Made by a program: the position numbers and the translations under genes. The notes beneath the pieces were generated by a model, which was given only the letters and a program-made list of their open reading frames with translations, was not told the DNA's origin and searched no databases. From Ignavibacteria bacterium CG2_30_36_16 (GTDB lineage: Bacteria > Bacteroidota > Ignavibacteria > Ignavibacteriales > Ignavibacteriaceae): a DNA stretch of 64,000 bases. The stretch spans positions 401 through 64,400 of the forward strand of contig MNYQ01000136.1 in NCBI GenBank assembly GCA_001873185.1, read 5' to 3'. This document shows, piece after piece, positions 1 through 64,000 of this stretch. How positions within the stretch are numbered: the first letter of the stretch is position 1; every line of letters begins with the position of its first letter.

Positions 1-1760
1 TATGTAGAACCGGAAGCAGGATTTGAAATATTAGACCAGTTAGTCCAAACGTCCTTTGCTCTTATTGCAAAATGATACGTCGAAGAAAAACCTAAACCGA
101 AAATAGTAATAGTTTCGATCGCACCGGCTGTGTCTACCTGTCCGGTAAAAGGTATTTCTGCAGCAGCGTAAAAAGTAGCTGAATCAGAAATAGGCGCGTT
201 CGACATTCTTATGTCGAAACCTGTAACCCCATTCATCGAAGAATCGAATGGAACTGTCCAGGATAAAGTAAGAGAATTTGAAGTTGGATCAATTACGGAA
301 AGATCAGTAATCGGATCAGGCGGAGTGTTATCCGGCGTACCTAATGAGATGAATGCAGCGTAAACGTCAATCAAACCCATTCCATAAGTGTTATCTTCGC
401 CGGGTGTTCCAAGGTCTTTAGCTGTATTATAAAGAGCCATTTTAATTTGTTTACCCGTAAGATTAGGTGCAAAAGATTTTAATAATGCAACAGCGCCAGC
501 TACATGAGGGCTTGCCATTGATGTTCCGTCCATTGTAGTATATCCGCCGCCTGGGTAAGATGATCGAACACCAACGCCTGGTGCAGAAGCTTCAGGTTTT
601 ATTAACAATGAACCTGTTCCGCCGCAAAGAGATGGACCGCGGCTTGAAAAACTTGCGATTGGATTGGTGCTGCCTCCAAGATAGGAAGCGCCGCTTATAG
701 CGCCGGTTGCCCAAATGTTAACTTCATCTGTGTTAATATTTTTTGGTTTAGTAATTGTTGAAGCTCCGGATCCGCTGTTTCCGGCTGAGAATACAACTGC
801 TATTCCCGCAGCTTCTACAGCATCCAAAGTTGTTTTATATATACCGGAGCATTCATTGGTAGTATTAGGATCGTACCAACTGTTGCTGATTGCTGCTGGC
901 ATATCATCAATCGTGTTTGGGTTTCCATCAGGGCTCATCGACCACTGAAAAGCTGCAATTGAGTTTGCAGTATGCGGACTTGTGCAGATAGTTTTTGCTG
1001 CGATCCATTCGGCATCCGGGGCTACGCCAACCGTATCGCCTGCGGCAGATCTCCCGGTCATTGTTCCCATTGTGTGCGTGCCGTGTCCATCGCAGTCACT
1101 CGGTGTAGTCGTGCCTGCAGGGTCAAACCATGCTTGAGAAGATGGAACGTGGTTACCGCGATATTTGTAATTCAAAGCCGGATGTGTGGGGTCAACTCCG
1201 GTGTCAATATCGAGCACAATTTGACCCTGCCCGGTTATACCGAGCGCCCATAATTTATTTGCGTTAATTATTTTTAATCCGGGTTCACTTCCAACCAAAG
1301 TTTCTGCAGGTCTTATATCAACAGGGCGGTCGAGTTCAAGGAAGGCATCAAGATCCATAAGACCAACGTCACTACGATTCATTAAATTTTTTATGATGGA
1401 AGATTTACATTCAACCATAAACATATTTGCAACCCAGAATGATTCATATTTGAATATTGAGCGGTTTTCAAGATTGTTTTCAAAATAAGCAATCATATCC
1501 GGTTGTGTTGAATTAGCTTTATTCTGAAGTGCAGTTATAACTTCATACGCTCTTCTTTCGAGCGAAGCATTTTCTCTATATAACTTTGCATCCAGGGAAA
1601 GAATATCTACCTGATCCTGCAAGTAAACAAGAACACGTATATAATCTTCCGGGTTGCTGTTACGCATTGCGTTTAGTAAGCGCGTGCTTACCTCTGGCTG
1701 TGCCTGCATTAAGGAAGAGAGCAGAAGCAGGAAAACGAAAATTGGAACTAACTTTTTCAA
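1..1760 (-). CDS. Secreted subtilisin-like serine peptidase (S8 family); C-terminus runs off the window start
   Basis: Not in the ORF track because it is open at the window edge. My reverse-strand translation from TTG at 1760 (AGGAG about 8 nt upstream) gives a signal peptide LKKLVPIFVFLLLLSSLMQA. It then shows the S8 triad contexts DIDTGV, HGTHTMG and GTSMASPHVAG, followed by an FN3-like tail that continues past position 1. Confidence 0.85.
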   Translation of the reverse strand, partial: MKKLVPIFVFLLLLSSLMQAQPEVSTRLLNAMRNSNPEDYIRVLVYLQDQVDILSLDAKLYRENASLERRAYEVITALQNKANSTQPDMIAYFENNLENRSIFKYESFWVANMFMVECKSSIIKNLMNRSDVGLMDLDAFLELDRPVDIRPAETLVGSEPGLKIINANKLWALGITGQGQIVLDIDTGVDPTHPALNYKYRGNHVPSSQAWFDPAGTTTPSDCDGHGTHTMGTMTGRSAAGDTVGVAPDAEWIAAKTICTSPHTANSIAAFQWSMSPDGNPNTIDDMPAAISNSWYDPNTTNECSGIYKTTLDAVEAAGIAVVFSAGNSGSGASTITKPKNINTDEVNIWATGAISGASYLGGSTNPIASFSSRGPSLCGGTGSLLIKPEASAPGVGVRSSYPGGGYTTMDGTSMASPHVAGAVALLKSFAPNLTGKQIKMALYNTAKDLGTPGEDNTYGMGLIDVYAAFISLGTPDNTPPDPITDLSVIDPTSNSLTLSWTVPFDSSMNGVTGFDIRMSNAPISDSATFYAAAEIPFTGQVDTAGAIETITIFGLGFSSTYHFAIRAKDVWTNWSNISNPASGST

Positions 1761-1999
1761 GTAAGAGGCTCCTATAATTAGTGAATAAATATTGGTGTAA
1801 AAAGACAAAACAAATTAGGAATAAAAGATAATTGTGGCAACACGCTGAATAAAAAAACTTTGTGATTTGTTGATGAAATATATTTTAAAACGGATGCCTT
1901 CACTCGTTAAAAGTCTTTTCGGTAAAAAATATTCTCCTCTAACTTTACTTTTAATTTTCAACGGTATAAATTAGTACGCAAGCAAATATTTATTATTAA

Positions 2000-2099
2000 C
2001 CTTTAAGACCAGACAGAGAGATGGAAAAGGAACTAATTTTGGAAATATCAAATTAATAGAAAGGAACCTCCAAGGAATTTTTTCCGCGGGGGATTTTTT
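2000..2099 (+). promoter_or_regulatory. Candidate PyrR-responsive leader: PyrR-box-like stem-loop plus a U-tailed hairpin that overlaps the pyrR ribosome-binding region
   Basis: 2000-2030 CCTTTaagaCCAgacagagagaTGGaAAAGG is a stem-loop with a CAGAGAGA-type loop resembling the UCCAGAGAGG PyrR box. 2065-2093 AACCTCCAAGGAA-tttt-TTCCGCGGGGGA is an imperfect hairpin followed by TTTTTT (2094-2099), and ATG follows at 2104. Confidence 0.35.
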
Positions 2100-2103
2100 G
2101 TTT

Positions 2104-2649
2104 ATGGACATAAAAGCAAAATTAATAGACGAAACCGGACTTCAGCGCATAATTACAAGAATGGCGCATGAAATTTTAGAAAGAAATAAAGGCTCCAAAA
2201 ACCTAATTCTTATGGGTATGCGTACCCGTGGTGAATTTGTTGCCAACCGATTATTCGAAAAAATAAAAGAGATTGAGGGTATCGAACTTCCTCTCGGAAT
2301 ACTTGATGTTACTCTTTATCGTGATGATTTTAGAACACGGCTTAAACAGCCGCAAGTGTCGGTTTCTAATATAACATTCGACATAACAGAAAAGGACATC
2401 ATACTAATTGATGATGTTCTTTACACCGGGCGCACAGTCCGATCTGCTCTTGATGCTCTGATGGATATGGGAAGACCGGGAACCATTCAACTTTGCGTAC
2501 TAATAGACAGAGGTCACAGAGAACTTCCAATACGTGCAGATTACGTCGGCAAAAATATTCCAACATCAATTAACGAAGAAGTAAAAGTAAAAATGCGGGA
2601 ATATGACGGAGAAGATGCTGTTTATTTAATAGACACGAAAGAACAATAA
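2104..2649 (+). CDS. pyrR: Bifunctional pyrimidine operon regulator / uracil phosphoribosyltransferase PyrR
   Basis: Shows the PRTase motif [12 protein letters not shown] and the family-typical N-terminus ([20 protein letters not shown]). It lies directly upstream of pyrB and pyrC. The start is more likely ATG 2104 than the track's TTG 2098. Confidence 0.9.
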
Positions 2650-2667
2650 AAGTGAAAGAGATATAAT

Positions 2668-3588
2668 ATGCCTTTATCAAGCAGACACTTATTGGGTCTT
2701 CAGGGCGTTCCTAAAGAAGATATACAATTGATCCTCGATACTGCAACTACATTCCGCGAGGTGCTCGAACGTCCGGTAAAAAAGGTCCCGACACTACAGG
2801 GCAAAACCATCGTAAATTTATTTTATGAAAACTCCACGCGCACAAGAATATCATTTGAACTTGCGCAAAAAAGACTTTCTGCCGATACTGTTAATTTTTC
2901 TATATCTACAAGCAGTGTTAGCAAAGGTGAAACATTTAAAGATACTATCCGCAACATCGAAGCAATGAAAGTTGATATGGTTGTTGTGCGCCATGCAGCA
3001 GCCGGAACGCCTCTCTATCTAACAAAACTTTGCGATGCTAATATTATCAACGCGGGCGACGGAATACACGAACACCCAACGCAGGCATTACTTGATATCT
3101 ATTCAATTCACGAAAAACTCGGGCGTTTAGCGGGATTAAAGGTTTGCATCGTTGGCGATGTTGCGCACAGCCGGGTTGCGTTGTCAAATATTTTCGGATT
3201 AAAAACAATGGGCGCAGAAGTCTCGGTTTGCGGACCTTCTACAATGATCCCGCGCCAGATTGAAGAACTTGGAGTAAAAGTTTATTACAACATTGATGAG
3301 GCTATTCAGGCAAACGATGTACTTAACGTTCTCCGCATCCAACTCGAAAGAAAAGCCCGCGAATATTTTCCTTCGCTGCGTGAGTATTCGAACTACTTTG
3401 GAATTACCGAAGAACGTCTTGAAAAAAATGGTAAAGATATTTTGATACTTCATCCCGGTCCAATTAACCGGGGAGTTGAAATTTCATCCGGAGTGGCAGA
3501 CGGTAATAGACAAATAATTTTACAGCAAGTAACTAACGGTGTTGCAGTCCGTATGGCTGTGCTTTATTTACTCGGCACAATGAACTAA
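2668..3588 (+). CDS. pyrB: Aspartate carbamoyltransferase catalytic subunit
   Basis: 306 aa with the ATCase motifs NSTRTR, HEHPTQ and HPGPINRG. Confidence 0.93.
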   Translation: MPLSSRHLLGLQGVPKEDIQLILDTATTFREVLERPVKKVPTLQGKTIVNLFYENSTRTRISFELAQKRLSADTVNFSISTSSVSKGETFKDTIRNIEAMKVDMVVVRHAAAGTPLYLTKLCDANIINAGDGIHEHPTQALLDIYSIHEKLGRLAGLKVCIVGDVAHSRVALSNIFGLKTMGAEVSVCGPSTMIPRQIEELGVKVYYNIDEAIQANDVLNVLRIQLERKAREYFPSLREYSNYFGITEERLEKNGKDILILHPGPINRGVEISSGVADGNRQIILQQVTNGVAVRMAVLYLLGTMN

Positions 3589-3605
3589 GAAAAGGAATTT
3601 AAAAT

Positions 3606-4898
3606 ATGAAAATAGTATTACGAAATTTAAAGCTTGTGCATCCGCTTCAAAACTTTGATGATGAGATGAAAGATATTTTGATTGTTGACGGAGTAATAGA
3701 AAAGATTGGAAGTTTAACCAAACAAGAAACCGACAATGCAAAAGAGCTCGACTTTACCGGCAAAGTTGCTGCCCCAGGATTTTTTGATATGCACGTTCAT
3801 TTACGCGAGCCTGGAAGAGAAGATGAAGAAACAGTTGTAACTGGCTGCGATGCTTCTGCCGCAGGCGGTTTTACTGGAATTGCCTGCATGCCCAACACTG
3901 AACCGGCAATTGATTCGGCTGAAGTAATTGAGTTGATAAAGAAAAAAGCAAAAGGACATCTTGTAGATGTTTATCCAATTGCCGCAGCAACAGTTAACCG
4001 TAAAGGAGAAGTTATCTCGCCAATGGCAGAACTGCATGAAGCCGGTGCAGTGGGATTTTCGGATGACGGCGCACCAATAAAAACCGCCTCAATTGTTAAA
4101 CGTGCGCTCGAATATTCTAAGATGTACAATCTCCCTATCATCGAACATTGCGAGGAAGAAACACTTGCCGGGGGCGCAATGAATGAAAGCATAAATTCTA
4201 CGCTGCTCGGACTCACTCCAATTCCATCTGTTGCAGAAGATTTAATTGTTATGCGCGATATTATGCTTGCAGAATATACCGGCGGGAAAGTTCATATAGC
4301 TCACATCAGCACAAAAAATGCCGTTGAATTAGTGCGGCAGGCGAAACATAAAGGGCTTAACGTAACGGCAGAAGTAACTCCTCATCATTTCACGTTAACG
4401 GATGACTCATTGAAAACTTACGATACAAATTATAAAATGAATCCCCCGCTTCGAACCAGAGCAGATGTGGATGCTATTCTCGAAGGATTAAAAGACGGAA
4501 CAATCGACTGTATTGCAAGCGATCATGCACCTCATTCGATTGAAGAGAAAGAAGCCGAGTTCGAGTATGCGCCTAACGGAATAATCGGTCTCGAAACTCA
4601 GATCGGGATTGCTATGACAGAACTTTATCATAAAAAAATTCTCCCGTTCCAAATAATTGTTGAGAAGTTTGCTGTCAATCCAAGAAAGATTTTAAATCTA
4701 ATGGTACCGCTTTTTCAAAAAGGTGAAAAAGCTAACTTAACTATTCTTGACCCTGATGAAATATGGACTGTTGATATCAGCAAGTTCAGAAGTAAATCAA
4801 TAAATTCTCCTTTTGACAAACGTCTTTTAACGGGGAAATCCGTTGCAGTAGTAAATAACAAAAAAATGTTTTACAAAAATGAGATGTTGGAAATTTAG
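3606..4898 (+). CDS. pyrC: Dihydroorotase
   Basis: 430 aa with the amidohydrolase metal motif DMHVHLREPG and the ASDHAPH motif. It lies in a pyr operon context. Confidence 0.92.
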   Translation: MKIVLRNLKLVHPLQNFDDEMKDILIVDGVIEKIGSLTKQETDNAKELDFTGKVAAPGFFDMHVHLREPGREDEETVVTGCDASAAGGFTGIACMPNTEPAIDSAEVIELIKKKAKGHLVDVYPIAAATVNRKGEVISPMAELHEAGAVGFSDDGAPIKTASIVKRALEYSKMYNLPIIEHCEEETLAGGAMNESINSTLLGLTPIPSVAEDLIVMRDIMLAEYTGGKVHIAHISTKNAVELVRQAKHKGLNVTAEVTPHHFTLTDDSLKTYDTNYKMNPPLRTRADVDAILEGLKDGTIDCIASDHAPHSIEEKEAEFEYAPNGIIGLETQIGIAMTELYHKKILPFQIIVEKFAVNPRKILNLMVPLFQKGEKANLTILDPDEIWTVDISKFRSKSINSPFDKRLLTGKSVAVVNNKKMFYKNEMLEI

Positions 4899-5151
4899 TT
4901 GACTCATTTGCGGAAAAATGTACAATCCGTTTGCTAAAGGATGAAGAATGAGCATTGAATATCTGCATGATCTTCCCGGCATATTCAAATTACCGTTTCT
5001 ACCAAGAACTACTCTTTTTTTTTATACATATCAACTGTTCACCATTTAGTACACAACACACTAAAAAGCTTTGTTTATAACCATTAGACTCACTTTATTT
5101 ATGGCATTTGATTTGCAAACCACTATATGAACTTTAATAGAAGGTGATGCC

Positions 5152-5988
5152 ATGAAAAAGACAACTTTATATCTATCAATTGCAGCCGCAGCATTATTTC
5201 TCTCGGCTTGCCAGATTAACGATCCAAATAATTATTACGAAATAGATAACACTCCGCCCGCTCCGCCTGAAGGCTTGGTTGTTTATAACGGTGATAACCG
5301 TGCAGATATTGCATGGCTACATAACCGTGAAAATGACGTTGCCGGTTATAATGTTTACTACAGCGATACTTACGATGGAAGGTATACTTTAATCGGTTCG
5401 ACGAGCGATAATTATTTTATAGATTACGAAGCCGCAAACGGAGTAGAAACATTTTACGGAGTAGCAGCCTACGATTACAACGGAAACGAAAGCGAGTTGA
5501 GTTACGATGTGGCGTATGCAATTCCACGCCCCGAAGGTTTTAATCAGACTATCTATGATTATCTAAATTATCCAAATAATTCGGGTTATTCGTTCACAAG
5601 TTTTTCTTCAGTGCCTTATGATGATTTAAGTTCCGACTTTTTCTTTGAGAATTATCAAGGGCAATATTACTTAAATGTTTGGGACGATAGTGACATACAG
5701 GACATGGGCGCAACAACAGATATATATGACATTCCATTTGCTCCGGAAACCGGTTGGTCCTCCACAAAAGATGTTAGAGCGATAATTGGTCATACTTATG
5801 TTATCTGGACGTGGGACAATCATTTTGCAAAAATTAGAGTTAAAAATATCACCCGCGAGAGAATCGTTTTCGACTGGGCATTCCAGTTAGTTCCCGGCAG
5901 CACGATGTTAAAACCAAAAGCCGGCTCCGATGTTCGTAAATCTTTCAAAAATATTGTTGAAGAAAGAAAGACAAAAAGAAGTGAATAA
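5152..5988 (+). CDS. Lipoprotein with an FN3-like domain, function unknown
   Basis: Signal peptide with lipobox LSAC, followed by an FN3-like segment (PPAPPEGLVVYNGDNRADIAWLHNRENDVAGYNVYYS). Confidence 0.7.
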   Translation: MKKTTLYLSIAAAALFLSACQINDPNNYYEIDNTPPAPPEGLVVYNGDNRADIAWLHNRENDVAGYNVYYSDTYDGRYTLIGSTSDNYFIDYEAANGVETFYGVAAYDYNGNESELSYDVAYAIPRPEGFNQTIYDYLNYPNNSGYSFTSFSSVPYDDLSSDFFFENYQGQYYLNVWDDSDIQDMGATTDIYDIPFAPETGWSSTKDVRAIIGHTYVIWTWDNHFAKIRVKNITRERIVFDWAFQLVPGSTMLKPKAGSDVRKSFKNIVEERKTKRSE

Positions 5989-6059
5989 TTTAGAATAACT
6001 TAAAAATGTTCTTTTGGTTTTACATTAATTTATTGATTAAATTTAGGCTAAAGATACTG

Positions 6060-6518
6060 ATGATAATTAGAAAAAATATATGGTTAATCATTTTAATCTT
6101 TAGCCTTATTAATTTAATGGCTTATCCGCAGGATACTAACTTTTTTAACAAACTCGATTCGAGCAGGAACACCGCGCCAATATTAAAAAGCATTTTTTCA
6201 GATGTTGAAGAAGCGATTTCAAACGGTGATGTTTCGGCTTTATCACGGTATTTCGGTCCTCAAACGTACTTCAGCCTTTCAAATGGAATTAACGGTTACT
6301 ACAGTACCAATCAGGCTTTTTATGTTTTCGAAGATTTTTTTAAAATAAAAAAAGTTGTGTCCTTCAAATTTAACAACACGCAGGCAAGCGGTAGAAATCC
6401 ATACGCAACAGGAATTTATGTTTTCGAATCGAAGGGGAAAAGAGAAATCGCTCAAGTTTATATTTCACTTAAAACTGCCGGCGGTGGCTGGAAAATAACT
6501 CAAATTACTATTAATTGA
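6060..6518 (+). CDS. Small secreted protein, possibly DUF4783-like
   Basis: A start at ATG 6060 gives a clean signal peptide (MIIRKNIWLIILIFSLINLMA). The mature part (SNGDVSALSRYF...) resembles DUF4783 proteins from memory only. Confidence 0.55.
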   Translation: MIIRKNIWLIILIFSLINLMAYPQDTNFFNKLDSSRNTAPILKSIFSDVEEAISNGDVSALSRYFGPQTYFSLSNGINGYYSTNQAFYVFEDFFKIKKVVSFKFNNTQASGRNPYATGIYVFESKGKREIAQVYISLKTAGGGWKITQITIN

Positions 6519-9500
6519 TGGTAAAAAAACATTCAAAGAGATTTGAAGGCGATAGGAAATATTTTGCTATCGTCTTTTTTATTTTTTTTATTATTCTGCT
6601 TACAGGAATAATTACCCCCTATTTGTCGGATTTTAAACGCAGTAGTTGGAAGGACGAACTGACTGAAAAAATTTCTCAAATCCAATCTACAGTTACTCAA
6701 CTATTCAACGAAAGACAGTCTGAACTTATTACTGTTTCAAGCGCGCTTAAAAAACAACTTCACATAAATCTTAGCACAAAAAGCAAAACCTACGGCGACT
6801 TAATAGAGTTAATCAACAAGGAGACTTACAAAGATTATTCCTTACAGGTAGTTGCGCCAAACGGAAAAATAATTGCATGGAACGGAAAAATTGCAGTTCC
6901 TCAAAATGCAATATTTCCGCTGCAGCGTCCGGTTAGTGAAACTTTTTTTTATAGCAAAGAAATAATAACACACCTTACAGTAATTGATACCCTTTTAATT
7001 GAAAGCGATCAGTTTTATTTTATAGTTAGCCGCGAAATTGAAAAACATTATTCTCTTCAAAACGAGTACTATGTCGAAACTAATTTTAGCGACGAAATAT
7101 CCAACCGTTTCTTCACAAAGTTTTACATTGATTACAACCCCTTTACTTCAATAACAAAAGATGGAAGAAAATATTCCTTTGAACTTTTAAATAATGCGGG
7201 AAATAAAATTGGTCTTGTTACTCTAATAAAACCTGCGCTTGAAATTTCAATAAACAACTTCCACCAGCAGGTTACTAAAGTGCAGTCGGCGCTTGTTGTT
7301 TTAGCCGTTTTTTTCCTTGGACTCGGCTTTCGAAGAGAAAATAACCAATTAAAATTTAGATCATTAAAACTACTATTATTTGGCGCTTACCTCGCCTTAT
7401 TTAGATGGCTGATTTTTGTAGTGGAATTTCCATCCAATTTTATCGAAGGACCACTCACAGACCCTGCTTATTTTGCATCCGCATTCGGTATGGGAATAGT
7501 AAAATCTCCAGCCGAATTGTTCATTACCGTTTTGTTTGTTTTAATTTTTTCATTAAAAGTTTACACACATCTATTAAATTATATCGGTTTAAAACAAAAA
7601 TCCGGAACAAATAAACTGCTAAAAATTATATTTTCATCTGCAGCGGCACTGTTTTTTCTTTTAACTTTTAGAGGATTTGCAGCATCAGTTAAAAGTATAA
7701 TTTTCGACTCAACTCTGCGCTATTTCCGGGAACCGAATTTACTTCCGAATGAAATATCGTTAGTTATGAATTTGACTCTTCTGATGCTTGGAACTGCGAT
7801 CGTTCTTTTGCTCGGAAGTTATTTGCTGTCAATTTTATACAGTCTTTCATGGATAAACCGGCGTTACAAGATTTTAAGCTTTTGGCTCGCATTAATTTTA
7901 GCAGAATCGGCAGGAATAATTTACATCATTATACAAAAAGAACCGCTACTAACTCCTTTGATGAGCGTTCTTTTTATTGCCGCAATTTTTGTTTTTGCTT
8001 ACTGGGTTTATTTTGAAGACCGTAATTCGGTTTATAATTATGTTTATGCGGCGGTTATTGCTTCATTAATTTCAATTACCCTCCTCAACTTTTTTAATCT
8101 TGAACTCGAACGTGAGTCATTAAAAACAACTGCTTTTGAAATTAACCGCCCTAATGATAACCTTTTAAAATTTCTTGTTACGGAAACTATTAAGAGTGCA
8201 TCGAAAAATGATGAAGTTACTAATTCCTTTTCAGAAAGATTAACAAATTACGATGCAATTGCTTTTAAAATTTGGAGTCAAAGTCCGCTGCAGCACGAAG
8301 CAATGAATTCTACAGTTGTGCTTTTAGACAAAAATAAAAAACAACTCGGTAAATTTGAAATAGGAATGAATGCCGAATATATTCCTCAAGTTCCTGCAAA
8401 TTTCCGAAAGGATAGTGCAGTAACCTATGACACCGAATTCGAAAACGAAAGAAATAAAAAAATTTTCGGAAGCATAATTCCAATAATGGAAAGAAATATT
8501 CTAAAGGGTTTTATAGCAGCTTCTATCAGTTTCGATCTTGAAAGTTACGGCTCGGGCAATATGCCGGTTTTTCTCGAATCGCACAAAAATTATCTGAATT
8601 CAGTAATCGATCCTCGTGAAATAAAAATATTTGAATTCGAAGACACACAACTCGTTTCAGTTTACGGCGATATTTACCCTTCGCTTGATCAGGTAAAACC
8701 AATTCTTAATGCCAACTTTTCACCCGATCAGGAAACATGGTTAAACTTAAATTTAAATAATGAAATGTATGTCGCCTTCGTTATGCGCTATAATACTAAT
8801 GAGCATACGAAAACAACAGCGGTGCTTTTGCGCGAAAAACATTTTACATGGAATCTTTTTAACTTCTTTAAAATTTTCATAATTCACTCACTGTTTATTG
8901 TAATATTGTTCTTGATTTTGTTTCTGTCGAGGTTGAAATATTTCAAGTATTCATTCCGTGCACAGCTTTTAATTTCATTTTTAGTTATTTCAATTATTCC
9001 CGTTGTAATACTTGCAATTTACAATCGTCAAGTGGTTGATGAAAGAAGCCGGTTCGCTGTTTTTAACGAATTAGATGAAAGAATTAATTATATTGAAAAC
9101 CATATAAAGACACAATTAGCAAAACATGATGATAGAGATCTAACTACTGCTTTTTCGAATGCCGGCAGAGAATTAGGAATTTCGTACGGCGTTTATTCTT
9201 CTTCAAATTTAATTTTTAATTCCGATCAACAGTATTATGCAATCGGTTTGTTTCCCGATAAATTAGATCCTAAAGCTTATTACCAATTAAACTATTTAAG
9301 CTACCGCGAATTTCTGACTGAAGAAAAAGTGGAGAATTATTCATACAGCGCATTCTATAAGAAAATAAATATTAACGGAGAAGAATTTATTATTGGCGTT
9401 AATGAAGCTTTTAACAAGGTTAAAATTACTTTTTCCCTTATTGATGTAGATGTTTTCCTCTTCGGAATTTATTCGTTCGCAGTTATTATTATAATTATTA

Positions 9501-10360
9501 TAAGCACCTTGCTTGCGAATAAAATATCTGCGCCAATAAGAAAATTAACCAAAGCTACTGAAGCTGTGGGACATGGCGACTTAAACGTTGAACTTGTAAA
9601 TAAAGAAATAGGTGAACTGCGGGATCTGATTTCAAGTTTTAATTCAATGACGCGCGAACTGCAGCGAAACCAGGCGGAACTTGCGGCGATGGAACGTGAA
9701 AGCGCCTGGAAAGAAATGGCAAAGCAAGTAGCGCACGAAATTAAAAATCCTCTTACTCCGATGAAGCTTGCCGTGCAGCAGATGATTGCAACTTACCGGG
9801 ATAAATCTAAAAACTTTGAGGAAATATTTGAAAAACTTACGTCAACTATTTTAAACCAGGTAGATAGCCTAAGTGCAATTGCATCGGAGTTTTCGCGGTT
9901 TGCAAAAATGCCAAACATAAAACTTGAAAAAGTAGATCTTATTCCGGTTGCCCAGGATACGATAAATCTTTTTACGGATGAAAAAGTAAACATCAAACTA
10001 AACTGTGAAATTACCGAAGCGGTTGTAGAAGCCGACAATGCGCAGTTGAGAAGAATGTTCATCAACATGATTAGAAACGCAATTCAAGCCAATGCTGATA
10101 AAGTAACGATTGAAATTTATAAAACAGAAAATAGATTTGAGATAATTATTTCGGATAATGGACAAGGAATAGAAGAAGAAGACAAAGAAAAAATATTTCA
10201 AACTAATTTTACAACAAAAGAAAAAGGAATGGGAATAGGTTTGAAATTAGTAAAAAGATTTATCGAGGGAATAAATAGTTCAATTGATTTAATCAGTTCA
10301 ACTCCGGAAGGAACAATCTTTAAAATCGTTATTCCTCAATCAAACAATAGAGACGAATAA
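6518..10360 (+). CDS. Very large multi-pass membrane sensor histidine kinase (NtrY-like transmitter)
   Basis: About 1280 aa with many hydrophobic segments. It has a HAMP-like linker (APIRKLTKATEAVGHGDLNVEL), the H-box HEIKNPLTPM and ATPase boxes MIRNAIQAN, DNGQGI and GMGIGL. The start is TTG 6515 or ATG 6518. Confidence 0.88.
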   Translation: MVKKHSKRFEGDRKYFAIVFFIFFIILLTGIITPYLSDFKRSSWKDELTEKISQIQSTVTQLFNERQSELITVSSALKKQLHINLSTKSKTYGDLIELINKETYKDYSLQVVAPNGKIIAWNGKIAVPQNAIFPLQRPVSETFFYSKEIITHLTVIDTLLIESDQFYFIVSREIEKHYSLQNEYYVETNFSDEISNRFFTKFYIDYNPFTSITKDGRKYSFELLNNAGNKIGLVTLIKPALEISINNFHQQVTKVQSALVVLAVFFLGLGFRRENNQLKFRSLKLLLFGAYLALFRWLIFVVEFPSNFIEGPLTDPAYFASAFGMGIVKSPAELFITVLFVLIFSLKVYTHLLNYIGLKQKSGTNKLLKIIFSSAAALFFLLTFRGFAASVKSIIFDSTLRYFREPNLLPNEISLVMNLTLLMLGTAIVLLLGSYLLSILYSLSWINRRYKILSFWLALILAESAGIIYIIIQKEPLLTPLMSVLFIAAIFVFAYWVYFEDRNSVYNYVYAAVIASLISITLLNFFNLELERESLKTTAFEINRPNDNLLKFLVTETIKSASKNDEVTNSFSERLTNYDAIAFKIWSQSPLQHEAMNSTVVLLDKNKKQLGKFEIGMNAEYIPQVPANFRKDSAVTYDTEFENERNKKIFGSIIPIMERNILKGFIAASISFDLESYGSGNMPVFLESHKNYLNSVIDPREIKIFEFEDTQLVSVYGDIYPSLDQVKPILNANFSPDQETWLNLNLNNEMYVAFVMRYNTNEHTKTTAVLLREKHFTWNLFNFFKIFIIHSLFIVILFLILFLSRLKYFKYSFRAQLLISFLVISIIPVVILAIYNRQVVDERSRFAVFNELDERINYIENHIKTQLAKHDDRDLTTAFSNAGRELGISYGVYSSSNLIFNSDQQYYAIGLFPDKLDPKAYYQLNYLSYREFLTEEKVENYSYSAFYKKININGEEFIIGVNEAFNKVKITFSLIDVDVFLFGIYSFAVIIIIIISTLLANKISAPIRKLTKATEAVGHGDLNVELVNKEIGELRDLISSFNSMTRELQRNQAELAAMERESAWKEMAKQVAHEIKNPLTPMKLAVQQMIATYRDKSKNFEEIFEKLTSTILNQVDSLSAIASEFSRFAKMPNIKLEKVDLIPVAQDTINLFTDEKVNIKLNCEITEAVVEADNAQLRRMFINMIRNAIQANADKVTIEIYKTENRFEIIISDNGQGIEEEDKEKIFQTNFTTKEKGMGIGLKLVKRFIEGINSSIDLISSTPEGTIFKIVIPQSNNRDE

Positions 10361-13300
10361 ATGTTAACCCCGCATCAGCAAGCTGCATTAAATATTGATA
10401 AGCATATCAGCCTTACGGCAAATGCCGGCTCCGGTAAAACATTTGTGCTTTCGAAAAGGTATCTTGAAATTGCTCTGAAGAAAGAAGTTTCGCTGCGCAA
10501 TATTGCAGCAATCACTTTTACAGATAAAGCGGCAAGTGAACTTTATAAAAAAATTGCAAACGAAATTGAAGCAAAAATGGCGGAGACTGTCGAACCAAAA
10601 TTAAAACGCAAATTGGAAATTTTACGGCGGCAGTTAGTCTCTGCAAACATCTCAACCATTCATTCTTTCTGTATTGATATACTGCGGCAGTTTCCCGTTG
10701 AAGCAGGAATTGACGCAAACTTTACACCTATTGATGAAACGGCTTCAAATGAACTTGTGGAGCTTAGCATTGAGGACATTATAAATCATAAGTTAAACAA
10801 TCACGGCGATGAGGAACTAAAAAATTTAATTCGATTATTCGGTTCCAAAACTGCGTTTTCTAAACAATTATTTTATTTAATCAAAAACAGAAAAAATGTT
10901 TTAACCTGCGCCGATAATATTTACAGAAAAGACGTACCCGGGATAGCGGAGTTTTTTAATTCGTCGTTTAATTATCAGCTTCAAGAAATCGTTAAAGGAT
11001 TTGAAGAAGAATTAATCAACAGTATTAGAAGAATAAATGATAGCGTTTTGGCTATTAAGGCAGACAATGAAACCGGACTTAAAATCGCTTCTTCTCTCGC
11101 TGAGCTTACACCGGATTTAAATGTGATCGAAAAACTCTTTCGCTTCAAACAAATAATGGGTTCGATTTGCACAGATAAAGGGACGGTTAAAATAAGGGGT
11201 TATTTTAAAGATGAGTTCAATAGGTTCGCAAAAGAAAAAAGGTCTGTTGAAAAAACCAACTCCTTATTAAAGCAGTTTGAGTTTGAATATGAATTTAAAA
11301 AAATAAATAATGCGCTTGCAAAATTTGGCAAAGATGTGTTAAATATTTTTTCTGAAACAGCTGCTTTATATAATATAAAGAAAACCGAAAACGGCTATTT
11401 GGATTTTGAAGACATTCTACTGCTGACTCAAAATATTATTTTGCACAGTGATGTTCGCAATTACTTAAGCAGTCAATACAAATATATAATGATTGACGAG
11501 TACCAGGATACAAACGAACTCCAGTATAATATTTTTCTTCCGATACTTGACGGATTGAGAAAAAATAATTTGTTTGTTGTGGGCGACGAGAAACAAAGTA
11601 TTTACATGTTTAGAGATGCCGAACTTGAAGTGTTCCGTCGAACTAAAAATGATATTAAAAATAGTTCCGGAAGTGAGCAGCTTTTATCTTTGCCCGATAG
11701 TTTCAGAATGTCGCCGGCAATTTGCTTGTTCACAAATACTTTATTCGGAAATCTTTTTCAAAATCCTCATCCCCGTTTTAATGAAGTTGCCCACTCGGAT
11801 TTAGTTTGCGCTCGTAGTGACGAAATGCCGGGCAGTGTAGAATTGCTTGCGGTTAAAAAAGAAAAAACGGAAAATGATGAAGCGGAAATTGAATTTCCGG
11901 AAGCCGAACTTACTGCAAAAAAAATTATTCAAATTAGAAATGCTGATGCCGCAAACTGGAACGATATTGCAATTTTATGCCGAAAGCGTAAACCGTTTGC
12001 AGAACTTGAAAAGGTTTTTATAAGATATAAAATCCCGTTCACAATCATTGGCGGGAAAGGATTCTACCAGCGGCAATCTATTTACGATATTTACAACTAC
12101 TTTTCTTTTTTGTTGGACAACGGAAATGATACAGCATTGGTTGGTATTCTCCGCTCCCCTTTTTTCACTATATCCGATACCGAAATTTATAAGCTTTCAT
12201 TAATTGAGGGAAATAATTACTTCGATAAACTGAAAACAAAGGCGCAAAGCGAATTTAAATTTAAAAACATTTTGGCGCTGCTTCAAAATAATGTTTTGCT
12301 TTCAAGAAATTCTGACATTCCTTTGCTCCTTAGAAAAATTTTGGATGAGACCGGATACATTTCTGTGCTCGCATCACGTAAAAACGGCGTGCAGGAAACC
12401 GCAAACATTAATAAACTTATAAAACTTACAATTCAGTTTAATGCGAAGGGTTTTAAAACATTATACGATTACGTTAACTGGTTAAAAGAATCTATCGAAT
12501 CTTTTGAAGATGAAGCGCAAGCTGCTCTTGCCGATGATTCTAACTCGGTGAATATAATGACAGTCCATCAGTCGAAGGGTTTAGAATATCCCTACGTGTT
12601 TCTTTACAAATGTGCTGATACGGCACAAAGCAATTCGGTAAAAGCAAAGCAAATTAGAATTGATAAAAATTTTGGGCTGCTCACAAAACTCCCGCTTGAT
12701 GACAATTATTTCGGCGATTATCAATCGGCTCCGATAATTTCCGTTGTAGATTATATTAATAAAAGAAAAAACTTAGCTGAGCTAAAAAGATTGTTTTACG
12801 TTGCAGTAACCCGCGCAAAAGATCATTTGATAATTTCTTCCGAAGTTACGGATAAACTGCCTAATGAAGATTCTTTTATTGGACTTCTAAGAGATGGATT
12901 GGAAATAGATTTTAACGAGGAAAAACTTCATCTTTCGGGAAACTTAAATTATTTGATAAATGAAAATGGATTTAAAAACATCACCAAAGCTTTATCAATT
13001 GATATCCCTATTTTAAAAGAAATTATATGCGAACCAAAAGATGAGCGGGAAGAAGATGAAATAAAAGAAATTCACAATTATTACATTAACCCTATTGATG
13101 ATTTGCCTTCGAATGAGATAATCTCTGCAACCAAAGTTGCTGTGTTCGCGCAATGTCCGGTAAAATATCAGCTAACATATGATTACGGTTTTACAAAAAT
13201 CATAAGCGATTATAAAAACTGGAAAAGCAAAAACACTCCGCTTAAAGGTAAGTTTGATTTTAATCCTGCCGAAGATGTTTCGCAGAATGAAGATGATGAA

Positions 13301-13942
13301 CATCAACCAAATTTTGCTGATGTAAAAGGGAGGATCATCCACAATGTTTTACAAAAAAATATTCCCTCAGTAAATTTGGAAAATTTTGTCGATTCGGCGA
13401 TTCATCGCGAGATTGACGTTTTAACCTATGACGTGATTGCAGCGGCAAAGATGAAAGAAGAAATAATTAACAATTTAAAAGGATTTTTTCTCTCGGAGGC
13501 TCATAAAAAATTAAGTGAATATAAAAATTACTTTAACGAATACGAGGTATATATAAAAGAAAACGATTATTTCCTCTACGGGATAATTGATAAACTTATT
13601 ATTGACGACAACAAAATCATAATTGTAGACTATAAAACAGATGACATCGCGCCCTCAGATATTCCTGAAAGGGCTGCAAATTATTTAATTCAATTGAAAT
13701 TTTATTCATATATTGCATACAGGTTATTACAAAATTTTGATAAAATTATTTTAAAATTAGTATTTATTAAACACCCGGATGAAAATGTAGAAATCATTTT
13801 ATTGCCGGAACAAATATCGGGAATAGGTGAGGAAATTAGATTGATGACTAAGGCTGTCCGTTCCGGTGAATACATAAAAAACATAAACCATTGCAGCAAA
13901 TGTTTATTCTCGCTGAACAATAAAGATTGTATTAAAGAGTAA
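10361..13942 (+). CDS. UvrD/Rep-family helicase fused to a PD-(D/E)XK nuclease (AddA-like) with a 4-Cys iron-staple-type nuclease domain
   Basis: Walker A is ANAGSGKTF. Other helicase motifs are DEYQDTN, VGDEKQSIY, TVHQSKGLEY and FYVAVTRAK. The C-terminal nuclease shows GIIDKLI...VDYKTD, and the cysteines sit at AQCPVKY plus CSKC-X8-C. Confidence 0.88.
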   Translation: MLTPHQQAALNIDKHISLTANAGSGKTFVLSKRYLEIALKKEVSLRNIAAITFTDKAASELYKKIANEIEAKMAETVEPKLKRKLEILRRQLVSANISTIHSFCIDILRQFPVEAGIDANFTPIDETASNELVELSIEDIINHKLNNHGDEELKNLIRLFGSKTAFSKQLFYLIKNRKNVLTCADNIYRKDVPGIAEFFNSSFNYQLQEIVKGFEEELINSIRRINDSVLAIKADNETGLKIASSLAELTPDLNVIEKLFRFKQIMGSICTDKGTVKIRGYFKDEFNRFAKEKRSVEKTNSLLKQFEFEYEFKKINNALAKFGKDVLNIFSETAALYNIKKTENGYLDFEDILLLTQNIILHSDVRNYLSSQYKYIMIDEYQDTNELQYNIFLPILDGLRKNNLFVVGDEKQSIYMFRDAELEVFRRTKNDIKNSSGSEQLLSLPDSFRMSPAICLFTNTLFGNLFQNPHPRFNEVAHSDLVCARSDEMPGSVELLAVKKEKTENDEAEIEFPEAELTAKKIIQIRNADAANWNDIAILCRKRKPFAELEKVFIRYKIPFTIIGGKGFYQRQSIYDIYNYFSFLLDNGNDTALVGILRSPFFTISDTEIYKLSLIEGNNYFDKLKTKAQSEFKFKNILALLQNNVLLSRNSDIPLLLRKILDETGYISVLASRKNGVQETANINKLIKLTIQFNAKGFKTLYDYVNWLKESIESFEDEAQAALADDSNSVNIMTVHQSKGLEYPYVFLYKCADTAQSNSVKAKQIRIDKNFGLLTKLPLDDNYFGDYQSAPIISVVDYINKRKNLAELKRLFYVAVTRAKDHLIISSEVTDKLPNEDSFIGLLRDGLEIDFNEEKLHLSGNLNYLINENGFKNITKALSIDIPILKEIICEPKDEREEDEIKEIHNYYINPIDDLPSNEIISATKVAVFAQCPVKYQLTYDYGFTKIISDYKNWKSKNTPLKGKFDFNPAEDVSQNEDDEHQPNFADVKGRIIHNVLQKNIPSVNLENFVDSAIHREIDVLTYDVIAAAKMKEEIINNLKGFFLSEAHKKLSEYKNYFNEYEVYIKENDYFLYGIIDKLIIDDNKIIIVDYKTDDIAPSDIPERAANYLIQLKFYSYIAYRLLQNFDKIILKLVFIKHPDENVEIILLPEQISGIGEEIRLMTKAVRSGEYIKNINHCSKCLFSLNNKDCIKE

Positions 13943-13956
13943 TAAATTAAAATCTT

Positions 13957-14418
13957 ATGCTTAAATATGTAAAACAAATCAGAGAATTAGATTTAATCGA
14001 AAAGGAACTTAATTATATCGACGCAGGCTTGCTCGCTTTTAGTTCTGAAGAAGAAGAAAAAATAATTCATTTGCCTTCAACTTTTTTATACCATGATAAA
14101 AATATCTACCTGTTTATTTTTAGCGAAGAAATTTTAGAGAAGGTGGTTTTTGGTGCACCCGCAAGATTTACTACTCTAAGAACGGATAAACATAAAAGAA
14201 ACAAAAAAGACACTGAACATAAATACGAGTTCTTCTCTGTAAGTGTAAAAGGTTCCGTTAAAAAAGTTGATGACCCAAAAACTTTTGACGAAGTAAAGAA
14301 AAAGTATCTCGATAAATATACTTCCAACTCCTCCGATGAAGAGAATACTCTATCAATGGATAATTTGATTATAATCGATTCTGAAGAAATTCAGGCATTA
14401 GAAGAAAAAGGAGGTTGA
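13957..14418 (+). CDS. Hypothetical protein (153 aa)
   Basis: The ORF fills the gap between two genes and its end overlaps the next start by 4 nt. I recognised no motif. Confidence 0.5.
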   Translation: MLKYVKQIRELDLIEKELNYIDAGLLAFSSEEEEKIIHLPSTFLYHDKNIYLFIFSEEILEKVVFGAPARFTTLRTDKHKRNKKDTEHKYEFFSVSVKGSVKKVDDPKTFDEVKKKYLDKYTSNSSDEENTLSMDNLIIIDSEEIQALEEKGG

Positions 14419-15446
14419 TATTGCGGCTGTTTTTACTATTACTTTTTGCCGCCCTTTTTTTTGCAGGATGTTCGAGCAGCGTGTATTATGAATTCCCGGT
14501 TGATTTAAAAAACTCAGAACTTAAAGCCGGGTTTCTAAAAAAATATTCTCCTTACTTAAATGGGAAAAAGATATTCGTTGATCCCGGACACGGCGGAGGA
14601 GACAGAAGAAGCGTGGGTATTAATAAACTTACAACGGAAGCGGATGCAAATTTAAGAGTAGCGCTGGCGTTAAGAAATTTCCTACTCGAAGCAGGCGCTG
14701 TTGTTTTTATGTCACGAGATAAAGATGCAACTGTGGACTTAAAAGAACGCTCCTATATGGCTAACAAAAGCGGCGCAGATGTTTTTATAAGCATCCATCA
14801 TAACGCGCCGGGAGGCGATAAAGATTACTGGACTAATTACACATCAACATATTACCACGCTAAAGAAACCGATTATGAATATGAACCGAACGAAAGAGAT
14901 TTAGCACGTTTTGTTCAACGTGATATGGCTTATGCAATGCGTAACTCCGGAGGTCTCGGTTCTTTTGACGGAACATATTCTGATTACTGGATCTATCCCG
15001 GCAACGGATTTTCTGTTCTGCGTGTTACAGAAATTCCGTCTATACTTGTTGAGTGCGGCTTCTTTACAAATGCACACGAAGAAGCCCGAATTTCAGATGA
15101 GAAGTTTAATAAAATTCAAGCGTGGGGAATATTTAGAGGCATCGCACGTTATTTTGCTGCTGGAATTCCGGAAGTAAAACCTGTGAATGAAAAATCTTTT
15201 TATGCAGCCGGAGATGTTAAATTAAAATATTCGTTAATTGATTCGGCAGGAATAGATCAATCAAAAATCCGTGTTTTGTTCGATAGTTTAGACGTTGTGG
15301 GCGTTCAATTCAATAACCGAAATAATGAACTGACTGTCGATCTGCCTTCCGTAAAAGAAGGTGAATACGAACTGAAAATTATCGCCGCAAATAAATACGG
15401 CAACCATAATTTCCCTTACAAGAAAAAAATTAAAATTATTCATTAA
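14415..15446 (+). CDS. N-acetylmuramoyl-L-alanine amidase (Amidase_3), lipoprotein
   Basis: Lipobox FFAGC, plus the motifs VDPGHGGGD, SIHHNA and VECGFFTN. Confidence 0.88.
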   Translation: MILRLFLLLLFAALFFAGCSSSVYYEFPVDLKNSELKAGFLKKYSPYLNGKKIFVDPGHGGGDRRSVGINKLTTEADANLRVALALRNFLLEAGAVVFMSRDKDATVDLKERSYMANKSGADVFISIHHNAPGGDKDYWTNYTSTYYHAKETDYEYEPNERDLARFVQRDMAYAMRNSGGLGSFDGTYSDYWIYPGNGFSVLRVTEIPSILVECGFFTNAHEEARISDEKFNKIQAWGIFRGIARYFAAGIPEVKPVNEKSFYAAGDVKLKYSLIDSAGIDQSKIRVLFDSLDVVGVQFNNRNNELTVDLPSVKEGEYELKIIAANKYGNHNFPYKKKIKIIH

Positions 15447-15463
15447 ACATAGAGAGCTGATTA

Positions 15464-17095
15464 ATGCTTAATTATGTATGGCTGGCTTTGCTTATTCTCG
15501 GAATAGGCGCCGCGGTTACAACCGATGTAATAAATCAAAGCAAAAACAAATACCGCAATAACGAACCTATCCCTGTGAAGATTCTATTCAGTTCACCCTA
15601 CGAAAAAAATAAAGACACTTCTTATGCAACTACTGTCATTATTAAAAATTCAGATTTTAATAAATTCTACTCAGAAAAAGTTGATAACGATGTAGTTTTC
15701 CCTGCGCGCATTTCTGTAAATACAAAAGAAGGCAAGAAATCTTTATTCTTTAATATTAATGACAAAAGTCCAAAAATATTTAAAGAAATTGCTGGCGTAA
15801 CAGGAGATGATGATGATATAACCGGTAAAATCAGGTTTTCACATTTCAGCGGCGATTCGCTTGCGCAGGGTTTTATTATTCTTGAAGAAGTTTCTTTTAC
15901 AAAATTAAAAGACGTAACTAATTCGGCGCTTAGCTACGCTTCTACAGCCGTCAATATTGCTATCGGTTTAATTGGCATAATGGCTCTTTGGCTCGGTGTA
16001 ATGAAGGTTGCCGAGGAAGCCGGGCTTATCAGCATTATTGCACGCTGGCTAAAACCTGTAACTACAAAACTTTTCCCCGACGTTCCAGCCGATCATCCGG
16101 CAATGGGTTCGATGATAATGAACATTTCTGCAAACATGCTCGGGCTTGGCAACGCTGCTACTCCATTTGGATTAAAGGCAATGGAAGAACTTGATAAACT
16201 CAACCCCAACAAAGGCACCGCAACAAATGCGATGGTAACATTTCTTGCAATCAACACGGCAGGTATGACTTTGATACCCGCAACAGCAATAGCCATACGC
16301 GCATCAGCAGGCAGTTCCGATCCGGCAATCATAATTGGGACTTCTTTATTCGGCGCTTTTTGTGCAACAGTAATGGGATTAACATCAGCAAAAATTTTAG
16401 AAAAGTTTCCAATCAAAAAAGGTGAATTCGGCGCCTGGTTAAGGAGTAACTTAAAAGGCTTTCTTGTTTTTATAAGTTTAATTTTAATCGCTGCTCTAAT
16501 TATATTAACCGGGCTTGGCTCGCTTCTCGGCTCGGTTTTTAATTTTGTAACTCCCGATTTATTCAAATCCGTAATTCAATTCTTTTCGATAATTGCTATA
16601 CCATTTTTAATAATTGTATTTATTGGATACGGAGCAATAAAAAAAATTAAAGTTTATGAGCAATTTGTAGAAGGAGCAAAAGAAGGATTTCAAATTGCAG
16701 TTAGAATTATTCCTTACCTGGTTGCTATGCTTGTGGCAATCGGAATTTTTCGTGCTGGCGGTGCAATGGAATGGTTAATATATATTTTAAGACCTCTCAC
16801 CGATTTTGTTGGTATGCCAGCAGAGGCTCTGCCGATGGCTCTTATGCGCCCTTTATCGGGCAGCGGTTCTCTTGGTATTATGGCGGAAATACTTTCAGTT
16901 CACGGACCCGATTCGTTCATAGGAATTTTAGTATCAACATTTTTTGGAAGCACTGAAACCACATTTTACGTTCTCGCCGTTTACTTTGGTGCAGTGAATA
17001 TTAAAAATACACGGCATGCTCTTCCCGCTGGATTAATCGCCGATGTATCCGGTATTCTCGGGGCAGTTTTTATTGTCAGATTATTATTCGGTTAA
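15464..17095 (+). CDS. Nucleoside-recognition (Gate) domain membrane protein, fused SpmA/SpmB-like
   Basis: 543 aa. The N-terminus MLNYVWLALLILGI and two polytopic halves are typical of SpmA followed by SpmB. Confidence 0.8.
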   Translation: MLNYVWLALLILGIGAAVTTDVINQSKNKYRNNEPIPVKILFSSPYEKNKDTSYATTVIIKNSDFNKFYSEKVDNDVVFPARISVNTKEGKKSLFFNINDKSPKIFKEIAGVTGDDDDITGKIRFSHFSGDSLAQGFIILEEVSFTKLKDVTNSALSYASTAVNIAIGLIGIMALWLGVMKVAEEAGLISIIARWLKPVTTKLFPDVPADHPAMGSMIMNISANMLGLGNAATPFGLKAMEELDKLNPNKGTATNAMVTFLAINTAGMTLIPATAIAIRASAGSSDPAIIIGTSLFGAFCATVMGLTSAKILEKFPIKKGEFGAWLRSNLKGFLVFISLILIAALIILTGLGSLLGSVFNFVTPDLFKSVIQFFSIIAIPFLIIVFIGYGAIKKIKVYEQFVEGAKEGFQIAVRIIPYLVAMLVAIGIFRAGGAMEWLIYILRPLTDFVGMPAEALPMALMRPLSGSGSLGIMAEILSVHGPDSFIGILVSTFFGSTETTFYVLAVYFGAVNIKNTRHALPAGLIADVSGILGAVFIVRLLFG

Positions 17096-17096
17096 T

Positions 17097-18050
17097 ATGA
17101 AAATTTTTATAACCCGTTCCATCCCTCATGAAGGGATTACTTTATTAAGAGAGAAGGGATTCACGGTCACGGTTTATAATGAAGACAAACCGATTCCACG
17201 CGAGGAGTTTATAAGCAAAGCAAAAAATGCTGACGGAATTATTTCTTTGTTAACAGACAAGATTGATAAAGAAGTGATTAACAAATTGAATAGATGCAAA
17301 ATTATTGCTAACTATGCGGTCGGATTTAACAATATAGATTTCAAATACGCTTTTAAAAAAGGAATTGTAGTAACAAATACGCCTGATGTTTTAACTGACT
17401 CTACCGCAGACCTTGCAATGGCTCTCATCTTAGCATGCACACGCCGTATTGTTGAAGCGGATAAATATATACGGGGCAGAAAATTCGTTGGCTGGAAGCC
17501 AAAACTTCTTCTCGGAATAGAACTCAAAGAAAAAGTAATCGGCATTCTCGGAGCCGGTAGAATTGGAGAAGCTGTTGCTATTCGCGCTAAATCGTTCGGA
17601 ACAAAAATTTTATATTTTGATAGTAAGCGAAATGCAAGACTTGAAAAATCAACGAGCGCAAAAAAAGTTTCACTTACTAAGTTGTTGAAAGAATCAGATA
17701 TTATTTCGCTCCATCTTCCATTTAATGAAGATACTTATCATACTCTAAATAAAGAAAAATTATCACTGCTTAAAAAATCGGCGGTGCTAATTAATACTGC
17801 ACGCGGCGAACTAGTTGATGAAAAACATCTTATTAAAATGTTACAAACTAAAAATTTGCTTGCTGCCGGGTTTGATGTTTATGAGGGCGAACCTGTAATT
17901 AATTCCGAATTGTTGAAACTTGAAAACGTAGTTTTGTTGCCTCACATCGGCAGCGCAACAAAAGAAGCAAGAGGCAGGATGAGTTTACTTGCTGCAAAAA
18001 ATATTATAGCTGTTTTATCAGGTAGAAAACCGCTAACTCCGGTGTATTAA
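17097..18050 (+). CDS. D-isomer-specific 2-hydroxyacid dehydrogenase (glyoxylate/hydroxypyruvate reductase-like)
   Basis: NAD fold GILGAGRIGEAVA, with the catalytic contexts NTARGELVD and PHIGSAT. The true start is ATG 17097; the track's 17043 start overlaps the previous gene. Confidence 0.88.
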   Translation: MKIFITRSIPHEGITLLREKGFTVTVYNEDKPIPREEFISKAKNADGIISLLTDKIDKEVINKLNRCKIIANYAVGFNNIDFKYAFKKGIVVTNTPDVLTDSTADLAMALILACTRRIVEADKYIRGRKFVGWKPKLLLGIELKEKVIGILGAGRIGEAVAIRAKSFGTKILYFDSKRNARLEKSTSAKKVSLTKLLKESDIISLHLPFNEDTYHTLNKEKLSLLKKSAVLINTARGELVDEKHLIKMLQTKNLLAAGFDVYEGEPVINSELLKLENVVLLPHIGSATKEARGRMSLLAAKNIIAVLSGRKPLTPVY

Positions 18051-18133
18051 TTTCAAAGCAATAAGATTTTTCCGGTTGAAAATCATATTTTTAATCAATA
18101 CCTTTTAAGTAGAAAATAAAGGCAAAATGCAAC

Positions 18134-19255
18134 ATGAGAATTGGAATACCAACGGAAACAACACATGAAGAAAAAAGAGTGGGTTTGGCTCCTGCCGGAG
18201 TTGACGCTCTAATTCGCTCCGGTCATACAGTTTACATACAAAGCTGCGCGGGTATTGGCAGCCACTTCAGCGATGAAGACTATAGAAAAACTGGTGCAAA
18301 CATCGTCTATAGTGCAGAAGAAGTTTTTCTGCGCTCCGAAATGGTAGTTAAAGTTGCGCCGTTTTCCGATGCGGAAGCAGAACTTCTTCAAGAAAACCAA
18401 ACTCTTTTTTCATTCCTCCATTTAGCGGTTGGAAAGAAAAACATAATTGAAGCGCTTCTGAAAAAGAAAATCACAGCGATTGGTTACGAACTTATTGAAG
18501 ATGAACAAGGTTTACCGGTGCTTCAATCTATGAGTGAAATTGCCGGTCAACTTTCAATTCAGGTGGCTGAGCGGTATCTCGAATCTAATTTGCACGGCGG
18601 CAGAGGAATACTACTTGGCGGAATAACCGGCGTTGCGCCTGCTGCCGTTGTTATTCTTGGCGCGGGCGTAGTTGGAACGACTGCTGCAAAAGCAGCTCTC
18701 GGAAGAGGCGCTCAAGTTATTGTTCTTGATAAAGACCTGACCCGTTTAAGAGCAATAACCAATACTTTCCGTCAGAAAGTTACTACTGTTGTAGCAAATC
18801 CATATACAATTTCGCGCGGTGTAAAATTCGCTGATGTTTTAATTGGCGCTGTTTTAATTAAAGGAATTAAAGCACCAAGCATTGTTACCGAAGAAATGGT
18901 TAAAACAATGAAGAAAGGGGCTGTTATAGTCGATGCATCAATAGATCAGGGCGGTTGTATTGAGACAAGCCGTATCACGTCAATTTCTGACCCTGTTTAC
19001 ACATCACATGATGTTATACATTATTGTGTGCCCAATATGCCTGCATTAGTTTCACGCACTGCAAGTTACGGATTGAATAATGCTGCGCTAAATTATATTC
19101 AGAACATTGCTGATAACGGAACGGAAAATGCTCTCAGAAATGACGAAGGTCTTGCAAGCGGCGTATGCGCTTACTCAGGTTATTGTTCAAATGAAGCTCT
19201 TGCTAATACTTTCGATTTAGAATACAGAAGATTAAGAATCTTCTCAACCAATTAA
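18134..19255 (+). CDS. ald: Alanine dehydrogenase
   Basis: 373 aa with an AlaDH/PNT N-terminus (MRIGIPTE..EKRV) and the NAD fold VVILGAGVVGTTAA. Confidence 0.88.
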   Translation: MRIGIPTETTHEEKRVGLAPAGVDALIRSGHTVYIQSCAGIGSHFSDEDYRKTGANIVYSAEEVFLRSEMVVKVAPFSDAEAELLQENQTLFSFLHLAVGKKNIIEALLKKKITAIGYELIEDEQGLPVLQSMSEIAGQLSIQVAERYLESNLHGGRGILLGGITGVAPAAVVILGAGVVGTTAAKAALGRGAQVIVLDKDLTRLRAITNTFRQKVTTVVANPYTISRGVKFADVLIGAVLIKGIKAPSIVTEEMVKTMKKGAVIVDASIDQGGCIETSRITSISDPVYTSHDVIHYCVPNMPALVSRTASYGLNNAALNYIQNIADNGTENALRNDEGLASGVCAYSGYCSNEALANTFDLEYRRLRIFSTN

Positions 19256-19305
19256 AGACTAATTATTAACGAAGGCGCACATGCGCCGGAACTAAAAGTG
19301 ATGAT

Positions 19306-20658
19306 ATGACAGCAACTGAAGAAATAAAAAGATCTCAAATCCCGACTCATCTTTTAACAATTTACAACCAAAAAGTTGTTTCTGCGGATGATGCGGTTAA
19401 AATAGTTAAGTCGGGCGACAACATTTTGTGCCATTCCAATTGCGCTTTTCCTACTGTGCTAATGGAAGCGCTCGTAAAAAGGAAAGATGAACTGAGAGAT
19501 GTTGTGATAATTCATGCGCTCTCGGTTGGTAATCTTTCATACTTACAACCCGGGATGGAAACGTCATTCCGGCACAACGCATTTTTTATTGGCTCAAATG
19601 CACGCAGAGCAGTTGGTGAAGGAAGAGCTGACTTCACTCCAATCTTTCTTTATGAAACTCCCCTTCTCTTTTCGAAGGGTTACATAAATCTCGATGTTGC
19701 ATTAATTAATGTTTCGCCCCCCGACGAGCACGGCTTTTGTAGTTTGGGAGTTGAAGTAGGTCTAACCAAAACCGGCGCGGAGAAAGCAAAAGTAGTTATA
19801 GCACAAGTTAATCCAAAGATGCCCCGTTCTCTTGGCGACAGTTTTATTCATGTCAATAAATTCAAATATATTGTAGAAGTTGATGAGCCGATTCCTGAAC
19901 TGCTGCAAGGTGACAGAGATTCATCTCCAGAAATAATTGAAATAAATAAAAAGATTGCCTGGAATATTGCAAATATGATTGAGGACGGTTCAACTTTGCA
20001 AATGGGAATCGGGGCAATACCGGATTTCGTTCTTCGTTATCTTGAAGACAGAAAAGGTCTCGGCATTCACTCTGAAATGTTTTCTGACGGTGCGGTTGAA
20101 CTTGTTGAAAAAGGAATTATTACAAATGAAATGAAAACACTTCATCCAGGCAAAATTATCACAGGGTTCGTCCTTGGCACTAAGAGGGTTTATGATTTTA
20201 TAGACAATAATCCTTTGTGCGAGTTCCACAGGCAGGAATATGTTAACGACCCTTTTATAATTGCAAAGAACTACAAAATGGTTGCTATTAATTCGGCGAT
20301 TGAAGTTGACTTAACCGGGCAGGTTTGTTCTGATTCTATCGGGTCAAAATTATTCAGCGGCTTCGGCGGACAGGTAGATTTTATACGGGGCGCTGCACGT
20401 TCGGAAGGAGGTAAACCGATTATTGCTTTACCTTCAACTACAAAAGATTTTAAAATTTCCCGCATCACAGCTCAGTTAAAACCCGGCGCCGGTGTTGTAA
20501 CTTCGCGCGGTGATGTGCACTACGTTGTTACCGAATATGGTGTTGCCCAGTTATTCGGAAAAACTGTGCGCCAAAGAGTTAAATCGCTAATTAACATTGC
20601 TCATCCGAAATTCCGCGATGAATTAGAAAAATACGCTAAGGAAAATAATTATATTTAA
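19306..20658 (+). CDS. Acetyl-CoA hydrolase/transferase family protein (4-hydroxybutyrate CoA-transferase-like)
   Basis: 450 aa with the family motifs LQMGIGAIPD and SGFGGQVDFIRGA. Confidence 0.85.
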   Translation: MTATEEIKRSQIPTHLLTIYNQKVVSADDAVKIVKSGDNILCHSNCAFPTVLMEALVKRKDELRDVVIIHALSVGNLSYLQPGMETSFRHNAFFIGSNARRAVGEGRADFTPIFLYETPLLFSKGYINLDVALINVSPPDEHGFCSLGVEVGLTKTGAEKAKVVIAQVNPKMPRSLGDSFIHVNKFKYIVEVDEPIPELLQGDRDSSPEIIEINKKIAWNIANMIEDGSTLQMGIGAIPDFVLRYLEDRKGLGIHSEMFSDGAVELVEKGIITNEMKTLHPGKIITGFVLGTKRVYDFIDNNPLCEFHRQEYVNDPFIIAKNYKMVAINSAIEVDLTGQVCSDSIGSKLFSGFGGQVDFIRGAARSEGGKPIIALPSTTKDFKISRITAQLKPGAGVVTSRGDVHYVVTEYGVAQLFGKTVRQRVKSLINIAHPKFRDELEKYAKENNYI

Positions 20659-20661
20659 TTG

Positions 20662-21351
20662 ATGATAGCGGTAATAGGAGACATACACGGTTGTTATTAT
20701 ACTTTTCAAGAAGTTTATAAGAGAATAAAAAGTAAGTATCCCGATATTTCGGTTTATTGCGTAGGGGATTTAATCGACCGCGGTAATTTTAGTTACGAGG
20801 TTGTCGAATTTGTGAAGAAGGAAAATATTCAGTTTACCGCTGGCAATCACGACTTAATGTTTTACTACTTTGTAAAAAAACCCGATTCCGAAATGGCAAG
20901 TTCGTGGTTATATAACGGCTACGAAAAAACTATGTCGTCTTATGAGGTGCACTTCGAGGAAATAAATAAACATGTTAATTTCATTTATCGGGCTCCTCTT
21001 TTTATAAACCTAACTGACTGCTTTATATCCCATGCAGGAATTTCAACTTATTACAAAAAACAAATTGGCATCAATCCGCTTGACGATATAGATAAACTCG
21101 AAGAAATAGTTGCGTCTGATGTTGCAAGCACTCATTCGATCGTCTGGACGCGCGATGAATTGCTGAATCTCGGTAAGCTGCAGGTAGTAGGTCATACCCG
21201 TCAATCAAATATAAAGTACATCGAAAATAATAATGCCGTTTATATTGACACATCTGTTTACACCGGGAATAAACTAAGTGCAGTTATATTGGAGAATAAC
21301 AAGGTTGTTGATAAAATTGGAGTGCCAACAGATAGTAGAGATATTGAATAA
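20662..21351 (+). CDS. Metallophosphoesterase (Ser/Thr phosphatase / ApaH-like)
   Basis: Shows the motifs GDIHGC, GDLIDRG and GNHD. Confidence 0.85.
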   Translation: MIAVIGDIHGCYYTFQEVYKRIKSKYPDISVYCVGDLIDRGNFSYEVVEFVKKENIQFTAGNHDLMFYYFVKKPDSEMASSWLYNGYEKTMSSYEVHFEEINKHVNFIYRAPLFINLTDCFISHAGISTYYKKQIGINPLDDIDKLEEIVASDVASTHSIVWTRDELLNLGKLQVVGHTRQSNIKYIENNNAVYIDTSVYTGNKLSAVILENNKVVDKIGVPTDSRDIE

Positions 21352-21475
21352 CGTTTGACCTGGCATCATTAGTTTAAATCAATCATTCAATAATTCATCT
21401 TGCGCAAAATATTCATTTGAATAGCCCCGACCTATAGATGCTGTTGGAATATAAACCGAAAACAAACAATTAGAG

Positions 21476-21496
21476 TCCCGCGTAAGCGGGATTTTT
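21476..21496 (+). terminator. Intrinsic terminator-like hairpin
   Basis: TCCCGC-gtaa-GCGGGA followed by TTTTT. It lies downstream of the phosphoesterase gene in a convergent intergenic region. Confidence 0.55.
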
Positions 21497-21500
21497 ATTG

Positions 21501-21516
21501 TCCGCTAACTAACGGA
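21501..21516. repeat. PAL-1 palindrome copy (degenerate)
   Basis: tccgctaactaacgga, related to TCCGTTAGCYAACGGA. Confidence 0.5.
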
Positions 21517-21639
21517 TTAACACAAGCCCGAAGGTTGTTGCTATTATTGCCATGCCCCGTCTAACGTGAGTAATGAAGACACTCAATATTATATTGGTTT
21601 TACCTTTTGCTTTTAAAACGGTCGACATGAATATTCATT

Positions 21640-22389
21640 TTACTTCCGATCTAACCAGTCGAGCAAACCATTAATAAAAGTTAGCGGATGAGGCGGGCAG
21701 CCGGGAATGAAAAGATCTATTTTATTTTCTTTAAGAAATTTCCTTTCTGTTTGAGATGAACTTTGAAATATTCCTCCCGAAATTGAACAAGCCCCAAATA
21801 GAATAATTATTTTAGGATTCGGTATTGCTTCGTAGCAAATCTCAGTTGCGCGGGACATGTTCTGTGTCATCGGACCTGTAATTACAATTCCATCGGCATG
21901 GCGCGGCGATGCAACAAAATCAATCCCGTATCTTCCGAGGTCAAAATTCACATTACTCAAAGCATTAAGTTCAAGTTCGCAGCCGCTGCACCCTCCGGTA
22001 GATATTTGTCTTAGCTTCAATGACTTCCCAAAATAACTTATGATTTTTGCCGAAGCTTTTTCAGGAGTAATTGTTTTTGTTTTTTGAGTGACGTTTAATT
22101 TTTCCCTGCTGTCTGATGCGAGATGATAATCGTTCGAGAAGTGAATGATTTTTTCCGGACATACCTCTTCGCACAAAGGACAGAATACACATAAACCCAA
22201 ATCAATGCTTACCGGATTTAATTTGATTGCATTAGTGGGACACGCATTTATACAACTACTGCAGCCCGCCGGGCACTCCTTTTCAGCAATCACCGGCAAT
22301 CCGCGGAAAAGTTGTGGTAGTGATACATTTCTAACATCGTGAATTATCGGATCACCTTGCAGGATTCTGAGTTTTATTGCTTCAATCAT
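21640..22389 (-). CDS. Fusion of a 2x[4Fe-4S] ferredoxin (HycF/NuoI-like) and a NuoB/HycG-like small subunit
   Basis: The N-terminal part has CPAGCSSCINACP and CVFCPLCEEVCP. The C-terminal part has GGCSGCELE, GACSISGG and PGCPP, the proximal-cluster cysteines. Confidence 0.88.
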   Translation of the reverse strand: MIEAIKLRILQGDPIIHDVRNVSLPQLFRGLPVIAEKECPAGCSSCINACPTNAIKLNPVSIDLGLCVFCPLCEEVCPEKIIHFSNDYHLASDSREKLNVTQKTKTITPEKASAKIISYFGKSLKLRQISTGGCSGCELELNALSNVNFDLGRYGIDFVASPRHADGIVITGPMTQNMSRATEICYEAIPNPKIIILFGACSISGGIFQSSSQTERKFLKENKIDLFIPGCPPHPLTFINGLLDWLDRK

Positions 22390-22415
22390 AATACTTTATT
22401 ATTTAAATCAATCTT

Positions 22416-23915
22416 TTATAAATCGTGACCGGCATAGGACAAATCAAAACTTTTATTACATAATGGGAAATCAGAAATTGCAATTTCGCGGAGAGCAAGA
22501 CTGAGTCCGTACCAATTATTGAAAGAAGGATCTTTAATTTTGTACTGAACAATTTTTCCATTTGCGTCAGTAAAAGAAGCGTGAATAACTTCCCCCCGCC
22601 AACCTTCAACAATTGAAATCACTCCGGAATTTGGTTCAGTGATTACAGATTCTACTTTTCCGGAAAGAGTGTGTTCACACAATTTTCCTTCGGGAAGATT
22701 TTTAATTTGCTCAAAAATAAAATGGAGCGATTCATCTATTTCTAAAGCGCGAAGACGAGCGCGAGCAAAAACATCACCTGTTGGCAGCGTTATTAACGAA
22801 ACCGGAAAATAACGATACGCTCCGTAAGGAGTGTTTATTCTTGCATCTATTTCAATTCCGCAAGCACGTGCCGCTATTCCAACCATTCCTACCTGCTTTG
22901 CCACATCCTTTTTGACCTTTCCGGTTCCGTCAAATCGTGTTAATGCGCCGGTTGAGGAGAATAAGAAATTATTTATTTCTGTTACGTCTTTTTTTACTAC
23001 CTCTAGATTTGCTATAATTTTTTTAATCGTTTCCTCATTAAAATCGTATCTAACTCCCCCATAAACAAACAAACCACGTCCGGATCTTGAACCGCACAAA
23101 GCTGCCAGGCTATTTATCATTAATGTTCGCAGCCTGCCATAAGACGCTGAGACAATTGCAAGTCCAATGTCATTAGCAACGCCGCCAAGCCCCGAAAGGT
23201 GCATGGCAACACGTTCAATCTCTTCGGCAATTGAACGAATAACCTGAGCGCGCAAGCTAGTAGAGATGTTTGCAAGACTTTCTATTGCGCTACAATGAGC
23301 GTAAGTGTGTCCAATTACTGTATCACCGGCAATTGATTCGGATAAAATAATTCTTTGAGCCGGTTTTGCGTTCAACATTTCTTTTTCAACACCGCGATGC
23401 TGATAGCCTAAATTTATTTCAAGATGATAAACTAACTCGCCATGACATTGAAAACGAAAATGCCCGGGTTCTATAATTCCAGCATGAATCGGTCCAACGG
23501 CAACTTCGTGAACTTCATCTCCTTCGAGTTTATAAAAATTATACTTCTCATCTCCATTAATTACGTTTTGTTTTCTTACAGGGCGCAGCCATGGATGATC
23601 CAGTATTGCAAATCCATTATTCTCTGCAAGCTCACATTCGAAATAATTTGTATGGGGATAGTCATTAGCAAAACTTTCAAACTCTAACTGCTCTTTTGGA
23701 AATTCACCGCCGACAATATGGATGAAGGATGTGTGCAAATCAGCAAGCAGAGCAATTATTCTGTGCGGGATTTTTGCATCAATCGGAAAAAGACCAATCA
23801 TCCGGAAGTCTTTTGATAGGGCTTCAAAAACATTTTCGTGAAATGTATTCTTGTTATGAAATGATATTTCATCTATATGGAACAATTGATTATTTTGAAC
23901 TTTTAACGACATCAT
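22416..23915 (-). CDS. Group-4 [NiFe]-hydrogenase large-subunit homologue (HycE/HyfG/NuoCD-like) lacking most NiFe ligands
   Basis: Family core is VGPIHAGIIEPGHFRF...LGYQHRGVEK. The expected CxxC position reads SESIAGDTVIGH, and the C-terminal motif reads DFPLCNKSFDLS, so only one Cys remains. Confidence 0.85.
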   Translation of the reverse strand: MMSLKVQNNQLFHIDEISFHNKNTFHENVFEALSKDFRMIGLFPIDAKIPHRIIALLADLHTSFIHIVGGEFPKEQLEFESFANDYPHTNYFECELAENNGFAILDHPWLRPVRKQNVINGDEKYNFYKLEGDEVHEVAVGPIHAGIIEPGHFRFQCHGELVYHLEINLGYQHRGVEKEMLNAKPAQRIILSESIAGDTVIGHTYAHCSAIESLANISTSLRAQVIRSIAEEIERVAMHLSGLGGVANDIGLAIVSASYGRLRTLMINSLAALCGSRSGRGLFVYGGVRYDFNEETIKKIIANLEVVKKDVTEINNFLFSSTGALTRFDGTGKVKKDVAKQVGMVGIAARACGIEIDARINTPYGAYRYFPVSLITLPTGDVFARARLRALEIDESLHFIFEQIKNLPEGKLCEHTLSGKVESVITEPNSGVISIVEGWRGEVIHASFTDANGKIVQYKIKDPSFNNWYGLSLALREIAISDFPLCNKSFDLSYAGHDL

Positions 23916-25366
23916 AACTTAATACCAAAATCTTTTGAAATATTTAAAATATTATCACGCAATATTTCAGGCGAAATAACCGCAATGGCAATTAAAAGGA
24001 TCAGTATTACAATTGTTGCAAAATGAATGATCTCAAATTTTTCTTTTTCTAAAAGAATTTCTTCATTCTCGTTTTTAGAATACAACATTTGAAAAATAGT
24101 TTTACCCATATTTATAAAAATGAAAAGAAGAAGAAACATAGTTATAAACAATATCCAGGGTTTGTCTGAAAAAAGCATCCCTTGAAAAATCATTAATTCG
24201 CTAAAAAATATTCCGAACGGTGGAATTGCCGAGATAGCAAAAAACGAAAGTAAAAACATCCAGCCTGTTAAAGGTAAAATGTTTAATACAGAAGTTACCC
24301 CGGAGACCTCTCTGGTTTTAAATTTGCGATGAATATTTCCGGCAGTAAAAAATAAAACCATTTTATTGAGCGAATTATAAATTACATGATACATAGCCCC
24401 GATAAATGCTATGCCCCCAATTCCGATTCCCAGGGCGATGATCCCAAGATGTTCAACGCTGGAATAAGCAAGAAGACGCTTGTAGTTATTAACTTTGAAC
24501 ATATAAATGAAGGCAACAAAAAGCGAAATCAAACCCCCAATTACTAAAATTGTTTTAGCAAATTCATGCGTTGATGTCGGGCTTACTATTTGAAATATCC
24601 TCAACACACCGAGTAATGCTGTTATTCGCAATGAGCCGGACATTAGCGCTGCTATTGGACTTGGCGCATTGCTTGTTGCATCAACATCGCCGGAGTGCAT
24701 AGGCGCTATTCCAATTTTTGTGCTTAGTCCAACAAAGATGAAAATAAAACTTGCTTTAAGCCAAACAGGATTTAGTACAGCCGCTTTTTTAACGAATTCC
24801 GAAAAGAATAATTGATGCCCTTCAAGGATTGTTCCTTTAGAGGCAAGTATTAAAAATAAAATTCCGATGAATGCGAATGCAATTCCTACGGAAACAAGAA
24901 AAAGATATTTCCACATCGCTTCGAGTGCTTCTTCATTGCGGTAAAAGTATATTAAAGGAGCGACGCTTAAAGTGGTTGCCTCTGCTGCCACCCAATACAT
25001 GCCAAAATGATTGCTAAGTATAGCTGCTGTGTTAGCAAACAAATAAAAATTTAGAAGCAGAAAATAATATCTTTTCCCTTCTTCCGATTTTGCAAGTGCG
25101 GGTCTCCTCAAATATGAGAATGAGACTAATACAACCCAGAAATAAACATTAGAGATGACGAGCAGGAACAGTTTGCTGAGAGAATCTGTGCTGAAGAAAA
25201 AAGGTAAATTTGGTTCGTACCATCCAATAAAAATCATCAGAGAAAAAATGAGATGAAAACTGCTGACAAACATTGAAATGATATATTGCGTACGAATACT
25301 TTTAAGTAAATAGCATACTCCGGTGCAGAAAAGCGGAAATAAAATTAAAACTGAAAATTCTAACAT
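23912..25366 (-). CDS. Antiporter-like membrane subunit (HyfF / NuoN-M-like)
   Basis: 484 aa polytopic protein with proton-conducting transporter family features. Its start and stop overlap the neighbouring genes. Confidence 0.82.
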   Translation of the reverse strand: MLEFSVLILFPLFCTGVCYLLKSIRTQYIISMFVSSFHLIFSLMIFIGWYEPNLPFFFSTDSLSKLFLLVISNVYFWVVLVSFSYLRRPALAKSEEGKRYYFLLLNFYLFANTAAILSNHFGMYWVAAEATTLSVAPLIYFYRNEEALEAMWKYLFLVSVGIAFAFIGILFLILASKGTILEGHQLFFSEFVKKAAVLNPVWLKASFIFIFVGLSTKIGIAPMHSGDVDATSNAPSPIAALMSGSLRITALLGVLRIFQIVSPTSTHEFAKTILVIGGLISLFVAFIYMFKVNNYKRLLAYSSVEHLGIIALGIGIGGIAFIGAMYHVIYNSLNKMVLFFTAGNIHRKFKTREVSGVTSVLNILPLTGWMFLLSFFAISAIPPFGIFFSELMIFQGMLFSDKPWILFITMFLLLFIFINMGKTIFQMLYSKNENEEILLEKEKFEIIHFATIVILILLIAIAVISPEILRDNILNISKDFGIKL

Positions 25367-25998
25367 TAGTCTTTAAGCCTCCCCAGAGCGGTTACATCAA
25401 AACCGGACAGTGTTGAACTGATTTTGTTTATAGCTATTCCCATCAAGAAAACAACAACAAATACGTCGAGCAGTACGCCGATTTCAATCATCATCGGCAG
25501 TTCAGAAGCTACCGCTGTTCCAAATAAAAAGATGCCATTTTCCAGAACTAAAAATCCTGCAACGTGTACAATTAATTTCTTTCTGTAAATAATTACAAAT
25601 ATTCCCACTGCTATAGCGGTAAAACCACTGGCAAAAGGAATCGTTTCAATGTCTGTACTTTTCGAGAGTACGTTAGAGATAATAAAAATAATAGTCATAG
25701 AAAAAATTATTATAAGTAAAAATGTTATCTGCTGTATTGTCGGTTCGATCGTGCGCTTTATATCTAAATCTAAAATTATTTTTTTGATGTATTTAGGAAT
25801 TAAAATTACTTTTACAAAAAACAATGTGGCGGGTAAAATTAAAGCATAAATAGAGAAGTGTCCTATAAAGGGGAACACCAGCAGCACAGTGAGCAGCACG
25901 CCCTGAAATTGCAGAACCGTAACATAAGCTTTTACCCTCGACGTTACCGAGAGATAGAACAGAGATAAACAAAAAAGGATACTTAAAACATTTTGCAT
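25366..25998 (-). CDS. Small membrane subunit (HyfE-like)
   Basis: Polytopic protein in the HyfE position of the operon. The start is probably M at 25998 (MQNVLSILF), because the track's 26097 start extends into a repeat-rich spacer. Confidence 0.65.
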   Translation of the reverse strand: MQNVLSILFCLSLFYLSVTSRVKAYVTVLQFQGVLLTVLLVFPFIGHFSIYALILPATLFFVKVILIPKYIKKIILDLDIKRTIEPTIQQITFLLIIIFSMTIIFIISNVLSKSTDIETIPFASGFTAIAVGIFVIIYRKKLIVHVAGFLVLENGIFLFGTAVASELPMMIEIGVLLDVFVVVFLMGIAINKISSTLSGFDVTALGRLKD

Positions 25999-26265
25999 AA
26001 TATTTTTTATTAATTTATAACCTAACGATGCCAAAACCGAAAAATTACCAATCATCAATTGAATGATTGAATGGCTGCATGACTGAATGAAAACCATTCA
26101 TCCATTCACTTACATTCATCCATGCTTACATATATATTTAGCAGTTAATATTCTTGCTATTTTGCGCAGAATATTTTTGCTAACTAATTAAATCGCCCCG
26201 GACTAATCTTAAACTTATAGCTCTATTGTTAGAACGTTTAAGCAGTTCGGAGTGACGCCGATTTT

Positions 26266-27192
26266 TCATACAGTGAATGTATAAATAAGCAAATTTAGAA
26301 TTCCGATTGCTGTAGCAAACAACAGATAATGTGGAATACTTTTCATCTTAAAACGGGATGTAATAGTTTCAACAATTGCCAGCGAAATTGATAATGCAGT
26401 AATAACAACCACAAATATTACAATTGCCACCGTATAACTCCGAATTCCAAACGGATAAAAGAATGACGTCTCAAGTATAGCATAAATAAATAATTTGATA
26501 TGACTCGAATACTGGTAGAGAAACAAATCAACTCCGGAGTTATCGAGTATCATTACTTCGTGAATCATTGTTAGTTCTAAATGAGTCTTCGGGTCGTCAA
26601 CCGGCATACGGGAGCACTCTGTAACCGCAAGTATAAAAACCGAGATTGAACAGACAATTATAAAAACAATGTATGTAACGTTATCTAATCTGATTGAATG
26701 ATAAATTTCATAAATTGAAGTCAGTCCGCTTATGAAGGCAATGCTTCCTAAAGTAAAAAAGAAGATCGGTTCGGCGAACACAGCAAATGCAGCTTCGCGA
26801 GAGGCTCCCATTCCTTCGAACGAGCTGCCTATATCCATTGCGGCAAGTATCTGAAAGAATCTTGCTAAACCTAAAATATATGCGAATAAAATTATATCGC
26901 CTTCAAAACTTATTAAGGGACGCTCGAAACCAATCGGCAGCATAGCCGCTGCAATAACAACGGCAACTAAATTTATTGTTGGAGAGATAACGCTGATAAA
27001 TGACGAACTGTTTGCATTGATAGTCTCTTTTCGAAAAAGTCTTTTCAAATCGGAGTAGGGCTGCAAAACCGGCGCTCCTAATCTTCCTGTAAATATTGCC
27101 TTCAGTTTATTAACCAAACCTGCAAATAGCGGGGCAAAGCCGAGAACAACTAACAGTGAAATAATTCCTCTAACGAATGTAGTTAGTTCCAT
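26266..27192 (-). CDS. HyfC/HycD/NuoH-like membrane subunit
   Basis: 308 aa polytopic protein in a NuoH-like position after the first antiporter-like subunit. It overlaps the upstream gene by 10 nt. Confidence 0.8.
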   Translation of the reverse strand: MELTTFVRGIISLLVVLGFAPLFAGLVNKLKAIFTGRLGAPVLQPYSDLKRLFRKETINANSSSFISVISPTINLVAVVIAAAMLPIGFERPLISFEGDIILFAYILGLARFFQILAAMDIGSSFEGMGASREAAFAVFAEPIFFFTLGSIAFISGLTSIYEIYHSIRLDNVTYIVFIIVCSISVFILAVTECSRMPVDDPKTHLELTMIHEVMILDNSGVDLFLYQYSSHIKLFIYAILETSFFYPFGIRSYTVAIVIFVVVITALSISLAIVETITSRFKMKSIPHYLLFATAIGILNLLIYTFTV

Positions 27193-29153
27193 AAAAACGC
27201 TATCACACTATAAATAGTAATTGTTATTAATATGAATGCTATATAATATCGAATATCGGTATAACTTAAAAATTTTATCCTGCAAATTAGTTTGCTCATG
27301 CTTCTAAATGCAGGCAAAAGAATTTTACTGTCAATCAAATCTACAGAATGACTTTCAAAACTTCCTTTAGCTGGGAAGATACCTTTCGGCGATTGGACTT
27401 TTTTATGATAAACCAAAATTGATTTTGGTATTTCATTTAATTCGTCGGCGTAAGAAGATGCGGTATATTGCATCCTGTAATTCAATCCTTCATAACCGCA
27501 TCCCCACGGTGCTGAAATTCTTTTCCCATATTTTTTTTGTATAAGCCGTTTCAAAAAGAAGATTAATATTATTGCTGCCAATAAAGCAATAAAAATTATA
27601 CTGATAAAAAGCCAATTTATATTTAACAATTCCGAAGAATGATTTGCCGTGACAAATCCATTATTTAAAACTTTATTTACAATTCCAATAAACGGCTGCG
27701 GATAAACGCCTATCAATACACAAAAGAAGGCGAGAATGCTTAGCGATAGATATTCATAATTCGAAATGTGAAATTTTTTAATTTCTTTTCGTTCAGTACC
27801 AAGGAACATGATCGAGTTAATTTTTGTGAAGCAAGCAACAGCCAATCCTCCAACGAATGCAAGACCAACCGCTGATATAATCATTAAGAGTGGATAGTAG
27901 TTTTTTAATTCCTTTGCAGTAGTGAAGAATCCATTAAAAATAATGAACTCCGAAATAAATCCGTTGAAAGGAGGAAGACCGCTAATGGCAATTGAGCCGA
28001 TAAGAAATAAAATAAAAAAATATCTGCTTCGATGAACGAGTCCACCCATACTCTCAATATTTCGAGTACCCAGATTTTGATAAATAACCCCGCTGCCGAT
28101 GAACAACAAAGTTTTGAAGATTGCATGATTAAGCGTATGTAATAGCGCTCCGCCAAAACCTAATATTTGAATTGGCAGCGAATTATACGCAGAACCGATA
28201 AATCCAACCCCGATTCCTATTCCGATAATACCGATGTTTTCAACCGAATGGTATGCAAGCAAACGCTTAATATCATGCTGAGCCAGTGCATACCACACGC
28301 CAAATATTGCACTAATAAGACTTATACCCAACACTAACCAGCCGAGCCATTCGGGCGCATAATTAAAAAATTGATATGTTCTAAAAATTCCGTAGATGCC
28401 CATTTTAATTATAATGCCGGAAAGAAATGCGCTGAATATGGTTGGCGCAATAGGGTGCGCGCGCGGAAGCCAAAAATGAAACGGCATAAATCCGGATTTT
28501 ATTCCAAAAGCAGTTAACCCTAATGTGTAAAGAAGAATGAAAAGACTGCCTGTGTTTTGCAAATTATGAAAATCGCTCATCAGCCAGCTATTTGTTTGCT
28601 GATGAAGGAGGAAGAAAAATATATAAAGTAGAAAAACCGCAACGTGTGAGACGGCTAAATAATAAAAACTTCCCGTTTGAACATCCCTTTTTTCTTTTTC
28701 GAAAAGAATTCCGAGATAAGCCGTAGTGCTCATTACTTCCCAGCAGATTAAAAACAATATCGCATGGTTGGCAATTACAACTACTTGAGTAGAAACTATC
28801 ATCAAAACGAAAAAGATAAAATTACTTGTAACAGATTTTCCTTCATCAATATAATGCCTAAGATATGAATGGCTATAAATTGTGGTTGGTATTGCTACTA
28901 ATTGGATAATGTTTAAGAAAAATAATCCCAAAGAATCAAATCTGAAAATATTAGCCGGATTTAGTAGAGAGCTAAAATTTAAGGAGGATGAGTTTGAAAA
29001 AACCAATGCAGGAAATGACGAACTTAGTCCTAAAACTAATCCTGCGGTAAGCAATAGATGCGCTGCGGCTGAGGCTTTATGGTTATTCCGTACAGAGGCA
29101 ATAACTATGATTGATGCTATTTGCACTACTAGCGCGTAGAAAAGTAAATCCAT
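27183..29153 (-). CDS. Antiporter-like membrane subunit (HyfB / NuoL-like)
   Basis: 656 aa with NuoL/Mrp-type features (WLPRAHPIAPT, LLAYHSVENIG). Confidence 0.85.
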   Translation of the reverse strand: MDLLFYALVVQIASIIVIASVRNNHKASAAAHLLLTAGLVLGLSSSFPALVFSNSSSLNFSSLLNPANIFRFDSLGLFFLNIIQLVAIPTTIYSHSYLRHYIDEGKSVTSNFIFFVLMIVSTQVVVIANHAILFLICWEVMSTTAYLGILFEKEKRDVQTGSFYYLAVSHVAVFLLYIFFFLLHQQTNSWLMSDFHNLQNTGSLFILLYTLGLTAFGIKSGFMPFHFWLPRAHPIAPTIFSAFLSGIIIKMGIYGIFRTYQFFNYAPEWLGWLVLGISLISAIFGVWYALAQHDIKRLLAYHSVENIGIIGIGIGVGFIGSAYNSLPIQILGFGGALLHTLNHAIFKTLLFIGSGVIYQNLGTRNIESMGGLVHRSRYFFILFLIGSIAISGLPPFNGFISEFIIFNGFFTTAKELKNYYPLLMIISAVGLAFVGGLAVACFTKINSIMFLGTERKEIKKFHISNYEYLSLSILAFFCVLIGVYPQPFIGIVNKVLNNGFVTANHSSELLNINWLFISIIFIALLAAIILIFFLKRLIQKKYGKRISAPWGCGYEGLNYRMQYTASSYADELNEIPKSILVYHKKVQSPKGIFPAKGSFESHSVDLIDSKILLPAFRSMSKLICRIKFLSYTDIRYYIAFILITITIYSVIAFLWN

Positions 29154-29262
29154 TTGTTATTCGGCTATGATCATATCTATGTTTATAAAATATTTTTCCT
29201 GATAAACGTTCTGCTGTAAGATACGTCTCTTAATAAATCTTGGCAAGGTTAAGAATAAAAAA

Positions 29263-29931
29263 TTATTCGCCTCTGGAAATTTCGATGTGAGTAATTATAT
29301 CAATAATTTCGGAGTAATTAAGCCTGCTCTCTAATGCAAAGCGGAATGTTTCTTTTGAAAGTAAAAAACTCAAATGAGCAAGCAAACTTAAATGCTGTTT
29401 TATTGTCTGCGATATTAAAAGTATAAATGTGTGCACCGGTTTCCCGTCAAGCGATTTTAATTCAAGTGGTTTTTCGGTAAAGAAAAAATTTATAATTGGC
29501 TTATAACGCCCTACCATAAGCGGGATACGCGGGTGGGGTAAACTTATTCCATTTCCTATTGCAGTGCTCATTAATTCTTCGCGGTTCTTAAGCAGTTGAA
29601 CAATTATTCCTTTGTCAACATTTTTTTCAAGCTCAATTAAATTTACCATTTGTTCGATGTAGGAATTTTCGGAGAGCCGGCAATCATAAAAAAAAGAATT
29701 CTGATCGAGAATTGTATTTAAAGTATCAACATGGTACTCGCTCATTTTTTTATCGCCGGATATATTAATAGGAAGGTTGCGGCTAAGCGCCCACTCAACC
29801 ATTCTTTGTTTATTAAATAATAGTTTATCGTTTATTGTTTGAAAAGGGACTTCTTTTTTCTTTATCAGATTCAGGATATCCTTTTCTTTCATCAACAATA
29901 AATTAGAAATATCTTTAATTGTTAAATCCAA
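29263..29931 (-). CDS. PTS EIIA type-2 (PtsN-like) domain protein with an N-terminal helix-turn-helix
   Basis: The C-terminal EIIA-2 region has an active-site-like GISLPHPR. The N-terminal 50 aa are excisionase/MerR-type HTH-like. Confidence 0.75.
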   Translation of the reverse strand: MDLTIKDISNLLLMKEKDILNLIKKKEVPFQTINDKLLFNKQRMVEWALSRNLPINISGDKKMSEYHVDTLNTILDQNSFFYDCRLSENSYIEQMVNLIELEKNVDKGIIVQLLKNREELMSTAIGNGISLPHPRIPLMVGRYKPIINFFFTEKPLELKSLDGKPVHTFILLISQTIKQHLSLLAHLSFLLSKETFRFALESRLNYSEIIDIITHIEISRGE

Positions 29932-30108
29932 AACTTAATCCTTAAAATATTAATTTTAATTTCTCAACCTTATCAGCAATTATTTTTTAATAATCACATC
30001 GGGATTCTTAGCTCGCTTTCGGTTTCAACACGGCTTACCAATATTAAACGCCTTTTCAAAATTGCAAAAGCGAAAAATATCAATTCCTAACCCACCTTAA
30101 GTAATATG

Positions 30109-30126
30109 ATCCGTTGGCTAATGGAT
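30109..30126. repeat. PAL-1 palindrome copy
   Basis: atccgttggctaatggat. Confidence 0.6.
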
Positions 30127-30165
30127 TCAAATTTTTTCGGGGCTGTCCTAAAAGTTTAAAAAGTC

Positions 30166-30201
30166 ATTGTCCGTTAGTCAACGGATTAGTTAACGGACAA
30201 T
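30166..30201. repeat. Extended hairpin containing a PAL-1-like core
   Basis: ATTGTCCGTTA...TAACGGACAAT forms 11-bp arms around gtcaacggattagt. It lies downstream of the DUF58-like gene. Confidence 0.6.
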
Positions 30202-30291
30202 CTTTTGTTTCTGATTCAAAATTGAGATCACTTCGTCCTGCAGCCGCCAATCTGCGTACGGTGACTTACTAATTATTCATGTTTGAATTTG

Positions 30292-31200
30292 TCAATGAAG
30301 TTTCTGCCGTTTTTTAATATAGCTAAAGAAAGCTTTATCGAAAGGCGCCGAAGTATCGATCAAATTGTACTCAATGTTCGAGTTTAAACATTCCGATTTA
30401 ATGCGGCGGATAAATTCATCCATCGCTTCTCTGTAGGCTTTTTGAATCTGATATGGCTGTGTCGTCATCTCCTCTTCAGTTTCAAGATCTTTAAAAACGG
30501 CATCTTTACCAAAAGCGAAAGAACGTTCGAGCGGGTCGAGAATTTGAAATACAATTACTTCATTCTTCTGATACCGAAAATGTTTTAACGCTGTAAGAAT
30601 AGAATTAACATCATCGAACAAATCGGAAATAATGATAACTAATCCTCTTCTTTTAATTTTTTCTGCAATTTGATGAAGACATGAAGCGGTGTTTGTTTTG
30701 TTCGAAGGTGTTACGGATGTTAAGGCTTTTAAAATCTCGTGCATATAAGTCTTGGACGTTCTGGGTGGAAGATGCTGTTCAATTTTTTCTGAATAAATTG
30801 AAAGACCAACGGCGTCCTGCTGCTTTACCATCAAATAACTTAGCGCCGCTGTTAATGTAGCACCGTACTCAAGTTTGCTTATGTTCCCTTTTGATGCGTA
30901 ACCCATCGATTTACTTTTGTCTAGAAGTATATAACTTTTTAGATTTGTTTCTTCTTCATACTGCTTGATATAATACTTCTCGGTTTTGCCGTACACTTTC
31001 CAATCAACATCCTTTAAATTGTCCCCCTGCATATAAGGACGATGCTCCGTAAACTCAACGCTAAAACCGTGATATGGACTTTTGTGCAGCCCGACCATAA
31101 ATCCTTCAACTACTAACCTCGCTCTTAGTTCATAAGAGTTAAGTTTGGAGATGACAGCCGGATCAAGATATTTACGGTAGTGCTGTTGAGCTTCTGCCAT
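30292..31200 (-). CDS. DUF58 (vWA-like) family protein
   Basis: 302 aa. The segment HRPYMQGDNLKDVDWKVYG is typical of DUF58. Confidence 0.8.
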   Translation of the reverse strand: MAEAQQHYRKYLDPAVISKLNSYELRARLVVEGFMVGLHKSPYHGFSVEFTEHRPYMQGDNLKDVDWKVYGKTEKYYIKQYEEETNLKSYILLDKSKSMGYASKGNISKLEYGATLTAALSYLMVKQQDAVGLSIYSEKIEQHLPPRTSKTYMHEILKALTSVTPSNKTNTASCLHQIAEKIKRRGLVIIISDLFDDVNSILTALKHFRYQKNEVIVFQILDPLERSFAFGKDAVFKDLETEEEMTTQPYQIQKAYREAMDEFIRRIKSECLNSNIEYNLIDTSAPFDKAFFSYIKKRQKLH

Positions 31201-31709
31201 TAATCAAGCGTCTCCGCTTTCTTTAAAATGTCCTCCGGTGAGAGACCCATATTATCTAATTCTTCCTTTGCCGATTTTGCAAGTTCGTGATCGGGGTATT
31301 TCTGAAGAAATAAATTATACGCTTTTGTTGCTTCGTCATAATTCTGCAATTCATTTGCCTGAACGAAACCGCTCATAAATAATGATACTGGTGCATATTT
31401 ATTTTGAGGATATTTTTCAAAAATCTTCTTGAACGATTCAATGGATTTGTTCATAGATTCTTCCCTTGTCAGGTCAGGCAGCAGCACCCCTTGATATATT
31501 GTAGCAAGCTGGTATAAAGCTTCTGGCGCCTGCTCGCTCTCCGGGTATTCATCTATTAATTTCTGATAAGCAGCAACAGCCTCGGATGTTTTATTGTTTT
31601 TTAAATTTTCGGAAGCTTCGTTCATATAATCTTCTGCTGAATTTCCGCAGCCAATAAGAGTTAGAATCGATGTAATAAAAAGAACGGTAATAAAATATCT
31701 CATATTCAC
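31200..31709 (-). CDS. TPR-repeat lipoprotein
   Basis: Lipobox LIGC followed by TPR-like repeats. Its stop overlaps the start of the DUF58-like gene. Confidence 0.75.
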   Translation of the reverse strand: MNMRYFITVLFITSILTLIGCGNSAEDYMNEASENLKNNKTSEAVAAYQKLIDEYPESEQAPEALYQLATIYQGVLLPDLTREESMNKSIESFKKIFEKYPQNKYAPVSLFMSGFVQANELQNYDEATKAYNLFLQKYPDHELAKSAKEELDNMGLSPEDILKKAETLD

Positions 31710-32321
31710 TTTTCAATTGTTAGTATTAAAAACGCGGGTAAAATTATCAAATTAGGATTATACAATCAATGTATTCTCGATTGATTTAAACAAAAAAGCC
31801 ACGCATATTCCGGCGGGGCTTTTGCGTAAAATAATTATCGAATTGTAGAGTAGGACAAGGGCGCAGTTCCCGCTTGCGGGACTGTTTCTCTTGAACCCCC
31901 GTCACCCGCCCCGTAACAAAAATATTTTTACCGCCAGCTTGATTAATAATTATGAGCGGTTTAACTTGCATTTGCAATTAATGCTAAAGGCTTGGAACTG
32001 GTGACTTTTGATATATTTATTCGGTGTGGTTTTAAGAATTAAATAATCATTTTTTTAATAATACAGAGGGTGTATTATAAACAGTAACTATTTTCTTTTT
32101 CCTAACGGCTTCAGTGTTGTACTTCTTTCAGTTCCGCGCAGCGCGGAAAATACTCCTCTCGAAGGTTCCCGCAATTTAATACTCAATTTTAAAATCTATC
32201 TTTTAGCAATTGTTTTTATTAGCAGGGCAGATGATATTGAACAATTAAATAACCCGGACAAACAGAAAAACAACAACAAATTACTTTTAAGAAAAGAAAT
32301 TTCGCACCCGCGCTTTGCCGA

Positions 32322-32545
32322 CATGCACCCATACAAAGGCTCCATACATTCATTCAAAGCCTTCATACACCCATACAAAGATTCCATACATTCATTCAAA
32401 ACCTCCATGCAGTCATGCAAAGGTTACGTGCATTCAATCAAAGCCATCTTGCGGTCGTTCAAAGCCATCTTGCAGTCATTCAAAGCCATCTTACGTGTGA
32501 GCGAAATCATCTTGCGGGCGTTCAAAGCCATCTTGCAACGGCGCA
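32322..32545. repeat. Tandem array of about 10.5 degenerate 21-bp units
   Basis: Units start at 32322, 32343, 32364 ... 32532. The best-conserved form is CTTGCRGTCRTTCAAAGCCAT, seen in units 7, 8 and 10. Confidence 0.85.
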
Positions 32546-32690
32546 ATTACTTGCTGTGTAACAACAGAAACGATAAAAAGATACAAAAATACGCAAATTA
32601 CGAGGTTTTATACACCCAAATTCTGAATACCCCAACTTGCCCGGGGGAAAGGGCAAAATCAACAAATAAATTTCCCGAAAGGAGAATGAT

Positions 32691-33368
32691 ATGCGCGGAA
32701 AACTCGAAAATTATTTTTCGATGCTCAGAAGCGTAGACGGTCTGCTCAAACTGAATACTGTTATTGTTGATGCTGTTGCAGCTTTCAAAAGAGCGGCGTT
32801 AGAACTGAGTAATTTGCTTACCGAAGTAAGCGAATTAGAAACAACAAGACCTTCGACCACCACGGGTAAAACCGAAAAAAAGCGAAACGCCAAATACGCG
32901 CTTTGCGAGGCAGGCGCAAATGTATGCGCAGCTATCAGGGTTTACGCCGAAGAGACTGAGAAGAAAGATTTGCTTGCGGAAGCGATGTATACCGAAAGCG
33001 ACTTTAAGAGAATGCGGGACACCGAGCTGCCCGATAAAGTTGGCGCGGTAAAAAATCTGGCTGAGGCAAACAAAACCGATTTAGCGGATTATGGTGTTGA
33101 CCAGGCGGAGATAGACAACCTTGCTACCCTTATTACAGCATATAACAGCGCGATGGCGGAGAAGGATGATATTGTAGCCGGCAGCATTTACTCTACACAG
33201 GCGCTTGAAGGGCTTGAGGAAAGAGGACGTAAAATAATAAACCGGCTCGATCTGCTTGTAGAACGTTTGCAGACAACACAGTCGGAATTTTGCGGCAAAT
33301 ACCTTACAGCACGCCGTATAATTGACGTTGGTGTAAGGCACGAAAAACCCGAACCGACGAATCCGTGA
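32691..33368 (+). CDS. Hypothetical protein (225 aa), visibly more GC-rich than the downstream cassettes
   Basis: Long ORF with AGGAG 7 nt upstream of the ATG. I recognised no motif. Confidence 0.6.
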   Translation: MRGKLENYFSMLRSVDGLLKLNTVIVDAVAAFKRAALELSNLLTEVSELETTRPSTTTGKTEKKRNAKYALCEAGANVCAAIRVYAEETEKKDLLAEAMYTESDFKRMRDTELPDKVGAVKNLAEANKTDLADYGVDQAEIDNLATLITAYNSAMAEKDDIVAGSIYSTQALEGLEERGRKIINRLDLLVERLQTTQSEFCGKYLTARRIIDVGVRHEKPEPTNP

Positions 33369-33402
33369 TGGAAGTAAAAGGAATGTACGGTGGAGTTTTA
33401 AT

Positions 33403-33440
33403 CATTATACATTATACATTATACATTGTACATTGTTCAT
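33403..33440. repeat. 7-bp microsatellite (CATTATA-type, about 5 units)
   Basis: cattatacattatacattatacattgtacattgttcat. Confidence 0.8.
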
Positions 33441-33491
33441 CGTGCATTCTTTCTGATTGTTTACTGCTGGTAAGTTATTTGAAGAGATAAG

Positions 33492-33509
33492 ATCCGTTTG
33501 TTAACGGAT
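33492..33509. repeat. PAL-1 palindrome copy (variant)
   Basis: atccgtttgttaacggat. Confidence 0.55.
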
Positions 33510-33556
33510 TAAAAATTTTTGTGAAGGTTTTTGATTTGGAGTTTTTTATTGGTAAG

Positions 33557-33697
33557 CTTTGCTTTTTGCGGATGTAAAAAGTAGAAGGAAATTTTTTCCC
33601 GCTAGAAGCGGGATGTATTCCAAAAATAAAATTAATTGCGGTGTTGTGTTTTAACAACTTGTCCCGATATTATCGGGATAACACGTCGTTATGCGTT
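33557..33697 (+). repeat. attC-like composite repeat, copy A1 (5' limit uncertain)
   Basis: Contains hairpins H2-H5 of the family. It ends gtcccgatattatcgggaTAACacgtcGTTATGCGTT. Confidence 0.75.
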
Positions 33698-33704
33698 CAA
33701 AAAA

Positions 33705-36377
33705 ATGATAAAAAGTATAACAGAATTATCTCCATATGAACTTGGAGAGACCAATAAAATTGAGGCAATACCATTTATTATTGAATATTTGGAAAATGGT
33801 AGTTCCAACGAAAGGAGATTGGCTGCCTCGGCTATCAATAAGCTTAAAATTATTTATCACGAGGAATGTAAATCTGCTATTCCTTATCTAATAAATATTC
33901 TGGATGAATCATACCCTCAACAAACTCAATACGCCTTAAAAGCGCTTCTTGGTTTTGATTTACCCAAATATGCGTTACCTATTTTTAAGAAAATTTCAAT
34001 TGAAGGCAAGAAACCTTATAATAAGGAGCTTGCTTTGCAAATTCTAAATACGAAAAACTTTAAAGGCGAAATTCATAATTCTATGGCAAAAAATACTTTT
34101 ATTGATAATAATATTACTGAAGAGCAAAAGGAAGTTATTCATCACCCATTTGGTAAACACGCCAAAGTTTTAGCGGTTGCTGGTTCTGGGAAAACAACCA
34201 CAATGGCTAATAGAATAATCCACTTGATTAAGAATAGATCAGTTCCAAAAGATTCAATTCAAGTTTTAATGTTTAATAAACTTGCTAAAGATCAATTTGT
34301 TAAAAAACTTTTGCAACTTGGCTTATCATTAGAGAACTCACCATCTGTAAATACGTTCCATTCTTTTTGTTATCGAATAATATCATCTGCAATGTCTAAA
34401 GGTCATCTTCCTAAATATGACAATTGGAATGGAGACAAAGAAGAATTGGTGTGGTTCTATCTTGAACTAGTTATTTCAGAACTTGAAAAAAAGAAACTAA
34501 TTCCTCCAAACAGTGTTGATAGAGATGAATGCAAAAACGCAATAAGTTTATGGAAAGGATCTCTTATTCCACCTAGTAGGGCTGGTTATAAAGGTAATGA
34601 AAATTATGCAATTGTATATAAATATTTTGAAGATAAGCGAAACTACAAAAAAGCCATTACATTTGATGATTTTGTTCCATTAACGATTGAATCAATAACC
34701 GGTTCTAATTCTGCATATTTCAAAGATAATATTTCGTTTTTAATCGTGGACGAGTACCAAGATGTTAATTATGGGCAGCAAAAGTTAATTGAACTAATAA
34801 CAAATAAATCTACAGACATTATGGTCGTTGGAGACGATGACCAAACGATATACGAGTGGAGGGGGGCAAGACCAGAATATATAATTAATGATTTCGATAT
34901 AGTTTTTAATAATAAATCCGTAACAGAATATAAACTTTCACATTCTTTTCGTTTTGGTCCTTTAATCGCACAATCCGCTCAGAATTGTATAAGCCACAAT
35001 ACCAAACGAACAGAAAAGAATCTTCTTTCAAAGTCGATAAATCAATCAATTATTTCTATTCTCAGTGAATCATCAGAACAAAGCACTGATGTTGAAAAAC
35101 AAATGGTAGAGCAGATTATTGTATTGGTTAAAAGCGGACATTCCCTACCAAATGATGTTGTTGTATTAGTTCGTCTGTATCACCAATTGTTCGGTATGGA
35201 GAAGGAATTACTAGCTAGAAAAGTGCCTTATCGAGTGGTAGGTCAAAGTCCATTTTTCGAGAGAAAAGAAATTAAATCCTTAATAAATTATATAACACTA
35301 AGTAAATCACTAGATGTAGCTGTTAATGAGGATAACAAAAACACTCTTTTCTCAATTATTAATTATCCATCGAGGAAAATCACCAGAAGTGAAATTGAGC
35401 GATATGTCAATAAAGCTATATCAAGTGGCGCGACATATAGAGAACTAATCTCAAAGCTTTACGAGGACGAGGTCTCGATATTCATTTCTCTTCAAAAAGA
35501 CAGATTATTAGAATTTCATTATTTACTAGAAAAATTGGAAGAAAAAATTATTGATAAAAATAATTTAGCTGGTAATATTCTAAAGTGGTTAGTGGAGAAA
35601 ATTGAATTAAAAAAATATTTTATTGATTACTATGGCGATGGTGAGTCCTCAAATGATCGTATAAAGGTTGTTGATAAATTTATTGAATATGCTACAAGTA
35701 CAAACAAACCTTTGTCCCATTTTATAGAGCATTTGTCAAAGCTTGATACTACAAGAGGTAAAAGACCTGAAGAGCAAATATTATTAACATCAATTTTCAG
35801 AACAAAAGGTTTGGAATATGACTATGTCTTTATCCCAGAATGTATCGAAGGAAATATGCCTTGCCTAAAGGGTAATGAAATTAATATTTATGACAAAACT
35901 AGCCAAGTAAAGGAGCCGAAACCCTCAGAGGTTATACAAAATGAAAGACGTTTATTTTATGTCGCTATAACAAGGGCTCGAAAAGCCTGTTTTGTTGGAA
36001 CTTCATCGATTCCAAAGGAGGGTCTTCAACAGTCCTCAAATCCGGCAAAACATTCAAGATTCATTGAAGAGATTGAATTTGATAAGCTATCAAAAATATA
36101 TAATTACCTTAATCTTTCAGAAATATCAGATGAGGATTTTAATAAGCTAATAAATGACGTCAACACAAATTCATTAAACAAAAATACTCTTAATAATTTT
36201 CTGTACTATTTAACGGATAAACTTGATACAAACAAACTAGGTCAATTAAGTAAAATAATATTAAAATTATCACCCAAACCATTTTGTTATGCAACGAGTT
36301 ATAATTCTGATTTAGAATCAAGTAAAATTAAGAAACCAGAAAAATGGAGAAGTATTTGGGACGAAATAGAATTATAA
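33705..36377 (+). CDS. UvrD/Rep-family helicase with an N-terminal HEAT-repeat domain (cassette 1)
   Basis: Helicase motifs are AVAGSGKTTT, VDEYQDVN, VGDDDQTIYEWRGA, FRTKGLEYD and FYVAITRARK. The N-terminal ~140 aa are HEAT-like. The start is taken at ATG 33705 because the track's 33636 start lies inside repeat A1. Confidence 0.85.
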   Translation: MIKSITELSPYELGETNKIEAIPFIIEYLENGSSNERRLAASAINKLKIIYHEECKSAIPYLINILDESYPQQTQYALKALLGFDLPKYALPIFKKISIEGKKPYNKELALQILNTKNFKGEIHNSMAKNTFIDNNITEEQKEVIHHPFGKHAKVLAVAGSGKTTTMANRIIHLIKNRSVPKDSIQVLMFNKLAKDQFVKKLLQLGLSLENSPSVNTFHSFCYRIISSAMSKGHLPKYDNWNGDKEELVWFYLELVISELEKKKLIPPNSVDRDECKNAISLWKGSLIPPSRAGYKGNENYAIVYKYFEDKRNYKKAITFDDFVPLTIESITGSNSAYFKDNISFLIVDEYQDVNYGQQKLIELITNKSTDIMVVGDDDQTIYEWRGARPEYIINDFDIVFNNKSVTEYKLSHSFRFGPLIAQSAQNCISHNTKRTEKNLLSKSINQSIISILSESSEQSTDVEKQMVEQIIVLVKSGHSLPNDVVVLVRLYHQLFGMEKELLARKVPYRVVGQSPFFERKEIKSLINYITLSKSLDVAVNEDNKNTLFSIINYPSRKITRSEIERYVNKAISSGATYRELISKLYEDEVSIFISLQKDRLLEFHYLLEKLEEKIIDKNNLAGNILKWLVEKIELKKYFIDYYGDGESSNDRIKVVDKFIEYATSTNKPLSHFIEHLSKLDTTRGKRPEEQILLTSIFRTKGLEYDYVFIPECIEGNMPCLKGNEINIYDKTSQVKEPKPSEVIQNERRLFYVAITRARKACFVGTSSIPKEGLQQSSNPAKHSRFIEEIEFDKLSKIYNYLNLSEISDEDFNKLINDVNTNSLNKNTLNNFLYYLTDKLDTNKLGQLSKIILKLSPKPFCYATSYNSDLESSKIKKPEKWRSIWDEIEL

Positions 36378-36572
36378 ACGCATAACAAGTTATTCCGTTT
36401 AAAGTCAACTTAAAATTTAGATGTTCGTTAAATTTTGTTAAGTGCTTTCGGGGCGTAGTTATCCCGAAAAAACAAAAACAACCCTTGCTTTTTGCGTATG
36501 TAAAAAGTAGAAGGAAATCATTAAAATAAAATTAAATACGGTGTTGTGTTTTAACAACTTGTCCCGTTCGTT
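36377..36572 (+). repeat. attC-like composite repeat, copy A2 (H3 deleted, 3' end truncated)
   Basis: Begins with AACGCATAAC, the exact reverse complement of 33688-33697. It shares the 5' module with A5, lacks the TCCCGC..GCGGGA hairpin, and ends gtcccGTTCGTT. Confidence 0.75.
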
Positions 36573-36824
36573 AGCCAACGGATTGCCAGTGGAGTTTGTA
36601 TATACAGAATTAGCGCAATGAAGGAAGGGAAAACACTTTTTAATGAATCCAAGCAGATGGTATTAGTCAAATAATAAAAATGAGGCGTCTTTTTAAAAAT
36701 AAATTTTAATAAAAATATAGTATGCAAACCGCCTTGCATACTATAAGAAATTTTGGCAGCATAATTAATACTTAACCATTTTGGTTAAAATCTAATAATA
36801 ATATTTTTCTAAGGAGGAAAATTT

Positions 36825-39140
36825 GTGAAAAGAGCAGCTTTACTTATCGCCTTTGTAATTCTTGGCAATATTACAATTGCACAGTGGGTACAAACCAATG
36901 GACCGTACGGCGGCGAAATTCAATGCTTTGCCGTCTCGGGCTCGAATCTCTTTGCCGGAACTTATGGCGGCGGCGTCTTTCTTTCCACTAACAACGGCAC
37001 AAGCTGGACGGAGGTCAATTCTGGTTTGACTAATACTGATGTAAGTGCCCTTGCCGTCTCGAGCTTGAATCTCCTTGCCGGAACTCGTGGCGGCGGCGTC
37101 TTTCTATCGACCAACAACGGCACAAGCTGGACAGCAGTCAATTCTGGTTTGACCAATAATTCTGTACATGCCCTTGCCGTCTCGGGCACGAATCTCTTTG
37201 CCGGGACCGGTGGTGGCGTCTTTCTTTCCACGGACAACGGCACAAGCTGGACTGCGGTCAATTCTGGTTTGACCAGTACTAGAGTATATGCCCTTGCCGT
37301 CTCGGGCTTGAATCTCTTTGCCGGAACTTGGAACAGCGGCGTCTTTCTATCCACCAACAACGGCACAAGCTGGACGGAGGTCAATTCCGGTTTGACCAGT
37401 ACCTATGTGTATGCCCTTGCCGTCTCGGGATCGAATCTCTTTGCCGGAACTTATTACGGCGGCGTCTTTCTTTCCACTAACAACGGCACAAGCTGGACGG
37501 AGGTCAATTCTGGTTTGACTAATACTTCTGTACGTGCCCTTGCCGTCTCCGGCACGAATCTCTTTGCCGGAACTCTTGGCGGTGTCTTTCTTTCCACCAA
37601 CAACGGCACAAGCTGGACGGAGGTCAATTCTGGTTTGACTAATACTCATGTACTTGCCTTTGCCGTCTCGGGCGTGAATCTCTTTGCCGGAACTTGGGGC
37701 GGCGTCTTTCTTTCCACCAACAACGGCACAAGCTGGACGGAGGTCAATTCTGGTTTGACCAATTCTTATGTATTTGCCTTTGCAGTCTCGGGCTCGAATC
37801 TCTTTGCCGGAATTTATGGCGGCGTCTTTCTTTCCACTAACAACGGCACAAGCTGGACGGCGGTCAATTCTGGTTTGACTAATACTTCTGTACGTGCCCT
37901 TGCCGTCTCCGGCTCGAATCTCTTTGCCGGAACTGATTACGGCGGCGTCTTTCTTTCCACTAACAACGGCACAAGCTGGACGGAGGTCAATTCTGGTTTG
38001 ACTAATACTTTTGTACTTGCCCTTGCCGTCTCGGGCTCGAATCTCTTTGCCGGAACTGGCGGCGGCGGCGTCTTTCTTTCCACCAACAACGGCACAAGCT
38101 GGACGGAAGTCAATTCTGGTTTGACCAATACTTCTGTACTTGACTTTGCCGTCTCGGGCTCGAATCTCTTTGCCGGAACTTTTAACGGCGTCTTTCTTTC
38201 CACCAACAACGGCACAAACTGGACGGCGGTCAATTTTGGTTTGACCAATACTTATGTAAGAGTCTTTGCTGTCTCAAGCTCGAATCTCTTCGCCGGAACT
38301 GAGGGCGGGGTCTTTCTTTCCACCAACAACGGCACAAGCTGGACGGCGGTCAATTCTGGTTTGACTAATACTCATGTACTTGCCTTTGCCGTCTCTGGCG
38401 CGAATCTCTTTGCCGGAACTTATAGCGGCGTCTTTCTTTCCACCGACAACGGCACAAGCTGGACGGCGGTCAATTCTGGTTTGACCTATACTTATGTCAA
38501 TGCCCTTGCCGTCTCGGGCGTGAATCTCTTTGCCGGGACTTGGGGCGGCGGTGTTTGGAGAAGGCCCTTGGATGAGATACCAGTAGAGCTCACATCATTC
38601 GCAGCATCAGTACAGGAAAATAAAGTTGTTCTTAACTGGGCAACGGCAACAGAAACAAATAATCAGGGATTTGAGATTGAAAGAAAACTATTCGGCAGTA
38701 ATTATGAAAAAATTGGATCTGTAACTGGTTTCGGAACGACAACCGAACCAAAATCATATTCATTTAAAGATGAAAATGTTACTAGTGAAAAATATTCATA
38801 TAGATTAAAACAGATTGACTTTGACGGAACATTTGAATACTCAAATGTGATAGAAGTAGAAGTTGACTTTACTCCCAAAGAATATACACTCTATCAAAAC
38901 TACCCCAACCCATTCAACCCAAGCACAACAATCAGCTTCTCAATTCCTGAGGGGAGTTTTGTAACGCTTAAAATTTATGATATGCTTGGAAGAGAAGTAG
39001 CGATTCTTATCTCCGAAGAATTATCTGCCGGAACCTACTCACAGCAATGGAATGCAGTAGGGTTAGCAGGCGGAATTTACTTCTATAGTTTGCAAGCAGG
39101 TTCTTTCGTTGAGACCATGAAACTCGTTTTGCTTAAGTAA
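36825..39140 (+). CDS. Secreted beta-propeller-type repeat protein (BNR/Ycf48-like repeats) with a T9SS C-terminal sorting domain
   Basis: GTG start with AGGAGG upstream, followed by a signal peptide. It carries about 13-14 repeats of roughly 40 aa (GGVFLSTNNGTSWTEVNSGLTNTxVxALAVSGSNLFAGT). The C-terminus is NYPNPFNPSTTISF...GIYFYSLQAG. Confidence 0.88.
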   Translation: MKRAALLIAFVILGNITIAQWVQTNGPYGGEIQCFAVSGSNLFAGTYGGGVFLSTNNGTSWTEVNSGLTNTDVSALAVSSLNLLAGTRGGGVFLSTNNGTSWTAVNSGLTNNSVHALAVSGTNLFAGTGGGVFLSTDNGTSWTAVNSGLTSTRVYALAVSGLNLFAGTWNSGVFLSTNNGTSWTEVNSGLTSTYVYALAVSGSNLFAGTYYGGVFLSTNNGTSWTEVNSGLTNTSVRALAVSGTNLFAGTLGGVFLSTNNGTSWTEVNSGLTNTHVLAFAVSGVNLFAGTWGGVFLSTNNGTSWTEVNSGLTNSYVFAFAVSGSNLFAGIYGGVFLSTNNGTSWTAVNSGLTNTSVRALAVSGSNLFAGTDYGGVFLSTNNGTSWTEVNSGLTNTFVLALAVSGSNLFAGTGGGGVFLSTNNGTSWTEVNSGLTNTSVLDFAVSGSNLFAGTFNGVFLSTNNGTNWTAVNFGLTNTYVRVFAVSSSNLFAGTEGGVFLSTNNGTSWTAVNSGLTNTHVLAFAVSGANLFAGTYSGVFLSTDNGTSWTAVNSGLTYTYVNALAVSGVNLFAGTWGGGVWRRPLDEIPVELTSFAASVQENKVVLNWATATETNNQGFEIERKLFGSNYEKIGSVTGFGTTTEPKSYSFKDENVTSEKYSYRLKQIDFDGTFEYSNVIEVEVDFTPKEYTLYQNYPNPFNPSTTISFSIPEGSFVTLKIYDMLGREVAILISEELSAGTYSQQWNAVGLAGGIYFYSLQAGSFVETMKLVLLK
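36900..38560 (+). repeat. In-frame tandem DNA repeats (period about 120-123 nt) inside the beta-propeller gene
   Basis: gtcaattctggtttgac recurs at 37016, 37138, 37258, 37623, 37743, 37863, 37986, 38109, 38349 and 38469. One-mismatch variants (gtcaattccggtttgac, gtcaattttggtttgac) fill the series at 37379 and 38229. The flanking sequence is near-identical between units. Confidence 0.9.
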
Positions 39141-39258
39141 AACGAAAGCGGAAATCTTTTCCCGCTAGAAGCGGGATTGGCGCCCAAAATAATTAATATG
39201 GCAATGTTGTGTTTTAACAACTTGTCCCGCTTTGCGGGCTAACACGCCGTTATATAGC
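39141..39258 (+). repeat. attC-like composite repeat, copy A3 (short form, H3-H5 only)
   Basis: aacgaaagcggaaatcttttCCCGCtagaaGCGGG...gtcccgctttgcgggcTAACacgccGTTATATAGC. Confidence 0.75.
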
Positions 39259-39269
39259 TTAGGAAAACT

Positions 39270-39971
39270 ATGACAATTGATAATTCAGAAATAATTCTGA
39301 AATGGTATATTGATTTAGAAGAAAGATTCGTAAGTTTGACTAAATCAATTCCAATAAATCCCAAAAACATAAAAGTAGAATTACCACTATTAGCTAGCAT
39401 TATTGTGGAAGGTGGAAGTTTAATTGACACCATTTTTAGAGAAGAATGTAATAATGGTAAAAGAAAAGATAGAAACAATATTGGCGCTTATTGTAAATAT
39501 TTTGAGCCTCAGATTCATTTAATGAATGCATTATCTGTCCCGCTTGTATTTCCACCACAATATTTAAACCCATTTAAAGGTTGGTATGTTAAGTCAAGGA
39601 ACGATTATAAGGCAAGAAAATGGTGGCAGAATTATAATTTTATTAAACATAGCCGTATAGAGAATTCGCATTTTTCAACAATGGAAACAGCTTTTTTAAC
39701 ATTATGTGGTTTACACCAAGTAATGACAAAGATTGACATATTTATTGATAGTTTGTTACGAAATGGATTTGTTTCTTATGGCGGATTAAATCTTGATTAC
39801 TTATTGAACAAGATAAGAAACAAAGAATATTATGGAAGGATATTAATTGAAACAAAATTATTCGCAACTCCATTTGGTATCCACAACTTTCCTAAGGATA
39901 TAAATCATATTCGTCCAATTGATTGGGGAAGTAGTAGAAAATTTTCTGAGTTTTTAGGTAGAGAAAGTTAA
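39270..39971 (+). CDS. Hypothetical protein (cassette 3), possible HEPN-type nuclease
   Basis: 233 aa. The segment WWQNYNFIKHSRIENSH contains an R-x4-H motif of HEPN type. This rests on motif-level evidence only. Confidence 0.6.
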   Translation: MTIDNSEIILKWYIDLEERFVSLTKSIPINPKNIKVELPLLASIIVEGGSLIDTIFREECNNGKRKDRNNIGAYCKYFEPQIHLMNALSVPLVFPPQYLNPFKGWYVKSRNDYKARKWWQNYNFIKHSRIENSHFSTMETAFLTLCGLHQVMTKIDIFIDSLLRNGFVSYGGLNLDYLLNKIRNKEYYGRILIETKLFATPFGIHNFPKDINHIRPIDWGSSRKFSEFLGRES

Positions 39972-39974
39972 AAC

Positions 39975-40318
39975 GCTATATACCGTTACAAGGTTTCACG
40001 CCAAGCGCAGCCGGGCATAATCCAGTGTTCCCCGTAAAGAAACGGGGTCTATGGATGGACTAAGCCGAAAAGCGGCTTAACCCGGACACTTGCATTTTCA
40101 GTAGTACATTTTATAAGTGTGTTAACTCTTGCGGGACGCAGCTATCCCGAAAGAAGAATATAACCCTTCCTTTTTGCGTATGTAAAAAGTAGAAGGAAAT
40201 CTTTTCCCGCTAGAAGCGGGATTGGCGCTCAAAATAATTAATACAGCAGTGTTGTGTTTTAACAACTTGTCCCGCCCGTTAGCCAACGGACTGACGGGAT
40301 AAAAAGGCGTTATACTGA
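39975..40318 (+). repeat. attC-like composite repeat, copy A4 (unique 5' multi-hairpin module plus H1-H5)
   Basis: Begins with GCTATATAcC, which matches the reverse complement of 39249-39258 at 9 of 10 positions. It ends gtcccgCCCGTTAGCCAACGGactgacgggaTAAAaaggcGTTATACTGA. Confidence 0.75.
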
Positions 40319-40399
40319 TAGAGAAATAATTACATCAATACTTGAATTTCTTTTTTGGCTTTTCTATTATTAAGCCTATAAAATAAAGAAGGTGTGAAA

Positions 40400-40600
40400 A
40401 TGGATTCAAAAAATATTATTCAAAGCGCATTAAATCTAAGCCCTGCGGAGAGACTTTTTATAATTGATGCTATTTCTAAAAGTTTAAGTGAGCCTGATAA
40501 AGATATTGATGAATATTGGAAAGACGAAGTTGAAAAACGATATGATGCTTTTATAAAAGGGAAAGTAAAAAGAATTCCTTACGAGGAAATTAGAAAATAA
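40400..40600 (+). CDS. Antitoxin, putative addiction-module component (TIGR02574-like)
   Basis: The sequence SALNLSPAERLFIIDAISKSL...YWKDEVEKRYDAFIKGKV matches the family pattern. The stop overlaps the toxin start. ATG 40400 is preferred to GTG 40394. Confidence 0.8.
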   Translation: MDSKNIIQSALNLSPAERLFIIDAISKSLSEPDKDIDEYWKDEVEKRYDAFIKGKVKRIPYEEIRK

Positions 40601-40887
40601 TGTTAGTTGAATTTCTTGAACCTGCACATATAGAATATCAAGAAGCTATCGAATTTTATAATCTGCAAAGTGAAGGATTGGGCGATAAATTTATTATTGA
40701 AGTAGATAGGACTATATCAATAATAAAAAAATATCCAGAGAGTTTTTGCGAATATACTAGCCATACAAGAAAAGCTGTTGTGAGTATTTTCCCTTATAAT
40801 ATTATTTATGCTCTTCACAAAAATTACATTGAAGTAATTGCAATTGCACACCAACATAGAAAACCGAATTTTTGGTTAAATAGATAA
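40600..40887 (+). CDS. Type II toxin, RelE/ParE family
   Basis: 95 aa. The ParE-like pattern is LEPAHIEYQEAIEFY at the N-terminus and AIAHQHRKP at the C-terminus. Confidence 0.8.
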   Translation: MLVEFLEPAHIEYQEAIEFYNLQSEGLGDKFIIEVDRTISIIKKYPESFCEYTSHTRKAVVSIFPYNIIYALHKNYIEVIAIAHQHRKPNFWLNR

Positions 40888-40896
40888 TAGCAAAAG

Positions 40897-41154
40897 CAGT
40901 ATAATCAGTTACTCCGATTAAAGCCAACTTAAAATTTAGATGTTCGTTAAACTTTTTTAAGTGCTTTCGGGGCGCAGCTATCCCGAAAGAACAAAAACAA
41001 CCCTTGCTTTTTGCGTATGTAAAAAGTAGAAGGAAATCTTTTCCCGCCGGAAGCGGGATTGGTGCCCAAAATAATTAATACGGCAGTGTTGTGTTTTAAC
41101 AACTTGTCCCGTCCGTTAGCCAACGGACTGACGGTTAACGCGCCGTTAGCAATT
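40897..41154 (+). repeat. attC-like composite repeat, copy A5 (full-length reference copy)
   Basis: CAGTATAA (40897-40904) is the reverse complement of 40310-40317. Hairpins are H1 40964-40989, H2 41002-41033, H3 41042-41058, H4 41088-41103 and H5 41106-41134. The unit ends TTAAC gcgcc GTTAGCA. Confidence 0.8.
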
Positions 41155-41245
41155 CAAAGGTTTAAGCCAATTTAAAGATTTATTTGGAAGGTTTCTAAAG
41201 AAATTCTCCACTTGATTAAAGTAAGCCAATGGATTATATTCGCAT

Positions 41246-41581
41246 ATGCTAATTACAATTGTTGAATTACCTGAATATATAAAGAGCGCAGAAAAAGAAC
41301 TATCAAAAGATGAAAGAGATGAATTGATTTATTATTTGTCTTCTAATCCTAAAGCTGGAACTTTAATGCAAGGAACTGGAGGTGTAAGAAAGTTAAGGTG
41401 GGCTTCAAAAGGTAAAGGTAAAAGCGGTGGTTCCAGAGTTATATACTTTTACTATAATGAAACTATTCCCCTATTCTTATTAACAATATTCGGGAAAAAT
41501 GAAAAGATTAATTTAAGCAAAGCTGAACGGAATGAATTAGCAAAATTTGTAAAAGAATTAGTAAAAAGTTATAAAAGGTAA
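41246..41581 (+). CDS. Type II toxin, RelE/HigB-like (cassette 5)
   Basis: 111 aa. The motif GGVRKLRWASKGKGKSGGSRVIYFY is typical of HigB-2-type toxins that sit upstream of an HTH antitoxin. Confidence 0.78.
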   Translation: MLITIVELPEYIKSAEKELSKDERDELIYYLSSNPKAGTLMQGTGGVRKLRWASKGKGKSGGSRVIYFYYNETIPLFLLTIFGKNEKINLSKAERNELAKFVKELVKSYKR

Positions 41582-41584
41582 AAA

Positions 41585-41872
41585 ATGAGTGAAGCATATA
41601 AAAGTATAAGTAAAGGATTGAAAGAAGCAATTGAATATTCTAAAGGAAATAATAAGGGAGTCAGAGAATTTAGGGCGAAACATATTGATGTGAAAAAGTT
41701 GAGAGAAAGAATTGGAATGAGTCAGCCAAAATTTGCAGCGTCATTTGGGATTAGTTTGGGAACATTAAGACATTGGGAAAGAAGAGATAGGTATCCACAA
41801 GGTCCGGCTTTAGTTTTATTAAATTTATTATCAAAAGACCCAAACACAGTATTAGAAGTTTTACATAAGTAA
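41585..41872 (+). CDS. HTH (XRE-type) antitoxin, HigA-like
   Basis: 95 aa. The HTH segment is LRERIGMSQPKFAASFGISLGTLRHWE. It lies 3 nt downstream of the toxin gene. Confidence 0.8.
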   Translation: MSEAYKSISKGLKEAIEYSKGNNKGVREFRAKHIDVKKLRERIGMSQPKFAASFGISLGTLRHWERRDRYPQGPALVLLNLLSKDPNTVLEVLHK

Positions 41873-41895
41873 GTTGCGCAACCTAACCAGTGCTT

Positions 41896-42132
41896 GCTAA
41901 TGAACCACTATCGCTAATGCCGGAATGCTAAAGTGTGGTTGCAGAATAAGAGGCGTTTTAAGAATAAACGGCATCAATAGGATTTTTTTTAAATATAAAT
42001 CGGAAAAATGAACATAGCTATTTGGCGACCATTGAAAGCTTAAAAAAAATTACAGAATAGGCTCAAATTATTTTTATAAAACAGCGTCTGTTTATGTCGC
42101 TGCAATTTGGTTAAGCAAATAACCAAAATATC
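41896..42132 (+). repeat. Non-coding repeat B, copy B1
   Basis: About 237 nt that align with 43022-43260 along the whole length, with roughly nine in ten positions identical by eye. No ORF is present. Confidence 0.85.
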
Positions 42133-42169
42133 TAGATTTTAGAGGATAATAATTTTGTCACTTTGGGTG

Positions 42170-42294
42170 TTGAGATTTTTTCCCGCTAAAAGCGGGATTG
42201 GTGCCCAAAATAATTAATACGGCAGTGTTGGATTTTAATAACATGTCCCATCCGTTAGCTAACGGACCATCGGGATAACACGCCGTTAGGTGCT
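42170..42294 (+). repeat. attC-like composite repeat, copy A6 (H3-H5 part)
   Basis: tttttTCCCGCtaaaaGCGGGAttggtgcccaaaataattaatacggcag...gtcccaTCCGTTAGCTAACGGAccatcgggaTAACacgccGTTAGGTGCT. Confidence 0.75.
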
Positions 42295-42365
42295 TAATTA
42301 GTTTATTTTATTTCAAAAATAGAGTAAATTAGAGAAAGCAATATTAGAAGACAGGATAATAAGAA

Positions 42366-42608
42366 ATGGAAAATGAAGGATTTTATAATAAGTTCGAATC
42401 ACTTCCAATAGAAGCACAGAAACAAGTATTGACGTTTATAGATTTCTTACAAAAAAGATATGAATCTAAAAGCAAAAAGCTTCGCGAATGGAAACCTATA
42501 AAAGATAAGAAATTTGTTGGGATATGGGAAAACCGGGAAGATGTAAATGATAGCTCTTTATGGATAAGGAATTTACGAAAGAAAGAGTGGAGAGAAATTG
42601 GCGAATAA
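42366..42608 (+). CDS. Antitoxin (DUF2281-like) paired with a PIN toxin
   Basis: 80 aa. The segment LPIEAQKQVLTFIDFLQKRY is typical of DUF2281. It overlaps the PIN gene by 11 nt. Confidence 0.72.
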   Translation: MENEGFYNKFESLPIEAQKQVLTFIDFLQKRYESKSKKLREWKPIKDKKFVGIWENREDVNDSSLWIRNLRKKEWREIGE

Positions 42609-42990
42609 TTTTTCAATAATTGATTCTGATATACTGATTGATATTGGAAGAAAGGATACAACAGCAATAAAAAGGCTGGAAGAAGAACGAAAAACTTCCA
42701 TGCCAGCAATTAGCTCGGTTACTCAAATGGAATTACTTATTGGTTGTAGAAATAAAACTGAATTAAAACATTTAGATAAATTCCTAGAAGATTTTGAAAT
42801 CATTAGCTTTAACTACGAGATAACACAAAAAGCAATTGAACTTCTTAAAGAATATAAACTTAGCCACGGATTATTAATAGCAGATAGTATTATAGCAGCT
42901 ACTTCACTGGTTTTAGATGTACCTCTTTTAACAAAGAATCAAAAAGATTATAAGTTTATTAGTGGCTTAAAATTATTAAAATATCCTTAA
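42598..42990 (+). CDS. vapC: PIN-domain toxin (VapC-like)
   Basis: 130 aa. Acidic residues sit in the PIN pattern (IIDSDILID, QMELL, LIADSIIAAT). Confidence 0.8.
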   Translation: MANNFSIIDSDILIDIGRKDTTAIKRLEEERKTSMPAISSVTQMELLIGCRNKTELKHLDKFLEDFEIISFNYEITQKAIELLKEYKLSHGLLIADSIIAATSLVLDVPLLTKNQKDYKFISGLKLLKYP

Positions 42991-43021
42991 TCAGCAAGAG
43001 CGCACACACTACCATGCTGCT

Positions 43022-43260
43022 GCTAATGAACCACTATCGCTAATGCCGGAATGCTAAAGTGTGGTTGCAGAATAAGAGGCGTTTTAAGAATAAACGGCAT
43101 CAATTGGATTTTATTTTTTAATATAAAACAGAAAAATGAACATAGCTATTTGGCTACCATTGAAGACTTAAAAAAAATTACAGAATAGGCTCAAATTGTT
43201 TTTATAAAATAGCGTCTGTTTATGTCGCTTCAATTTGGTTTAGTGAATAACCATAATACC
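43022..43260 (+). repeat. Non-coding repeat B, copy B2
   Basis: Paralogue of 41896-42132, again placed immediately after a toxin-antitoxin module. Confidence 0.85.
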
Positions 43261-43370
43261 GGGTTTGCTTTTCTACGTATTTTACTCTTTGTTCTTTGAC
43301 TTTCTGTTGTTACTGGGCGATACCTTCGTCTACGTAATCAATACCTTCGGTCATTATAGTATTGATATGC

Positions 43371-43388
43371 ATCCATTAGCTAACGGAT
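43371..43388. repeat. PAL-1 palindrome copy
   Basis: atccattagctaacggat. Confidence 0.6.
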
Positions 43389-43709
43389 TCATAATTCAAA
43401 ATTGCGGCTTGCCGCGCAGTGGAGCTAAGAAGAAAATGACAATAGCGGTATTATATAAACCAGTATTCAGTTCCGTAAGAACGAACTGTTATTAGAAATA
43501 GATACGCCCCACACAAATAAGCTCCGTAGAAGCGACTTGTAAAGGATGCAATTGTAAATTTTCATGTGTTTAAAGAAGCAATAGTCGGTTCCTATGGAGC
43601 TAAAATAATTGTTCCCTCTAAAATGCTAACAAAAGACCGCTCCTACGGAGCTAAAATAATTCTTTGTTATTCATGTTACAAACAGAAAACTCCGATAGTA
43701 TTGGAAAGT

Positions 43710-43727
43710 ATCCGTTAGCCAACGGAT
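43710..43727. repeat. PAL-1 palindrome copy
   Basis: atccgttagccaacggat followed by ttttt. Confidence 0.7.
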
Positions 43728-43770
43728 TTTTTATGTCAAGATATTTATCTCGCAAGCGGGATTGCGTTTC

Positions 43771-43812
43771 ATTCAAAATTCATAATTCATAATTCATAAT
43801 TCATAATTCAAT
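43771..43812. repeat. 7-bp microsatellite (ATTCATA x4 plus degenerate flanking units)
   Basis: attcaaaattcataattcataattcataattcataattcaat. Confidence 0.85.
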
Positions 43813-44022
43813 ATGGCGGCTCGCCGCGCTATGTTATAGTAAGTAACTGCTAATTTTCCCTGCAAGCTGGATGTTCCGTTTATTTGATTCGTTTTTTTTG
43901 ACTCCAATTAAATTTATTTATACATGCCCAAATTTAATAAAAGTCCCTTTCCAACTTAAGCATTATACTTTTTCCTTTCTCCCCTCTGCTTTATATTAGC
44001 TTCATAAAAATTCAAACATACT

Positions 44023-45030
44023 TTGAACAAAAAACATTTTACTATACCGGTTTTTATTCCCGAGGAGGCATGCCCCTTTCAGTGTATATTTTGCAACCAG
44101 AAAAAAATTTCGGGACAGATGCATCTTCCTTCATTTGATGAAATACACAGGATCATCGAAAAATATCTTTCCACTATTCCAAAAGAAAACTCCGAAATTG
44201 AAATTGGGTTTTTCGGAGGTAATTTTACCGGTATCCCATTAGATCAGCAGGAAAAATATCTTCAGATCGCTAATGAATATTTAGGGAATAGAATCTCGGC
44301 AATTCGTTTATCTACACGCCCAGACTATATAAATAAAGATGTAATAAATTTATTAAAAAGTTATAATGTAAAAACTGTTGAACTCGGCGCACAGTCGCTT
44401 GATGATGAGGTTCTGAAAGAAAGCGGACGAGGTCATAAGGCGGAAGATGTTATTAACGCATCTATGATCATAAAAAATGCAGGTCTAAATCTCGGTTTGC
44501 AAATGATGATAGGGCTGCCGGGAGATACATTAGAAAAGACAATTTATACAGCTAATAAAATTGTTCAGCTCAAAGCGGATTCTACGCGTATTTATCCTAC
44601 TCTTGTTATTAACGGAACTGCACTTCAAAAACTTTTTAGCGCCGGTAAGTACAAACCTTTAGAACTTGATGAGGCAGTAAATTGGACTAAAATTATCCTC
44701 CCAATTTTTGAAAATGGAAATGTTGATATTTTAAGAATCGGTCTTCATCCATCGGAAGGGTTATTAAACGGGCACGAATTAGTTGCGGGACCTTTTCATG
44801 TATCGTTTAAGGAACTTGTGCTTACAAGTATTTGGCACGATTTGCTATCCGCTTTGGAATTCGAAAAAGATAAAATGGAGATAACAATAACCGCCAATGA
44901 ACGAGAATTAAATTATGCTTCTGGTTATAAAGCGAGCAACCGTAAAATGCTTGAAAAAAGATTCCGCAAGGTTAGGTTCGCTGCCGATCCAACTTTAACT
45001 AAACGAGAGTTTAATGTTCTTTATAGTTAA
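44023..45030 (+). CDS. Radical SAM protein (ELP3-like core without an acetyltransferase domain)
   Basis: TTG start. The CxxxCxxC motif is CPFQCIFCNQ near the N-terminus, and the fold-typical GGNFTG follows. Confidence 0.82.
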   Translation: MNKKHFTIPVFIPEEACPFQCIFCNQKKISGQMHLPSFDEIHRIIEKYLSTIPKENSEIEIGFFGGNFTGIPLDQQEKYLQIANEYLGNRISAIRLSTRPDYINKDVINLLKSYNVKTVELGAQSLDDEVLKESGRGHKAEDVINASMIIKNAGLNLGLQMMIGLPGDTLEKTIYTANKIVQLKADSTRIYPTLVINGTALQKLFSAGKYKPLELDEAVNWTKIILPIFENGNVDILRIGLHPSEGLLNGHELVAGPFHVSFKELVLTSIWHDLLSALEFEKDKMEITITANERELNYASGYKASNRKMLEKRFRKVRFAADPTLTKREFNVLYS

Positions 45031-45700
45031 TAAAAATATTCCGGCTGCCGCTCAAAATATTCTTACAGGATATGGTGAAGTAATATTATTCGAAACAGAT
45101 GGGATAACAGATAATGAAATTTCAAACCATCCGGATATTTTTTTCTGCGTGATTGGTAATAAAATAGTATGCGCTCAGAATACGCCAAAGAAATATATTG
45201 AGCGATTAAACAAATTTAGCAGCAACTGTACTGCAGGAAATTCGGATGTGGGTTATGACTATCCTGCAAACGCAAAATATAATGCGGTTATTACCGATCG
45301 TTACATTATTCACAATAAAGAAATAACTGATGAAGCTATTCTTCAAAGTGTGTCGGATAAAAAGTTTATCAATGTTAAACAGGGGTACACAAGATGTAAT
45401 CTTTTGCCGCTTAAAAATGATTGTTTTATCACGTCGGATAGAGGAATTGAGAATATATTAAAACAAGAAGGATTATCATGTTTATATGTTTCACCGAAGG
45501 AGGTTTTACTCCCCGGTTTCAAGCATGGATTTTTCGGAGGCGCTTGCGGTGTGTTTGATAACTCTGTATTTATTTTGGGAAGTTTAAATTATTTTAGTGA
45601 AGGTAATGCCGTAAAAAACTATTTAACCGGCTTAGGTTATGAACTATGCGAGTTAGTTGACGGAAAACTTTTCGACGGCGGGAGTATCCTTATCGTTTAA
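45014..45700 (+). CDS. Hypothetical protein, possibly pentein/GME-fold (DUF6873-like, from memory)
   Basis: 228 aa, overlapping the radical SAM gene by 17 nt. Motifs seen are HPDIFF, GYTRCN, ITSDRG and FGGACG. Confidence 0.65.
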   Translation: MFFIVNKNIPAAAQNILTGYGEVILFETDGITDNEISNHPDIFFCVIGNKIVCAQNTPKKYIERLNKFSSNCTAGNSDVGYDYPANAKYNAVITDRYIIHNKEITDEAILQSVSDKKFINVKQGYTRCNLLPLKNDCFITSDRGIENILKQEGLSCLYVSPKEVLLPGFKHGFFGGACGVFDNSVFILGSLNYFSEGNAVKNYLTGLGYELCELVDGKLFDGGSILIV

Positions 45701-45788
45701 ATATATTTTTAAACTCCTAGCGCGGCAAGCCGCAAGTAAAAATTAAAAATGATAAATTGTAAACACATTAAATATTTTGACACAAAAA

Positions 45789-45806
45789 ATCCGTTGGCTA
45801 ACGGAT
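45789..45806. repeat. PAL-1 palindrome copy
   Basis: atccgttggctaacggat, preceded by aaaaaa. Confidence 0.7.
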
Positions 45807-46061
45807 AAACGGCGATACTATATAGAATAGGAAAATAGGTCGCACCTACGGCGCTATGATGGTTTTTTCTTTTCATTGGTTTCTAAAAACAGGTCACGCC
45901 TATGGCGTTGAGAATATCAGGTGTGAAATGAATTCCGTTCGGAATGAACCTGTTTGTAGTAATAACAACACAAAAGAATCAGAGTTCCGTTAGGAACGAC
46001 CTGTTTATAGAACCGACGGAATAACTACGAGGATGTTTAGTTTAATAGCGTAAATTATTTC

Positions 46062-46204
46062 CGAAAATGTTGACGCCGATATGAAAGCTGGTATAATGCA
46101 TGGTTGTATAGTTGCATGCAATAATGCATTTAAGCAACTATGCAACCGTGCTTATGTATTTTGCCTGCCCCGGTCAGTCGCATTGGCGTCAACATAATTT
46201 TTCG
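46062..46204 (+). other. Long imperfect hairpin (about 143 nt) whose mismatches are G-T only on the + strand
   Basis: Outer arms 46062-46077 and 46085-46204 include a perfect 10-bp TGTTGACGCC/GGCGTCAACA. Inner arms 46098-46115 and 46134-46151 form 18 bp with two T:G pairs. Confidence 0.6.
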
Positions 46205-46290
46205 ATTATAATTTCTAACCTCTTTTAGAAGATACACTAATGGATAAATCAAAATAAATTTTTATGAACTTTTCCAACTATATTTATTTT

Positions 46291-46432
46291 ATGTGGCTAA
46301 AGCCTCATCGCCAAATCCCTTCTGTTATCAGTTCACTAAAGTGAACTGCAATCCCGCAGGGCGGGATTGTATTGCAGTCAGCTTCAGCTGACTGATAAAT
46401 TTAGTTGATAAATTTCGGGGCTTTAGCCACAT
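46291..46432. other. Closed composite structure: a 14-bp closing stem around three perfect 8-9-bp hairpins
   Basis: The closing stem is ATGTGGCTAAAGCC (46291-46304) with GGCTTTAGCCACAT (46419-46432). The inner hairpins are at 46329-46348, 46349-46369 and 46375-46394. Confidence 0.65.
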
Positions 46433-46460
46433 TTTATTATTCTATTTCTAACAAATTATT

Positions 46461-46477
46461 ATCCGTTAGCTAACGGA
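46461..46477. repeat. PAL-1 palindrome copy
   Basis: atccgttagctaacgga followed by cttttttc. Confidence 0.7.
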
Positions 46478-46695
46478 CTTTTTTCTTTTAAGTTGACGCC
46501 AATGATTGACTAACGGATAAAGCCAATACCATTAAAAAGCAAATCTATATCAAGGAGCCAATTCATTAGTTCAAGGAGTAATTCTCAGAAGGAGGAATAA
46601 ATTAAATTCCTCCACCATCCATCAAACATTTGTAATATTTAAGCGTCAGGTTAAATTTGCATATTAATTATCCATTTATTTTATCGAGTAATAAA

Positions 46696-49044
46696 ATGAG
46701 AAAAATAATTTCGTTATTGATCATAACAATTTTCATTATTCCAATACAAACACTTTATTCACAGAAAATAAATCAGGAAAAGAAAATGATATCTATTATT
46801 CCGCAGCCTGAGAAAGCCGTTCTTATTGAAGGCGAATTTGTTCTTAACAGCAGCACACGTTTTTACGTTCCTTCCGGGCAGGATATTTTTAATAAAACAA
46901 TAAAATATTTTAACGATAAGGTCTCCCCCGCCACAGGCTTTGGCTTAAGTACTACGGGTGAAAACAACCAAGAAAACGTTATCATACTTATCGAAGATAA
47001 AAATTTACACTTCGAATCATACTCGCTTGAGGTTTTTAAAGATCGAATACTTATTCAATCATCCTCAGCAGAAGGCGCCTTTTATGCAATTCAGTCGCTG
47101 CTCCAATTGATGCCGCCACAAATTTTTTCGAACTCACAGCAAGATTTATTGTGGCAGATTCCCTGCGTGCAAATTGAAGACGCTCCGCGTTATAAGTGGC
47201 GTGGAATGCATCTCGACGTATCGCGCCATTTCTTTCCGAAAGAGTTTATAAAAAATTATATCGATTATCTCGCTATGTATAAACTAAACCGGTTTCACTG
47301 GCATCTTGTTGATGATCAGGGCTGGCGGATTGAAATAAAAAGGTATCCTAAACTAACCGAAGTCGGCGCATGGAGAGTAGATAGGGAGAACGTTACCTGG
47401 CGGGAACGCGAAAGACAAAAAGAAGGTGAAGAAGCGACCTACGGCGGCTTTTATACGCAGGAAGATGTGAAAGAAATAGTCGAATATGCTGACGAACGTC
47501 ATATACAGGTTTTACCCGAAATAGAAATGCCTGCACATGTGTTATCGGCTTTGGCTGCTTATCCGGAAGTATCATGCACCGGCGGTCCGTTTACCGTTCC
47601 TCCCGGAACATATTGGCCTAATGTAGATATTTACTGTGCCGGCAAAGAAAAAACATTTGAATTTCTTGAAAATATACTTAATGAAGTGATCGAACTATTT
47701 CCATTTGAGTACATACATATCGGCGGAGATGAGGCGGATAAAACCGAATGGAAAAAGTGTAATGATTGCCAGCGCCGCATAAAAGAAGAAGGTCTTAAAG
47801 ATGAAGCAGAACTTCAAAGTTATTTTATAAAACGAATTGAAAAATTTTTAGTATCAAAAAATAAACGATTGATTGGTTGGGATGAAATTCTTGAAGGAGG
47901 ATTGGCGCCCGAAGCTACAGTGATGTCGTGGCGCGGAATGGAGGGGGGAATTGAAGCGGCAAGGCAGAGGCACGATGTGATAATGACTCCGATGTCCCAT
48001 TGCTATTTTAATTTTTATCAGGGAAAACCGGAATTTGAACCGGAGGCATTCGGGGGTTATTTACCATTAAAAACCGTATATCAGTTCGAACCAACTCCCG
48101 CAGAACTTACAGAAGAAGAATCTAAATTTATTTTGGGCGGACAGGCAAATTTGTGGGCAGAGTTTGTTCCTTCAAATGAAAATGCTGAGTATATGATTTT
48201 CCCTCGAATTGCAGCGCTGGCGGAAGCGGTTTGGACGAACAAGGCATTACGCGATTGGAATAATTTTGAGAATCGTATTAATCGTCAGTTTGTAATTTAT
48301 GATTATATGAAAATTAGTTGCGCAAAAAGTATCTATACTGTGTATATAACTCCTCAACCCGACGAAGGAACTTCAACTCTATACGCAGCGCTTGAAACAG
48401 AAAGCTCTTTACCTGAAGTTTATTTTTCAACTGATGGAAGTGAACCCGGGACATCATCAGTAAAGTACTTGGCTCCTATAAAGATAGAAAATAGCACAAC
48501 GATAAAAGCCTCTTCATTCATTGATGGGATGGCGGTGAGCAAAGCTACCGTTCAAAAATTTATTAAACATCTTGCACTGTTAAAGAGACCTCAACTTAAG
48601 TATAGAAATTCTAATAATTATAATGGAGGCGGAGATTACGGATTAACAAACGGAATTCCCGGTTCGGAAAATTTTGGTGACGGCAGTTGGACAGGCTTCC
48701 ATGGGGATGATTTGGACGCGATAATAGATTTTGGAGAAATTAAAAATATAAATAAAATATCTGCCGGGTTTTTTCAAAAAATTTCATCATGGATATTTTT
48801 ACCTTCTAACGTAGAATATTATGTTTCCACCGATGGAAATAACTACGAATTAGTCTCCACAATTTCAAGTGATATTTCCGATGACGGAAAAGACACAATC
48901 AGAAAAGATTTTGTTTCTGATTTTGCACCGATTAAAACTCGTTACGTGAAGGTGATTGCTAAAAGCATCGGAACCTGTCCGATCGGTCATCCCGGAGCCG
49001 GTAAAAAAGCATGGCTTTTTGTTGATGAAATAATAATTGAATAA
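46696..49044 (+). CDS. Beta-N-acetylhexosaminidase (GH20) with a C-terminal discoidin (F5/8 type C)-like domain
   Basis: A start at ATG 46696 gives a signal peptide. GH20 motifs are RGMHLDVSRHF and IHIGGDE. The C-terminal ~150 aa are discoidin-like. Confidence 0.9.
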   Translation: MRKIISLLIITIFIIPIQTLYSQKINQEKKMISIIPQPEKAVLIEGEFVLNSSTRFYVPSGQDIFNKTIKYFNDKVSPATGFGLSTTGENNQENVIILIEDKNLHFESYSLEVFKDRILIQSSSAEGAFYAIQSLLQLMPPQIFSNSQQDLLWQIPCVQIEDAPRYKWRGMHLDVSRHFFPKEFIKNYIDYLAMYKLNRFHWHLVDDQGWRIEIKRYPKLTEVGAWRVDRENVTWRERERQKEGEEATYGGFYTQEDVKEIVEYADERHIQVLPEIEMPAHVLSALAAYPEVSCTGGPFTVPPGTYWPNVDIYCAGKEKTFEFLENILNEVIELFPFEYIHIGGDEADKTEWKKCNDCQRRIKEEGLKDEAELQSYFIKRIEKFLVSKNKRLIGWDEILEGGLAPEATVMSWRGMEGGIEAARQRHDVIMTPMSHCYFNFYQGKPEFEPEAFGGYLPLKTVYQFEPTPAELTEEESKFILGGQANLWAEFVPSNENAEYMIFPRIAALAEAVWTNKALRDWNNFENRINRQFVIYDYMKISCAKSIYTVYITPQPDEGTSTLYAALETESSLPEVYFSTDGSEPGTSSVKYLAPIKIENSTTIKASSFIDGMAVSKATVQKFIKHLALLKRPQLKYRNSNNYNGGGDYGLTNGIPGSENFGDGSWTGFHGDDLDAIIDFGEIKNINKISAGFFQKISSWIFLPSNVEYYVSTDGNNYELVSTISSDISDDGKDTIRKDFVSDFAPIKTRYVKVIAKSIGTCPIGHPGAGKKAWLFVDEIIIE

Positions 49045-49176
49045 CTATTTAAAATGCAGTGCCGGTTTATGCCGGCTCTGTCCTAATTGCTAATAGTTTA
49101 ACATTGCAAAACCTTGCCGACTTTTGAAATCAATCATACAAAAACGTCGAGAGAAAAGATTCAATCGAAAAAGTAT

Positions 49177-50232
49177 TTAATTTTTATTTTCGTAAAGAAA
49201 ATCCGCTTTCTTCAATTCTCCTTTTCCGTTTATGTTAATGGAATATTCATGCGGTCCATAAATTGAAGCTGCTCCGAATTCTCCCTTTTTATTAAGCGCA
49301 TAGTACGACACATTATAATTTATTTTACCCTTTTCATCAATTAAAGATTTTATTTTTGTATTCAAAACAACTCTTTTAACACCAGCCATACATGCTTCCG
49401 TAGGCGTCATTCCCTGCCTCATAAATTCTACAATTAAAAAACAAGTCAGGTTTTTTAAATTTTCCTCTCCCCTTCCGGTTGAACCGCATGCGCCTACTTC
49501 ATTATCAACATACAAACCTGCACCAATAATTGGACTATCGCCAACTCTCCCCGGAATTTTAAAAGCTAAACCGCTCGTCGTTGTTACACCGGAAATATTT
49601 CCCTGTTTATCTATACCAAGACAGGTGATTGTGCCGGTAATTCCGAAATGTTTTCTTATCTCTTCAGGTATTTTTTCTTCTTCACCGGGGGTGAACCAGT
49701 TATCTTTGTTGCTTAATGACTCTTTCCAGTATAGCCATACTTCTCTCGCTTTATCTGTAAGCAAATCTTCTTCTTTAAAACCATGTGCTTTAGCGAAACG
49801 AAGCGCACCTTCACCGGCAAGCAGTACATGATCGGTTCTTTGCATTACAAGTTTTGCTACCTGAGAAGGATGTTTTATATTTCTTAACGAAGCAACAGCG
49901 CCTGCATTATGTGTTGGTCCGTGCATACAGCATGAGTCCAATTCCACAACGCCCTCTTCATTCGGTAAACCGCCGTAACCAACGCTCATATCATCCGGAT
50001 CGGCTTCAATTATGTTTACTCCCTTGATCACAGCATCAATCGCATCAGATCCGTCATTCATCATTTCAACTGCTTTATCAACCGCTCTAATTCCGTTTGC
50101 GCTTGCTATTGCAATAGGGAATTCGTTATTAATATTTGTCTGCCCGGCAGCCGCTTTAATTAATAAAGGATTGGAAATTACGGCAGCGCCTACGCCCAAT
50201 GCTGTCGACTTTATAAATGTTCTTCTTTTCAT
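49177..50232 (-). CDS. Glycosylasparaginase / asparaginase-2 family Ntn hydrolase, Tat-type signal
   Basis: The Tat-type signal is MKRRTFIKSTALGVGAAV. Family motifs are GRVGDSPIIGAGLYVD and GACGSTGRGEE. Confidence 0.85.
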   Translation of the reverse strand: MKRRTFIKSTALGVGAAVISNPLLIKAAAGQTNINNEFPIAIASANGIRAVDKAVEMMNDGSDAIDAVIKGVNIIEADPDDMSVGYGGLPNEEGVVELDSCCMHGPTHNAGAVASLRNIKHPSQVAKLVMQRTDHVLLAGEGALRFAKAHGFKEEDLLTDKAREVWLYWKESLSNKDNWFTPGEEEKIPEEIRKHFGITGTITCLGIDKQGNISGVTTTSGLAFKIPGRVGDSPIIGAGLYVDNEVGACGSTGRGEENLKNLTCFLIVEFMRQGMTPTEACMAGVKRVVLNTKIKSLIDEKGKINYNVSYYALNKKGEFGAASIYGPHEYSININGKGELKKADFLYENKN

Positions 50233-50254
50233 AGTTGTTCTTACTTTAAGTTAA

Positions 50255-50434
50255 TTATTTTTCAGAGGGATTTTTTTTCCCTTCCACTAATTTATTTATC
50301 AATTCTTTTAATCGTTTTTGTTTCGTTTCTTCCCTTTTAGCCGAAACAATCCATGTCACATATTCTTTTCTATTCGTAAATGAAAGCGAATTAAAAAATT
50401 CTTTAGCTTTTTTATTCTTCTCTAGTAACAACAT
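50255..50434 (-). pseudogene. YdeI/OmdA-family C-terminal domain remnant (or a 59-aa mini-protein)
   Basis: My reverse-strand translation reads ...LPKDFMLLLEKNKKAKEFFNSLSFTNRKEYVTWIVSAKREETKQKRLKELINKLVEGKK*. The frame stays open upstream to about 50515 without a canonical start. The only ATG gives 59 aa, which falls below the size of the ORFs listed in the track. Confidence 0.45.
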
Positions 50435-50518
50435 AAAATCTTTGGGAAGATTTATTGATCTGGTTTGAAGATCAACATAATTATTCAGTTCAGAATTCTT
50501 CTTTTTTTTAACTTCTAA

Positions 50519-50637
50519 GTCACCTTACGCAGATATTGTAGTACGAAGTCCGTTAGCTAACGGATAAAAATTATTTAATTTATCGAAGCTTCGTTTCGAT
50601 TTACATCCGATTAACTGTTTCTTGCGTAAGGTGAGTT
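50519..50637. mobile_element. MITE-like element, copy X, carrying a nested PAL-1 insertion
   Basis: The terminal inverted repeats are TCACCTTACGCA (50521-50532) and TGCGTAAGGTGA (50624-50635). The internal palindrome CGAAGCTTCG is at 50585-50594. The 35-nt insert at 50550-50584 starts with TCCGTTAGCTAACGGA and is absent from copy Y. Confidence 0.65.
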
Positions 50638-50757
50638 ATTAAATTGCCCTCAACCCGATAAAAGAAAATCAATTCAATAAAAATTTATCTTTTTGAAGAT
50701 AAACAATGGCTGCTTCCTTACTGAAAGCAGCCGCTTCAAATTTTACTTCTTATCTGA

Positions 50758-53700
50758 CTAACGCATTAAAGTCATCTTCTTAGCCTGCACAAAATTGCCT
50801 GCACGCACCGAGAAAATATACGTGCCGCTTGCAGCATCTATTCCCGAATCATTTTTACCGTTCCAGGTAACGTTGTAAGTGCCGGACGCTTGATAATTAT
50901 TAACAAGTTCGGCAACACGCTTACCAGTAATATCATATATTACGATAGAAACGTTTTCACCTTTCGGCAAAGCGTAACGCACCGTTGTAGCGGGGTTAAA
51001 TGGATTAGGATAATTCTGCGAAACTTCAAATGCTTCCGGAATTTTAGTGTCAATTTCTACAACCGAAGTGACGGTTTGAATAGTAGCTCGCATAAAATAT
51101 GTTTCAGTCCATGAAGCCCAAGCAGTACCGTTATAATCCCACGCCCGATTATTATTTGCAGGATCATAACCAAAAGTTGGCTGGTTAATTCCGTCATAAC
51201 GAAGCCCGACAAAAAAATCTCCGGTAACTATGATGTTATTAGCGCTCAAATCTGTCTCGTCCCAACCTAATGTTGTCGAAGAAGTTTTTTGCGGAATTAC
51301 GGCAAGATTACTTCCCGGCTGCCCGCCGCTGCTCGAAAGAATAATCGGAGTATATTTTGCAGAACCGGCATTAACTCCGTTAATATAGATTGACATCTTC
51401 ACAACTTTAGCGCCCGATACTGTAGGCGTTATTCTATTTGCCGATGCTTGATTTGCGCTGGGCCAATAGTATCCGCTTGTGGGCGTACCGTCGTCATAAA
51501 CAAGGTCTATATTTGTAACCGTGCTTCCGCCGAGTGTTGCAGCGAACATACTTCTACCGTGAGTAGCAGCCACAAGTTTACTGTCAGATGCGCGGTAATC
51601 AAGATCCATAATATTAACGCCAGGAAGCCCTGTATCTTTCACCCAGGATGTTCCGCCGTTTGCAGTAACAAATAAACCGAGATCTGTACCGACATAAATA
51701 TTGTTAACATCCGATGGACTAACAAAAATACTGTTTGTCGGAATATTCGGTAGATTGCCAGTAATATTAGTCCAGTTTTGTCCATAGTTAGTTGTCTTAT
51801 AAACTTTTTTTCCCGAATCAAAACCGGAAAAAGTTACGAAGGCAGTTGCGGGATTATTAGGGTCGGTAACTACCTTGGTGATGTAGGCAGTTGGAAGACC
51901 GGTTTTTCTCAAATTCCATGTGCCGCCTGCGTTTGTAGTTACTTGAAGATATCCGTTAGAAGCAGCCGCATATATTACGCTTGAATTTCCTTTTGCAATA
52001 GCAAGCGCTGAAATTGTTGCGCCGTTCGAACCGGAACCATCGCCGGTTAAATCACCGCTTATTGCAGCCCAGTTAGCGGAACCGTCTGTAGTTCTAAATA
52101 CTCTGTAAGTGCCTGCCGCTAATATTTGAGGATTATTTGGATCCATCGTAAATGGAGAGATGAATAAAGTACGATCGGTTGTACCGTCATAAAAGTTGGG
52201 ACCTTTAGGAATACCATTCATTGCGCTAAAAAATGTTGAACCGCCGTTTGTTGTTTTAAAGAGCGCAAGATTAACATACTCCATGTAAATATTATTCGCA
52301 TTGTTGTAATCAACCTCAGTTGCCCCGCCGTCACCGCCGAGAATTTCACCCCAGGTTGAACTGCTTCCGCCTTTCAATGTGCCGTTATCCTGCGTTCCGC
52401 CAAAATAATTATTCCCTGTTGGTCCAATTGCTCCGTAATAAAATTGTGTAATGGTTAAATTATTATTTTTAGAAACCCAGGTTTCTCCTTTATTGGACGA
52501 TCTATAAATCCCTCCGTCTGTTCCTAAAAACATCAGGCTTGAATTAGAAGGCGCAAAAGAAATTGCATGATGATCTGCATGCACATATTGCGGCGCGCCG
52601 GATTGTTGATACCAATTTGTTTTTTGAGTCCAGTTTGTACCGCCATTGGTAGATTTCCAAAAATCAATTCCCCCTGCATAAAGAATATTTGCATTATCGG
52701 GATCGACAAATAAAATATTATCATACCACGCCTGGTTGCCTGCGTAATTTGTAGCGCCGGCATAGCTCGGACCGGGGACGGTAATAGTTGACCAATTACC
52801 GCCTTTGTCTGTAGTTTTAACCATCACGCTTACGCCGTTAGTGCTTAAGTCATGAAAAGCTGCGTATACAACCTGCGGATTAGAGGCAGAAATTGCCATT
52901 TCAATTCGTCCGTGTCCGGTCTGTCCAAAGTTTGACTGAAACGAACTGCCGCCATCTATACTGCGCCAAATTACAGCGTCGTTAAATAATCCGAAAGATG
53001 CGAAGAGTGTGGAAGGAGATGTGTATGCAATTTCAATATCAGTGCAGTGAACATCTGCACCAGTTCCGCTTGACAAAATTGTTGTGAAACTGTTTCCGCC
53101 GTCTGTTGATCTATAAAGTCCTTTGCGTGTACCGGCATACAAAGCATTTGTGCTTTGATCGATCATCAATTTATTAACATAATAATAACTTATGTTTTTT
53201 GTTGATGTAAGCTGCGTCCAGGTAGTACCGGCATCGGTTGTTTTAAAAATCCCTTCGCCCCTCTGGGCATCACCGTTAAAATATCCCTCGCCAGTGCCTG
53301 CATAAATAATATTAGGATTCGCCGGATCCATTACCATAGAGCAGACTGCTAAATTTTCCATATCGTCTTTAAGTGCCGCCCAGGTATTGCCTCCGTCTGT
53401 CGTTTTCCAAACACCTCCGGAAACTGCAGCTATATAAACAAGATCGGGATTGGTTGGATGAATAGCGATTGAACGTATTCTTCCGCCATAATTTCCGGGA
53501 CCTACCTGCGCCCATGTTAAAGTTTCAATACCGCCCTCTTTATTCAGAACCATGTTATTCTTTTTTATATGATCAAGCGCTTCAACACGCCAGTTTACGG
53601 GAATTTCGCCGAGCGGGTATGCGCGCTGTTCATAAAACCATTTGGCGGCTTCATCCGGAAAACCGTATGTAGGTTTTGCATTTTTTTTCTTCTCAATTTT

Positions 53701-53814
53701 CCATTTGATGTAATCTTTGTAACTTTGTTCTACTGGCTCATCGTTAACAAAAACATCGTACGATGCTAAAAACATAAGCCCTGCCGAAACTACTAATAGC
53801 AAAATCTTTCTCAT
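50758..53814 (-). CDS. Secreted BNR/Asp-box (sortilin/VPS10-type) repeat protein with a T9SS C-terminal sorting domain
   Basis: 1018 aa with a signal peptide. Many S/T-x-D/N-x-G-x-T/S-W/F boxes occur (TTDGGNTW, TTDAGTTW, STNGGTNW, TTNAGGTW ...). The C-terminus is NYPNPFNPATTV...GTYIFSVRAG. Confidence 0.88.
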   Translation of the reverse strand: MRKILLLVVSAGLMFLASYDVFVNDEPVEQSYKDYIKWKIEKKKNAKPTYGFPDEAAKWFYEQRAYPLGEIPVNWRVEALDHIKKNNMVLNKEGGIETLTWAQVGPGNYGGRIRSIAIHPTNPDLVYIAAVSGGVWKTTDGGNTWAALKDDMENLAVCSMVMDPANPNIIYAGTGEGYFNGDAQRGEGIFKTTDAGTTWTQLTSTKNISYYYVNKLMIDQSTNALYAGTRKGLYRSTDGGNSFTTILSSGTGADVHCTDIEIAYTSPSTLFASFGLFNDAVIWRSIDGGSSFQSNFGQTGHGRIEMAISASNPQVVYAAFHDLSTNGVSVMVKTTDKGGNWSTITVPGPSYAGATNYAGNQAWYDNILFVDPDNANILYAGGIDFWKSTNGGTNWTQKTNWYQQSGAPQYVHADHHAISFAPSNSSLMFLGTDGGIYRSSNKGETWVSKNNNLTITQFYYGAIGPTGNNYFGGTQDNGTLKGGSSSTWGEILGGDGGATEVDYNNANNIYMEYVNLALFKTTNGGSTFFSAMNGIPKGPNFYDGTTDRTLFISPFTMDPNNPQILAAGTYRVFRTTDGSANWAAISGDLTGDGSGSNGATISALAIAKGNSSVIYAAASNGYLQVTTNAGGTWNLRKTGLPTAYITKVVTDPNNPATAFVTFSGFDSGKKVYKTTNYGQNWTNITGNLPNIPTNSIFVSPSDVNNIYVGTDLGLFVTANGGTSWVKDTGLPGVNIMDLDYRASDSKLVAATHGRSMFAATLGGSTVTNIDLVYDDGTPTSGYYWPSANQASANRITPTVSGAKVVKMSIYINGVNAGSAKYTPIILSSSGGQPGSNLAVIPQKTSSTTLGWDETDLSANNIIVTGDFFVGLRYDGINQPTFGYDPANNNRAWDYNGTAWASWTETYFMRATIQTVTSVVEIDTKIPEAFEVSQNYPNPFNPATTVRYALPKGENVSIVIYDITGKRVAELVNNYQASGTYNVTWNGKNDSGIDAASGTYIFSVRAGNFVQAKKMTLMR

Positions 53815-53815
53815 G

Positions 53816-54259
53816 TTATTCCTTTCTTATTACTTCATTAATTATCCAGCCGCTTGTTTTATTAAATGATATAACGGCATCAAATTCATCTCCTTCAACC
53901 AAACCGGCTAAAGAAATAAGATCTTTATTTCTTTCATTTTCCGGCTCGATATTCATTTGAGGATCTAATACAAAACCCGGAGTCAGCAGATATACTTCAT
54001 TCTGCATTGCCATACTCGGGTATGCAGGATCTTCAATCACATATAAAACAACTCCCTTGATCGTAAAATCAGTTTCTCCTTTTTTGTCTATACTCTTTAC
54101 CTGAATTTTTACAATCGATTTGTTTATCTGTACGGATTGAGGATTAGAATTGTTTACCGTCGTATTATTTTCTTTCTGATCATTGCGGGAAACATCGGAG
54201 CAGCATGAGCAAAACAAAAACAACAGAAGTATTGCAGCATATATTAGTTTGTAGCGCAT
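53816..54259 (-). CDS. Small lipoprotein, function unknown
   Basis: 147 aa with a signal peptide and Cys cluster LFCSCC. It lies 1 nt upstream of the BNR gene start. Confidence 0.6.
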   Translation of the reverse strand: MRYKLIYAAILLLFLFCSCCSDVSRNDQKENNTTVNNSNPQSVQINKSIVKIQVKSIDKKGETDFTIKGVVLYVIEDPAYPSMAMQNEVYLLTPGFVLDPQMNIEPENERNKDLISLAGLVEGDEFDAVISFNKTSGWIINEVIRKE

Positions 54260-54378
54260 AATTTTACTTTAAGTTAATGGATGCTTAAATATAAAATATT
54301 TTCCCAAATAAAACTTGTTTTTTTTTGGATATGAGAATTTCTAAAGTTAGTTTTTCGGTGTAAATTCAAACCAATCGA

Positions 54379-57213
54379 ATGATAAAAAAAATAATAAGCA
54401 GTAGAGAAGTACTTTCGGAGGATTTTGTAAACGGCATTACCGGCTGGGCGGCAGGTTATGTTTCATCCGATATTCTTGAACAATTCATATCACTTCTCGA
54501 AACGGAAGCAAAGAAACATTATTTTACAAGAAATGCCGGTTCGAATCTTGTTAGAATGCTTACCGCTTCTTATGACAAATCCAATTTAATCAACGACACA
54601 ATAAGATACCCCCACTATGCTGAATTCTTAATTCGCGTCTCTGTTAACAGCAATTATTTAACCGATATTTTGGTGAGGAATCCGGAATACTTTTCGTGGA
54701 TTGCCACCCCATCGATTCTTCAGAAAAAGTTAACTGAAGATTTTTTCATTTCAAACATTGAAAAAGTATTGTCTGCATATAAAAATTTTAATACTAAAGT
54801 TAACGCACTTCGTAATTACAAAAGAAAAGAAATTTTAAGAATAGGATTGAAGGATATCACCGGTACAGCGGATCTAAATGAGATTACGCTGGAACTTTCT
54901 TTACTTGCGAAAACAATTTCATCGGCGCTGTTTGAGTTATGTTACAGGGTAGTTCTTAATAAATATGGAATTCATAATATAAAAAGGAAATACTGTTTGG
55001 CTGCGCTCGGCAAGCTTGGCGGTAACGAATTAAACTATAGCTCCGATATAGATTTGATTTTGTTCTTTGATAAAAATATTAGAATTAAAAACAAAGAATA
55101 TTTTGAATTATTAGTTGAAGCCGCTCAACTTTTTATTGAACAGCAGTCTACAGTTACCGGATTTGGATTTCTGTACCGAGTTGATTTTCGTCTGCGCCCT
55201 GATGGGAAAAACTCTCCGCTTGCAGGCACGATGTCAGGTTATATATCTTATTATGAAAGCCGCGGCGAAGATTGGGAACGCCAAATGTTAATTAAAACAT
55301 CTTTCGTTGCCGGCAGCAAAATCCTGTACAAAAAATTCTTCGATTATCTATCGCGCTTCATTTATCCATCTTCCTTTTTGGTCTCTCCCGTTGAGCAGAT
55401 AAAAATGATGAAGCTGAACATCGAAAGAAAGTTGAACAGCGACGATAATATAAAGTTGATTCCCGGCGGGATTAGAGATATTGAATTCAGTGTGCAGGCG
55501 CTTCAATTATTAAACGGAGGATTAAATAAAAAAATACGCACCGGGAATACTTTATCCGCTGTTAAAAAATTATTCGATTCGAGTTTGCTGTCAATTGGAG
55601 AGAAAATCGTGTTTGAAGATGCGTATGTCATGTACAGAAAAATAGAACACTACTTGCAGTTGATGAACGATACTCAAACCCATACAATTCCTGCACAAGG
55701 TGAGCTGCTTGAGAAGTTGTCTTATTTCCTTGGATATAAAAGTTCAAAAGATTTTTTTAGAAGTCTGAACGAGCATAAACGAAAAGTGCAGTCAATTTTT
55801 TATTCGATAACCGGCAGTCAATCTTCAGGCAGTGAAAGCATTAATATTTTTTCGGCTATAAATTTTTCATATAAAACAAAAGCACTGCGAAATATAGATT
55901 TTTTGCGAGAAGGGAAAGGGATATTCGAACAGAAAACATTTGATAAACGGACGTCTGTATCTTTTAATAAAATCGAATATTTAATTTTGGATTATTTGAA
56001 GAACGCATTAAACCCGGATCTCGTCTTACAAAATTTTGTTCGTGTTATACGCCCTGCGGCAATTCCATCGGTTTGGTATTCCCAATTTTCTGATAATTCT
56101 CTTCTTACAGCTTTTCTTCATCTATGTGAATATTCTCAAAAGTCAATTGATCTATTTGCTGAAGATGAAGATTTGCGCGACTATTTTTTAACTAAAAAAG
56201 TTTTTGAAAAATTATCGCTCAAGAACATTAAATATATTGAGGTTAAAAAATTGTTGTTCATACTTTCGGTGCAGTTTTCACTTGGCAAGATTAACGCCGA
56301 AGAAGTTTCATCATTCTTGAAAATAAACATAGACCATCAAATCTCTTCCGTGTGCTCTGAGTTTATAAAAGGACATAAATTCACATTTAAATTTTTCATG
56401 GCGGCAATGGGGAGTTCCGGATCAGGTGAAATGAATTTCAATTCGGACATCGATTTGATATTTGTCGCCGACAAACTAACTCCAAATAATAACGTTGAAA
56501 AGGATTTTCAAAACTTACTCGGAATATTAAAAGAGAAACTTAAACCTTTTGAAGTCGACTGCCGGCTTCGTCCTGAAGGAAAATACAGCCCGCTATTATG
56601 GGATTTAATAAACTACGATAAATACTTTTTTTCCAGAGCAAGAATATGGGAATTGCAAACATTAACAAAACTTTCGTTTATCGCAGGAGACAAGAAAAGT
56701 TTTAACAGGTTTATTTCTATCATTCAGCGCCGACTTAAAAAAGAAAACTGCCGGGCGGTAAAAAAAGAGATTGTGGAGATGCGGAATAAATTGGTTCCCA
56801 GCGGTTCGGTGCTTGTTTCAAATTCATTTAACGTAAAAAAAAGCCGGGGCGGTTTAGCTGATGTTGAATTTTTAATTCAATATTTTATACTTTGCAGCCC
56901 GAATTTATACAATAAGTGCAGAGCAAAGGGTTCGGTTAAATCCATTAAAGCAATAATAAACCAAAAATCTGAATTGTCTGAAATTGAAAAACTGACCAAT
57001 ACATTCAGGTTTTTCAAAACGATTGAATTATTAAACCAAAATTTGTTTAACAGCCAATCTGACGCTCTCCCTGTTACGGAAGAAAAACTGAGAGTGTACG
57101 CTGCATTACTGAATTTCAAAAGCAGCAGTGATTTCTTAAATAAAATAAAACTAACTGCAGACATTAATCAAAAAATGTTCGACAAGTATTTAGTAAAGGA
57201 CGCCCGTGAATAA
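54379..57213 (+). CDS. glnE: Glutamine synthetase adenylyltransferase / adenylyl-removing enzyme
   Basis: 944 aa with two nucleotidyltransferase halves (GKLGGNELNYSSDIDLILF and GSSGSGEMNFNSDIDLIFV). Each half is followed by an (F/C)RLRP(D/E)G motif: FRLRPDG after the first, CRLRPEG after the second. Confidence 0.9.
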   Translation: MIKKIISSREVLSEDFVNGITGWAAGYVSSDILEQFISLLETEAKKHYFTRNAGSNLVRMLTASYDKSNLINDTIRYPHYAEFLIRVSVNSNYLTDILVRNPEYFSWIATPSILQKKLTEDFFISNIEKVLSAYKNFNTKVNALRNYKRKEILRIGLKDITGTADLNEITLELSLLAKTISSALFELCYRVVLNKYGIHNIKRKYCLAALGKLGGNELNYSSDIDLILFFDKNIRIKNKEYFELLVEAAQLFIEQQSTVTGFGFLYRVDFRLRPDGKNSPLAGTMSGYISYYESRGEDWERQMLIKTSFVAGSKILYKKFFDYLSRFIYPSSFLVSPVEQIKMMKLNIERKLNSDDNIKLIPGGIRDIEFSVQALQLLNGGLNKKIRTGNTLSAVKKLFDSSLLSIGEKIVFEDAYVMYRKIEHYLQLMNDTQTHTIPAQGELLEKLSYFLGYKSSKDFFRSLNEHKRKVQSIFYSITGSQSSGSESINIFSAINFSYKTKALRNIDFLREGKGIFEQKTFDKRTSVSFNKIEYLILDYLKNALNPDLVLQNFVRVIRPAAIPSVWYSQFSDNSLLTAFLHLCEYSQKSIDLFAEDEDLRDYFLTKKVFEKLSLKNIKYIEVKKLLFILSVQFSLGKINAEEVSSFLKINIDHQISSVCSEFIKGHKFTFKFFMAAMGSSGSGEMNFNSDIDLIFVADKLTPNNNVEKDFQNLLGILKEKLKPFEVDCRLRPEGKYSPLLWDLINYDKYFFSRARIWELQTLTKLSFIAGDKKSFNRFISIIQRRLKKENCRAVKKEIVEMRNKLVPSGSVLVSNSFNVKKSRGGLADVEFLIQYFILCSPNLYNKCRAKGSVKSIKAIINQKSELSEIEKLTNTFRFFKTIELLNQNLFNSQSDALPVTEEKLRVYAALLNFKSSSDFLNKIKLTADINQKMFDKYLVKDARE

Positions 57214-59149
57214 TGCAAAAAAATATTTTCCATTTGCAACTTCATCAATTGCATTTATAGTTTATCTCATTACTCTTGCGCCTTCGGTTATTCAAATCGA
57301 TTCAGGTGAATTAGCCGCTGTACAGGTAACGCCCGGAATAGCACATCCTACGGGTTATCCATTATTTACTCTGCTTGGTTATCTTTTTTCACTTGTCCCT
57401 TTCCCCTTCTCACAGATTTACAAACTTAATTTGCTTGCTGCTTTATGGTGTGCCGCCGGTGTTGGTGTTTTTACTTACTCGATGATAATTGTTTTAGATC
57501 ATTTAAAACTTTTTTCTATAATAAAAGAAAGTGCTAAGCAAATCAAAAAAAGTAAGGGCAAACAAATTGTACGAAAGACTTCCCAAAAAGAAATAATAGT
57601 TGGTGAAAAAGTAAAACTCTTTGCAGTATTTACCGGCGCGATGATTCTCACGTTCAGCAGGACATTTTGGTTTCAAAGCACTTCCGTCGAAGTTTATTCT
57701 CTTCACATACTGCTGATGAATCTTATCATTTTATTTTTAATTAAGGCATTTGTTGCCGACAAAAGTGGCGGATTAAAAGATGTTAGACATTGGCTTCTTT
57801 TTGCTTTTCTACTTGCGCTTGGTTTTTCAAATCATATGACTACTCTCTTAATTTTACCTGCTGCCGCCTATTTTTATTTTAACAGCCGCGGTTTTAATAA
57901 AGACAGCATCAAAACAATTTTCATTATGCTATCATTATTCTTTCCAATTCTGATTCTTCTTTATCTTTACCTTCCGTTTCAGGCATCTTCAAATCCTGCG
58001 ATCAACTGGGGAAATCCATTGGATTTTGAGAAAATCTTTAGACACATTTCCGGTAAGCAATATCAGGTTTGGTTGTTTTCATCTACCGATGCTGCGAAAA
58101 GACAATTTGTTTATTTCTTCAACTCGCTGCCTAAAGAATTAAATATAAGTTTATTCGTAGCTGCTGTTGGTCTGTTCACTTCCTATTTTTATGCGAAAAA
58201 GTTTTTTGTTTTTTTAATCATCGCTTTTGTATCAACAATTCTCTATTCAATTAATTATGATATCGTTGACATCGATTCTTATTTCCTTCTTGCTTTTATT
58301 TCGCTAAGTATGTTTGCAGTGTTCGGCGTAATAAAACTTGTTGAGATGCTGCATTTTAAAAAGCTGAACTTCATCGTGCCCGTTTCAGTCATAATAATTT
58401 TTATTGCAATAGAAATGTTTTCGAACTATAAAGAGGTTAACCAGAGCGGCACTTATACTTTTGAAGATTATACGAAAGCCCTTGTGGGGAGTGCGGAACC
58501 GAACTCAATAATATTTAGTTATCAGTGGGATTATTTTATCTCCCCGGCGTATTATTTTCAATTTGTAGAAAACTACCGCAAAGATGTGACGATAGTTGAT
58601 AAAGAATTACTTCGGCGTTCATGGTATTATAATCAACTTAATAGAAATTTTCCCGGTCTACTTACTGGGCTTGAAAGTGAAGTCAGTTTATTTCTCGGCG
58701 CATTGAAACCTTTTGAAAGAGATGAAAACTACAATCCCCAACTCCTTGAAACGAGGTATCGAAATATCATGACAGGTTTGGTTTCAACGAATATAGACAA
58801 GCGTGCTTTTTATATAGCGCCTGAAGTTTTTGAAAATGAAATGCAGCGGGGAGAGTTTGCATTGCCTCCCGGATTTGCTTTAGTCCCCGACTTGTTTTTA
58901 TTTAAAGTTGTAAAGAGTAATTCAAACTATATTCCGGCAAAGAACCCCGATTTTAAAATTCGTTTTCCCGCTAATGCAAATCATTACACAAATTTTATCG
59001 AACAAAAAGTCGGTTCCATGCTTTCAAACCGCGCTATGTATGAACTTAAATTCGATAAAGTAGAAAGAGCAAAACTTTACATCAATAAAATAAAAAATGA
59101 TTTTCCCGGTTATCAACTACCGCAAGGGTTGGAAGGAGTAATAAAATAA
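57206..59149 (+). CDS. Polytopic membrane protein, DUF2723 (putative glycosyltransferase) family
   Basis: 647 aa. The N-terminus (YLITLAPSVIQIDSGELAAVQVTPGIAHPTGYPLF) is typical of DUF2723. Confidence 0.78.
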   Translation: MNNAKKYFPFATSSIAFIVYLITLAPSVIQIDSGELAAVQVTPGIAHPTGYPLFTLLGYLFSLVPFPFSQIYKLNLLAALWCAAGVGVFTYSMIIVLDHLKLFSIIKESAKQIKKSKGKQIVRKTSQKEIIVGEKVKLFAVFTGAMILTFSRTFWFQSTSVEVYSLHILLMNLIILFLIKAFVADKSGGLKDVRHWLLFAFLLALGFSNHMTTLLILPAAAYFYFNSRGFNKDSIKTIFIMLSLFFPILILLYLYLPFQASSNPAINWGNPLDFEKIFRHISGKQYQVWLFSSTDAAKRQFVYFFNSLPKELNISLFVAAVGLFTSYFYAKKFFVFLIIAFVSTILYSINYDIVDIDSYFLLAFISLSMFAVFGVIKLVEMLHFKKLNFIVPVSVIIIFIAIEMFSNYKEVNQSGTYTFEDYTKALVGSAEPNSIIFSYQWDYFISPAYYFQFVENYRKDVTIVDKELLRRSWYYNQLNRNFPGLLTGLESEVSLFLGALKPFERDENYNPQLLETRYRNIMTGLVSTNIDKRAFYIAPEVFENEMQRGEFALPPGFALVPDLFLFKVVKSNSNYIPAKNPDFKIRFPANANHYTNFIEQKVGSMLSNRAMYELKFDKVERAKLYINKIKNDFPGYQLPQGLEGVIK

Positions 59150-59196
59150 ATGTTTTTGGAAAGTATGTTGAGGGGGAAAGCAAAAGAACTTAAAAT

Positions 59197-59412
59197 TCAA
59201 CAGTTAACTTCTTTTTCCTGATTGTTAAATTTCTTTAAAGCAAATGCCTTCAGATAAGATTTTACGGCAATTGGCTTTTTACATGAAACACAGAAATAGA
59301 TATATCGTTTCACTCCTTCTACTGAACACGCGCAAACTAAAGCCTGGGAGATCACTTTATTGCAATGATGACATGTTAAATCTACTTCTTCAATTTCTAA
59401 ATGTTTATCCAT
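59197..59412 (-). CDS. Small Cys-rich (zinc-ribbon-like) protein, uncertain
   Basis: 71 aa with CHHC and CVSC pairs. There is no other support. Confidence 0.3.
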   Translation of the reverse strand: MDKHLEIEEVDLTCHHCNKVISQALVCACSVEGVKRYIYFCVSCKKPIAVKSYLKAFALKKFNNQEKEVNC

Positions 59413-59742
59413 CTTTGCCGTAATATTTTTACAAATTTATTTTCTTTGAAATGATCAGTTAAAATATCAAAATTATTGTTTCAAAATGCAAGCAGGAAGT
59501 TTAGTTATTTAGAGATGACATCTTTCTACTCACATTTAAATCAGATAGAAATTACGTTTTCGTCAATAAAGTTTTCATCTATTGTCCTGCGAAAGATAAC
59601 TGTTAATTTTTCATCTTCCGACGCAGTGAATACTCGAAGAATTTCATTCCTTGAAATTCCCGGTAAGCACATGTTTTATTAATATTTGTTTTTCTTCTAA
59701 ATTTGGAGCAGCTTTATTTGTTTTAAATCCATCAAAGGAATT

Positions 59743-61440
59743 ATGAAATATATTTTGTTAGTTGTTTTACTTTTCTCCCTTTCGGTTTGTGCGCAAAATA
59801 TTATATGGAGCGACGTAACTTTTAATTATTCATCGCTGCCCGATGGAGTTAAAATGTTTCGGGGTGAGCGTCAATCGCCTGCATTAAAAACCTGGTATAT
59901 CGACGTCGATATGAACAACTCCGGTATAGGAATAAAAGCATACAAATCAAAATCCGCTTCAGGTAAAGAAGGAATAACTTCTTTTGTGCCTTCTTACAAT
60001 GCAGTCGCCGGTATTAATGGTGGTTATTTTGATACTCAAACCGGTGCATCCTACTCCGCACTTGTCACTCCCGATGGAGTGTCGGCAAAAAATATTTCAA
60101 GCGTAGTACGCGACAGCAAAACATATTTCCTAACAAGAAGTTTATTCGGTATTACAGACACACGCGAAATGGCAGTTGACTGGGTCTATCATTTCGGCAG
60201 CAACATAAAAGACATTTACAGATTTGATCAACCCATACCAAACGTGCAAGGGACACCTGCGCCTCTTCCAAGCCCAACAACCGGTGAAGCTTATTACGAG
60301 TTGATTGTTGGTATTGGCGGCGGACCGACGCTCGTAAAGAACGGGATTAAAAAAATAACTTATGACGAAGAAGTTTTTTGGGGTTCGGGTGTTGGATTAT
60401 CAAACCAGGATCCGCGCACAGCAGTTGGTTACACATCCGATAATCATGTAATAATGCTCGTCGCTGATGGCAGACAAACGGCAAGCAGCGGTTTAAGTTT
60501 AACAGAACTTGCCGATGTGATGATAAACCTCGGATGTGTTGAAGCGATGAATCTTGATGGAGGCGGCTCATCCCAGATGGCTGTTGGAAGCACTTTAATC
60601 AATCGCCCCGAAGGAGGAACATTTCAACGAGAAATTCCAACTATGCTTGCCGTAGTGAAAAATGATTCCGTGCCTTTTCTTCCTCCGGTATTTTTTAGAA
60701 AAGTGTTAGATACCGATGATCCTGAAGTTACAGTAACTGGTGATTGGACTGCATCAAGCATTGCAGGCTATTGGGGTGGAACACCCGCGCTTAAAGCCCC
60801 GCAGGGTAGCGGCGAGAGTTTTGCTGAATTTAAACTTAATCTTCCGGGCAGCGGAAATTATACGATCTACGGCTGGTGGACTTCCGCAAGCGACAGATGT
60901 TCCGATACACCTTTCATAATTAAACACAGCGGCTCGATCGATACGGTACGAGTTGACCAGACGCAGGGAAGATTTAACTGGAATTTAATCGGCAGTTTTA
61001 GTTTTTTCGGCAGCAGTAATGAGAGCGTCACAATATCCAACGCCGCAAACACTCCCGGTTATGTAATAGCCGATGCAATAAGAATTTTATCATTCGATTC
61101 CATAGCAGTACAAGTGGATGAACAATTAGACGATGGCACTAAACTAAATTTCAAATTAGAGCAGAACTATCCGAATCCTTTTGGCGATGCCATCCCTTCG
61201 GGAAATCCGGCGACAGTTATTAGTTGGCATTCCCCGGTAAGCAGTTATGTTACACTAAAAGTTTATGATGTTCTCGGTACCGAAGTTGCGGAATTAATTA
61301 ACGAAGAAAAATCATCCGGAACTTACCGTGTAAACTTCGATGCCGGGTTCGTCAGGGGCGGACTGCCAAGCGGTGTTTACTTTTACAAATTAATCGCTGG
61401 CAGTTACGTTGATGTTAAGAAAATGGTTTTGGTGAGATAA
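59743..61440 (+). CDS. Phosphodiester glycosidase (NAGPA/DUF2233) family protein with a T9SS C-terminal sorting domain
   Basis: Signal peptide present. DUF2233-like motifs are AGINGGYF and AMNLDGGGSS. The C-terminus is NYPNPFG...GVYFYKLIAG. Confidence 0.8.
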   Translation: MKYILLVVLLFSLSVCAQNIIWSDVTFNYSSLPDGVKMFRGERQSPALKTWYIDVDMNNSGIGIKAYKSKSASGKEGITSFVPSYNAVAGINGGYFDTQTGASYSALVTPDGVSAKNISSVVRDSKTYFLTRSLFGITDTREMAVDWVYHFGSNIKDIYRFDQPIPNVQGTPAPLPSPTTGEAYYELIVGIGGGPTLVKNGIKKITYDEEVFWGSGVGLSNQDPRTAVGYTSDNHVIMLVADGRQTASSGLSLTELADVMINLGCVEAMNLDGGGSSQMAVGSTLINRPEGGTFQREIPTMLAVVKNDSVPFLPPVFFRKVLDTDDPEVTVTGDWTASSIAGYWGGTPALKAPQGSGESFAEFKLNLPGSGNYTIYGWWTSASDRCSDTPFIIKHSGSIDTVRVDQTQGRFNWNLIGSFSFFGSSNESVTISNAANTPGYVIADAIRILSFDSIAVQVDEQLDDGTKLNFKLEQNYPNPFGDAIPSGNPATVISWHSPVSSYVTLKVYDVLGTEVAELINEEKSSGTYRVNFDAGFVRGGLPSGVYFYKLIAGSYVDVKKMVLVR

Positions 61441-61480
61441 AAAATATTTGAAGAAGTAATTAACTCAACAATTTCTACTA

Positions 61481-61571
61481 AGTCACCTTACGCAAAAATT
61501 TAAATTATTATTGTAGCTCGAAGCGAAGCTTCGATTTACAACCTAATTATCTGCCTTATAAGTAAGGTGTG
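61481..61571. mobile_element. MITE-like element, copy Y (no PAL-1 insert, right end degenerate)
   Basis: Has TCACCTTACGCA at 61483-61494, CGAAGCTTCG at 61524-61533 and GTAAGGTG at 61562-61569. It is collinear with 50519-50637. Confidence 0.6.
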
Positions 61572-61730
61572 TTCCTAAATTAAATCTGCGGGCAGCCGTT
61601 CAATCAGTGGTTTCTGTGTTCTGTAATTTGGTTTAAATAACTAACCGGAGTCATGATCACTTATAATAAACTTTTCTTATTTCCATTTTAATCTTTAAAT
61701 TATACCCACAACAATATCTAAAAAGTTAAA

Positions 61731-63146
61731 ATGAATATACAATTCATCTGCAATAATGCTTTGATTGAAACTGATCAATCTCCTTCAACAACGCTTCTCG
61801 ATTTTATAAGGAAAGAATTAAAATATACTGGCGCTAAAGAGGGCTGCCGGGAGGGTGATTGCGGCGCCTGCGCTGTTTTAATCGGCGAATTGAAAAATGA
61901 CAAAATAATTTATAAAACAATAAATTCGTGTTTAACTCCTCTTGCGGCGGCAAACGGAAAACATGTCGTCACTATCGAAGGATTGAATCTTTATGAACTC
62001 TCACTTATCCAGCAGGTGTTTGTGCGTGAAGGCGCTGCACAATGCGGATTTTGTACTCCCGGCTTTATTGTTGCATTTACCGGTTTTCTTTTATCATCAT
62101 ATAATTTAAGTGTTGATGAAGCTATTGATTCAATTGCCGGAAACCTTTGCCGCTGTACCGGGCACTACTCAATTATTCGGGCAATAAAAAATATACTTGA
62201 TGAAGTTCAAATAAATAATCTTTCATCTGCTCAAAGATTAAAAAAACTTGTTGACCTAAACATCATACCGGAATATTTCCTAAACATAAAAAATAAATTA
62301 GAATCATTTAAGAAGGAACAACCGCTTACCGAAACAAATGATGATGCATCATTTACAATTGCAGGCGGAACAGATCTTTACGTTCAGCAGGGATATAAAC
62401 TCACAAGAGAAAAAAATATTCTTATACATCTCAAAATTTCAGATGAATCAATTCGTATTTCGGATAACAATTGCTTTATAAATGCCGCAGTGACTATTGA
62501 AGACTTTTCGAACTCCGAAATTATAAAAGCAATCTTTCCTAATGTAAAAGAGTTTGCCAATTTATTCGGTTCTCTTCCCATTCGTAACAGGGCAACAGTT
62601 GGCGGCAATATCATTAACGCCTCTCCTATCGCTGACATTACGAGTCTGCTTCTTGTCCTTGATGCTGTTTTAATTTTTTCAAATAAAGGAAGTGTTCGTG
62701 AAGTTAAACTTTCCGATTTTTATAAAGGTTATAAACAGTTTGATAAACTTCCCGAAGAAATTCTCTCTTCAGTTTATTTCGAAGTTCCTTCCGGCAATTA
62801 TAACATCAGCTATGAAAAAGTGTCGAAACGTCTTCACCTTGATATAGCAAGCGTAAACACTACAATGTTTATTATTACGGACGATAATAGAATTAGTGCT
62901 GTTCGCATCTCCGCTGGCGGTGTAGCGCCAATTCCGATGCTGCTTAAAAAGACATCGGTTTTTCTTACAGGTAAACAGATTAGCGAAGAGACAGTAAAAG
63001 AAGCATCATCTATAGCGGCTGAAGAGATAAAACCGATAAGCGATATTAGAGGAAGCGCGCAGTATAAAATGCTGCTGCTTAACAGATTGATTCTTGCACA
63101 TTTTATAAAACTTCACCCTGAACTTTTTGAAGAGGTGACATTATGA
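61731..63146 (+). CDS. xdhA: Xanthine dehydrogenase small subunit-like protein ([2Fe-2S] plus FAD-binding domains)
   Basis: Iron-sulfur motifs are CREGDCGACAV, CGFCTPGF and CRCTGH. The FAD-binding part has AGGTDL. Confidence 0.85.
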   Translation: MNIQFICNNALIETDQSPSTTLLDFIRKELKYTGAKEGCREGDCGACAVLIGELKNDKIIYKTINSCLTPLAAANGKHVVTIEGLNLYELSLIQQVFVREGAAQCGFCTPGFIVAFTGFLLSSYNLSVDEAIDSIAGNLCRCTGHYSIIRAIKNILDEVQINNLSSAQRLKKLVDLNIIPEYFLNIKNKLESFKKEQPLTETNDDASFTIAGGTDLYVQQGYKLTREKNILIHLKISDESIRISDNNCFINAAVTIEDFSNSEIIKAIFPNVKEFANLFGSLPIRNRATVGGNIINASPIADITSLLLVLDAVLIFSNKGSVREVKLSDFYKGYKQFDKLPEEILSSVYFEVPSGNYNISYEKVSKRLHLDIASVNTTMFIITDDNRISAVRISAGGVAPIPMLLKKTSVFLTGKQISEETVKEASSIAAEEIKPISDIRGSAQYKMLLLNRLILAHFIKLHPELFEEVTL

Positions 63147-64000
63147 AAAATGATGATTGGGTAAAACACGTAACCGGCACATCTAAATTTATTAATGATG
63201 TTCCGCTGCTTAGCGGTACGCTTCATGCTTTCGTTTTTACATCTCCAATTGCCAAAGGCAAAATAATTGATCTCAATTATTTCAAAGCCTTAGAACTTTC
63301 CGGAATAAAAAATGTTTTAACTTATAAAGATATTCCCGGCGTTAATCAGTTAGGCACAATAATTAAAGATGAGCCGCTTCTTGCCGAAAACGAAGTTCAT
63401 TTTATCGGTCAGCCTCTTGCAATAATTATTGGTGAAGATGAACATTGCGTGCGTAACGCCATAAAGTTTATCGAATGCAAAATTGAAGAAGAAGCGCCTA
63501 TACTCGATCCGCGTGAAGCTTTTCGGAAAAATGAATTGATCGCTCCGCCAGTCACATTTGCGCTCGGCAATGTTGATGCAGCCTGGAAAGAATGTGATGT
63601 TATTGTTGAAGGCGCTGTAAATTCAGGCGGTCAGGAACATGTTTATCTCGAAACTCAATCTGCTTACAGTGTGCCTCTCGAAGGAGGAATAAAAATTTAT
63701 TCATCCACGCAATCGCCCACTGCAGTACAGCGTGTAACTGCCGGTATTTTAAATTTGCCGATGCACAAAATTGAAGTTGATGTTTTAAGACTCGGCGGCG
63801 GTTTTGGAGGAAAGGAAGATCAAGCAACTGTATGGGCTGCAATTGCCGGGCTTGCATCATACGTGATGCAAACTCCCGTAAAGATTTCTCTTTCCCGTCA
63901 TGAAGATATTATGCTCACCGGAAAGCGCCATCCTTATTCTTCCGATTACAAAATTGGACTTAATTCGGAAGGTGAAATTTTAGCTTATGAAGTTTATTTT
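63143..64000 (+). CDS. xdhB: Xanthine dehydrogenase molybdopterin-binding subunit (partial, continues past the window end)
   Basis: Not in the track because it is open-ended. ATG 63143 overlaps the upstream stop (ATGA). My translation is MKNDDWVKHVTGTSKFINDVP...GGQEHVYLETQ...RLGGGFGGKE. Confidence 0.85.
   Translation, partial: MKNDDWVKHVTGTSKFINDVPLLSGTLHAFVFTSPIAKGKIIDLNYFKALELSGIKNVLTYKDIPGVNQLGTIIKDEPLLAENEVHFIGQPLAIIIGEDEHCVRNAIKFIECKIEEEAPILDPREAFRKNELIAPPVTFALGNVDAAWKECDVIVEGAVNSGGQEHVYLETQSAYSVPLEGGIKIYSSTQSPTAVQRVTAGILNLPMHKIEVDVLRLGGGFGGKEDQATVWAAIAGLASYVMQTPVKISLSRHEDIMLTGKRHPYSSDYKIGLNSEGEILAYEVYF

Follow-up and report, generated by a model that had tools for sequence, protein, structure and literature searches.

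Within the 64-kb window (the whole stretch of DNA analyzed here), which derives from the chromosome of an uncultured member of the Ignavibacteriaceae, positions 33549–42288 probably represent a CALIN-like cassette array of the integron type. Its attC-like sites are composite and unusually long, and it is located away from any integrase. The key new result is a complementarity between the boundaries of the gene units: The sequence that follows G|TTA ahead of a gene recurs, as its reverse complement, just before the ...TAAC behind the same gene. This corresponds to the core/inverse-core (R'/R'') relation of integron cassettes, and because of this relation the spacer reaching from R'' to R' behaves as an attC-like site.

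Repeat copies and gene units of the array

The array alternates six copies of a repeat (A1–A6) with six gene modules, and all copies are found on the + strand, one per gene unit and co-oriented with the genes. Both the six-copy family and its uniform orientation had been proposed in an earlier, sequence-only reading, and an independent repeat search recovered the copies as families D2/D4/D11 at 33549, (36541), 39112, 40157, 40994, and 42133. A 26-nt core, GTGTTGTGTTTTAACAACTTGTCCCG, occurs five times at ≤1 mismatch versus 0 expected, with A6 as a sixth copy that carries more mismatches. Similarity from copy to copy ends abruptly at ...CGTTA, and five copies terminate in a box of the form TAAC-N5-GTTA; that reading had placed the boxes exactly in A1 (33679–33691), A3 (39240–39252), A5 (41136–41148), and A6 (42276–42288), and had correctly described the one in A4 as degenerate (TAAA-AAGGC-GTTA, 40300–40312).

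All units described in the following lie on the + strand. Spacer A1 (33549–33691) consists of the core only, ends in TAAC-ACGTC-GTTA, and shows no recognizable R''-type 5' end. Cassette 1 (33688–36386) has a left arm GTTATGCGTT (33688–33697) and an R'' AACGCATAAC (36377–36386), complementary at 10 of 10 positions, around an ORF for a UvrD-type helicase (33705–36377; Pfam UvrD-helicase and UvrD_C), for which PADLOC reported only generic similarity to GajB/DRT-helicase. Spacer A2 (36377–36585) joins R'', AA, and GTTATTCCG (the "X" 5' module) to a truncated core (36477–36585), which breaks off past an inserted palindrome and lacks the 3' box. It precedes a GC-rich gene for a protein with BNR/Sortilin repeats and, at the C terminus, a T9SS sorting domain (36825–39140; Pfam), in front of which no left arm was recognized, and directly 3' of the stop codon of this gene begins A3 (39141–39252; 112 nt), ending in TAAC-ACGCC-GTTA. 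In cassette 3 (39249–39984) a left arm GTTATATAGC (39249–39258) and a right arm GCTATATACC (39975–39984), with 9 of 10 positions complementary, enclose a 233-aa ORF (39270–39971) without a match in Pfam or PADLOC; the full-length "Z" spacer A4 (39975–40312; 338 nt) then runs from R'' through GTTACAAGG..., several hairpins, and the core to its degenerate box.

The remaining three cassettes carry toxin–antitoxin pairs. Cassette 4 (40309–40905) encodes an Unstab_antitox protein (40394–40600) and a ParE-like protein (40600–40887) between a left arm GTTATACTG (40309–40317) and a right arm CAGTATAAT (40897–40905), complementary at 8 of 9 positions, with promoter-like sites at 40342–40384, within the cassette. 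It is followed by the "X" spacer A5 (40897–41148; 252 nt), which reads R''-CA-GTTACTCCG ... CGGTTAAC-GCGCC-GTTA. Cassette 5 (41145–41887), with left arm GTTAGCAATT, encodes a RelE-like protein (PF06296; 41246–41581) and an HTH_3 antitoxin-like protein (41585–41872); its R'' (ACCTAAC, 41881–41887) pairs weakly with its own left arm (5/7), and the same R'' matches the following GTTAGGT at 7/7. The "Y" spacer A6 (41881–42288; 408 nt) ends in TAAC-ACGCC-GTTA and is followed by cassette 6 (42285–42990), with left arm GTTAGGTGCT, a DUF2281 antitoxin-like protein (42366–42608), and a PIN toxin (42598–42990). No clear R'' was found downstream of cassette 6, where 43005–43013 reads CACACTACC; a decayed last spacer, A7 (43014–43258), retains only the Y module (91–98% identical to 41895–42130), with neither core nor box. 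Partner arms were thus recognized for neither A1, the BNR cassette, nor the last cassette. The Pfam assignments agree with the module content named previously (UvrD helicase, BNR/T9SS, 233-aa unknown, Unstab_antitox with ParE, RelE with HTH_3, and DUF2281 with PIN). Low GC content was correctly noted for most of the array (31–34% compared with 35–40% in the flanks) but does not hold for the BNR gene (45–52%), and the short gaps between repeat and start codon apply to two cassettes (13 and 17 nt) but not to the three toxin–antitoxin cassettes (77–97 nt).

The position of the repeat 3' end, 13–97 nt ahead of the next start codon, is what a promoter or 5' leader driving each downstream gene would show. 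We nevertheless regard such a role as extremely improbable: The stop codon of the preceding gene marks the start of the repeat, which contains no recurrent promoter-like site (51 sites vs. 40.6 ± 6.5 expected), terminal copies that close an array face a convergent gene in two related contigs (L014; L008 4807–4902), and no copies were seen upstream of core genes.

From R'' to the G of the box, the spacers measure 210–407 nt (median 235). Spacers are composed of lineage-specific modules (X, Y, Z, and W), optional hairpins, and inserted genome-wide palindromes, such as TCCGTTAGCYAACGGA, which is present in some repeat copies. The 5' end of the X class reads R''-NN-GTTATTCCG, of which GTTATTCCG is complementary to CGG(G)ATAAC. 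Canonical attC sites have unpaired spacers of ~5–6 nt between R and L boxes on each arm, extrahelical bases on the L'' side, and 7-nt arms; the X-type sites have an R''-L'' spacer of only 2 nt and carry one or two extra bases on the L'' side of the GTTATTCCG/CGG(G)ATAAC pairing; in the local hairpin the extra bases lie on the arm opposite to the canonical extrahelical bases. An L box was recognized only in the X class, and none in the Z, Y, and W types or in a second spacer family. The interpretation of TAAC-N5-GTTA as L'-spacer-R' hence fits the X class, and this layout is present in spacer family 1, but it is not universal, as the second family has the 3' end ...TTGCCACGCCGTTA, with the compensatory pairs GGCAT/ATGCC and GGCGT/ACGCC.

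Complementarity across gene units

In the window as well as in related arrays, ...TAAC is found 0–15 nt past a stop codon and ...GTTA ahead of the next gene. To quantify the match between the two ends of a cassette, the position of R'' was set independently, through the conserved module 3' of it. The 20 nonredundant cassettes matched their own arm at 4.8 of 6 variable positions on average (null 2.5, z 8.2, 0 of 10,000 permutations), with at least five matches in 14 of the 20, whereas R'' compared with the start of the next cassette gave 2.1 of 6 (null 2.0). A scan free of any assumption on sites agreed with this: 13 of 39 own pairs, compared with 3.7% of non-own pairs, reached 10 or more matched bases. 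When the own left arm was appended, the spacer ends paired (7–12 bp) in five of seven foldings, including A4, but in none of seven with the neighbor's arm; arms of cassettes span 8–12 nt. Adjacent to the presumed crossover, standard pairs occupy 89.9% of cells, compared with 28–45% when the partners are slid, with a few compensatory changes.

It should be noted that a stem around each ORF predicts the own-arm complementarity equally well at the RNA level, where the units would be polycistronic transcripts, the arms long-range stems (e.g., for RNase III processing or stabilization), and the spacers structured intercistronic RNA. Co-orientation of all units is in line with this, as is the folding of the spacers, which are more stable than shuffled sequences also under RNA parameters (z −3.9). 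We consider an RNA-level function quite unlikely: It gives no account of the invariant GTTA/TAAC, which equal integron core sites, nor of the accessory cargo, and it leaves the exact breaks in similarity at the arms between genomes unexplained. In addition, the promoter-like sites of the toxin–antitoxin cassettes lie 3' of the left arm, implying transcripts without it; by inspection, arm mismatches show no sense-strand G-U bias; and Rfam searches with the repeat and with the leader described below returned no matching family.

For the integron-type reading, attC sites are defined by AAC/GTT triplets and R and L boxes, with the crossover in AAC (PMC5027507). The mobile unit would accordingly comprise TTA-N6-8, one gene or one toxin–antitoxin pair, and an attC-like site, whose first element, right past the stop codon, would be an N6-8-TAAC specific to the cassette (R'') and which would close 110–420 nt further on at ...CACGCC-G, this G being the first base of the R' GTTA. 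In the excised single strand, R'' would pair with the G and with the unit's own TTA-N6-8, giving an R box of 8–12 bp that holds the AAC/GTT triplets cut by integron integrases, and an imperfect hairpin with a bulged base would adjoin the crossover point. In the X class, GTTATTCCG/CGGATAAC may serve as the L box, and the interior of the site, built from the modules X, Y, Z, and W, could be seen as an over-long "variable terminal structure." We infer that such single strands fold and that strand exchange at G|TT is carried out by a tyrosine recombinase of the IntI type whose gene lies elsewhere in the genome. Counting against this reading are the length of the sites, which are two to three times longer than those described, their R''-L'' spacing of 0–2 nt, the restriction of the L box to the X class, the arm on which the extra bases of the local hairpin lie, and the missing partner arms of A1, the BNR cassette, and the last cassette. 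The sequence-only reading had already pointed out the excess length, and the sites of the window indeed measure 112–408 nt, compared with a described range of 57–141 bp (PMC5027507).

Related arrays in the Ignavibacteriaceae

The repeat family is confined to genomes of Ignavibacteria/Ignavibacteriaceae and to metagenome contigs. Other Ignavibacteriaceae metagenome-assembled genomes (MAGs) and metagenome contigs encode same-strand arrays of two to six copies with unrelated cargo, and one MAG has copies scattered over at least seven contigs. Pfam families among 62 cassette ORFs include PhdYeFM, PIN, BrnT, ParE, YoeB, AbiV, SieB, TIR, nucleases, and T9SS proteins; the cargo rich in toxin–antitoxin modules that had been described for the window thus recurs in the related arrays, together with antiphage defense families. 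Upstream of the array, a conserved noncoding "leader" (31895–32450, + strand), with 21-nt tandem repeats (32280–32540) beginning inside it, has segments of 86–90% identity upstream of two other arrays with the same repeat (L010 3210–2657 and L001 5419–5158).

Comparison between genomes revealed break points at the arms. The 3' end of the BNR gene together with A3 is 94% identical to L006 1–819, and identity stops directly after GCCGTTATAT, past which unrelated genes follow; a break at the box was one of the checks suggested earlier. A cassette for a DinB-like protein is common to L006 and L062 exactly from box to R''. Scattering over several contigs, a mosaic repeat with optional hairpins, and the presence of the genome-wide palindrome in some copies could also point to a selfish intergenic element (MITE-, REP-, or PATE-like), with genes shuffled by homologous recombination between copies. 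This is very unlikely in our view, given that such an element predicts neither the complementary, cassette-specific arms around each gene nor the strict co-orientation, the single copy per unit, and the cargo rich in toxin–antitoxin and defense genes; the copies moreover end in ...TAAC / GTTA..., and neither terminal inverted repeats nor target duplications were found in the repeat.

The DinB-like cassette has the same two arms in L006 and L062, but its site interior is X-type in the former and W-type in the latter, with similarity stopping exactly at ...GGTATAAC. Similarly, a cassette pair in L016 and L060 encodes proteins of 51% identity between near-identical arms (GTTATGT(C/T)GCT / GCAACATAAC), followed by different interiors. 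These two cases are not predicted for a canonical cassette, since such a cassette keeps its own attC. They could reflect a noncanonical mechanism in which gene units (G|TTA... to ...TAA|C) and structured spacers would be two separately exchangeable modules, possibly through recombination at the two arms of the R stem by a top- plus bottom-strand crossover or by a different, hairpin-recognizing recombinase. The arm length of 8–12 nt instead of the canonical 7 and the lack of an adjoining integrase at any of >25 distinct arrays point the same way, and low-frequency top-strand recombination in R'' is known (PMC5027507). We still judge this mechanism to be unlikely: The cross-lineage examples number only two, lineage-specific attC families are also found in sedentary integrons (Vibrio repeats), the AAC/GTT triplets indicate IntI, and no candidate for an alternative recombinase was seen.

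Cassette presence/absence polymorphism among close strains, for which the sequence-only reading had proposed a check, was not observed: The array has the same content in ten contigs that come from different samples, represent near-identical strains, and share one flanking protein without any difference, and thus lacks the turnover between strains that characterizes sedentary integrons. In relatives at ~57% identity the array is absent from the syntenic site, a distance too large to inform on turnover.

Recombinase search and comparison with known systems

Complete integrons have already been reported in the Ignavibacteriae (PMC9024848). In agreement with the earlier statement that the 64-kb window lacks a tyrosine recombinase gene, tblastn with approximate sequences of IntI1, VchIntIA, and XerD as queries detected neither IntI nor any other tyrosine recombinase in the window and related loci (563 kb in total). 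When nearly all window ORFs of at least 110 aa were scanned against Pfam, the scans identified only housekeeping families beyond the cargo and no recombinase, and those of related-array ORFs no tyrosine recombinase; the array therefore differs from a complete integron in having no adjoining intI.

A CALIN is a cluster of two or more same-strand attC sites without an integron integrase within a few kb (Cury et al. 2016, PMC4889954); operationally, its sites are those matched by the attC covariance model of IntegronFinder. With five boxed same-strand sites in 8.7 kb and no recombinase in 64 kb, the array resembles a CALIN, provided that its sites count as attC, but it is assigned by layout and not by covariance model, and its sites exceed 57–141 bp. 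The own-arm R'/R'' signature, the break points between genomes, and the cargo of related arrays all favor the CALIN-type reading first put forward for this locus, and the complete integrons reported from the Ignavibacteriae are in line with it.

Sedentary chromosomal integrons with species-specific attC repeats, such as the Vibrio cholerae superintegron, share the co-oriented small cassettes with many toxin–antitoxin and defense genes, the highly similar, lineage-specific family of attC repeats, and sites that extend from ...TAAC behind a gene to ...GTTA ahead of the next, with R'' complementing the start of its own cassette. The V. cholerae repeats (VCRs) are ~120–130 nt long, in contrast to the Ignavibacteriaceae spacers of 210–407 nt with their interchangeable modules, 0–2-nt R''-L'' spacing, and arms of 8–12 nt. 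The Ignavibacteriaceae arrays are also short (2–7 units) and distributed over several chromosomal loci, none seen beside an integrase, and three of them open with the shared noncoding leader instead of intI-attI. Mobile integron attC sites (e.g., that of aadA7; 57–70 nt) have the AAC/GTT triplets and the L'-spacer-R' layout (TAAC-N5-GTTA) in common with the array, and one Ignavibacteriaceae spacer class starts with TAAC-CC-GTTCTTCAAGCCGAC, resembling the TAAC-AATTC-GTTCAAGCCGAC start of aadA-type attC; the Ignavibacteriaceae sites are 3- to 7-fold longer, however, and their interior is conserved and multi-hairpin and not a simple stem. The XerC/D-dependent pdif modules of Acinetobacter plasmids are likewise small, often encode toxin–antitoxin pairs, and are flanked by short recombination sites whose arms form inverted repeats. 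Their 28-bp sites are double-stranded, of fixed sequence, and in alternating orientation, whereas the arms found here differ from cassette to cassette and complement each other across the gene, which points to folded single strands.

The repeat family and the arms of its cassettes

The window probably holds an integron-type array resembling a CALIN (a cluster of attC sites with no integron integrase nearby), with unusually long, modular attC sites on which an IntI from elsewhere in the genome would act in trans. A repeat search recovered the repeat family that the sequence-only reading had claimed, and at the same place, with members at 33549, 39112, 40157, 40994, and 42133 and a shorter one at 36541; five instances of its 26-nt core were found at no more than one mismatch, where chance predicts none. 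An nhmmer profile made from the copies gave exactly six matches in the 64-kb window, all on the + strand. Similarity in the six-copy alignment breaks off sharply at ...CGTTA, and the positions earlier assigned to the TAAC-N5-GTTA box proved exact; the copy at 36477-36585 is cut short and lacks the box.

The bases after G|TTA 5' of a gene (the left arm) are the reverse complement of those preceding ...TAAC 3' of the same gene (the right arm). In the helicase cassette GTTATGCGTT (33688-33697) matches AACGCATAAC (36377-36386) at 10/10 positions; the 233-aa ORF is flanked by GTTATATAGC and GCTATATACC (9/10), and the ParE pair by GTTATACTG and CAGTATAAT (8/9). At related loci outside the window the match reaches 12/12 (L031, L061, and L034) and is 11/12 in L045, L054, and L030. 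To avoid circularity, R'' (the inverse core behind the gene) was placed solely via the conserved module 3' of it. Over 20 nonredundant cassettes, 4.8 of the 6 variable positions were complementary to the cassette's own start (null 2.5; z 8.2; 0 of 10,000 permutations reached the observed value), and a site-free scan gave the same answer; for the start of the next cassette, that is, the 3' box of the same spacer, the value was 2.1 of 6 (null 2.0). When the spacer was folded together with the left arm of its own cassette, mimicking an excised circle, its ends paired over 7-12 bp in five of seven cases, compared with none of seven when the arm of the array neighbor was appended. This own-arm relation is the one between core and inverse core by which integron cassettes are defined, and it would put the crossover at G|TT; in attC sites, R' and R'' together make up the R box, and its conserved AAC triplet is where recombination occurs (PMC5027507). 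Stems acting at the RNA level on either side of each ORF are a quite unlikely explanation of the pairing, and the arm mismatches, judged by eye, show no wobble bias that would speak for RNA rather than DNA pairing.

Composite spacers and the layout of the sites

The intergenic regions are composite. A core of ~90 nt (...CCTTCCTTTTTGCGTATGTAAAAAGTAGAAGGAAATC...AAAATAATTAATACGGCAGTGTTGTGTTTTAAC...TAACACGCCGTTA) is common to all copies, and is optionally accompanied by the hairpin TCCCGCTAGAAGCGGGA, by an inner hairpin (AACTTGTCCCG...CGGGA) that is missing in "short" copies of other genomes, and, in nested copies, by the palindrome TCCGTTAGCYAACGGA. Upstream of the core sit alternative 5' modules, namely X (36382-36522 and 40901-41041), Y (41895-42130 and 43021-43258), Z (40013-40200, and abundant in related genomes), and W, seen in another lineage; each begins directly 3' of a short ...TAAC that comes after the upstream gene's stop codon. 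Neither the repeat nor the leader with which the array opens matched an Rfam family, whether gathering or permissive thresholds were applied.

The terminal ~60 nt, adjoining the presumed crossover, are able to fold into an imperfect hairpin (ACGGC-A-GTGTT ... AACAC-GCCGT) whose inner stem is CCCG/CGGG. Among 24 copies, standard pairs fill 89.9% of cells compared with 28-45% for slid partners, in a test that is lenient because the structure was derived from the same sequences, and a few compensatory changes occur. RNAalifold on these 24 copies returned local hairpins only, with next to no covariation, the copies being too alike for it. In a second spacer family the ending is different, ...TTGCCACGCCGTTA, with a compensatory GGCATTG/CAATGCC against GGCGT/ACGCC; the TAAC-N5-GTTA box is therefore typical of family 1 and not universal. 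The universal site end is ...CGCCGTTA, with a stem 5' of it. X-type sites run R''-NN-GTTATTCCG, complementary to CGG(G)ATAAC, the L'' side having a surplus of one or two bases; this would correspond to the canonical R''-L''...L'-R' arrangement, though with less spacer.

Two other placements of the site were considered. A compact canonical attC within the 3' 45-75 nt (R'' = TTTTAAC, L'' = GTCCCG...) is doubtful: the "short" copies are entirely without that hairpin (...GTGTTTTAAC-A-TAACACGCCGTTA), and the cassette-specific partner of R' sits at the far 5' end of the spacer. A reading on the opposite strand was rejected, although it puts the extra bases canonically, since the crossover would fall inside conserved sequence and not at the cargo boundary.

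Some spacers start TAAC-CC-GTTCTTCAAGCCGAC... (L068 minus strand, about 911-990 in reverse-complement coordinates; L016 2032-2075; L066), resembling aadA-type mobile attC sites in their R''-L'' region, TAAC-AATTC-GTTCAAGCCGAC; this likeness may be due to chance or to shared ancestry. In T9SS-tail genes, the final codons (...K-x-V-L-L-K-stop) double as the 5' arm of the core's first hairpin (window 39112-39145; L006 706-740; L009 50-90), which reads CGTTTT...AAAACG at these genes compared with CTTTTT...AAAAAG in other copies, so that part of the core may, on its sequence, have arisen from the 3' ends of genes of this kind, or overlap them. The 16-nt palindrome TCCGTTAGCYAACGGA is found in intergenic DNA throughout the window (20 strand-hits against 0.03 expected; at 4926, 30110, 30170, 33493, 36567, 40275, and 41112, and further at 42251, 43372, 43711, 45790, 46462, and 50549) which marks it as an element in its own right, present genome-wide; it is also nested in the hairpin loop of cassette spacers, in places two or three copies deep, and appears to be a REP-like element with hairpin loops as its targets.

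Distribution, break points, and the missing integrase

An exact-pattern scan of one genome per species showed the core to be confined to Ignavibacteriaceae/Ignavibacteria MAGs, at 17 loci of which seven lie on different contigs of a single MAG; metagenomes gave 41 more loci, all but three distinct from that of the window, and the viral contig collection yielded none. The related loci are same-strand arrays of 2-6 copies between co-oriented genes; a selfish intergenic repeat is a very improbable account of them. Some copies close their array and point toward a convergent gene, which speaks against the repeat being a simple 5' leader, and a promoter scan found no recurrent promoter-like site in the repeat; that it serves as a promoter or leader is scarcely credible.

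Three independent arrays at different chromosomal loci open with the same noncoding leader in place of intI-attI (window 31895-32450; L010 2657-3210; L001 5158-5419; 86-90% conserved). This leader has no Rfam match and no conserved ORF, the proteins adjacent to it in the three arrays are unrelated to one another, and it could be an attI-like or promoter region. The first cassette of L001 starts ...AATG|GTTAGCCAGCAC, with 9/12 positions complementary to its own R''. At the 3' end of the leader lie at least 10 tandem 21-nt repeats (CATACAnnCATnCAAAGnnTC; window 32280-32540, also in L010 and at 5-196 of L003), which are not convincingly coding.

The interpretation offered by the sequence-only reading is supported, with the integrase still missing. 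As that reading had stated, there is none in the window: tblastn with IntI1, VchIntIA, and XerD was negative there, and found no integrase in the ~560 kb of window and related loci, a weak match in L056 being spurious. Complete integrons have been reported for Ignavibacteriae (PMC9024848), and an IntI encoded elsewhere in the genome would act on these sites in trans. Further points against a plain integron are the length of the attC-like sites (210-407 nt compared with the described 57-141 bp; PMC5027507), their unusual spacing, an L box recognizable in one class only, and the leader that opens three arrays where a plain integron has intI-attI. It also counts against a plain integron that cassette polymorphism among strains, which had been proposed as a check, did not appear, array content being identical in ten contigs from different samples with an identical flanking protein. 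The closest relatives to which the flanking DUF6873 protein led share only 55-63% identity and are too distant to be informative on cassette turnover; one keeps downstream synteny, and the two inspected have no array and no repeat copy at this position.

Exact break points were seen between genomes. The 3' end of the BNR gene and the spacer behind it (A3) are 94% identical to the start of contig L006, a likeness that stops directly after GCCGTTATAT, with unrelated genes next. A DinB-like cassette is common to L006 and L062 (91% identity) exactly from the box to R'' (GGTATAAC), and is followed by an X-type interior in one genome and a W-type interior in the other; cassettes of L016 and L060 encode proteins only 51% identical, have nearly identical arms, and again continue into different interiors. 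These two cases suggest that the gene unit with both its arms can be separated from the spacer interior, which is lineage-specific. The interior swapping they display also favors the same architecture with crossover at both arms or a different recombinase, which we nevertheless consider rather unlikely. A more far-reaching version, and a doubtful possibility, is a cassette system of the Ignavibacteriaceae with two alternating, independently exchangeable kinds of module: a gene unit bounded by unit-specific inverted arms of 8-12 nt (G|TTA-N... / ...N-TAA|C), and a lineage-specific structured spacer of 200-400 nt. It would imply crossover at both folded R stem arms, or a recombinase other than a neighboring IntI. 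If true, it would show directly how one gene gains different host-specific attC interiors, and would bear on the unsolved origin of integron cassettes and of species-specific attC sites; the two cases themselves, if upheld, offer a handle on attC acquisition and on why attC sites are homogeneous within a host.

Returning to the integron-type array, cassette arrays, CALINs, and host-specific attC families are already known. What appears new are attC-like sites two to three times the described maximum length, their modular, lineage-specific interiors, the arms of 8-12 nt, and short arrays dispersed far from any integrase; we found no account of such long modular sites in the searchable literature. 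Integron surveys detect attC sites via a covariance model whose training sites fall in the described 57-141 bp range. A lineage with modular sites of 200-400 nt would probably be invisible to them, and missed long sites would understate the spread of cassette arrays outside the Proteobacteria.

Cargo and chromosomal setting

The cargo is as previously described, with a UvrD helicase, a BNR/Sortilin T9SS protein, a 233-aa orphan, and three toxin-antitoxin pairs (Unstab_antitox+ParE, RelE+HTH, and DUF2281+PIN). A Pfam census of 62 genes 3' of a box returned PhdYeFM, PIN, BrnT, ParE, YoeB, AbiV-HEPN, SieB, TIR, REase-ARP, PD-(D/E)XK, HIRAN, EVE, and T9SS proteins, and no recombinase. Toxin-antitoxin modules and anti-phage genes are the cargo now linked with sedentary integrons, and these arrays carry the same kind. 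Outside the array the window is ordinary chromosome (pyrimidine synthesis, an AddA-like helicase-nuclease, complex-I-like subunits, GlnE, and others), with no recombinase or transposase in this remainder; no tRNA or tmRNA genes were found.

The BNR gene contains thirteen tandem coding repeats of 120/123 nt (36849-38603), at 45-52% GC compared with 32% in the rest of the array. Its length varies among near-identical strains (771 aa in the window, 811 aa in L022, and broken in L024), a pattern that points to a varying number of repeats or to collapse during assembly. The noncoding DNA at the two array edges (33406-33437 and 43776-43812) contains short tandem repeats, CATTATA/CATTGTA units and TTCATAA x5.

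Follow-up and report, generated by a model that had tools for sequence, protein, structure and literature searches.

A probable integrase-less integron cassette array with unusually long attC sites in an Ignavibacteriaceae chromosome

Introduction

The closest described systems are the sedentary chromosomal integrons, such as the VCR arrays of Vibrio cholerae. In these integrons, the R''/R' arms of the attC sites carry conserved AAC/GTT triplets, and after crossover the distal R' bases form the 5' end of the next cassette. The L arms have extra bases on one arm and are accompanied by an unpaired spacer and a branched variable region. The attCs of one lineage are highly similar, and the short, co-oriented ORFs are rich in toxin-antitoxin pairs. 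These traits recur at the locus described here, the L-arm pattern being clear in attC4 but weak or absent in attC3 and attC5. However, its attC sites and those of related loci measure 184-408 nt instead of 57-141 bp (133 bp for VCR2), the R stem is 10-11 bp long against a 7-bp consensus, and the spacer of the 5' arm has 0-2 nt rather than 5-6 nt. Unlike the VCR integrons, the locus also possesses a conserved 3' module of about 70 nt and has no adjacent intI, attI or Pc.

Integrase-less clusters of at least two attC sites with their cassettes, known as CALINs, combine housekeeping flanks with signs of decay (Cury et al. 2016, PMC4889954), and the present locus resembles them in each of these respects. 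In contrast to typical CALINs, many small arrays of the same kind lie on separate contigs of one MAG. Another point of comparison is the complete integrons reported in the Chlorobi/Ignavibacteriae (Neron et al. 2022, PMC9024848). The phylum-level lineage is the same, and a TIGR02249-type intI is present (locus L066) or decayed (loci L067 and L068) among the relatives considered below; those integrons, however, were complete and were found with the standard attC model.

Organisation of the array

The window, that is, the whole 64-kb stretch of DNA analysed, very probably carries between positions 33549 and 43400 an integron-type gene-cassette array without integrase (CALIN), located in an Ignavibacteriaceae chromosome. 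The parts of the array are as follows.

33549-33688, + strand: attC0, a 5'-truncated attC of repeat family D2 (nhmmer, 84.7 bits), holding part of the variable region and the conserved 3' module (...GTGTTGTGTTTTAACAACTTGTCCCG-loop-CGGGATAAC-ACGTC-G) and ending with crossover G 33688
33689-36590, + strand: cassette 1, start TTATGCGTT after G 33688
33705-36377, + strand: cassette 1 ORF, an 890-aa UvrD/GajB-like helicase
36377-36386 and 36389-36397, + strand: R'' AACGCATAAC and L'' GTTATTCCG of cassette 1
36377 to about 36590, + strand: attC1, its L'/R' end lost after the palindrome TCGTTAGCCAACGG
36591-39140, + strand: BNR unit, with its own 230-nt AT-rich leader
36825-39140, + strand: ORF of a BNR/Sortilin-repeat protein with a T9SS C-terminal sorting domain (Pfam)
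39141-39249, + strand: 5'-truncated attC, 3' module only (76.5 bits), ending CGGGCTAAC-ACGCC-G with crossover G 39249
39250-40309, + strand: cassette 3, start (G)TTATATAGC
39270-39971, + strand: cassette 3 ORF, 233 aa, no family match
39975-40309, + strand: attC3, 335 nt, with R'' GCTATATACC (39975-39984) and L'' GTTAC (39985-39989)
40310-41145, + strand: cassette 4, start (G)TTATACTGA
40394-40600 and 40600-40887, + strand: cassette 4 toxin-antitoxin pair, Unstab_antitox/TIGR02574 and a weak ParE-like protein
40896-41145, + strand: attC4, 250 nt, with R'' GCAGTATAAT (40896-40905), L'' GTTACTCCG (40908-40916) and, at its 3' end, L' CGGTTAAC, spacer GCGCC and G 41145
41146-42285, + strand: cassette 5, start (G)TTAGCAATT
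41246-41581 and 41585-41872, + strand: cassette 5 pair, a RelE-family protein and an HTH antitoxin
41878-42285, + strand: attC5, 408 nt, from R'' placed by homology to G 42285
42286-43400, + strand: cassette 6, start (G)TTAGGTGCT
42366-42608 and 42598-42990, + strand: cassette 6 pair, VapB/DUF2281 and a VapC PIN protein
43021-43258, + strand: part of the decayed terminal attC of cassette 6, 91-98% identical to 41895-42130 of attC5

Three attC sites are complete (attC3 to attC5) and four are truncated. Since the window has no integrase, the array classifies as a CALIN, for which at least two attCs and no integron integrase nearby are required. Pfam detected no tyrosine recombinase among the ORFs within and flanking the array, and a tblastn search of the whole window with IntI1 found none either. 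Likewise, no intI with adjacent attI and Pc stands beside the array in the window, and integrase was absent from 64 loci bearing the same module. The nearest ORFs encode a DUF58 protein, a TPR protein and a radical SAM enzyme, and the flanks consist of housekeeping genes (Pfam). All array ORFs are co-oriented and begin 17-101 nt past the crossover, the cargo comprising three toxin-antitoxin pairs, the helicase and an orphan ORF.

Several sites have lost one end. A terminator-like hairpin (33491-33510, terminator scan) precedes attC0, and neither R'' nor L'' is found upstream of this site. The truncated module of attC1 scores 53.8 bits over model positions 3-62 only (nhmmer), and the terminal attC has lost its L'/R' end after CCATTAGCTAACGG (43373-43386). 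The BNR unit, with 13 tandem 120/123-nt repeats, has no cassette start or R'' recognisable in the sequence, and its boundaries are therefore not bona fide cassette boundaries; in a relative (L006) the BNR gene is 94% identical and is followed by a different cassette. Locus L001 has the left flank in common with the window, but its cassettes differ. Both loci speak for past turnover of cassettes. With truncated end sites and an order that is identical in all other contigs examined (23-24 contigs read), the array now looks frozen.

Complementarity between cassette starts and ends

Each unit opens with TTA and some 6-7 bases specific to the cassette, continues with one or more ORFs and closes with an attC. 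The initial annotation had proposed that cassette starts and ends are reverse complements, and the eight 10-mers that it quoted all occur exactly at the positions given for them. In cassette 1, GTTATGCGTT (33688-33697) matches AACGCATAAC, which overlaps the TAA stop by 1 nt, at 10/10 positions. The match is 9/10 in cassette 3 and amounts to 8 contiguous Watson-Crick pairs plus one G-T in cassette 4, while the pair quoted for cassette 5 reaches 7/10 and cassette 6 has no start/end match. When random GTTA+N6 starts were scored over the 43 nt that follow each stop codon, the P values were 0.00025, 0.0009, 0.017, 0.26 and 0.44 for cassettes 1, 3, 4, 5 and 6, respectively. In a 5x5 matrix of cognate and non-cognate pairings, the cognate sum was reached by 2 of 120 permutations, one of which is the cognate pairing itself. 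From these P values and permutations, it follows that the complementarity of cassettes 1, 3 and 4 is significant.

The proposed cassette 5 pair is spurious, as 41892-41901 lies within the conserved CTAATGAACC region (CTAATGAAYC) and not at the homologous R'' position. Five independent homologous sites from its attC subfamily place R'' of cassette 5 at GCAACCTAAC (41878-41887), which matches the cassette 5 start at only 5/10 positions. The lack of a convincing match in cassette 6 had been recognised from the outset. The GTTAY expected after R'' is indeed present in cassettes 1, 3 and 4, but at distances of 2, 0 and 2 nt (AA-GTTAT, GTTAC and CA-GTTAC) instead of the 1-2 nt described.

The signature was further evaluated in 40 distinct cassettes that share the attC repeat of this array, from Ignavibacteriaceae MAGs and metagenomes. 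These loci were fetched using the conserved module alone as a probe, so that the conservation of the module is partly built in. In this sample, the cognate sum was reached by none of 100,000 permutations, and 10/10 pairs made up 8 of 40 cognate combinations against 8 of 1560 non-cognate ones. The initial proposal therefore passed the permutation check suggested for it, non-cognate pairings being the poorer ones. Perfect matches occur in L005, L009, L015, L020, L022, L056 and L064, and about 12 further loci reach 9/10; in the fetched loci most R'' matches directly follow the final stop codon of their cassette. The sequences are thus cassette-specific, as first suggested, and the rule also holds in independent loci. 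Chance matches in AT-rich intergenic DNA would fit cassettes 5 and 6, both at chance level, yet the P values of cassettes 1, 3 and 4 together with the 0/100,000 permutations refute this explanation, whose probability is practically nil.

The circular permutation itself was also borne out. The specific positions of R'' complement the start of their own cassette in 51 of 54 cases, against 17 of 54, the background level, for the start that follows in situ. Complementarity with the own start is expected if crossover takes place at or beside G|TT and a circular intermediate forms. The same counts bear on the idea that a mobile repeat, with a MITE or REP-like body, was inserted in the loops of terminator hairpins already present downstream of genes, leaving split stem arms on both sides. 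Conserved bodies with several hairpins are in fact dispersed among many contigs, and some modules have been entered by the REP-like palindrome CCGTTAGCYAACGG, which is scattered in the genome. However, such insertion predicts pairing of R'' in situ, which the 17/54 against 51/54 contradicts, and it leaves the crossover-adjacent GTT/AAC triplets, the L arms and the extra bases unexplained. This origin is hardly credible.

Architecture and folding of the attC sites

The order of elements in the attC is R'' (specific bases and TAAC), a gap of 0-2 nt, L'', a long multi-hairpin variable region, L', a spacer and G. GTTA is found at 5/5 intact 3' ends, and R'' carries (T)AAC or TAAT/TACC in cassettes 1, 3 and 4 and in 24 cassettes elsewhere. 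Pairing of the R arms covers positions 1-10 and extends to position 11 in 14 of 24 cassettes, giving the stem of 10-11 bp. At the 3' end, the L' box CGGGATAAC is followed by a 5-nt unpaired spacer and the crossover G. Lying between ATAAC and GTTA, these 5 nt vary more than any other part of the module (ACGCC, ACGTC, GCGCC, ATGCC, ACACC, AAGGC and others), and their changes are not compensated, as expected of an unpaired spacer. The usual spacer has 5-6 nt on each arm, whereas here the 5 nt of the 3' arm face only 0-2 nt on the 5' arm. Several MAGs share the conserved 3' module.

Lengths of 184, 184, 186, 193, 223, 250, 321, 335, 345 and 408 nt place these attCs outside the classical range and imply variable regions much longer than the 20-100 nt reported for variable terminal structures (VTS). 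The 57-141 bp range summarises the known sites and does not define an attC mechanistically. A classical L''/L' pair, for example TTCAAGCCGaCCGC / GCGGCGGCTTAAA, is present in sites lacking the module (L014 and L056); its 5' arm carries an additional A and C, and the bottom strand therefore T/G extrahelical bases.

Folding, which had been suggested as a check, was carried out on the bottom strands of attC3 and attC4 with their own starts appended. The R''/R' stem closes the whole site in the MFE and centroid folds of the circular forms of both attC3 (z = -4.2) and attC4 (z = -3.4). In mini-constructs, R and L arms pair in attC4, the latter as GTTA-CT-CCG / CGG-T-TAAC, and L arms pair in the 5' half of attC1. 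In these cases folding of the single strand can thus bring the boxes together, and the suggested check was passed. The L arms of attC3 are unpaired in the MFE fold. AttC5 forms no R stem, and MFE folding gives it weak L arms or none.

Integrase relics and related arrays

This attC family is physically linked to relics of integron integrases. An Ignavibacteriaceae array (L067) contains an internally deleted intI, with TIGR02249 as best family, and shares the R''-L'' subfamily CTAAC-GTTACAAGGATTCATGCC with the attC family described here. An intI from Ignavibacteriales (L066) scores 302 bits and exceeds the cutoff of TIGR02249, which is 265, and further relics were found at L051, L065 and L068-71. 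No intact intI was seen beside this attC family, and in relatives only relics were found.

These relics also weigh on the proposal that the cassettes are small transposons or Xer/dif-type modules with 10-bp terminal inverted repeats, moved by a recombinase other than IntI. Inverted termini of 10-11 bp do flank each ORF unit, and no intact integrase was found nearby. The gene modules of the Xer-dependent pdif system in Acinetobacter plasmids are similarly bounded by inversely oriented recombinase core sites. However, a transposase or Xer protein requires a conserved binding sequence, whereas the termini here differ in every cassette beyond GTTA/TAAC, and Pfam detected no gene for either enzyme in the array. 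No target-site or direct duplications flank the units. The module ends read ATAAC-N5-GTTAT and TAAC-N0-2-GTTAY, so that 5 nt separate the pentamers of the first and 0-2 nt those of the second; neither 11-nt arms nor the 28-bp, 11-6-11 XerC/XerD site is present. Unlike pdif modules, these units have unequal end spacers and module-specific termini, and their link is to integron-integrase relics rather than Xer. The proposal is very improbable.

Proposed mechanism

The integron reading would account for the signature as follows. An integron integrase would cut one strand of the folded attC inside the conserved AAC/GTT triplet, and because the cut would fall inside the triplet, the bases 3' of G|TT in R' would leave with the downstream cassette. 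In the circular cassette, these departed bases would adjoin the attC of that cassette and pair with its own R'', and re-insertion would split the R stem across the ORF. The complementarity of start and end would thus arise from cleavage of the folded strand within the triplet. The enzyme would be IntI, to which the relics within arrays of the same attC subfamily (L067) point indirectly. The data place the crossover within or just 5' of GTTA, which is consistent with a cut exactly at G|TT, and the strand used is presumably the bottom one.

One pair of loci departs from this canonical reaction. L006 and L058 share a cassette (91% identity) whose homology starts at G|TTATACCG and ends exactly after ...GGTATAAC; the attC bodies downstream of R'' belong to different subfamilies, which the canonical reaction does not predict. 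The pair is compatible with integron-like cassettes exchanging at both R arms, with a G|TTA start and a TAA|C end, so that ORF modules and attC bodies reassort and module-only sites act as scattered attI-like landing pads. Several arrays open with such 5'-truncated, module-only sites (the window at 33549-33688, L009, L020 and L007), the L'-spacer-R' unit (ATAAC-N5-GTTAT) resembles a double-stranded simple site, and, the 5' spacer being short, strand asymmetry is lower than in classical attCs. Nevertheless, the discordant pair is single: L022 and L044 have co-inherited ORF and attC body, and L019 and L028 keep the same kind of 5' end. The truncated first sites could be mere decay. Moreover, top-strand attC recombination is reported to be rare and to invert cassettes (PMC5027507), and here all ORFs are co-oriented. 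Exchange at both arms is accordingly quite unlikely. The broader proposition of a lineage-specific Ignavibacteriaceae system, uniting the attC architecture (184-408 nt, R stem of 10-11 bp, near-absent 5' spacer, 3' module of about 70 nt) and small dispersed arrays with both-arm reassortment and module-only landing pads, is unlikely.

Significance

The start/end signature is real and is itself established integron biology, a known footprint of gene cassettes; what is new and unusual here is an array member with a variant attC architecture of 184-408 nt sites. The signature is valuable because it marks the boundaries of cassettes cleanly and with strong statistics, in a phylum whose integrons have been little studied. 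The attCs are two to three times the classical length and their spacer is atypical. The attCs used to build the IntegronFinder model had variable regions of 20-100 nt (PMC4889954). The program has a default attC size limit of 200 nt, and given this limit most attCs here would probably be missed. Standard integron finders thus probably overlook this architecture, and the arrays of the Ignavibacteriaceae are probably under-counted by model-based tools as a result of the long sites and atypical spacer, an under-counting that perhaps extends to other Bacteroidota-Chlorobiota relatives. Covariation between start and R'' over dozens of cassettes offers a tool-independent way of finding such cassettes.

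Organization of the array

Six co-oriented gene units occupy window positions 33549-43400, with housekeeping genes on both sides: nuo, DUF58 and TPR genes on the left, radical SAM and DUF6873 genes on the right. The units encode an 890-aa UvrD/GajB-like helicase, a BNR/T9SS repeat protein, a 233-aa orphan ORF and three toxin-antitoxin pairs (TIGR02574 with a ParE-like partner, RelE with an HTH protein, and VapB with VapC). The repeats between them have in common a 3' module of about 70 nt, AAAATAATTAATACGGCAGTGTTGTGTTTTAAYAACTTGTCCCG-loop-CGGGATAAC-ACGCC-GTTA, while their longer 5' extensions sort into subfamilies. The sites, of which attC3, attC4 and attC5 end the cassettes of the same number, are as follows:

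33549-33688, truncated site without the 5' half
36377 to about 36590, truncated site without the 3' end
39141-39249, truncated site without the 5' half
39975-40309, attC3, complete site
40896-41145, attC4, complete site
41878-42285, attC5, complete site
about 43003-43400, truncated site without the 3' end

Cassette 1 (33705-36377) is unusually large, at 2.7 kb. Its UvrD-type helicase has an N-terminal extension of about 130 aa, matches the PADLOC GajB and DRT-associated helicase models (E = 1e-50 to 1e-56) and has no partner gene; the cassette may serve in defence. Within the gene for the BNR/Sortilin-type T9SS protein are 13 tandem 120/123-nt repeats (36849-38603); their copy number differs among metagenome contigs, so that the products range from 461 to 811 aa. 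Short tandem repeats lie beside the array at 32317-32484 (21-nt units, 7-8 copies, within ORF 32323-32736), 33404-33440 (CATTATA-type heptamers 3' of ORF 32691-33368) and 43770-43810 (TTCATAA heptamers close to the right end). Two pairs of direct repeats of 31-35 nt (43387-43417 with 43799-43829, and 43579-43613 with 43630-43664) sit in the 600 nt separating the decayed last attC from the radical SAM gene.

A 14-nt palindrome, (t)CCGTTAGCYAACGG(a), occurs 11 times in the window against 0 expected (30111, 30171, 36568, 40276, 41113, 42252, 43373, 43712, 45791, 46463 and 50550). Several copies lie outside the array between housekeeping genes, some followed by T runs in the manner of terminators; others are inserted in the module-hairpin loop of attC3, attC4 and attC5, and truncated attCs stop immediately 3' of copies at 36568 and 43373. 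The palindrome looks like a REP-like dispersed element. An Rfam search of the whole window gave zero matches. A sigma-70 scan of the array, which may not suit this phylum, found 47 sites where 39.4 +/- 7.5 were expected; no site fell consistently in the module, and the scan lent no support to the module as a promoter.

Cassette starts and ends

Integron integrases act on a folded attC strand, recombining it within the R-box AAC/GTT triplet. The initial annotation had proposed that cassette starts (GTTA, with the G|TT crossover, and specific bases) are reverse complements of the cassettes' own ends (R'', the outer 5'-arm box of attC), as a signature of circular permutation, and all eight 10-mers it quoted were found in place. 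In the 43 nt 3' of each stop codon, with starts of the form GTTA+N6 drawn at random for comparison, the match was 10/10 for cassette 1 (P = 0.00025), 9/10 for cassette 3 (P = 0.0009), 8/10 plus a G-T for cassette 4 (P = 0.017), 7/10 for cassette 5 (P = 0.26) and 6/10 for cassette 6 (P = 0.44). The pair claimed for cassette 5 was therefore rejected; its end, 41892-41901, falls within a conserved CTAATGAAYC box and so had been misplaced. At five independent sites of this attC subfamily (in loci L007, L017, L022, L044 and L057), R'' lies 9-10 nt 5' of that box, and 9-10 of its 10 bases, or 8 in L007, match the start of its own cassette; the homologous window position, GCAACCTAAC (41878-41887), has no match to the cassette 5 start. 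The GTTAY said to follow R'' within 1-2 nt in three cassettes is indeed there, with gaps of 2, 0 and 2 nt.

The module core was sought in public genomes and metagenomes, and 64 loci (L001-L064) were recovered, many being separate contigs of one MAG; the 21 genome-derived loci come from Ignavibacteriaceae/Ignavibacteria MAGs, bar one labelled only 'Bacteroidetes bacterium'. As the module served as the probe, its conservation is partly circular. In independent loci the 10 bases from the G of GTTA reappear as the reverse complement, mostly directly 3' of the final stop codon in the downstream ORF or ORFs, with 10/10 matches in L005, L009, L015, L020, L022, L056 and L064 and 9/10 in about 12 further loci. 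When starts were permuted against ends among 40 distinct cassettes, the cognate sum was reached in 0 of 100,000 trials; perfect pairs made up 8/40 cognate versus 8/1560 non-cognate combinations. Chance is excluded by these statistics. Pairing spans positions 1-10, continues at position 11 in 14/24 and is at background beyond, in a set selected on positions 1-10.

Were the repeat an insertion into terminator hairpins, R'' should pair with the cassette start lying next to it in the array. For R'' boxes with both neighbours known, 51 of 54 specific positions match the start of the own cassette and 17 of 54 match that in-situ start, which contradicts a hairpin split by insertion and establishes circular permutation. 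Complementarity of cassette ends to their own starts, its cassette specificity and its circular permutation are thus shown.

Structure of the attC sites

The 3' end of attC reads L' (ATAAC), a 5-nt spacer and R' (GTTA...), and the 5' end R'' (...TAAC), 0-2 nt and L'' (GTTAY...). No stretch of the module varies more than this 5-nt segment, whose changes lack compensation, as would be expected of an unpaired central spacer. An intra-module stem, ACGGCAGTGTT / AACACGCCGT, obtained in MFE folds, was rejected as a conserved structure; its 3'-arm variants are uncompensated, and the segment behaves as the unpaired spacer. Module-less attCs of these loci show classical L arms, for example TTCAAGCCGaCCGC / GCGGCGGCTTAAA in L014, and also in L056, and the extra bases on their 5' arm are T/G extrahelical bases on the bottom strand.

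Folded as bottom strands together with their own cassette starts, attC3 and attC4 were predicted to be closed by the R stem in both MFE and centroid folds (z = -4.2 and -3.4, respectively; no shuffle equally stable). In mini-constructs, L arms were predicted to be paired for attC4 and the attC1 5' half, poorer for attC3 and unpaired for attC5. Together with the permutation and own-start results, the R-stem folds of attC3 and attC4 bear out the integron-cassette reading of the initial annotation.

Automatic calling of attC 3' ends by duplex energy was noisy and convincing only for L014 and L056; ends were set by the conserved box at the junction of ...ACGCC and GTTA. Sites with both ends assignable measure 184-345 nt, and attC5 408 nt. 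Published attCs span 57-141 bp, with a variable region of 20-100 nt and spacers of 5-6 nt per arm (PMC5027507; PMC4889954), whereas the present sites are longer and their 5' spacer is 0-2 nt. In a deletion variant of the module that recurs in L001 (4090-4140, minus strand), L005 (about 2880-2907 in reverse-strand coordinates) and L006 (about 5130), GTGTTGTGTTTTAAC runs straight into ATAACACGCC-GTTA, and the CCCG...CGGG hairpin is thus dispensable.

Integrase relics

Tyrosine recombinases were absent from the window and the 64 module loci by IntI1 tblastn and, in the window, by Pfam search of the ORFs within and beside the array. The IntI1 query served only as a probe and was validated by an E = 1e-80 match on L066; across the window and L001-L064, its sole match was a 30-aa relic of the IntI N-terminus in L051 (661-750). 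Protein searches seeded from this relic returned fragments and pseudogenes only, with no intact integrase, in contexts L065-L071:

L065 10001-10315, N-terminus at the contig end, preceded by module-like sequence
L066, Ignavibacteriales MAG, frameshifted but otherwise full-length (302 bits versus the TIGR02249 cutoff of 265)
L067 8927-9455, internally deleted, inside an Ignavibacteriaceae array
L068 6767-7241 (L068-71), resembling the L067 relic, inside a toxin-antitoxin-rich array

The L067 array carries the R''-L'' subfamily of attC3, CTAAC-GTTACAAGGATTCATGCC. The relics of L067, L068, L051 and L065 lie within arrays, co-oriented with the cassettes; those of L067 and L068-71 have lost all but the N-terminal SAM-like part and some 80 residues at the C-terminal end. 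In L067, a stretch of about 157 nt across the intI start is repeated at 3141, 8803, 15886 and 18011. Ignavibacteriae are reported to harbour complete integrons (PMC9024848). The link of this attC family to IntI relics, the cassette-specific termini and the unequal spacers contradict transposon or Xer-type modules.

Exchange, turnover and fixation

A cut within the R-box triplet would leave the distal R' bases on the next cassette in the array, as part of it, and in the circle join them to the cassette's own attC. We infer that the enzyme was an integron integrase, and likewise the exact phosphodiester and the strand used. One observation leaves room for a variant in which exchange occurs at both R arms: cassette homology between L006 and L058 ends exactly 3' of R'' and unrelated attC bodies follow; against it, ORF and attC body are co-inherited in L022/L044, and a 5' end of the same kind is retained in L019/L028. 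The L006/L058 pair (L006 6144-7020 and L058 10708-11584, minus strand) is one 303-aa cassette in two arrays, with 91% nt identity. Its homology begins with G followed by TTATACCG and ends right after R'' (...GGTATAAC), the downstream bodies being of different subfamilies, a difference that canonical IntI exchange would not predict.

In L006, from a related MAG, a BNR gene 94% identical to that of the window is followed by a different cassette. The contig L001 has its left flank in common with the window and differs in cassettes; a complement of start and R'' is seen once more in its first cassette. A conserved locus therefore undergoes turnover of its cassettes from one relative to the next. 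Searches with the exact proteins of two window cassettes located copies in more than 70 index blocks of the collection, and 23-24 contigs were read. All of these, wherever they extend, keep the helicase first, then the BNR protein, the 233-aa ORF, the toxin-antitoxin pairs and radical SAM; only the BNR repeat number varies, and nothing in these contigs suggests that shuffling continues within the species. The array is fixed within the species, and this fixed order, with the truncated end sites, points to an array that is currently inactive.

The principle of start/end complementarity has long been known; what is new here is an Ignavibacteriaceae CALIN, a cluster of attC sites lacking an integron integrase, with quantitatively unusual attC sites.

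Follow-up and report, generated by a model that had tools for sequence, protein, structure and literature searches.

The repeat units of this DNA appear to be the attC sites of integron cassettes, and the region of 33.7-43.3 kb that holds them would be an integrase-less (CALIN-type) cassette array of a groundwater Ignavibacteria; we put the probability of this reading at about 0.8. Integrons are the main bacterial gene-capture system, and to our knowledge nearly all that is known of attC comes from Proteobacteria, whose sites measure 57-141 bp. Cassette boundaries in integrons fall directly 3' of the G of R', such that the bases beyond it form the start of the following cassette and must be complementary to that cassette's own R''. 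The original prediction, which concerned the 258-base unit A5, had described five hairpins maintained by selection on structure and had offered a folded single-stranded DNA recombination site or a structured RNA as explanations. The first of these, in the form of an attC, is the one we favor; the argument that led to it does not hold in the form given, and the elements that define the site, a terminal R''/R' pair and the L''/L' arms, had been missed.

We analyzed a 64,000-nt stretch of DNA, referred to here as the window. It contains six repeat units (A1-A6), all on the + strand, each located 3' of a + strand block of one or two genes, with a spacing of 837-2900 nt (Table 1). Toxin-antitoxin pairs make up three of the gene blocks in the array. 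No integrase and no attI-like site was found in the 64-kb window, and a tRNA/tmRNA search found none. The array thus has the composition of a CALIN, with at least two attC-type sites on one strand, less than 4 kb apart, and an integrase absent nearby; the term is an IntegronFinder category for a cluster of attC sites lacking an integron integrase (PMC4889954). A groundwater MAG (GCA_009994855.1) matches the window. Because the array order is identical in six metagenome assemblies, no activity is seen in this population.

Table 1. Positions of the array, its cassettes, the repeat units, the parts of unit A5 and the PAL-1 sites in the window. Assignments as cassette or attC are putative.
Feature	Position	Strand	Sequence or remarks
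Cassette array	33689-43258	+	six co-oriented cassettes; no integrase gene in the 64-kb window
Cassette 1	starts at T33689	+	UvrD-like helicase gene; attC is unit A2
Cassette 2		+	BNR/T9SS protein gene; attC is unit A3
Cassette 3		+	gene for a 233-aa protein without assigned function; attC is unit A4
Cassette 4		+	Unstab_antitox and ParE genes; attC is unit A5
Cassette 5		+	RelE/HigB and HTH antitoxin (HigB/HigA-like) genes; attC is unit A6
Cassette 6		+	DUF2281 and PIN genes; then the 3'-truncated seventh unit
Unit A1	about 33549-33694	+	attC-like; H2, H3, H4, H5, L', R' GTTATGC at 33688-33694
Unit A2	36377-36590	+	attC of the UvrD-like helicase cassette; R'' AACGCATAAC at 36377-36386
Unit A3	39141-39255	+	short attC ending the BNR/T9SS cassette; H3, H4, H5 (loop CTTTG)
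Unit A4	39975-40315	+	attC of the 233-aa cassette; R'' GCTATATACC at 39975-39984, directly followed by GTTACAAGG
A5 R''	40896-40905	+	GCAGTATAAT; pairs with own cassette start GTTATACTGA at 40309-40318
A5 L''	40908-40916	+	GTTACTCCG; 2 nt 3' of R''
A5 optional hairpin modules H1-H3	40964-41058	+	in the long stretch between the L arms
A5 H1	40964-40971 / 40982-40989	+	CTTTCGGG / CCCGAAAG
A5 H2	41002-41012 / 41021-41033	+	CCTTgCTTTTT / AAAAAG..AAGG
A5 H3	41042-41047 / 41053-41058	+	TCCCGC / GCGGGA
A5 conserved 3' core	41088-41134	+	H4 41088-41103, H5 41106-41134
A5 H4	41088-41092 / 41099-41103	+	GTTGT / ACAAC
A5 H5	41106-41111 / 41132-41134	+	GTCCCG / CGG; encloses the PAL-1 palindrome CCGTTAGCCAACGG at 41113-41126
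A5 3' arm	41132-41151	+	L' CGGTTAAC 41132-41139, spacer 41140-41144, R' 41145-41151
Unit A6	41893-42291	+	attC of the HigB/HigA-like cassette; R'' TTGCTAAT at 41893-41900
Truncated seventh unit	43019-43258	+	after the DUF2281/PIN cassette; D7/D5 5' module only; end of the array
PAL-1 sites	4927, 30111, 30171, 33494, 36568, 40276, 41113, 42252, 43373, 43712, 45791, 46463, 50550		

Two further kinds of repeat were observed in and beside the array. The BNR/T9SS gene (36928-38550) contains ~13 tandem repeats of 120-123 nt, whose copy number varies across metagenome assemblies, giving products of 731, 771 and 811 aa. Just upstream of the array, at 32317-32536, lie about ten tandem 21-nt repeats (CATACA..AAAG..-like) that overlap a 137-aa ORF without a family match; the next ORF, of 225 aa (32691-33368), had no Pfam or NCBIfam match.

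ATAAC-N5-GTTRRRY forms the 3' end of every complete unit, and similarity between copies stops after GTTA; this limit holds for the window as well as for about 110 distinct copies found in metagenomes and in MAGs of Ignavibacteria. All R' cores of the window (GTTATGC, GTTATAT, GTTATAC, GTTAGCA and GTTAGGT) fit GTTRRRY, and in an alignment of 52 copies GTTA was conserved and the bases beyond it were variable. Cassettes of the window and of related metagenome arrays begin with 10 nt whose reverse complement follows their own last stop codon. For the helicase cassette, the start GTTATGCGTT (33688-33697) has an exact reverse complement (10/10) at 36377, which overlaps the helicase stop codon and is the single occurrence of that sequence in the window. 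The match between R'' and the reverse complement of the cassette start (39249-39258) extends to 9 of 10 positions for A4, complementarity to the own cassette start covers 5 of the 6 variable positions of the A5 R'', and the R'' of A6 is complementary to the start GTTAGCAA at 41145-41152. The R'' complements are CAGTATAA in the ParE cassette and TTGCTAA in the HigBA cassette.

The strength of this complementarity was assessed in 23 non-redundant cassettes, in which R'' was defined by its position alone, as the 10 nt that precede the L'' motif, and independently of how the cassette begins. Of the six variable R'' positions, 4.70 paired with the cassette's own start, compared to 2.18 of six for mismatched cassettes (n = 23), and the own-start value was reached by 0 of 20,000 permutations (p ≤ 5e-5). 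In the same 23 cassettes, 87.8% of R''/cassette-start cells were paired versus 70.5% after shuffling, and 52 cells were compensatory versus 18.9, with 0 of 500 shuffles as good. The R''/R' covariation was 0.503, compared to 0.204 when shuffled (0/500) and 0.04-0.11 in slid controls, and it spans 0.6-3.5 kb of intervening genes. Judged from the sequence, the complementarity between R'' and cassette start is the R''/R' signature of integron cassettes. Covariation that extends across a whole cassette is not predicted by a local hairpin, an RNA motif or a dispersed repeat. Mismatches in the R box showed no trend for strand choice.

Two more compact candidates were considered. An attC contained within the 3' 75 nt (with TTAAY/ATAC as R''-like motif; ACGGCAGTGTT with AACACGCCGT) was rejected given the absence of covariation: 81.7% of cells were paired versus 81.8% when shuffled, 341 of 500 shuffles were as good, and the AAC of the candidate R'' is not conserved and does not follow the cassette starts. 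A second candidate (TTTTAAC ... GTTA) is invariant and has 4 bp only, so it cannot explain a cassette-specific complement; it may be a local alternative pairing.

In the proposed organization, a cassette would begin with the TTA that adjoins the G of the preceding R' core, comprise one or two genes, and end with the G of its own R'. R'' (NNNNNNTAAC) would lie directly 3' of the final stop codon, with L'' (GTTAYTCCG or GTTACAAGG) starting 0-2 nt beyond it, and L' (CGGGATAAC) would lie at the far end of the unit, followed by a free 5-nt spacer (AYGNY) and R' (GTTRRRY). In single-stranded DNA, the R'' and R' arms would pair, as would L'' and L'; after excision as a circle, the R box would reach its full 8-11 bp, and an integron integrase supplied in trans would cut between G and TT. 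For A5, the crossover would fall between G41145 and T41146. The stretch between the L arms would then be a giant variable terminal region of about 150-400 nt, built from optional modules (H1, H2, H3, a 'type II' module, D7/D5 and PAL-1) together with an invariant H4-H5 core beside L'.

The span given to A5 in the original prediction (40897-41154) agrees almost exactly with the limits of this attC, from R'' (40896-40905) to R' (41145-41151), and all five hairpins were found where they had been placed. The A5 L'' is complementary to L', with extra bases on the L'' arm; on the 3' arm the spacer GCGCC is unpaired, and R' is GTTAGCA. In type I units generally, L'' GTTATTCCG can pair with L' CGGGATAAC over 9 bp, including one G-T, and units with the L' sequence CGGATAAC or CGGTTAAC would leave 1-2 extra bases on the L'' arm. 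L'' is invariant, and therefore no L''/L' covariation is seen. The L box of type II units consists only of GTTA/TAAC; there, L' could instead pair jointly with two segments, the far GTTA and TCCCG of the H5 5' arm, around a multi-way junction. L' CGGGATAAC also supplies the 3' side of the H5 stem, so that the L box and H5 would be competing pairings. The spacer is asymmetric, with 5 nt (AYGNY, the fourth base free) on the L'-R' arm and 0-2 nt on the R''-L'' arm. The same asymmetry (2 versus 6 nt) is present in the bona fide attC of an Ignavibacterium genome described below, and so it looks like a lineage trait rather than a ground for exclusion.

The full set of five hairpins is present only in A4 and A5; A1 has no H1, and A3 and A6 have neither H1 nor H2. 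A4 begins with a type II 5' module that extends to about 40127 and holds the hairpin pair at 40011-40085, followed by H1-H5 and R' GTTATAC (40309-40315). A6 consists of a D7/D5 5' module (41895-42130), H3, H4, H5 with PAL-1, and R' GTTAGGT (42285-42291). The R' of A3 is GTTATAT (39249-39255), and the seventh unit has neither 3' core nor R'. Lengths are about 115-145 nt for A3, 256 nt for A5, 341 nt for A4 and 399 nt for A6. D7/D5 is a second repeat family, with copies at 41895-42130 and 43021-43258 that are 91-98% identical and hold their own hairpin, AACCAC...GTGGTT. In A2, R'' overlaps the stop codon; AA, L'' GTTATTCCG, H1, H2 and H4 come next, and the unit breaks off after the 5' arm of H5, which holds PAL-1, with L'/R' at the 3' end lost. 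A2 also has no H3. The boundary between A2 and the BNR cassette suggests a deletion or rearrangement. The sequence past the truncated A2 (36591-36824) has no R' junction, and an AT-rich leader precedes the BNR gene; at 36716-36745 lies a perfect hairpin of 13 bp, followed by a T run when read on the minus strand.

Comparison with other genomes showed where cassettes begin and end. The BNR cassette and its attC are ~92-97% identical in the MAG L012 up to ACGCCGTTATAT, at which point (GTTATAT) homology ends; past it, L012 carries a different downstream cassette than the window. Two more discordant junctions were found, in which the same downstream cassette stands behind different upstream cassettes. 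At the level of sequence, these junctions show that the cassettes are exchangeable units and that exchange has occurred between genomes.

A pattern search with the H4-H5 region yielded ~27 true copies in Ignavibacteria/Ignavibacteriaceae MAGs and a further 80 metagenome loci, and a profile search yielded 112 distinct units. Only the 3'-most ~75 nt are constant across genomes, with the form ...GTTGNNTTTTAAYAAC-TT-GTCCCG-loop-CGGGATAAC-AYGNY-GTTA; upstream of this core, units are mosaics of 5' modules. H3 is present or absent as a clean 18-nt indel, H5 and PAL-1 are likewise clean indels, some copies have no H5 (GTGTTGTGTTTTAAC joined to ATAACACGCCGTTA), and another module may stand in place of H1. 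Thus the hairpins, predicted to form a conserved chain, behave in part as independent insertions, that is, as optional modules. Apart from one invariant core, the five hairpins are for the most part optional filler. The 5' module of A4 (CCGGG 40011-40015 / CCCGG 40081-40085), which had been called unique, is so in the window; elsewhere it is found in at least 14 of the 112 distinct units. The H3 stem was indeed identical in five copies, with the loops TAGAA, CGGAA and TAAAA, and the H5 interior differs as had been stated (ATATTAT in A1, CTTTG in A3, PAL-1 in A4-A6), except that PAL-1 is also present in A2.

PAL-1 (CCGTTAGCCAACGG, often the perfect palindrome CCGTTAGCTAACGG) has 13 sites in 64 kb, versus 0.16 expected, within and outside the repeat units. 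A T run follows two of the free copies, and each half of the palindrome is similar to an integron core motif (GTTAG / CTAAC).

PAL-1 behaves like a REP/MITE-like dispersed palindrome: a T run sometimes follows it, and some H5 loops have received it as an insert. One example is the ortholog of A3 in L012, whose H5 loop has a 27-nt PAL-1-type insert that is absent from A3. Taken with the modular, mosaic build of the units and the many genomes in which only single copies per 8 kb are found, this would be expected if the units were miniature non-autonomous mobile repeats (REP-/MITE-like mosaics) in intergenic regions, unrelated to integrons. We consider such an origin highly improbable. Unlike such palindromes, the whole unit is strand-fixed and tied to cassette ends: all copies lie on the gene-sense strand, directly 3' of stop codons. 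Target-site duplications are absent, and the terminal complement is found beyond the gene that precedes the unit, whereas a mobile repeat would have it at its own two ends. Furthermore, the 3' end carries an integron core motif, and integrase remnants occur nearby.

The hairpins were compared in alignments of 46-52 distinct copies from many genomes. H1-H3 were 95.9% paired, with covariation not above that of shuffled controls, and H4, a 4-bp stem in the wider family, had one one-sided change (G-C/G-T) and no two-sided change. The innermost H5 pair is the only one that covaries (CG 20, AU 13, UG 5). Stems kept as sequence in young, related copies are compatible with structure and are no proof of it. 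Both DNA strands and the RNA were folded, as had been suggested. The 265-nt circular form of A5 gave -41.9 kcal/mol for the bottom strand and -42.2 kcal/mol for the top strand, compared to -29 +/- 3.4 for shuffles (z about -3.8 for either strand; 0/200 shuffles as good), and the RNA fold of A5 had z = -3.1. Given these scores and the presence of the hairpins, the observation made on A5 is real and not due to chance. The minimum-energy fold of the top strand contains H1, H2, H3 and the PAL-1 stem, and in the bottom-strand fold of the circular form the R box helix is closed.

We reconstructed 20 attC sites, 226-470 nt long, from the window and other loci. The top strand was predicted to be more stable in 19 of the 20 (-43.0 versus -40.2 kcal/mol) and is slightly purine-rich. 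Wobbles in the hairpins favor the top (gene-sense) strand, with 123 G-T cells versus 19 A-C, an excess that comes mainly from three positions common to many related copies. The better folding of the sense strand, its G-T wobbles, the RNA fold score of A5 and an H4-H5 core whose sequence is invariant across genera would all suit a structured RNA, in which intercistronic or 3'-UTR elements co-transcribed with the cassettes stabilise, process or regulate messages. We think it unlikely that this is what the units primarily are. Rfam 15 gave no match across the window at gathering thresholds, and at E ≤ 5 the region 33000-44500 gave one chance-level match, outside the units. None of H1-H5 was called in an intrinsic terminator test, which detected only free-standing PAL-1 copies at 33491 and 43710. 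The wobble excess is owed largely to the three positions in related copies, and the lack of covariation above shuffles in H1-H3 and of two-sided change in H4 also counts against it. A structured RNA leaves unexplained the conservation edge at GTTA, the cassette-wide R''/R' covariation and the exchange of cassettes. An RNA role could be secondary, on top of attC function, and not its replacement.

Integrons have been reported in Chlorobi and Ignavibacteriae by IntegronFinder papers (PMC9024848, PMC4889954). Our literature search found no description of attC sites from Chlorobi/Ignavibacteriae integrons. Among ~120-130 repeat-bearing loci, the only traces of an integrase were N-terminal remnants in three loci (L081, L100 and L109), and most arrays have no integrase or attI-like site beside them. 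In L081, a unit is preceded on its own strand, at a distance of 270 nt, by a 78-aa ORF whose best NCBIfam match is the N-terminus of TIGR02249; the integron-integrase remnants of L100 and L109 are shorter. Through the closest named homolog of the L081 remnant we reached L126, a locus of an Ignavibacteria MAG in which an integron integrase is broken into three ORFs. Proteins of relatives pass TIGR02249 with 446 and 400 bits (cutoff 265), the latter being the rejoined L126 protein. This rejoined protein has thousands of homologs, many named 'integron integrase' at the source, including those of Ignavibacteriaceae, Ignavibacterium and Melioribacter.

In L126 (10001-11573; GCA_001803125.1 MHAV01000005.1), intI is split by two ~290-nt inserts, each encoding an 85-87-aa GIY-YIG protein, with ORFs that overlap by 4 nt; this is also found in L128, and in L132 (10001-11142) a single insert of this type sits close to the 3' end of a related integrase gene. 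In L126, the initial piece ends ...LAREI*, the same junction as in the 78-aa L081 remnant. Metagenomes often contain isolated 77-aa fragments from the N-terminus of integron integrases, with PF13495 as the sole domain (L131 10001-10234; P0002, P0006, P0043); these can sit among housekeeping genes with an array absent nearby. P0043, followed as a lead to an intact integron, had only such a fragment and no array.

Intact intI and attI are present in the relatives L126, L132, L133, L136 and L138, and none of the intI-bearing loci was found to carry an intact integron with the attC family of the window: the intI contigs L126, L133 and L135 end just past the gene, and L132 and L136 carry other attC types. 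The attI motif AATCGGCTCAATTAATAGTT is absent from the window and the repeat loci. A conserved attI-like motif, AATCGGCTCAATTAATAG|TTA, is found 3' of intI in several Ignavibacteria integrons (L126 11742, L132 11371, L133 11166 and L138 about 11190); the 8-mer AATTAATA also occurs in a conserved stretch just upstream of H4 in window units, which may be a coincidence of AT-rich sequence.

A complete integron is present in the fully sequenced genome of Ignavibacterium sp. (AP026678.1; L136), with a co-oriented intI, attI (..AGTAATAG|TTATACTTACTC), co-oriented cassettes and two attC of 194 nt. In these attC, R'' GTAAGTATAAC is separated by 2 nt from an L'' that has two extra bases, and at the far end TACGCC joins L' to R' GTTATAC. 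This integron belongs to the same bacterial class, and its integrase family passes TIGR02249. Its attC resemble the window units in the order R''-2 nt-L'' and L'-5/6 nt-R', the (in the window putative) extra L'' bases, the ACGCCGTTA motif and the long inter-arm region; they differ in that the internal sequence has no H1-H5 and no match to the core model, and, unlike in the window array, intI and attI adjoin the cassettes. Long attC with an asymmetric layout look like a lineage trait.

The same loci bear on a different enzymology, in which ATAAC-N5-GTTA would be the double-stranded core of another tyrosine recombinase (Xer-like or shufflon-type) that shuffles or inverts gene blocks. The inverted AAC/GTT half-sites around a 5-nt spacer and the inverted 8-10-nt repeats that flank gene blocks are what such a system would leave, and we nevertheless give it very little credence. 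All genes are co-oriented, with no sign of inversion; unlike in double-stranded core sites, the right half-site is not conserved past GTTA; the only recombinases in about 130 loci were integron-integrase remnants; and a bona fide integron in the same family has the same arm motif.

Published attC sites are 57-141 bp long, with 5-6-nt spacers on both arms and, in mobile integrons, a bottom strand that is more stable and purine-rich (PMC5027507). The window units have neither this length nor spacers of 5-6 nt on both arms, and for stability and purine content the 20 reconstructed sites show the reverse (criteria of PMC5027507). A closer parallel is found in the sedentary chromosomal integrons. 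The Vibrio cholerae repeats (VCR), attC of such an integron, are about 123-133 nt long. Like VCR-type integrons, the array has co-oriented cassettes, near-identical lineage-specific attC and toxin-antitoxin cassettes, and its units share with VCR-type attC the R' GTTRRRY, an R'' complementary to the own cassette start, an unpaired spacer, putative extra L'' bases and a long, branched, variable terminal structure. They differ in length (145-470 nt), in the 0-2-nt versus 5-nt spacer, in a variable region made of optional hairpin modules plus an H4-H5 core invariant across genera, and in the predicted greater stability of the top strand. What is unusual is an attC two to three times the published length (about 145-400 nt in the window, 226-470 nt in relatives), with optional hairpin modules between short defining arms.

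These departures in length, spacer, top-strand stability and wobbles leave room for an added RNA-level or regulatory role. A tentative extension, which we hold to be more doubtful than probable, is that Ignavibacteria integrons have a distinct class of giant attC (0.2-0.5 kb) with a multi-hairpin insert of 150-400 nt, in which the H4-H5 core and the sense bias reflect a second selected function. That function could be a platform for accessory factors, an RNA element on cassette transcripts, or an H5-L' switch, in which H5 sequesters L' and so could set when the site is recombinogenic. Reduced recombination has been reported for sites with long terminal structures (PMC5027507).

The accepted rules on how attC fold and which strand they use are strained by sites that are 200-470 nt long, have an asymmetric spacer and are predicted to be more stable on the top strand. 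The default maximum attC size of IntegronFinder is 200 nt, and the units are probably too long for routine CALIN detection. A size limit in routine integron-finding software would cause such arrays to be overlooked or wrongly delimited, and the cassette content of Ignavibacteria and related environmental bacteria may therefore be under-counted. The joining of one 3' core to many 5' modules after stop codons could be a trace of how attC become attached to genes; the modular build thus offers material on the origin of attC and their linkage to genes, and on whether attC also act at the RNA level.
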